A DNA stretch of 12,499 bases, taken from assembly GCA_029858565.1 (NCBI GenBank), contig JAOUEV010000082.1, positions 1 through 12,499 on the forward strand, written 5' to 3'. Each line of letters begins with the position of its first letter. Position 1 is the first letter of the stretch. The position numbers and the translations under genes were made by a program. Below the pieces are notes generated by a model. The model saw only the letters and a program-made list of their open reading frames with translations, was not told where the DNA came from and did not search any database. This document shows, piece after piece, positions 1-12,499 of the stretch. The stretch is from Nitrospirota bacterium. GTDB lineage: Bacteria; Nitrospirota; UBA9217.

Positions 1-47
1 GGATCGCGGAATAAAGGACTTATCGGAAATTACGAAAGGAGGAATAT

Positions 48-1313
48 ATGAAGAACGAACTGAACATCAAGTGCATCTTGAGCAAGGATGCGCTGCCTGC
101 GGGCAGTGCTGAACAGGCGGTCTACGCGCTCGTGAACATCAAGCCGGCAGGAGAGGCATGCCTCACTTCGATGCCCGCGAATTTCGGACTGGTGCTCGAC
201 CGGAGCGGGTCCATGGACGGGGAAAAGATGGACCACCTGAAAGAAGCCGTGGGCTACGTAATGGACCACTTGAACGATGACGACCTTGTCTCGATCACGA
301 TTTTCGACGACCAGGTGGAAACGCTCATTCCCAGCCAGGCCGCCAGGAACCGCGAAGAGATCAAGTCAAAACTCGGGACGATCATTGCGCGCGGCGGAAC
401 CCAGATCTCCGACGGCCTCAAGGCCGGACTGGAAGAGGTGAAAAAAGGCCTTTCCAAGGAGCGCGTCAACCGCATCCTGCTGCTCACCGACGGCCAAACC
501 TGGGATGACGAACCCGCCTGCACAGAGCTCGCTGACCAGGCCGGCAGCCAGGGCATCGCGATCACGAGCATCGGCATCGGCCAGGACTGGAACGAGAAGC
601 TCCTGCTAGAGCTTTCCGACCGGTCCCGCGGCAACTCGCACTGGATAGAGAACCCCCTGGCGATCCTCGATGCCTTCCAACAGGAGGTCCGGAGCATGCA
701 GTCGGTTGCTGCCACGAACCTGCGGGTAACCGCACGGATGGGCCAGGGCGTCAAGGCGGTCAAGGTATACTCGACCGTCCCGATGATCTGCGACCGGACC
801 ATCGCGGCAGTGAACAGCGGCAATATCGTCGCGAACCTGGGCGCACTGGACGGCATAAAGGGCCAGTCGCTGCTGATCGAAGCCCGGGTACAGCCCGCTC
901 AGACCGGCACCTTCCGGCTCGGCCAGGTGGAGGTCACCTATGATGTTCCTTCAAAAGCCATTAAAGGGCAGAGCATCAAGACCGATCTCTCCGTGACCTT
1001 CACTGACGACGCGGCTGCCGCTGCAAAGGTGAACGCCGAGGTGATGAACCTTGTTGAAAAAGTGAGCGCGTTCAAGCTCCAGACCCGGGCGCTTACCGAG
1101 GTCATGACCGGCAACATCGACGGGGCCACGAAAAAACTCCAGTCAGCGGCCACGGTGCTCCTGGACCTGGGCGAGGACGAACTGGCCGCAGCAGCGGAAA
1201 CGGAGATCCGGTCGCTCAAAAAGACCGGTGCCCTCACGACCGCGGGCGCCAAGAAGCTGGAATACGGCACGAGAAAGCTGACGCAGCAAATGACAAAAGC
1301 CATGGTCAAATAG
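48..1313 (+). CDS. von Willebrand factor type A (vWA) domain protein, YfbK/Ca-activated chloride channel homolog-like
   Basis: 421-aa ORF with AAGGAGG RBS upstream. Complete MIDAS motif: LVLDRSGSM (DxSxS), GGT, LLTDG. Helical C-terminal region. Confidence 0.92.
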   Translation: MKNELNIKCILSKDALPAGSAEQAVYALVNIKPAGEACLTSMPANFGLVLDRSGSMDGEKMDHLKEAVGYVMDHLNDDDLVSITIFDDQVETLIPSQAARNREEIKSKLGTIIARGGTQISDGLKAGLEEVKKGLSKERVNRILLLTDGQTWDDEPACTELADQAGSQGIAITSIGIGQDWNEKLLLELSDRSRGNSHWIENPLAILDAFQQEVRSMQSVAATNLRVTARMGQGVKAVKVYSTVPMICDRTIAAVNSGNIVANLGALDGIKGQSLLIEARVQPAQTGTFRLGQVEVTYDVPSKAIKGQSIKTDLSVTFTDDAAAAAKVNAEVMNLVEKVSAFKLQTRALTEVMTGNIDGATKKLQSAATVLLDLGEDELAAAAETEIRSLKKTGALTTAGAKKLEYGTRKLTQQMTKAMVK

Positions 1314-1350
1314 AAATTATCCGTGAAGCGCGCGATATCCGGAGATTTTC

Positions 1351-1382
1351 ATTCCGCACTCCGCATTCCGCACTTCGCACTT
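1351..1382 (+). repeat. Heptamer short tandem repeat, A(T/C)T(C/T)CGC x4.5
   Basis: ATTCCGC ACTCCGC ATTCCGC ACTTCGC ACTT in the spacer between the vWA and FHA genes. Confidence 0.85.
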
Positions 1383-1401
1383 GAAAAGGGAGGGTATCGC
1401 C

Positions 1402-1845
1402 ATGAAATGCAAAGAATGTGAGATGGAGAACATCGAAGGAGCGCTCTTTTGCGAGGAGTGCGGATCAAAGCTTGAGGCCGCGAGCGACATGAAGGACAGG
1501 GCAGTGGAATCGTCGGGCAGCGGACCGGCGCTGGTGTTCACCTCCGCTGACGGCGAAACGCTCGAGATCCCGGCCAAGGACGAGGTGGTCATCGGCAGGG
1601 AGGATCCCATCAGCGAGGTCTTCCCGGACATCGACCTGACCGGGCTCGGCGGAATGGAAAAAGGCGTATCGCGCACCCACGCGGTGATCCACCGCTCCGG
1701 CGGGGACTGCACGGTCGAGGACATGGGCTCCACCAACGGCACCTATGTCAACAAGAAGCGCGTCCAGCCCCATGTGCCGCAGGCGATAAAACCGGGCGAC
1801 GAAGTGCGCTTCGGCAAGCTGGCGCTGGCGCTGAAAGCAGCATGA
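1402..1845 (+). CDS. Zinc-ribbon + FHA domain protein (147 aa)
   Basis: ATG at 1402 after GGGAGG RBS. N-terminal CKEC...FCEECG Zn ribbon. Canonical FHA motifs IGR, VSRTHA, DMGSTNGTYVN. Confidence 0.92.
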   Translation: MKCKECEMENIEGALFCEECGSKLEAASDMKDRAVESSGSGPALVFTSADGETLEIPAKDEVVIGREDPISEVFPDIDLTGLGGMEKGVSRTHAVIHRSGGDCTVEDMGSTNGTYVNKKRVQPHVPQAIKPGDEVRFGKLALALKAA

Positions 1846-1852
1846 TGAAACG

Positions 1853-1953
1853 GACACGGCGACACGGTGACACGGAGACGCGGAGAAAAGGCTTAAATAC
1901 AATCAAAACCCTTGCTCCATCCCCGCGTCCCCCCTTCCCCGCGTCTCCGCGTC
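1853..1953. repeat. Inverted pair of octamer tandem arrays, (GACRCGGN)x4 ... (YCCGCGTC-like)x4
   Basis: GACACGGC GACACGGT GACACGGA GACGCGGA at 1853-1884. Complementary units CCCGCGTC CCCCCTTC CCCGCGTC TCCGCGTC at 1922-1953, ending at the next RBS. Confidence 0.8.
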
Positions 1954-1965
1954 AAGGAGGAATTC

Positions 1966-4215
1966 ATGGACCGTCTCACTTATAAGACCCTTCTCTACGG
2001 CGCAGCAGGCGGCCTTGGCGGTATTGCCGCCTGGGCGCCGGTCCTGGCCCTGTCCCAGGGCATGCGTACGGGACTCCTGACCGAGATCAGCCTCGGAGCC
2101 CTGACCGGCATGTTCATCGGCGGATTCATCTGGAGCCACGAGGCGGTCATGTCCAGGCAATTCCTGACTGCGCTCAAGCGGGCGGCCTTCGGCGCCCTTG
2201 CCGGAATCGTTGGCGGAGCGCTCGGCGCAGGCATGGGGACAACGGCATTCTCCGCGCTCGGACGCTATGTGGCGGACCTCAGCGGTTTCCGCGCTTCCCT
2301 GGGCATTGCCCTGTCCGTGGCCCTGGGCTGGGCGGTCCTCGGAGCAGCCATCGGCATGAGCGGCGGGGTAATGATCCGGTCCCGCGAGCGCGCAGGCTAC
2401 GGCCTTGCCGGCGGTCTTGTCGGCGGATTCTTCGGCGGCATCCTGTTCAACAGTCTTTCGGCGACCAATGTCTGGTCGGCCCTGGCCGGACTTTCGCTTC
2501 TGGGTCTTGCGATCGGCGCATTCATCAGCCTTGTGGAAGAGGCTTTTGTGTCGGCAAAGCTGAAAGTGATCAAAGGCCGGCACCTGAACAGGGAATTCCC
2601 GCTTCTGAAGGAAATGAACGTGGTGGGCCGCGACGACCGGGCTGATGTGTGCTTGTCCGGCGCCGAAGGCGTGCTGCTTGAGCATGCGTCCATTCTGCGC
2701 GACAACGGGCGTTTCACGATCGAGACCAATGAAACAGGCAAGCCTGTGTATGTGAATGAAGCCATGACCACAAAGAAACGTCTTGATGACGGCGATGTGA
2801 TCCGCGTGGGAAGCATCCTGCTGCTGTTCACCGCGATCAGGAAGACCGCGGCGCTCGCGGCGATACTTATGCTCGTCGGCTTGTCCCTGGCGTTGCCGGG
2901 GACCGTTCTTTCCGCCGACCCTGCTTCGCTCCAGATCACCCAGTTCGATCTGAGCGGCTTTCCGGTGGTGAAGGCCTATGTATCGGCGCTTGACAAGGAA
3001 GGAAAACCGGTGCACGGCCTGACCAGGGAGAGCATGACGCTCAAGGAGAACGGCAAGACCGTTGTGATCGACTTGCTGCAAATGAACGGGACCAACGGTG
3101 AAGCCGAACCCCTGAGCCTCGGCATTGTTGTCGACCAAAGCGAATCCATGACCGGCGACAAGCTTTTGCATGCCAAGGAAGCGGTCATTCGTTTCCTTGG
3201 GCTCATGGAAAAGGATGACAAGGCATCGCTCGTCCTGTTCAGCGACAAGGTGACGACCCTCTCCGGCCTGAGCAATGATCAGGAAGCGCTTGTAAAGAAC
3301 GTGCAGGCCATCGAAGCACAGGGCCACACCGCGCTCTACGACGCGGTCGCCGCGGGCGTTGCCTCGGTCCGGGGCACGACAGGCAGACGCGCTGTGATCG
3401 TGCTGACCGACGGCATTGCCAACCGCGGAGCGCTTGATATCGACCAGGCGATCGAAGCGGCTGTCGCGGAATACGTCTCGGTCTACGTGATCGGCCTGGG
3501 CAATGATGTGCGCACGGCGCGGCTGGAACGGATCGCGTCGGAGACCGGCGGTTCCTATTTCTTCACGCCGTCGTCTGAAGGCCTTTCCGCGATCTACGAG
3601 ACCATCAGCAAAAGGATCCACAACGAATATACGGCGACCTTCACCGCGGAAAAGCGCGGCGATTATCTCCGGAAGATCTCGCTGAGCCTCGCAGCCGGGC
3701 TGTCGGCTGAGCGCGCCTATTTCCAGCCTGAATCCTCGCTCTTCGGCGCCGGCGGCATGGCGCCGTCCCGGGCTTTCGCAGCGACCCTCGCGGCGCTCGT
3801 CTGCCTCCTTGCCCTCTCCCTGCGCAGGATCGAGCAACAGTACAAGACCGCCCATCTGACGCTGGTACGCGGAGCGGGAACGAAAACGAACATCCCTGTC
3901 GGAGCAACAGCGTCCATCGGCAGAGACGGACGCAGCACCCTCGGGCTGAAAGACAGCGGCATCGACCAGCAGCATGCCCGGGTCAAGAAAAGCGCCACGG
4001 GCTACGTCATCGAGGACAAGGGCTCGGCACAGGGAACCTATGTGAACAAGACCCGCGTCCTGGGAACAAAGACGCTCAAGGACGGCGATGTCATCACCAT
4101 GGGCAACGCCACCATCGTATTCAACGAAGGAACCACGAAGATCTGCGCGGAATGCGGAGAACCGGTTCGTATGGCCGCCAAGTTCTGCGCAAAGTGCGGA
4201 GCGAAAGCTGCGTAA
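1966..4215 (+). CDS. Multi-pass membrane protein: TM bundle - FHA - TM - vWA - TM - FHA - Zn ribbon (749 aa)
   Basis: ATG at 1966 after AAGGAGG. Gly/Ala-rich hydrophobic N-terminal helices, FHA-like VVGR...H...VYVN, hydrophobic helix, vWA MIDAS (DQSESM, GHT, VLTDG), second hydrophobic helix, FHA-like IGR...QHA...GTYVN, terminal CAECG...FCAKCG. Confidence 0.9.
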   Translation: MDRLTYKTLLYGAAGGLGGIAAWAPVLALSQGMRTGLLTEISLGALTGMFIGGFIWSHEAVMSRQFLTALKRAAFGALAGIVGGALGAGMGTTAFSALGRYVADLSGFRASLGIALSVALGWAVLGAAIGMSGGVMIRSRERAGYGLAGGLVGGFFGGILFNSLSATNVWSALAGLSLLGLAIGAFISLVEEAFVSAKLKVIKGRHLNREFPLLKEMNVVGRDDRADVCLSGAEGVLLEHASILRDNGRFTIETNETGKPVYVNEAMTTKKRLDDGDVIRVGSILLLFTAIRKTAALAAILMLVGLSLALPGTVLSADPASLQITQFDLSGFPVVKAYVSALDKEGKPVHGLTRESMTLKENGKTVVIDLLQMNGTNGEAEPLSLGIVVDQSESMTGDKLLHAKEAVIRFLGLMEKDDKASLVLFSDKVTTLSGLSNDQEALVKNVQAIEAQGHTALYDAVAAGVASVRGTTGRRAVIVLTDGIANRGALDIDQAIEAAVAEYVSVYVIGLGNDVRTARLERIASETGGSYFFTPSSEGLSAIYETISKRIHNEYTATFTAEKRGDYLRKISLSLAAGLSAERAYFQPESSLFGAGGMAPSRAFAATLAALVCLLALSLRRIEQQYKTAHLTLVRGAGTKTNIPVGATASIGRDGRSTLGLKDSGIDQQHARVKKSATGYVIEDKGSAQGTYVNKTRVLGTKTLKDGDVITMGNATIVFNEGTTKICAECGEPVRMAAKFCAKCGAKAA

Positions 4216-4223
4216 CTACAACC

Positions 4224-5408
4224 ATGACAAAACTTCTCAATAATAGATATGAAATACGCGGCATCCTCGGAAGGGGCGGCATGGGATGCGTGTACAAGGT
4301 CGCTGACCGAAAAGCGAAGGGCCGCATCCTTGCCGCAAAGGAACTGCGGTCCGACGGTCTGTCCCCGGCCAAGGCCCAGGAAGCCCTTGCCCAGTTCAGG
4401 ACCGAGGCGCGAATCCTGACCAGGCTCGACCACCCGAATCTGCCGAAGGTGCATGATTATTTCAGTGCGAACAACAGGCACTACATCATCATGGACCAGG
4501 TGAAGGGCGCGACCCTGGCATCGATCCTCAGCCGACGCCCCGGTCAGCCGGTGGACGAGCAGATTGCCCTGTCCTGGGCGCTCCAGATCTGCCGAGCCAT
4601 GCAGTTCCTGGCTGTGCAGAAGCCGCCGGTGGTGTTCCGGGATCTCAAACCCGGCAATATCATGATAGACAAGAACAACAAGGTAAAGCTCATCGACTTC
4701 GGCATCGCCCGGTTCTTCAAGGACGAAAAGGAAGGCGACACCTATGTGTACGGCACACCGGGATATGCCGCGCCCGAACAGTACGGCACGGGCCAGACAG
4801 ATATTCGCTCCGACATCTTCTCCCTCGGCGCAACGCTCCACCACTGCCTGACCTGCAGGGACCCGTCCCTCCATCCCCTGGATTTTCCCGACCCGCGCAA
4901 ACTGAATCCCGCGCTGAACAAGGGAACAGCGAAGATCGTGATGAAGGCGCTGGAACAGGACATGCCGCGGCGCTACCAGACCGCGCTGGACATGAAGCAG
5001 GCTGTTCAGTCCGTGCTGATGAACATCGAATCCCTTCCCAAAGGCGTGAACAGCGTGATCCATGCCCAGGCCGGAAAACCCATCACCATCCCCTGGTGGA
5101 AAAGGACCAGCTGGGTGCGCGTGCCCGTTGTGGCGCTCGGGTGCAACGGCACCACAGGAACGCTGTCATCGAGCGACCGCTGGCTCCATCCCAAACCCGG
5201 GGCCTTCAACCCCGGTGCGTCGCAGCTCCTGTTCCGCGTCGACGGCTCGAAGCTCAGGATGGGCAGGGAATACCGTCCGCGCATCACCGTGCACACCGAC
5301 GCGGGCATTCTCCGGCCGCAGCTCCTGATCAAACGGCCCTGGCCGTGGATGTTGATCGATGCGGGATTGATTGCGGCGGCTGTTGCGGGGATATTGATGA
5401 TGAGGTAA
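4224..5408 (+). CDS. Hanks-type Ser/Thr protein kinase with C-terminal membrane anchor (394 aa)
   Basis: Motifs LGRGGMG, AAKE, FRDLKPGN, LIDFG, GTPGYAAPE, SDIFSLG. Hydrophobic C-terminus. ATG at 4224 lies 8 nt after the preceding stop, which fits better than the ORF-track start at 4152. Confidence 0.95.
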   Translation: MTKLLNNRYEIRGILGRGGMGCVYKVADRKAKGRILAAKELRSDGLSPAKAQEALAQFRTEARILTRLDHPNLPKVHDYFSANNRHYIIMDQVKGATLASILSRRPGQPVDEQIALSWALQICRAMQFLAVQKPPVVFRDLKPGNIMIDKNNKVKLIDFGIARFFKDEKEGDTYVYGTPGYAAPEQYGTGQTDIRSDIFSLGATLHHCLTCRDPSLHPLDFPDPRKLNPALNKGTAKIVMKALEQDMPRRYQTALDMKQAVQSVLMNIESLPKGVNSVIHAQAGKPITIPWWKRTSWVRVPVVALGCNGTTGTLSSSDRWLHPKPGAFNPGASQLLFRVDGSKLRMGREYRPRITVHTDAGILRPQLLIKRPWPWMLIDAGLIAAAVAGILMMR

Positions 5409-5499
5409 GGGGGAGATTGTAGCTGCACTGATGATTACACCTACAAGTGTGCAATTGCAGTATGGCGAGCCAATTGTCAATTACAGATTGAAACATACA

Positions 5500-5558
5500 C
5501 ATGAACGCGCCGCTGACTCGCCGCTTTTGGCGAATCGATGTCGAGCGGCTGGTTGGTC
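5500..5558 (-). mobile_element. Integron attC site (59-base element), essentially intact
   Basis: Minus strand: GACCAAC(R'')-CAGCC-GCTCGAC(L'')-ATCGATTCGCCAAAAGCGGCGA-GTCAGC(L')-GGCGC-GTTCATG(R'). AAC/GTT triplets, 5-nt spacers, one extra C in L'' (extrahelical G on the bottom strand), terminal stem-loop, 2 nt after a stop codon. Confidence 0.9.
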
Positions 5559-5560
5559 TA

Positions 5561-7402
5561 TCATGAAGCGATTGATTTCAATTGCGTGTCAATAGAAGAT
5601 ATGAATTCTTCAAGTGATTTCAGAAGAACTTCAATTTCTGCCAATCTGAGAACGTGAAATTTGCCAGACTTTGTCCGGCCGTTTCGATGAACAAGGTCAT
5701 GTCGAATAGCAATGCCACGATGTATAAGCTCTATATCTTCTGGAAATTTAATTTGGAGCACATTGTCGTATAGATTCTCAACACGAGCTAAATTATGCCA
5801 AACAAGATCGAGAAGATACTCGCTTACTTTCTTGTTGATTTGGTTTTTCCAATCGAGGATGTCGGTGATGGCATACTTCCGTTCTTTAAATTCCGGGACA
5901 GTCTTCAATAGCCGTTCTATGAGTGCATCGCTGTTAGTTACTTTGTGGAAGAAAGCATCACATAAGTAAGTTTCCATAGCCGTTATTGCGGCCGCATATA
6001 TCATTCTGAGTAGAGGCTGCCTAAGCTGAGCACGGCTCGGTAATTTCTGTGATAGTAGACCGCGGATAATCGATACCTCTTTTGTAAAAGTCTTTAAGAA
6101 ATCAGAGTTAGCCTGAGCTGATTCATACAAAGCTTCGTACAATCGTCTTAGTCGATTTTCACTTTCGCATAATGGACAGCCAGATTGAAGAATTGTTCGA
6201 TTCTTTACTTGTGCGAGCCATTCATGCTCGGGATTAAAACTGCATCGCCACCAGATTTTTCGACCACTTGCACGAGTTACCTCATTCGGCGTCAGTGAAG
6301 CGTTCTTTGTCGGATGCCATTCTTTGGCAATTAAAGGATAGTGGAGAGCAAGGCTATTCTTTTCTGTTGCGGCACGTCCCGAACAATGAGGGCATGCCTT
6401 CATTTCGCCTCTGCTGTGCGTTCTTTGAGTTATCGTTGATTGCCACTCATAACTTGGGTCTTTTGAACAACGCCACCATACTCGTTTCGAGCTACCCGAT
6501 GTGAAGTCGGAAGGTTTAAGTTCGCCGTTCTTTGTCGGATGCCACTCTTTAGCAAGCTCAGGGAATTTATCGGCAAAACTAGGGCTTTTGCTACAGATTG
6601 GGCAGCCTCTCCCTTTTTTCCTGGTTCGCGGTGTTGCCGCCCATATATGGGATTTATTTTGAGGGCAAATCCACCAAACCTTACGAGAAGATCCGCCGGT
6701 AAGTTGTTCAGGCAGTAATGGAAAGTTCTTTGTTGTATGCCATTGAACAGCTATGTCGGGCATGGAAATTGGTAATGGCTTCTTATCTCGTGTAAGGCAC
6801 TTTGGACATCCGGATAAATCTTTTGCCCGTGTTACAATACGTGCTTGCCAACTGTGGCCTTCTTTGCATTGCCACCAAACTGCCTTGTTCATTCCACGTG
6901 AAACATCCGTTACTAAAAGAGGCAAATTCTTTTTAGGGTGCCACTCTGCTGCAAGTTCAGGATTGGTATATTTTAGTGAACTTTCGTTAAGACGGCATTT
7001 CGGACAAATAGAGGTATCTCTGGTTCGATGGGCAATAAGGGTGTTCCATTCATGTCCCGAACTGCATTTCCACCAAGCTCTCTTATTGCTAAACGGACCT
7101 ACCGCCTCTGGTCGCAGTGCACCGTTCTTTGTTGGATGCCATTCTGCCGCCACGCTAGGATACAACGTTGCCAACGAGCGTTCAGGCGAAATAAATCGAC
7201 CTGAGCAATAAGGACAGCCGCTCTTATTTATGGATCGATTTCTTATGCGTCCTTTCCATTTGTGGTTAGGATTATTTTTGCACTGCCACCAAACACGTCG
7301 ATTCGAATTGGCTAAAGCGTCTTCAAACCGGAAAACTCCATTTTCGGTTGAACACCATTCTTCTTTTAGTTCTGGATTCGTTACACTGAGAAGTATCTTC
7401 AT
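5561..7402 (-). CDS. Six tandem DUF4379-like zinc-ribbon repeats fused to a C-terminal HEPN domain (putative RNase)
   Basis: Six repeats of P-x-(L/I/V)-x2-(E/Q)W..KN..S..VWW.C...H.W......R.....CP.C. Helical C-terminus with AITAMETYL and RHDLVH (Rx4H HEPN motif, 5687-5704). Start is ATG 7402 or TTG 7420. Confidence 0.85.
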   Translation of the reverse strand: MKILLSVTNPELKEEWCSTENGVFRFEDALANSNRRVWWQCKNNPNHKWKGRIRNRSINKSGCPYCSGRFISPERSLATLYPSVAAEWHPTKNGALRPEAVGPFSNKRAWWKCSSGHEWNTLIAHRTRDTSICPKCRLNESSLKYTNPELAAEWHPKKNLPLLVTDVSRGMNKAVWWQCKEGHSWQARIVTRAKDLSGCPKCLTRDKKPLPISMPDIAVQWHTTKNFPLLPEQLTGGSSRKVWWICPQNKSHIWAATPRTRKKGRGCPICSKSPSFADKFPELAKEWHPTKNGELKPSDFTSGSSKRVWWRCSKDPSYEWQSTITQRTHSRGEMKACPHCSGRAATEKNSLALHYPLIAKEWHPTKNASLTPNEVTRASGRKIWWRCSFNPEHEWLAQVKNRTILQSGCPLCESENRLRRLYEALYESAQANSDFLKTFTKEVSIIRGLLSQKLPSRAQLRQPLLRMIYAAAITAMETYLCDAFFHKVTNSDALIERLLKTVPEFKERKYAITDILDWKNQINKKVSEYLLDLVWHNLARVENLYDNVLQIKFPEDIELIHRGIAIRHDLVHRNGRTKSGKFHVLRLAEIEVLLKSLEEFISSIDTQLKSIAS

Positions 7403-7420
7403 CTTATTACTCGCGCTCAA

Positions 7421-7639
7421 TTAGACTTTGTCAGTTTTACGAACGCCGCAAATAACGCACGTACCGACGCCACGAGAAAAATTGCCGTGTTCACCTTCAC
7501 AGAAACCGCGATGGCATTTATAGCAATAACGCGCCGTTTCCCGTCGTCGGCGAAAAACCTCAGTGCATATCCAGCAATCAGCCCATTTCCCAGCCTCTAT
7601 AAGTTCCTTAGCGCTTTTTATCGCCACCTTTTTTGCCAT
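7421..7639 (-). CDS. Small Cys-rich putative double zinc-finger protein (72 aa)
   Basis: ATG at 7639 with GGAGG RBS just after an attC remnant. Pattern CxxC-x13-CxxC-x4-CxxxH-x9-CxxC. Confidence 0.75.
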   Translation of the reverse strand: MAKKVAIKSAKELIEAGKWADCWICTEVFRRRRETARYCYKCHRGFCEGEHGNFSRGVGTCVICGVRKTDKV

Positions 7640-7651
7640 CTTTTCCCTCCG

Positions 7652-7683
7652 TACTAACACGGCGCTGTAGCGTCAGGTTGGAA
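7652..7683 (-). mobile_element. Internally deleted attC remnant (32 bp)
   Basis: Minus strand: TTCCAAC-CTGAC-GCTACAGC-GCCGT-GTTAGTA. Both R boxes and both 5-nt spacers are kept, the L boxes are fused and the central stem-loop is missing. Lies between a stop codon and the next RBS. Confidence 0.7.
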
Positions 7684-7697
7684 TCACATATTAATAA

Positions 7698-8900
7698 TCA
7701 CATATCATTAAGTTCGCATGACTCAGAAATTTCAGCGAGATATTCCGGCTTGACATATTTGATGATGGTCTTAATCTTTGGCAATTCTTCTTTGATTTTT
7801 GAAAAAGATATGAAGCGGCACATTTCAGATAGGGGCGGGCTCATTTTAGAAAACGTGGGGCGGTTAATTTCCGCCACCACTTTATCTCTGCGAGAGTCGG
7901 GCGCGACCAGATAGAGAGGGATATTAATATTCGGCTGCATTGCGATCAGGTCGGACATTCGCAATAAACCGGAATATATTGATGTCGTGCTTTCGATCTC
8001 GAAGGCCGCCATAATGGAATTTCCTCTGAGCCAAAGAACATCAATGTGTTCGATGGTCTTATTCGTCTGGCTGTCGAACTGGAGGGGAAGCTCCTGCTTT
8101 ATTCGAGGGATGTCAGAAAAAATCACACCGTCATGCTGTTTGTTTTTGTCGTTTCTTGCCGCCCAAATGTCAAAACCCATGTCCACACCGAGACGCAATA
8201 GGAGATATTGAATTTCAGTGTGTTCATTTGTTGAAATGACAGGTTCACGCGGCTCTTCTTTCTCGGTATAAACTTCTGCCTCAAGCATTTGTTCAGGCGT
8301 TGAAGGAATATCTTTCGAGTAGGTTTCCCACAATTTCCGAGCGTATGGTAAGAAGTCTCTGCCATCCCACTCAGACACGATTTTCTTCTGCATTGTGCTT
8401 ATTGGCGTTCCGGGGGCGGATTTCGAGGCAGCCTCAAGAACTCTTCGTCGAAAAATATTGATGCAGCTTGGTTTGTCGAGACTATTTTGATAATGGAACG
8501 CAATCTTCCACTTGTATGAATCGCCCAAGTCCACTTGATCAATGCGCTCAAGCTCATTCCTTTGAACGGCGTCAATCGTTTCTAGAATCTGAAGTTTGAC
8601 GTTTTCGAAAGCTTCTTTTTCGGACTCGCCATATTTGCGCATCCAACCGTAACTGTCAGAGTAAAACCGTCCACCGACATTTTCTCTTTCACCCTTATCA
8701 TCACGCGAATAGATGCCGAATTTGAAAGAAGACCCGCCCCAAATGGAGCCTAATTTTTCAAGTTTCGCCTCTATCCAGTAAGTGAACGTATCTTTCCTTC
8801 CACAATTTGTATATTCCGGAAGCGTCATTGATTTTATTTTATCGACAGGCCAAGCTCTTTTAAACTCCTGCCAGAGACCGTAATCATTGGTCATGCTCAT
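7698..8900 (-). CDS. Putative restriction-type nuclease: N-terminal domain like that of McrB-like AAA GTPases + C-terminal PD-(D/E)XK-like domain
   Basis: 400 aa with AAGGAG RBS. N-terminus WP..I..MTL.EYT....DTFTYWIE..LGSIWGGSSFKFGIY, acidic linker, then HTEIQYLL...IDVLW...AAFEIESTTSIYSGLLRMSDL. No Walker A motif. Confidence 0.7.
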   Translation of the reverse strand: MSMTNDYGLWQEFKRAWPVDKIKSMTLPEYTNCGRKDTFTYWIEAKLEKLGSIWGGSSFKFGIYSRDDKGERENVGGRFYSDSYGWMRKYGESEKEAFENVKLQILETIDAVQRNELERIDQVDLGDSYKWKIAFHYQNSLDKPSCINIFRRRVLEAASKSAPGTPISTMQKKIVSEWDGRDFLPYARKLWETYSKDIPSTPEQMLEAEVYTEKEEPREPVISTNEHTEIQYLLLRLGVDMGFDIWAARNDKNKQHDGVIFSDIPRIKQELPLQFDSQTNKTIEHIDVLWLRGNSIMAAFEIESTTSIYSGLLRMSDLIAMQPNINIPLYLVAPDSRRDKVVAEINRPTFSKMSPPLSEMCRFISFSKIKEELPKIKTIIKYVKPEYLAEISESCELNDM

Positions 8901-8946
8901 GGTACTTCTCCTTTATTTTGACGCTGATCTATGCCGCTTTTGTCCT

Positions 8947-9001
8947 GGACCACGCGCGCGTGAGGAACGCGATAGCGTTTCTCTCGAGGCGCAGGTTGGA
9001 T
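8947..9001 (-). mobile_element. attC site with damaged R' box (55 bp)
   Basis: Minus strand: ATCCAAC(perfect RYYYAAC)-CTGCG-CCTCGAG-AGAAACGCTATCGCGTTC-CTCACG-CGCGC-GTGGTCC. Extra C in L'' as in the intact site. R' reads GTG instead of GTT. Confidence 0.8.
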
Positions 9002-9138
9002 TCAGCATTTCGTGTTCGTTATATCTACCGGCAACTCTATTCCATAGAAATCCACTCTGAGTAAGACGACTCATCGGATCAAAGGCAATGTGACTCTTGG
9101 ATGTAGTATTTCATATCGATTGCGCATTATTGCTCTCA

Positions 9139-10077
9139 CTAAGAATGATCATTTATTATCAGGGGCTGGCCAAATAGATTTATGTAAAGTTGAATATTTA
9201 CTTCTGTAGACAGGCTTTTCATCTTGCTTAACAGGGAACGCTTTGTTTCTTTGGTTGTTGCGGTTGCATCAGGGATTACTCGGACTTGATCATAATTCGG
9301 CCCGATCAAATGCTCTCGTAAAGCAGGTTCGTCCCCTCCCAACGGAAATGTAACAAAAAAGGTGTTGATCGTGCTTTTCTTACGAAACGCTTCTACTTTC
9401 TTATCGGTGGGGTCAATTTCTTTGTTAAAGAAAAAATCCATATTATCATGATCTATATCCACATAGCCGCTATCATTAACACCTATAAAATATGATTGAT
9501 AGTCGCCCGGATTTCCGAAGTAATACTCTTCATGGTAATGAATGCGCCGGGCACCAAGATTCGCAGTTATATTTTCCGGGGTGTGCGGAAAATCGCCAAA
9601 GCGTGTCTTGCCAAGAATTATATTAAAGGCAAGTGGGACGGCTTTTTTAATATCTTCGGGAGCCGATTTATCACCAGTAAAAGCGTGTTCAAGGATTCTG
9701 AACGAAGGATTGAAATCTGCTTTGCGGGTAGTAACCCCATACGCAAGAACACGACCAGAGGTGTCAGCCAAAACTTGAAGATAAAAATACTGGTTTCCGA
9801 ATATATACTCTTTTATTTTTTTTGATTCGGCGACAGACGATGCGTTCTTGGCCAACGCTTTTCGTTCCTGCATTACCTGGGGATTTGTTTCTTTTGGGGC
9901 GTTCCACCCAAAATAATAAATCAAGTAGCCTGCAATCAAAGCTGCGATCACAGTCAAGACGACGTATCCGATAGGTTTCTCATGCCATCTGTTTTTAGCG
10001 GGATTCTGACTGACAGTGGAACCTTCTTTATCGGAAATAACGATTAATGTTCTTCTTGTTTTCTTTTTCTTCGGCAT
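9139..10077 (-). CDS. Membrane-anchored hypothetical protein, ETEC_3214-domain-like
   Basis: 312 aa with GGAG RBS. Basic N-terminus and one TM helix (YVVLTVIAALIAGYLIYYFGW). Motifs YLQV...AYGVTTR..FNP, LGKTRF and YHEEYYFGNPGDYQSY recalled from this family. Confidence 0.65.
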   Translation of the reverse strand: MPKKKKTRRTLIVISDKEGSTVSQNPAKNRWHEKPIGYVVLTVIAALIAGYLIYYFGWNAPKETNPQVMQERKALAKNASSVAESKKIKEYIFGNQYFYLQVLADTSGRVLAYGVTTRKADFNPSFRILEHAFTGDKSAPEDIKKAVPLAFNIILGKTRFGDFPHTPENITANLGARRIHYHEEYYFGNPGDYQSYFIGVNDSGYVDIDHDNMDFFFNKEIDPTDKKVEAFRKKSTINTFFVTFPLGGDEPALREHLIGPNYDQVRVIPDATATTKETKRSLLSKMKSLSTEVNIQLYINLFGQPLIINDHS

Positions 10078-10084
10078 TCTTTCT

Positions 10085-10164
10085 CCGTAATGTTGAGCCG
10101 TTTGACGCGCCGCTTTTGGCGCGTGCTGTCGCTTTGCCTCGCCAGAAGCCAGCTATCGTTACTT
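10085..10164 (-). mobile_element. Degenerate attC site
   Basis: Minus strand starts AAGTAAC, overlapping the stop codon. Contains hairpin ACGCGCC-AAAAGC-GGCGCGT with the same CGCCAAAAGCGGCG core as the intact attC. Ends CTCAAC-ATTAC, with ATT where GTT is expected. Confidence 0.6.
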
Positions 10165-11349
10165 TTTCGACATATTCTTCAGTATTTGGCTGACTATATT
10201 ATCTGGTAATGTTGGGCTCGAATCCCCTTTCAACAACCCTGTATCTGCACGACTAAATATCGACTGCAGAACGATATGTCTGTCAGCATCTGTAACACCT
10301 TTCTCATGCAGTAGAGATAGGTAAACGTGGGTCAGTTGGTGTCGTTCCTTAGCATCGCGCGAAAGATGAAACGCACTAGTCGAGAGCCTGGTAAACAGCC
10401 TAACAATGTACACGCCTATTGATGCGATCAGAGCCAACAAAATTGTCATCTTAAGGCTGTCTAAGCTTAAACCCTTGCTACCCATATATCCATTAGGAAG
10501 CTGGTATAGTATCGACATTAATAGCAGTATCAACAATCCAGCTCCAGTAATAGCCCAGGTTCTCCACATTTTTCCCTTGTCAAAGTACTCTTTCGCCATG
10601 TTACTCCAATATTGTGCCGGACCTTCCAACCGAAGCTTTTCGTGATAATTTCGTTCTAATTTGTCGAGGTTCTCCGACCTATCTTTAATTAATTTATCTA
10701 ATGCTTTCTGAGTTTCATTTTTCCAGTTAGTAAGATTCTCTTGAAATGATGCATAGGAGCCCCCGATGTCATCAGTGCGCTTGAGGTAGTCTGCGTGGAG
10801 AAGGTTTAATTCCTGTACGTAACGCGATCTAAGTTCTTCTAGCGCTTTATATTCATTTTTTTCGGCTGATACACCCGTAGATTTATCATCGCCCTTGTAA
10901 AGAAATGCCATCAAATATCCCTGAAACTTATTTTTATCTTGAATATTACCGATCCTATTCTCAAACAAGTATTCGCATGCAGCGTCTGCATGCTGTTGGC
11001 TTTTACCGTAAATCGTCTTTAGGAACTGTGCCGTTGGTGTTGCCGAGTAAACCGCAGGAAATGAGTTCTTTCGCGCATTATCTATTGCATGTTGAAGATC
11101 ATGCCGTGCCGATCCTGCATCACGATTCGGCTGCAGCGCCTGCGTTAGCTGGTTAACGATATTTTGAAAATGGTTTCGAATGCCGGCGATATTTCCACTA
11201 TTACAGGAACTCCAGAAGCTCAATTCATTTTTCATTACATCAATAAAATGCTCAAGGCTAACAAAATGCAGTTCTTCCTTGTCGGGGAAAATAGTGATTC
11301 TGACTTGTTGACTTTTAAAGTGCTCTTCGAGGTCCTTATCGATTTCCAT
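10159..11349 (-). CDS. DUF6161-like protein: helical/coiled-coil region, two TM helices, conserved C-terminal tail
   Basis: 396 aa with GAGGGGG RBS. LRLEGPAQYW, two hydrophobic helices, SAFHLSRDAKER...YLSLL...IVLQSIFSRADTGLLKGD, recalled as typical of DUF6161. Confidence 0.72.
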   Translation of the reverse strand: MEIDKDLEEHFKSQQVRITIFPDKEELHFVSLEHFIDVMKNELSFWSSCNSGNIAGIRNHFQNIVNQLTQALQPNRDAGSARHDLQHAIDNARKNSFPAVYSATPTAQFLKTIYGKSQQHADAACEYLFENRIGNIQDKNKFQGYLMAFLYKGDDKSTGVSAEKNEYKALEELRSRYVQELNLLHADYLKRTDDIGGSYASFQENLTNWKNETQKALDKLIKDRSENLDKLERNYHEKLRLEGPAQYWSNMAKEYFDKGKMWRTWAITGAGLLILLLMSILYQLPNGYMGSKGLSLDSLKMTILLALIASIGVYIVRLFTRLSTSAFHLSRDAKERHQLTHVYLSLLHEKGVTDADRHIVLQSIFSRADTGLLKGDSSPTLPDNIVSQILKNMSKK

Positions 11350-11388
11350 ATTACCCCCTCAGTCTCAACAATACGTGCCTTTGACGCA

Positions 11389-11407
11389 ATCTAACATGTA
11401 GTTATCA
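11389..11407 (-). mobile_element. Putative attI site (L box - 5 bp - R box)
   Basis: Minus strand TGATAAC-TACAT-GTTAGAT. The R box matches GTTRRRY exactly, with attI1-like spacing, about 40 nt upstream of the first cassette gene and in the same orientation as the attC sites. Confidence 0.62.
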
Positions 11408-11410
11408 CAT

Positions 11411-11488
11411 TTCCCTATATAAGCCATACGTGGCCAATATAAGGAATTTATGCCTTATATTGGGAAGCTGCGATATTCCCAATATAGG
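11411..11488. repeat. Four copies of a (TTC)CC(A/T)ATATA(A)G motif in direct and inverted orientation
   Basis: TTCCCTATATAAG 11411-11423. CCAATATAAGG 11434-11444 and CCTTATATTGG 11453-11463 form a perfect 11-bp IR with an 8-bp spacer. TATATTGGGAA 11456-11466 and TTCCCAATATA 11476-11486 form a perfect 11-bp IR with a 9-bp spacer. Confidence 0.85.
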
Positions 11489-11648
11489 ACCTTTCATACA
11501 ATCTTCTCACTCCTTGACAACCCGCGCCATCAACTCCCTGTCCCCGCGAATCAATCCACACTGCACACGCCACAGCTTTTGCACGGGGTCACACTTTGCG
11601 CCAACCGCCTTCTGTCATAGGTTTGGGTTGTATGATTCTCTGAAGCTC

Positions 11649-11676
11649 AGCATATTGATCATAAGCTGTTGGGCAA
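11649..11676 (-). promoter_or_regulatory. Possible sigma70 promoter directed towards the cassette array (Pc-like)
   Basis: Minus strand TTGCCC-16 nt-TATGCT. Weak match only. Confidence 0.22.
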
Positions 11677-11762
11677 GGGACACCTTTTTGCCAACCTACA
11701 AAATACGAACCGTAACATGCAATCCATGGTGCCATCTGCCGTATCATGATTTCAGGAAGAAA

Positions 11763-12275
11763 TCAGGGCAACAATTTCACCGCTTCAATCTTGGAGACAC
11801 GATCTGGAGCTTTTGGAGTTCGTGCAGGATAGCCGACTGGAACGATTGCAACAGGCCTTAGATTATCGGGCAAGTCCAGAATGCCCATTATACTTTCCTC
11901 TTTAAACGCGCCGACCCAGCAGGTCCCCAGGCCGAGATCGTGGGCTGCAAGAAGCAGGTTCTGAATGCTCGCAGCGGTATCTTGGATGCAGTAGAGATGC
12001 TTTCCCCTGTCTCCGTAACGCGAGGCGCTGTGGTGGTCAACGCATGCGACAACCACAAGTGGCGCATGCGCGACGAAACTGGCAAGGTTCTGCTTGAGTT
12101 CCGCCTGTGCGAGCTTCTTTCGAATATCTTTATTGAAGACGAAATAGAATTTTCTGCTCTGGAGGTTTCCGGCGCTTGGCGCCCAGCGGAGTGCTTCAAT
12201 AAGGATATCAATCGCACTCTCAGGTATTTCCTGGTCCGTGAAATCTCGCACGCTCCGCCTATTTTTAATGATATC
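11763..12275 (-). CDS. Nitroreductase family protein (start uncertain)
   Basis: IIDIIKNRRSVRDF (the RRS lies upstream of the GTG called at 12251), WAPSAGNLQ, QDTAASIQNLLLAAHDLGLGTCWVGAF, PVAIVPVGYP. Confidence 0.88.
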   Translation of the reverse strand, partial: DIIKNRRSVRDFTDQEIPESAIDILIEALRWAPSAGNLQSRKFYFVFNKDIRKKLAQAELKQNLASFVAHAPLVVVACVDHHSASRYGDRGKHLYCIQDTAASIQNLLLAAHDLGLGTCWVGAFKEESIMGILDLPDNLRPVAIVPVGYPARTPKAPDRVSKIEAVKLLP

Positions 12276-12364
12276 AATTATCCTAGAGTTTCGAGCGAGC
12301 TGACCCGCTCGTCGCGATTTTTACGACGATTTCAGCATTGCCCTATTGATCTTTCACATAGCAT

Positions 12365-12499
12365 CTACGCGGCTTTTGGCAGTTTCCGCGTCGATGCGGC
12401 TGTTTCCGGCTCTTTCGGCGGCCCGAATTTCCGGGACTTCCGGTCCCACCACGCTCTGATCGGGAAGTGACCGAAAATCCTGACCAGACCCGACCGCAC
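12365..12499 (-). CDS. 3' end of an unidentified gene running off the window
   Basis: Open frame from the window edge, VRSGLVRIFGHFPIRAWWDRKSRKFGPPKEPETAASTRKLPKAA*, with host-like GC3-rich codons and TAG at 12365-12367. Confidence 0.5.
   Translation of the reverse strand: MRSGLVRIFGHFPIRAWWDRKSRKFGPPKEPETAASTRKLPKAA

Follow-up and report, generated by a model that had tools for sequence, protein, structure and literature searches.

An integron-type gene-cassette array without its own integrase, framed by conserved boundary elements, in an uncultured sediment bacterium of the Nitrospirota

Anatomy and cargo of the insert

Within the 12,499 nt of DNA analysed here (the window), an insert of ~6.3 kb (5437-11764, minus strand) lies between the last gene of a VWA/FHA/kinase operon and a nitroreductase-family gene (Table 1). 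It is confirmed as an integron-type gene-cassette array without its own integrase, foreign-looking in this uncultured sediment bacterium; its GC content is 0.40-0.47 (over 5401-11400), against 0.55-0.69 in the left flank and 0.570 in the genome. Read along the minus strand, a non-coding platform of ~370 nt is followed by the cassettes and by a single intact attC site that is fused to an element termed R. The platform opens with an element termed L; a spacer comes next, then a promoter-like site with four palindromic 11-mers, and a GTTAGAT core closes it. Four cassette units carry five genes, all on the minus strand, in the order AbiZ-like, ETEC_3214-domain, PD-T4-1/nuclease-like and a pair encoding a zinc-ribbon and a zinc-finger-HEPN protein. 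A preliminary description of this DNA had reported five co-oriented, AT-richer genes forming a cassette array with no integrase next to it, which agrees with the composition, the attC-family match and the lack of intI beside the array; of its coordinates, 5500-11488, the array itself stands and the bounds do not, the unit being that given above.

Table 1. Features at the locus, by position in the window (R1, covariance model of the attC family of this genome)
Feature	Position	Strand	Characteristics
Ser/Thr kinase, last gene of VWA/FHA/kinase operon, host flank	4152-5408	+	Pfam
R element, 70 nt	5437-5506	-	begins at GTT of terminal attC, ends 28 nt from kinase stop codon
Intact attC	5500-5558	-	R'' ..CCAAC, R' GTTCATG; closes last cassette; R1 42.8 bits, full length
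619-aa protein	5561-7420	-	six DUF4379 treble-clef zinc-finger repeats and C-terminal HEPN-like domain
Small cysteine-rich, zinc-ribbon-like protein	7421-7660	-	79 aa from GTG start
Remnant attC, 32 nt	7652-7683	-	end boxes ..CCAAC / GTTAGTA present, middle gone; R1 12.2 bits, E 0.17, 30 model positions missing
400-aa protein	7698-8900	-	N-terminal PD-T4-1-like, C-terminal type II restriction nuclease-like
Decayed attC	8947-9001	-	hairpin and R'' ..CCAAC present; R' GTG, not GTT; R1 10.2 bits, E 0.64
312-aa ETEC_3214-domain protein, function unknown	9139-10077	-	NCBIfam NF043066, 110.9 bits vs cut-off 35
Decayed attC	10078-10158	-	central hairpin 10105-10124 intact, no GTT box remaining; R1 local match 15.1 bits, E 0.022
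396-aa DUF6161 / AbiZ-like protein	10159-11349	-	Pfam DUF6161, E 3.1e-41, 141.6 bits vs cut-off 27
GTTAGAT core, junction of conserved platform and first cassette	11389-11395	-	contigs from other samples
Four 11-nt palindrome half-sites	11414-11489	.	two inverted and without mismatch, two carrying 2 mismatches
Platform spacer with GC-richer patch	11490-11687	-	no R1 match inside
L element, conserved left boundary	11688-11764	-	begins at nitroreductase stop codon; leave-one-out nhmmer (8 other copies) E 1.7e-10
Nitroreductase-family gene, flank, itself accessory	11763-12251	-	Pfam

The kinase has orthologues in the bacterial family with 57-77% identity. The nitroreductase gene was found in 18 of 40 family genomes, with its best matches in other genera, and never at the window locus in the relatives examined, so that its earlier designation as a housekeeping neighbour does not hold. 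Beyond this gene, 500 nt away, lies a repeat with ~8 copies, which is probably an insertion sequence.

In the 619-aa protein the DUF4379 match extends over 6 stretches (Pfam, E 2.5e-107), and the HEPN_RiboL-PSP match (27.8 bits) falls just below the Pfam gathering threshold of 28.4 bits. The same protein matches endonuclease families of PHROGs (E 1e-20 to 1e-25), and its HEPN-like region is covered by phrog_29321 (E 6.4e-25), a family whose function is not known. The small cysteine-rich protein more likely comprises 72 aa, starting from an ATG at 7639 behind GGAGG, and found no family match in any of the profile libraries searched (Pfam, PADLOC, NCBIfam and PHROGs); its gene abuts the start of the 619-aa gene, and the two therefore constitute one cassette. 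The 400-aa protein matches PADLOC PD-T4-1 (PDLC04021, E 1.3e-20) with residues 11-157, corresponding to profile positions 34-168 of 383, and REase_II (E 5.2e-16) with residues 225-354. We considered it as a full PD-T4-1 protein and rejected this, because the profile match is partial and the C-terminal half fits a type II restriction nuclease profile. The AbiZ-like protein covers most of the PADLOC AbiZ model (PDLC02354, E 6.2e-28, profile positions 152-394 of 398). On these PADLOC and Pfam matches (AbiZ, PD-T4-1, REase_II and DUF6161) the cargo likely includes anti-phage genes, in line with the defence-like character that had been ascribed to it.

The cargo is strain-specific, as was found by comparison with relatives for variable content: of 40 family genomes, none has the AbiZ-like gene and one has a partial match to the 400-aa gene, and in the loci of 11 relatives (with downstream sequence of 6 kb or more in 7 of them) none of the five cassette proteins is encoded downstream of the kinase orthologue. 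The genes for the 400-aa, 79-aa and HEPN proteins were found together in contigs of samples X2 and X4 (90-96% identity) and in short contigs of X3 (~99%); this co-occurrence across samples indicates that they move jointly, as a block, rather than as free cassettes.

attC sites and integron integrases of the genome

The attC sites were searched with a covariance model, R1, for which 17 attC sites on other contigs of the same genome, and none from the window, served as seeds; since all seeds come from this genome, a match shows that a site belongs to the local attC family, not to attC in general. The structure of R1 pairs 76.6% of the cells, a value that none of 500 shuffles reached, versus 31-44% with the partners slid, and in an independent genome (G031) the model gives 12 co-oriented sites (E<0.01) directly adjoining the intI gene. 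With filters off, R1 produced 10 matches at E<=10 in the window, the best background match scoring 8.7 bits (E 1.8).

The site at 5500-5558 was found with E 1.5e-10 in the window and 4.7e-8 genome-wide; its score is inside the range of the R1 sites across the genome (the seed sites have 45.8-73 bits), and it belongs to the attC family that also accompanies the two intI genes of the genome. Its bottom strand folds with -13.9 kcal/mol and paired AAC/GTT ends (z -2.2, matched by 5 of 200 shuffles), and it alone combines an imperfect palindrome, AAC/GTT ends, paired L boxes with unpaired bases and a foldable bottom strand. Matches two to four (E 0.022, 0.17 and 0.64) are individually non-significant; these second- to fourth-best matches in the window occupy the three remaining inter-gene gaps, each behind a gene and on the cassette strand, and the three gaps together with the terminal attC stretch represent ~416 nt of 25,000 positions searched. 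The hairpin region at 10105-10124 is identical (22/22 nt, BLAST) to a bona fide attC of contig C67, the fold of 8947-9001 (-16.3 kcal/mol, z -3.9) was equalled by none of 200 shuffles, and the remnant at 7652-7683 adjoins the same gene in a contig from another sample (X2). One intact and three decayed attC sites had been proposed before, and R1 ranks precisely these four highest; for the two sites that had been put forward for a covariance-model check, 5500-5558 and 8947-9001, the genome-specific model returned E 1.5e-10 and E 0.64, respectively.

A search for an integron integrase elsewhere in the genome had been suggested, and two intact intI genes were indeed found, both on other contigs (C137 and C128), with 381 and 355 bits against the TIGR02249 cut-off of 265, which was exceeded in none of 14 control genomes. 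Their reading frames are open over 464 and 477 aa, and each encodes the two integrase domains. The arrays of these two genes use the same attC family as the window. As the preliminary description had stated, it is the nitroreductase gene and not intI that stands beside the array: with both IntI proteins as queries, tblastn detected no IntI remnant in the 12.5-kb window contig (best E 0.69), and the 4.5-kb tail of C89, the contig with the conserved downstream neighbour, likewise had none. The window locus thus lacks the arrangement of a complete integron, with intI adjoining attI and the array.

The platform and the L and R boundaries

The analysis also brought out the L and R boundaries that frame the integrase-less cassette insert; the source genome has at least eight such L...R units. 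Over 69 nt, L of the window and the copy on contig C36 share 85.5% identity, and contigs of samples X1 and X3 part from the window at the edge of L (11759-11761), beyond which X3 has DNA that is not the nitroreductase gene. Further into the platform, another contig of the source sample (X1) agrees with the window over 11487-11602 (~90%) and then diverges. The half-sites, CCTTATATTGG, account for 4 of the 7 matches in the window, all 4 within 76 nt, with 2.3 expected in the whole window, and they overlie and sit just downstream of the promoter-like site (11510-11481, minus strand), from which transcription of the cassettes might be driven. Promoter and terminator scans gave site numbers no higher than in shuffled sequence.

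An attI-like nature had been proposed for this platform, together with a search for other copies of 11389-11488; by BLAST this stretch is unique in the genome. Two other samples show a junction directly beyond the GTTAGAT core: contigs of X3 and X4 (from two other studies; 151 and 227 nt) follow the platform as far as 11402 and 11408, respectively, and past these points carry their own GTT core, followed by sequence unlike the window. Four other platforms of the genome end in CTGGTT, 167-185 nt from the start of L, and between the platforms on C19 and C62 identity falls from 52 of 60 nt before G|TT to 22 of 60 nt beyond. A likeness to the two real intI-attI regions of the genome was not found: the similarity is not significant, and its score was reached by 137 and 67 of 200 shuffles.

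For R the leave-one-out nhmmer profile (10 other copies) gave E 9.1e-15 in the window, and the alignment of 11 copies has a mean column identity of 78%; a conserved fold was looked for and not found. R is fused to G|TT of the last attC in the window, and in 6 of 14 R matches the end of an attC detected by R1 coincides exactly with the R start. R is present in 28 of 36 family genomes and L in only 5 of 40; three genomes without intI (at E<=1e-40) have 12-14 R copies, in one genome (G048) an L...R pair extends over 5.4 kb with no R1 match, and the complete integron of G031 has neither element at E<=10. In every copy the outer edges of L and R are sharp and followed by unrelated DNA. The two elements are not inverted repeats of each other, and no target duplication was seen in the flanks inspected. 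In one relative L and R lie 255 nt apart with nothing between them, and R-(10 to 12 nt)-L junctions occur in C18, C19, C117 and C121. At the C62 site the flanking genes are 13-23 nt apart, with neither L nor R, in three genomes (G061, G014 and G017), and three others (G000, G044 and G012) have inserts of different content there with R at the same side. Ten ORFs scanned from other modules included AIPR (abortive-infection), CreD and one IS200-like Y1 transposase, the rest being unknown proteins; a recombinase or transposase able to move the L...R unit was not found among them.

Origin of the module and comparison with known systems

We consider it probable that 5437-11764 is a cassette module without its own integrase that received its cassettes from IntI encoded elsewhere and of which three attC sites have since decayed. 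In the most likely history, integron integrases encoded elsewhere would have inserted the cassettes. Three of the four attC sites have since lost a GTT box or their stems, which leaves those cassettes fixed; the terminal attC, and perhaps also the core of the platform, would be the only sites still open to recombination. Neither a recombination joint nor an excision product was seen in the contigs, which drop rare variants.

Possibly, though we propose this tentatively, the L-platform and R together constitute a dispersed docking unit without integrase, an orphan attI with both flanks, that would capture cassettes between the GTT core and R by means of integrases encoded elsewhere. The empty L/R pair, the differing cargo at one site across genera and the window platform joined to other DNA fit such a unit, and this reading places units at many chromosomal sites in a family of uncultured Nitrospirota. 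If it is true, integrase-less attC clusters in this family would not be debris but organised satellite platforms for cassette capture, with a promoter and operators of their own, and R would mark the array ends across the family.

It seems rather unlikely to us that a recombinase or transposase recognising L and R moves the entire L...R unit as a mobile module, the cassettes being passengers or later arrivals, and that the module came to the site without IntI. Such movement would account for the sharp outer edges with unrelated DNA beyond, the empty and variously filled C62 sites with R-ended inserts and the foreign DNA at the L edge of X3, it predicts the observed R-L junctions by tandem insertion, and it is consistent with the occurrence of R in genomes without intI and of an L...R pair without detectable attC in G048. 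However, the exact fusion of R to attC G|TT in many copies is what IntI chemistry predicts and not what a transposon end does, no enzyme for the move came up among the 10 ORFs scanned, and the lack of inverted repeats and of target duplications in the flanks inspected, as well as the restriction of L to 5 of 40 family genomes, argue against it. Improbable is the relic after intI loss that the preliminary description had offered, in which the site once held a complete integron and its intI was deleted or gave way to the nitroreductase region. Cury et al. 2016 (PMC4889954) list intI loss among the routes to CALINs, and the multi-copy repeat 500 nt beyond the nitroreductase gene could have caused a rearrangement, but neither the window nor the C89 tail has an IntI-like coding remnant, the two real intI-attI regions differ from the platform, and the left edge consists of a precise element common to at least eight other loci, which independent deletions would not yield. 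Very improbable, finally, is an ordinary horizontally acquired defence island in which the hairpins behind the genes are transcription terminators unrelated to integrons: three of the four sites are indeed non-significant with R1 and the promoter and terminator scans do not exceed shuffled sequence, yet 5500-5558 matches the attC model over its full length (E 1.5e-10) with AAC...GTT ends, the 10105-10124 hairpin is identical (22/22) to that of a bona fide attC, and none of the four attC sites is among the 8 terminator-like sites of the scan.

The array resembles the CALIN and SALIN elements, which are attC clusters or single attC sites without an integron integrase (PMC4889954; PMC9024848; Loot et al. 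bioRxiv 10.1101/2022.09.11.507474). About half of the CALINs occur in genomes that have intI at another place (Cury et al. 2016, PMC4889954), 83% have fewer than six attC sites (PMC4889954, PMC9024848, bioRxiv 10.1101/2022.09.11.507474), and IntegronFinder defines a CALIN by at least 2 attC sites found by covariance model, at most 4 kb apart, with no integrase nearby (PMC4889954, PMC9024848). The window shares with these elements co-oriented promoterless ORFs, each with an attC behind it, the absence of intI within 10 kb, the small size of the array and the presence of intI elsewhere in the same genome. It is a borderline CALIN: no integrase is nearby, with TIGR02249 matches on other contigs only, and one attC is significant alone (with the family-specific R1) versus the two sites of the IntegronFinder rule, so that it is reportable only at a one-site threshold. 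Since only one attC passes alone, it is formally a SALIN with three remnants. Unlike CALINs and SALINs, the array of the window lies inside a unit with conserved non-coding L and R, and the genome has at least 8 such units; we found no description of such boundaries around CALINs in the literature searched, passages of PMC4889954, PMC9024848 and bioRxiv 10.1101/2022.09.11.507474 included.

Phage-defence genes have been reported as integron cassettes ('Mobile Integrons Encode Phage Defense Systems', bioRxiv 10.1101/2024.07.02.601719), and the cargo of the window resembles abortive-infection and nuclease-type genes. Different from that report, a defence role would follow here from PADLOC/Pfam similarity, and the host is an uncultured sediment bacterium and not a carrier of a plasmid-borne class 1 integron.

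A complete counterpart that we compared is the sedentary chromosomal integron of G031, from the same bacterial family, with intI and about 12-14 cassettes. It has in common with the window the attC family (R1) and low-GC cassettes in a higher-GC chromosome, whereas it has intI, neither L nor R and nearly all attC sites intact, against three of four decayed in the window. In class 1 integrons, arrays with different cassettes share a 3'-conserved segment, a conserved set of genes after the last attC. R likewise comes after the last attC of arrays with differing cassettes; unlike that segment, it is a 70-nt non-coding element that is found at many chromosomal sites, also in genomes without intI.

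The low-GC insert, its genes and its flanks

The draft genome of this Nitrospirota bacterium (G000) comprises 3.9 Mb in 144 contigs with a GC content of 0.570, and the window is one entire contig of 12,499 nt (C60). Its left 5.4 kb holds a VWA/FHA/Ser-Thr kinase operon with a GC content of 0.55-0.69, which drops to 0.40-0.47 between approximately 5430 and 11800. This low-GC stretch carries five ORFs, all on the minus strand, the start of the zinc-finger/HEPN gene abutting the stop of the small gene. Promoter and terminator scans of the window yielded no more sites than shuffled sequence. No tRNAs were found in the window and an Rfam search of it returned nothing relevant; a match at 1855-1951 to the plant microRNA family MIR173 (30.5 bits versus a gathering score of 70) is due to chance.

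Features of the insert (R1, covariance model of attC; R and L, right and left boundary elements)
Feature	Position	Strand	Evidence or remark
Element R	5437-5506	-	Found at E 9.1e-15 by a profile without the window copy
attC site, intact	5500-5558	-	Top R1 match in the window, filters off; 42.8 bits, E 1.5e-10, full length; genome-wide E 4.7e-8
Gene for six DUF4379 zinc fingers and HEPN-like end	5561-7420	-	HEPN 27.8 bits versus cut-off of 28.4
Gene for small cysteine-rich protein	7421-7660	-	ATG at 7639 is the probable start
attC site, decayed	7652-7683	-	R1 E 0.17; 30 model positions missing, both end boxes present
Gene for 400-aa protein	7698-8900	-	N-terminal part similar to PD-T4-1, E 1.3e-20; C-terminal part similar to type II restriction nuclease profile, E 5.2e-16
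attC site, decayed	8947-9001	-	R1 E 0.64; highly stable hairpin (z -3.9), R' = GTG
Gene for ETEC_3214-domain protein	9139-10077	-	110.9 bits
attC site, decayed	10105-10124	-	R1 E 0.022, central hairpin alone; 22-nt identity to attC of contig C67
Gene for DUF6161 protein	10159-11349	-	PADLOC AbiZ match, E 6.2e-28
GTTAGAT core	11389-11395	-	
Element L	11688-11764	-	Found at E 1.7e-10 by leave-one-out profile; 85.5% identity over 69 nt to copy on C36

Orthologues of the kinase are present in 22 of 30 relatives (E<=1e-30). At 11 of these loci, seven of which extend at least 6 kb downstream, the flanking operon is present and tblastn detected neither the five island proteins nor the nitroreductase encoded beside the island; in three relatives (G012, G005 and G014) the next conserved gene is an orthologue of C89:105610-106914 of G000. 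None of 40 family genomes yielded the AbiZ-like protein, and one of them gave a match, a partial one, to the 400-aa protein. The island arose by insertion and its cargo is strain-specific. The preliminary description had taken the nitroreductase for a housekeeping anchor, a role at odds with its occurrence in 18 of the 40 family genomes and with best matches in other genera.

Contigs of other samples carry the 400-aa, small and HEPN genes in company with the remnant attC, with 90-96% identity in X2 and X4 (root) and approximately 99% in short contigs of X3 (soil); window 9000-11250 lies outside the coverage of the X2-X4 contigs. Movement of the three genes as a block fits the decay of the attC between them. 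No excision joints were found in the assembled contigs of the samples, contigs being all that was searched.

A repeat begins approximately 20-30 nt past the start codon of the nitroreductase gene (near 12272-12283), where the depth in the source sample is 78 versus approximately 10 elsewhere. Probably an insertion sequence, this repeat accounts for the assembly break at the end of C60. Over at least 125 nt, the repeat in 12272-12499 is 98-100% identical to the ends of six other contigs (C22, C104, C26, C107, C113 and C89). The tail of the last of these (C89:106915-108568) has a GC content of 0.42-0.57 and carries small back-to-back ORFs, arranged like a toxin-antitoxin pair; the variable region between the kinase and its downstream neighbour is therefore larger than C60 shows.

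attC sites and integron integrases

For the detection of attC sites, 17 attC-like sites of G000, none of them from the window, were aligned and a structure of R-box, L-box and central stem was drawn by hand, together giving model R1. In this structure 76.6% of the cells are paired, versus 31-44% with slid partners, and 0 of 500 shuffles reached as high a value; RNAalifold alone recovered only the central stem of the alignment. In a positive control, the integron of G031, another genome of the family, R1 detected 12 sites with a common orientation adjoining intI at E<0.01, and 14 when the limit was E<=1. One recognisable attC-like family is found beside both intI genes of G000 and on more than 20 other contigs.

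The preliminary description had recognised one intact and three decayed attC sites in the island. The intact site was recovered by R1 with a highly significant score (see the table). The three weak matches, for which the best background match in the window (E 1.8) sets the scale, prove nothing singly; they fill exactly the remaining three gaps behind genes, on the cassette strand, and for that reason the description is right. Under IntegronFinder's rule of at least two sites, as stated in the relevant passages of PMC4889954, PMC9024848 and 10.1101/2022.09.11.507474, the locus is borderline, either a CALIN or a single-site 'SALIN'.

An intI gene elsewhere in the genome was predicted if the island was served in trans, and two genes exceed the TIGR02249 cut-off of 265 (C137:1629-2552 with 381 bits and C128:1626-2561 with 355 bits), a cut-off exceeded in 0 of 14 control genomes. 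Both lie in long open frames with SAM-like and catalytic domains. These frames (C137:1164-2558, 464 aa, and C128:1620-3053, 477 aa) have N termini approximately 155 residues longer than the 315-position model and are 55% identical over their full length, N-terminal extension included; the intI frames of relatives encode 478-493 aa. Between intI and the first cassette on C128 (C128:3430-3900) we observed a consensus sigma-70-like promoter, a 124-aa ORF and, directly ahead of the GTT core, three copies of an 18-nt palindrome.

Conserved boundaries and the GTT-ended platform

Element R comes directly behind the GTT of the terminal attC in the window. It was also found behind attC on C38, C143, C62, C19, C67, C83, C117, C40 and other contigs, with unrelated DNA beyond every copy, and in 6 of the 14 R matches of G000 an attC detected by R1 ends exactly at the start of R. 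Element L begins at the stop codon of the nitroreductase gene. Eight pairs of L and R were identified, on C60, C62 (two), C38, C19, C18, C36 and C88. The inserts they enclose are low in GC, measure 1.4 to 6.8 kb and contain attC sites and ORFs of one orientation; among the cargo of units other than that of the window are CreD, an IS200-like Y1 transposase and an AIPR abortive-infection protein. Beyond these pairs there are two copies of L without R, and six copies of R adjoin contig ends. On C18, C19, C117 and C121, R is followed by L within 10-12 nt, as if units stood in tandem.

A role of R as folded RNA or single-stranded DNA was rejected (RNAalifold on 31 copies gave -0.15 kcal/mol and no covarying pair). 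A 19-codon ORF, recognised by eye in some copies, is truncated by a stop in the versions of the window and of relatives. Because no fold is conserved, R is more likely a candidate protein-binding DNA site. Directly after one R copy, at C143:4310-4400, the sequence resembles the T arm and acceptor end of a tRNA.

Across the family, R was found in 28 of 36 other genomes, compared with 0 of 24 genomes from other families of the phylum; L is far rarer (5 of 40 genomes). An attC detected by R1 ends on R in 5 of 19 loci of relatives (four with E<1e-5 and one with E 0.064), and several further R loci carry attC-like hairpins of other types, recognised by eye. Two results run counter to this. Three genomes with 12-14 copies of R have no intI at E<=1e-40, and both R and L are missing from the complete integron of G031, on which ground R was rejected as the right flank of a classical attI. 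In G048, which is without intI, one L and one R are 255 nt apart, start to start, and the sequence between them contains no ORF and, with filters off, no R1 match at E<=5; the unit, the sole example of its kind, looks unoccupied. One locus of G014 (C5:301012-304074, positions 1415-1563 of the extracted locus L076) holds an inverted pair of facing R elements approximately 18 nt apart.

A comparison of the chromosomal site of one unit on C62 shows how such units differ between genera. In G061, G014 and G017 a gap of 13-23 nt separates the flanking genes and both L and R are absent, which also eliminates R as a landing pad predating insertion. The same site holds 2.7 kb in G000, 3.8 kb in G044 (R present on the same side, together with a weak attC), 1.2 kb with a weak R in G012, and 1.1 and 0.4 kb without R in G003 and G001, and the inserted content differs among all occupied sites. 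The units are therefore true insertions, with cargo that varies between genera at one site. In G000 (L086, C62:124400-131000; positions ~4260-4317 and 5155-5243) and in G044 (L100) the insert contains, beside the outer side of L, a copy of the final 60-90 nt of the flanking gene, an outcome expected from two successive site-specific insertions that each duplicate their target.

The platform, the non-coding stretch from L to the GTTAGAT core ahead of the first cassette, had been described as attI-like over 11389-11488, of which no second copy exists in the genome. An 11-nt palindrome half-site, for which 2.3 matches would be expected across the entire window, occurs four times within 76 nt. The four copies overlie a promoter-like site and the sequence immediately downstream of it, and look like a candidate operator array. 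Short contigs of X3 and X4, which come from two other studies, agree with the window across the palindrome region as far as 11402 and 11408, have their own GTT core a few bases on and continue with sequence unlike the window, which in X3 resembles a ribosome-binding site and start codon; also in X3, non-nitroreductase DNA adjoins the L edge. Four sister platforms of G000 end in CTGGTT, 167-185 nt from the start of L, with a gene start 10-30 nt later, and the platforms of C19 and C62 are identical at 52 of 60 positions ahead of G/TT and at 22 of 60 past it. The divergence in X3 and X4, the CTGGTT ends and the 255-nt unit of G048 suggest that the GTT core marks a real junction, although the platform as a whole is unlike the two real intI-attI regions, its score against those of C137 and C128 being reached in 137 and 67 of 200 shuffles. 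An apparent likeness of the L-platform to these regions over a shared 20-nt stretch was discarded, since only 2 of 16 local alignments were unusual (1/200 and 3/200 shuffles). Palindromes are found both in the real integron of C128 (three of 18 nt) and in the window platform (four), but their sequences differ.

A metagenome search with an exact 30-mer of the palindrome platform gave 0 matches, and one with the gapped palindrome motif gave three loci that are unrelated hairpins, without island similarity and without L or R. The source sample also contains a second contig, of 660 nt and depth 3.5, that matches a GC-richer patch at 11487-11602 at approximately 90% and then runs on into a box of GTTAGCC type. 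This patch may represent a further decayed recombination site, missed by R1.

Origin of the module and relation to known systems

The most economical account takes the window insert for a cassette module of the integron type that lacks an integrase of its own and carries probable anti-phage genes. An IntI acting in trans would have filled it at the platform ending in the GTT core, and the module would now be largely frozen because three of its attC sites have decayed. The main rival, which is compatible with this account, is that the L...R unit itself is mobile via another enzyme. In favour of such mobility are the sharpness of the outer edges, the R-L junctions in tandem, the presence of R in genomes without intI and the one L...R pair that lacks attC; against it, no candidate enzyme was found and R is fused exactly to the crossover point of attC.

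Local loss of intI, the origin as a relic put forward in the preliminary description, is poorly supported: tblastn with both IntI proteins of G000 gave no trace of intI in the window (nothing better than E 0.69), nor in the 4.5-kb tail of C89, which carries the gene found next to the kinase in relatives. The idea that the hairpins are mere terminators is poorly supported as well.

If IntI acts on the units, one or two integrase genes could serve several satellite capture sites, which would change the counting of cassette reservoirs and the view of the origin of attI, and if another enzyme moves them, they would be a new vehicle for integron cassettes. Either way, the cargo enlarges the set of candidate anti-phage genes, and does so from a phylum that has been poorly sampled.

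In genome surveys, integrase-less attC clusters outnumber complete integrons. Such clusters were already known, and four possible routes to them are set out in the pertinent sections of Cury et al. (PMC4889954), to which the corresponding part of Loot et al. adds insertion at secondary genomic sites (10.1101/2022.09.11.507474). Defence genes in integron cassettes were likewise known (10.1101/2024.07.02.601719). In the portions of the literature covered, we found no account of a repeated platform ending in GTT, of an element marking array ends throughout a family, or of conserved boundaries such as L and R. The conserved boundary elements L and R are new: the integrase-less arrays of G000 are not random fragments, having in common a GTT-ended left platform and a right element that is fused to the last attC and conserved across an entire bacterial family.

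Follow-up and report, generated by a model that had tools for sequence, protein, structure and literature searches.

A six-module DUF4379 array joined to an Rx4H HEPN domain, a candidate one-gene defense system in a genomic island of a Nitrospirota bacterium

The stretch of DNA analyzed here (hereinafter the window; 12,499 nucleotides from a Nitrospirota bacterium) contains an open frame on the minus strand, at 5561..7420, that encodes 619 amino acids when read from a TTG codon. An earlier, sequence-only reading had described this frame as six zinc-binding repeats fused to a HEPN domain. That architecture stands, with the start moved: the ATG at 7402, which yields a protein of 613 amino acids, is likely to be the initiation codon rather than the TTG at 7420, because the database gene call and the alignment of orthologues both begin there. 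The locus comprises the following features.

7424-7639, minus strand: gene for a Cys-rich small protein of 72 amino acids, ending 18 nt before ATG 7402 (GGAGG-type ribosome-binding site)
5561..7402, minus strand: coding sequence of the 613-aa protein, stop codon included (database gene call and orthologue alignment)
7196..7363, minus strand: DUF4379 module 1, with ligands C41, H47, C63 and C66 in the 613-aa numbering (Pfam)
6992..7150, minus strand: DUF4379 module 2 (Pfam)
6794..6955, minus strand: DUF4379 module 3 (Pfam)
6587..6754, minus strand: DUF4379 module 4 (Pfam)
6374..6556, minus strand: DUF4379 module 5, with Tyr in place of the His ligand (Pfam)
6161..6331, minus strand: DUF4379 module 6, with the highest conservation in the array (Pfam, repeat comparison)
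5564..6148, minus strand: C-terminal all-helical HEPN domain, residues 419-613, matching PF18735 RiboL-PSP-HEPN (Pfam, AlphaFold)
5678..5704, minus strand: RHDLVHRNG, the putative catalytic Rx4H motif, placed where the third core helix ends (translation, alignments, model)

Members of this family are currently annotated merely as 'zinc-ribbon domain-containing protein', an NCBIfam search returned no family for the 613-aa protein, and the family falls outside the PADLOC 2.0 models. The fusion of a DUF4379 array to a HEPN domain was not described in the full-text literature matches listed for DUF4379, for RiboL-PSP or for HEPN and zinc-finger anti-phage proteins, nor is it mentioned in the consulted portion of the HEPN survey by Anantharaman et al. 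(PMC3710099).

The gene lies in a region of foreign composition, where, from roughly position 5500 to 11500, the GC content is about 0.44 instead of about 0.60. Among the neighboring genes in this island, one matches AbiZ (PADLOC, E 6.2e-28) and one matches both PD-T4-1 and a type II restriction endonuclease (PADLOC, E 1.3e-20 and 5.2e-16). To mark the island borders, no tRNA was found in the window and no integrase-like Pfam match among the scanned open reading frames. Contigs from four sequencing runs give no cover over 8897-11306, and no RNA data set was listed as containing the sequence. In four relatives, the upstream VWA-FHA-kinase genes are retained and no island genes are present in the 1 to 11 kb available downstream, the sequence of one of the four (L106) ending about 1 kb past the kinase gene. 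The full-length gene was found in 2 of 41 related genomes, counting the genome of the window itself, and in none of the three genomes of the same genus. The gene was acquired horizontally.

The N-terminal part of the protein is matched by the Pfam DUF4379 model (PF14311) in six separate stretches, the total of 351.5 bits (E 2.5e-107) lying far above the cut-off of 24.5. Every repeat carries the pattern WWxC ... H-x-W ... CPxC, so that the DUF4379-type assignment of the earlier reading is borne out by both the profile and the four-ligand pattern. The predicted metal ligands are C/H/C/C except in module 5, which has C/Y/C/C, and 23 of the 24 positions are intact; the replacement of His by Tyr in the fifth repeat, also noticed in that reading, is genuine (SYEW, Tyr codon at 6449-6451). 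Across 33 orthologues, all ligand positions are invariant except this one, where four proteins have Tyr and the other 29 have His. The earlier label of these repeats as zinc ribbons fared less evenly: it agrees with the naming of the proteins at NCBI, whereas Pfam describes the domain as a 'probable treble clef zinc finger'.

In conservation, the array is on a par with the HEPN domain. When repeats were compared with one another, 193 of 198 found their nearest match in the correspondingly placed repeat of another species, indicating on sequence grounds that the six modules are positionally orthologous and the array is fixed at six. Within the β-hairpin of the module, alternating exposed positions differ from module to module and from species to species. 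The array as a whole is strongly basic (net charge +32) and matches, in sequence and in fold, the solved DUF4379 protein mt-SAF33 (search of PDB sequences; Foldseek with the full-length model), which is described as binding immature rRNA at h22/h23 (PMC8784144). Related modules are linked to DNA: CapR bound DNA in electrophoretic mobility shift assays in which a four-cysteine mutant was assayed as well (PMC8096241), and work on homing endonucleases groups CapR, DUF723 and DUF4379 together as related zinc modules that bind DNA in these enzymes (PMC10448857, PMC12350094).

Residues 419-613, searched alone, match PF18735 with 31.0 bits, above the gathering score of 28.4, and in a scan of the whole protein the match stands at 27.8 bits, just below it. 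The same profile is matched by 52 of 62 aligned relatives and, at E<=1e-4, by 73 of 122 wider relatives. None of the 33 orthologues and none of the 62 wider relatives departs from the R, H, H, R and G of RHDLVHRNG, or from E477 and H536. According to the HEPN survey, the Rx4-6H motif is located at the end of core helix 3, has a polar residue after the arginine and is accompanied by an acidic residue in helix 2 (PMC3710099). Here, the domain model places the motif where helix 140-154 ends, ahead of the loop to the last helix; the residue that follows the arginine is polar; and the invariant E477 (ETYL) is in the long helix 40-71. A helical C-terminus appears in both AlphaFold models, of the full-length protein and of the isolated domain, and the predicted fold is an up-down helical bundle like those of solved HEPN domains. 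Profile, motif position and fold thus uphold the earlier proposal that the helical domain with RHDLVH is an Rx4H HEPN domain that would model as such.

A Foldseek search of the PDB with the domain model gave nothing at E<=0.001, the top rows, nuclear-receptor ligand-binding domains, being taken as noise (TM about 0.16). For the full-length model, the significant matches were confined to the repeat part, and the HEPN structure 1wwp was reached at E 0.19. The HEPN alignment profile found no solved relative among PDB sequences (best E 0.03, to coiled-coil designs), and a homodimer prediction for the HEPN domain scored 0.09 against a mark of 0.42, a value that counts neither for nor against a dimer.

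The HEPN domain is much more widespread than the fusion and was found in 1519 representative clusters at E<=1e-3. We scanned 122 of its best 150 relatives for fusion partners, leaving out the 27 shortest and P0042. The N-terminal partners included DUF4379 (14), HEPN/RES-NTD1 (13), HNH (12) and ABC/SMC ATPase (10) and, more rarely, HEPN/Toprim-NTD1 (5), HARE-HTH (2), RNase_T (1) and PNP_UDP (1); to judge from domain composition, such variety is typical of the modularity of effectors in biological conflicts. The HEPN families of the MAE_18760/MAE_28990 type have the same Rx4H with a polar residue after the arginine and an upstream acidic residue, and the fusions to HEPN/RES-NTD1 and HEPN/Toprim-NTD1 listed for MAE_18760 recur in close relatives of the present protein (PMC3710099). 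The RiboL-PSP family is described in the same source as fused to an L-PSP endoRNase and linked in an operon to ParB, whereas the gene in the window has neither association.

The family of the 613-aa protein is small, consisting of 41 clusters at 90% identity (word-based search), although these come from several phyla. Copies were found on bacterial contigs with varied neighbors and no shared target gene at the insertion sites, and no family of open reading frames was common to more than three of 26 homologous loci. PADLOC matches at E<=1e-8 are present within 4.5 kb at 8 of 17 homologous loci. One homologue is located between the methylase and nuclease genes of a type I restriction-modification system, another copy is next to a Ymh-HEPN/DUF2726 pair, and yet another is next to a 937-aa TIR protein (the latter two by Pfam).

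Taken together, these observations make the 613-aa protein a good candidate for a one-gene defense system. An anti-phage function fits because the gene is patchily distributed and lies in a low-GC island beside AbiZ-like and PD-T4-1/restriction endonuclease-like genes, and because it has no conserved partner, while defense-type genes adjoin some of its homologues. We consider it about an even chance that this is a stand-alone conflict gene of the abortive-infection or defense type, in which a HEPN RNase effector is joined to a nucleic acid-binding DUF4379 array and activated by assembly. The RiboL-PSP-type HEPN domain would act as a metal-independent RNase through the invariant R567 and H572 along with E477 (613-aa numbering), and the array of six position-specific modules would locate a trigger or substrate that is most likely nucleic acid. 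Once this ligand is engaged, HEPN domains would join to form a composite active site, whose cleavage of RNA would stop translation in the infected cell. The step that the earlier reading had put forward, binding of foreign nucleic acid by the array to activate HEPN, remains a candidate by analogy: it rests on the CapR, DUF723 and DUF4379 modules of homing endonucleases, on the rRNA-bound DUF4379 protein and on the charge of the array. A bolder version, which seems improbable to us, is that each of the six modules reads a few nucleotides of a single defined sequence or structure in RNA or DNA, making the protein a natural 'zinc-finger RNase' that aims HEPN at a particular nucleic-acid target such as a phage transcript or replication intermediate, or a site in tRNA or rRNA; two molecules side by side on the target would then complete the HEPN active site, and the variable exposed positions of the β-hairpin would be the reading residues.

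The proposed defense protein has parallels in AbiD/AbiF, AbiJ, AbiU2 and AbiV, which likewise are single-gene HEPN effectors with variable N-terminal domains in defense and restriction-modification neighborhoods (PMC3710099). The Pfam and PADLOC models of these systems do not match the 613-aa protein at the thresholds used, and a zinc-module array such as it carries is not reported for them in the consulted text of that survey. The closest precedent in design is RAZR (PD-T7-4), a one-gene abortive-infection RNase presented as the only characterized zinc finger-HEPN defense protein, in which the zinc finger determines specificity and has ring-forming phage proteins as its ligands (PMC13017515). 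The 613-aa protein is related to RAZR in design and not in sequence: no PADLOC PD-T7-4 model matches it at E<=0.01, nor does Pfam DUF4145. As RAZR is described, it has a single Cys4 zinc ribbon where six C-H-C-C DUF4379 modules of about 65 aa are found here, its HEPN domain is of the DUF4145 type rather than PF18735 RiboL-PSP, and its zinc finger is its most variable region, unlike the present array.

This precedent nonetheless raises an alternative, in which the array recognizes a phage protein or assembly and the scaffold orders the HEPN domains of a one-gene abortive-infection RNase into an active oligomer. The sensing of phage-protein rings by RAZR favors it, as does HepS, a HEPN defense protein among the fold matches that, according to its entry, was solved in complex with a phage tail-tip protein (9oik), and all the evidence from defense context (island, distribution, lack of a partner, PADLOC neighbors) applies to it equally. 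Nevertheless, we think it rather unlikely given that the modules differ in kind from the RAZR finger, that the known ligands of DUF4379 relatives are DNA or rRNA, that the array is so highly charged, and that the PD-T7-4 and DUF4145 matches are missing. The homing endonucleases with CapR, DUF723 or DUF4379 arrays, the usual targeting parts of such enzymes in phages and giant viruses, share the overall plan of N-terminal zinc modules of about 60 aa followed by a C-terminal nuclease-type domain (PMC12350094, PMC10448857, PMC8096241, PMC5513546), and so the gene could be a selfish or addiction element, either homing endonuclease-like or a toxin, whose array finds its own target and which persists by harming non-carriers. 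PHROG endonuclease families do match the repeats, one copy is flanked by IS91-type transposase genes, and plasmids commonly carry DUF4379 arrays (292 of 72,556 records). However, the homing enzymes are reported to carry a GIY-YIG/T5orf172, HNH, Vsr/EDxHD or restriction-fold DNase and to reside in phage and giant-virus genomes, introns or inteins, whereas this gene is in bacterial chromosomal islands, and Pfam detected HEPN, an RNase type, and no DNA endonuclease domain C-terminal to the array. With the patterns used, the viral collection yielded 10 loci, nine with just the HEPN part and one with just an array, and no full-length copy; in phage records, the HEPN part alone occurs in 7 of 50,697. 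Positional orthology of the repeats also differs from the shuffling of repeat number described for homing genes, and the insertion contexts share no target gene. We therefore regard a selfish element as quite unlikely.

The small gene upstream suggests another arrangement, a toxin-antitoxin pair in which the 72-aa protein neutralizes the HEPN protein. The two genes are on the same strand and closely spaced, the ribosome-binding site is plausible, and the small protein is a member of a genuine conserved family, with 41 clusters sharing 54-88% identity; near-identical contigs from other sequencing runs span the junction of both genes, although those runs may simply contain close kin of the same organism. 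Such a pair is very unlikely, considering that tblastn did not find the 72-aa protein at 25 other full-length homologous loci (including one duplicate record), and that 200 genomes of the phylum gave no convincing match (best foreign E 8.9e-5). The small protein is accordingly rejected as a conserved partner, having been found at no other homologous locus examined. So is a HEPN-MNT (type VII) toxin-antitoxin system, with no nucleotidyltransferase among the window neighbors by Pfam and no neighbor family recurring beyond the above limit. Least probable of all is a housekeeping role in RNA processing, in which the array would bind cellular rRNA or tRNA and HEPN would mature or degrade the bound RNA. 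The DUF4379 protein bound to rRNA is a ribosome assembly factor of trypanosome mitochondria (PMC8784144), Las1-type HEPN domains process rRNA to go by the titles of matched structures, and the array is conserved position by position; yet a housekeeping gene would hardly be expected to show such a sparse distribution, even within its own genus, or to reside in a foreign-composition island with varying neighbors.

What each one-gene HEPN defense protein detects is decided by its sensing domain, and such proteins have so far been characterized singly. The work on RAZR indicates that one zinc finger suffices to sense phage-protein rings by their geometry (PMC13017515). The family described here joins a much larger array of six modules, of a class otherwise known for DNA binding in homing endonucleases and rRNA binding in mitoribosome assembly, to a different HEPN family. 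If the array reads protein, the principle of RAZR would be extended to a new scaffold; if it reads nucleic acid, the family would represent a compact, modular and protein-only way of aiming an RNase, with a bearing on phage sensing and on RNA-targeting tools.

A single long open frame occupies 5561..7420 of the window on the minus strand and, read from a TTG start, encodes 619 aa; the ATG at 7402, which is the start in the database gene call and in 32 orthologues, gives 613 aa. The database representative, P0002, is identical to the window's protein at 612 of 613 residues. Six DUF4379 (PF14311) modules, found as separate stretches by Pfam (351.5 bits against a cut-off of 24.5, E 2.5e-107), precede a C-terminal HEPN domain (residues 419-613 of the 613-aa protein). 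These modules, a 'probable treble clef zinc finger' in Pfam's naming and 'zinc-ribbon' in NCBI's, each bear the signature WWxC, H-x-W and CPxC, with Tyr at the His position in module 5.

Modules (located by genome search) and motif of the HEPN gene
7196-7363, minus strand: DUF4379 module 1
6992-7150, minus strand: DUF4379 module 2
6794-6955, minus strand: DUF4379 module 3
6587-6754, minus strand: DUF4379 module 4
6374-6556, minus strand: DUF4379 module 5
6161-6331, minus strand: DUF4379 module 6
5678-5704, minus strand: RHDLVHRNG motif

The sequence-only reading had described six zinc repeats rich in W, C and H, the fifth with Tyr in place of the His ligand, and an Rx4H motif, RHDLVH. Given the Pfam stretches, the signatures and the motif coordinates, that description is right throughout.

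The same reading had assigned the C-terminus to HEPN and proposed structural modelling as a check. PF18735 (RiboL-PSP-HEPN) falls slightly short of its cut-off of 28.4 bits when the whole protein is scanned (27.8 bits) and reaches 31.0 bits on residues 419-613 alone; of 62 aligned relatives, 52 also match it. The motif residues R567, H568, H572, R573 and G575, together with E477 and H536, are invariant in all 33 orthologues, as are the equivalent columns in 62/62 wider relatives. AlphaFold, run on the wider-relative alignment, gives a confident domain model (pLDDT 95.5, pTM 0.90) that places RHDLVHRNG where a predicted helix ends, ahead of the loop leading into the last helix. This is the place given for Rx4-6H by Anantharaman et al. 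2013, who also note a polar residue following the R and an acidic one in a preceding helix (PMC3710099). Because the profile match, the motif and its position, and the composition of the top fold matches are all in agreement, the HEPN assignment is accepted, with catalysis putative.

Across the 33 orthologues, the 24 metal-ligand positions of the array are invariant except for the module 5 His, whose place is taken by Tyr in 4/33 (this protein and the three relatives closest to it). Mean conservation of the modules (0.58-0.70) is on par with that of the HEPN domain (0.60). Within each module, a scaffold of PEL..EWHP.KN, VWW.C, H.W, R and CP.C is conserved, and alternating positions at the beta-hairpin and the next helix differ from module to module and from species to species. 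The full-length model, for which P0002 was used, is locally good (pLDDT 85.8), with the arrangement of the modules undefined (pTM 0.39). Among PDB structures it significantly matches the DUF4379 proteins of kinetoplastid mitoribosomes and of intermediates in mitoribosome assembly, and the array also matches one of these proteins, mt-SAF33, in sequence. Separately, G008, a genome of the same family, carries several more DUF4379-array genes (C1:708767-712664, C4:41027-42226 and C15:1386658-1388109), one of which adjoins a 'homing endonuclease associated repeat' (HNH_repeat) protein at locus L019.

An exhaustive search with the HEPN domain alone against 1.84 billion representatives retrieved 1519 clusters at E<=1e-3 and 936 at 1e-10. 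By a regular-expression count only, R-H-x3-H lies close to the C-terminus in 146 of 149 retrieved sequences. The N-terminal partners were surveyed with Pfam in 122 of the best 150, the 27 shortest and the homologue P0042 being omitted.

N-terminal partners of the HEPN domain
DUF4379 modules, 1, 2, 3 or 6 copies: 14 proteins, some short ones perhaps fragments
HEPN/RES-NTD1: 13 proteins
HNH nuclease: 12 proteins
ABC/SMC-type ATPase: 10 proteins
HEPN/Toprim-NTD1: 5 proteins
HARE-HTH: 2 proteins
RNase_T: 1 protein
Nucleoside phosphorylase: 1 protein

The NTD1 fusions are those given for the MAE_18760 family by Anantharaman et al., who liken that family to abortive-infection proteins (PMC3710099). 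With such breadth, the HEPN domain is an effector module in wide re-use. In other proteins, six-module arrays ~40% identical to that of the window are linked to an SF2 helicase and a methyltransferase (1306 aa); ~1300-aa proteins at L049 (5570-9490) and L050 (505-4050) combine the array with ResIII/Helicase_C and Methyltransf_8, and the same array type is thus joined to a very different effector. Judged by these fusions, both halves of the protein act as interchangeable parts, as is usual in conflict systems. In phages the HEPN domain is rare (7 of 50,697 records); it is matched by PHROG 29321 (E 6.4e-25) and is present on nine viral contigs. The temperate Pseudomonas phage LKA5 encodes a 280-aa hypothetical protein with this domain (L109, 2195-3037; 33% identity, E 2e-22), flanked by genes for a C-5 cytosine methylase and a LexA-like protein, which looks like an accessory defence-type prophage gene.

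In the window, the HEPN gene lies in an island, ~5500-11500, where GC falls from ~0.60 to ~0.44 (0.39-0.46) and every gene is on the minus strand.

Neighbours of the HEPN gene
48-5408, plus strand: conserved cluster of a VWA protein, a 767-aa VWA/FHA protein with a terminal zinc ribbon and a Ser/Thr protein kinase
7424-7639, minus strand: small Cys/His-rich gene, 72 aa, CxxC...CxxC...CxxC, with a strong GGAGG-type ribosome-binding site
7698-8900, minus strand: 400-aa protein, N-terminal 150 residues matching PD-T4-1 (PADLOC, E 1.3e-20)
9139-10077, minus strand: ETEC_3214-domain protein with an N-terminal membrane helix (NCBIfam, E 4.5e-32)
10159-11349, minus strand: AbiZ-like DUF6161 membrane protein (PADLOC, E 6.2e-28; Pfam, 3.1e-41)

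A type II restriction enzyme model (E 5.2e-16) covers residues 225-354 of the 400-aa protein, which has no match in Pfam, NCBIfam or PHROG and is a candidate defence nuclease by itself. The island starts directly past the kinase gene. The FHA/VWA and kinase genes are kept in five related genomes (56-73% protein identity) and the first VWA gene in four (~70%), and none of the island genes was seen downstream of the cluster in four relatives, over ~10-11 kb at three loci and ~1-1.4 kb, to contig ends, at two. A 19-nt direct repeat (5514-5532 and 10103-10121, 95% identical), with a short CGCC...GGCG hairpin inside, lies close 3' of the stop codons of the HEPN and AbiZ-like genes and may be a common terminator or cassette-end element. 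Runs of two other studies contain short, near-identical contigs, perhaps from close kin of the same organism, that span the junctions of the 72-aa gene with the HEPN gene and with the PD-T4-1-like gene.

Elsewhere, full-length homologues (38-84% identity) occur in Nitrospirota, Pelobacteraceae, Geotalea, Moraxellaceae contigs, a Verrucomicrobia record and many metagenome contigs. No neighbouring ORF family is common to more than three of 26 full-length loci (one a duplicate record), and none of the window's neighbour genes recurs at other homologous loci. A PADLOC scan of 103 ORFs within 4.5 kb at 17 loci with usable flanks (E<=1e-8) found a match near eight and none near the other nine.

PADLOC matches near homologues
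L024, 4839-11377: type I R-M methylase-like and restriction-subunit (nuclease) genes, with the HEPN homologue between them
One locus each: SIR2; DpdF; PDC-S02/YhcG; PD-T4-6-type kinase; Hachiman-like helicase
Remaining loci: two weaker generic matches

As these are raw counts without a background rate, the association with defence genes is suggestive only. Near further copies, Pfam detects a Ymh-HEPN and DUF2726 pair, IS91 transposases and a 937-aa TIR protein. In the related contigs L029, L043 and L046, a homologous gene precedes the HEPN gene, ending 53-73 nt upstream; its complete copy (L043, 3115-5928) encodes the 937-aa protein, with the TIR domain terminal.

From anatomy, conservation and genomic context, we infer the activity, ligand and activation of what is most likely a stand-alone abortive-infection-type RNase. 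The HEPN domain would cut RNA via its R/H pair, and the six-module array, which is basic (net charge +32 against +5 for the HEPN part), would bind the trigger or substrate; ligand binding would then pair the HEPN domains, an arrangement required by HEPN RNases. CapR, DUF723 and DUF4379 are grouped as related zinc modules with which homing endonucleases bind DNA (PMC10448857, PMC12350094). CapR is reported to bind a specific phage DNA site (EMSA, with a four-cysteine mutant run in parallel; PMC8096241), and mt-SAF33 to bind the immature rRNA helices h22/h23 (PMC8784144); DNA and RNA are therefore both precedented ligands for this module class. Protein sensing is a serious rival to the nucleic-acid sensing proposed in the sequence-only reading, by analogy with RAZR (PD-T7-4), described as a single protein that combines a zinc finger at its N-terminus with a divergent HEPN domain (DUF4145) at its C-terminus. 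RAZR acts by abortive infection without an antitoxin, and ring-shaped phage proteins switch it on once its zinc-finger domain assembles around them (PMC13017515). RAZR is the closest characterised system, in design and not in membership: PADLOC PD-T7-4 models and Pfam DUF4145 have no match here, the protein carries six zinc modules of a type different from RAZR's, and its array, unlike the RAZR zinc finger, is not the most variable part.

Other explanations are less likely. A selfish homing-type or addiction element would be in keeping with the use of such modules in homing endonucleases and with an account of four DUF4379 modules joined to a restriction nuclease domain in a marseillevirus (PMC5513546). 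In contrast to the shuffled arrays described for homing endonucleases, the six-module order here is old and fixed, since 193 of 198 modules are closest to the same-position module of another species. Pairing as toxin and antitoxin with the 72-aa gene, which ends 18 nt upstream, is likewise less probable; its product, a member of a conserved but unnamed family without a Pfam match (41 clusters of 64-97 aa, 54-88% identical), was found by tblastn at no other HEPN-gene locus and has no convincing match in 200 genomes of the phylum. As for a housekeeping role in RNA processing, also less likely than a stand-alone RNase, the full-length gene was found in two of 41 related genomes, the window's own counted, and in none of three same-genus genomes (86-97% complete).

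The family is not new to databases, because both domains are in Pfam and their fusion is visible in precomputed annotations. No paper describing the DUF4379-HEPN fusion was found among the literature matches listed, and no PADLOC 2.0 system covers this protein. The protein is most suitably classed among one-gene HEPN effectors, its predicted sensing or targeting part being a previously undescribed array of six zinc modules. The finding is well founded, testable and timely in view of RAZR; it is also one more fusion in the well-known pattern of HEPN modularity, with a putative effector activity.
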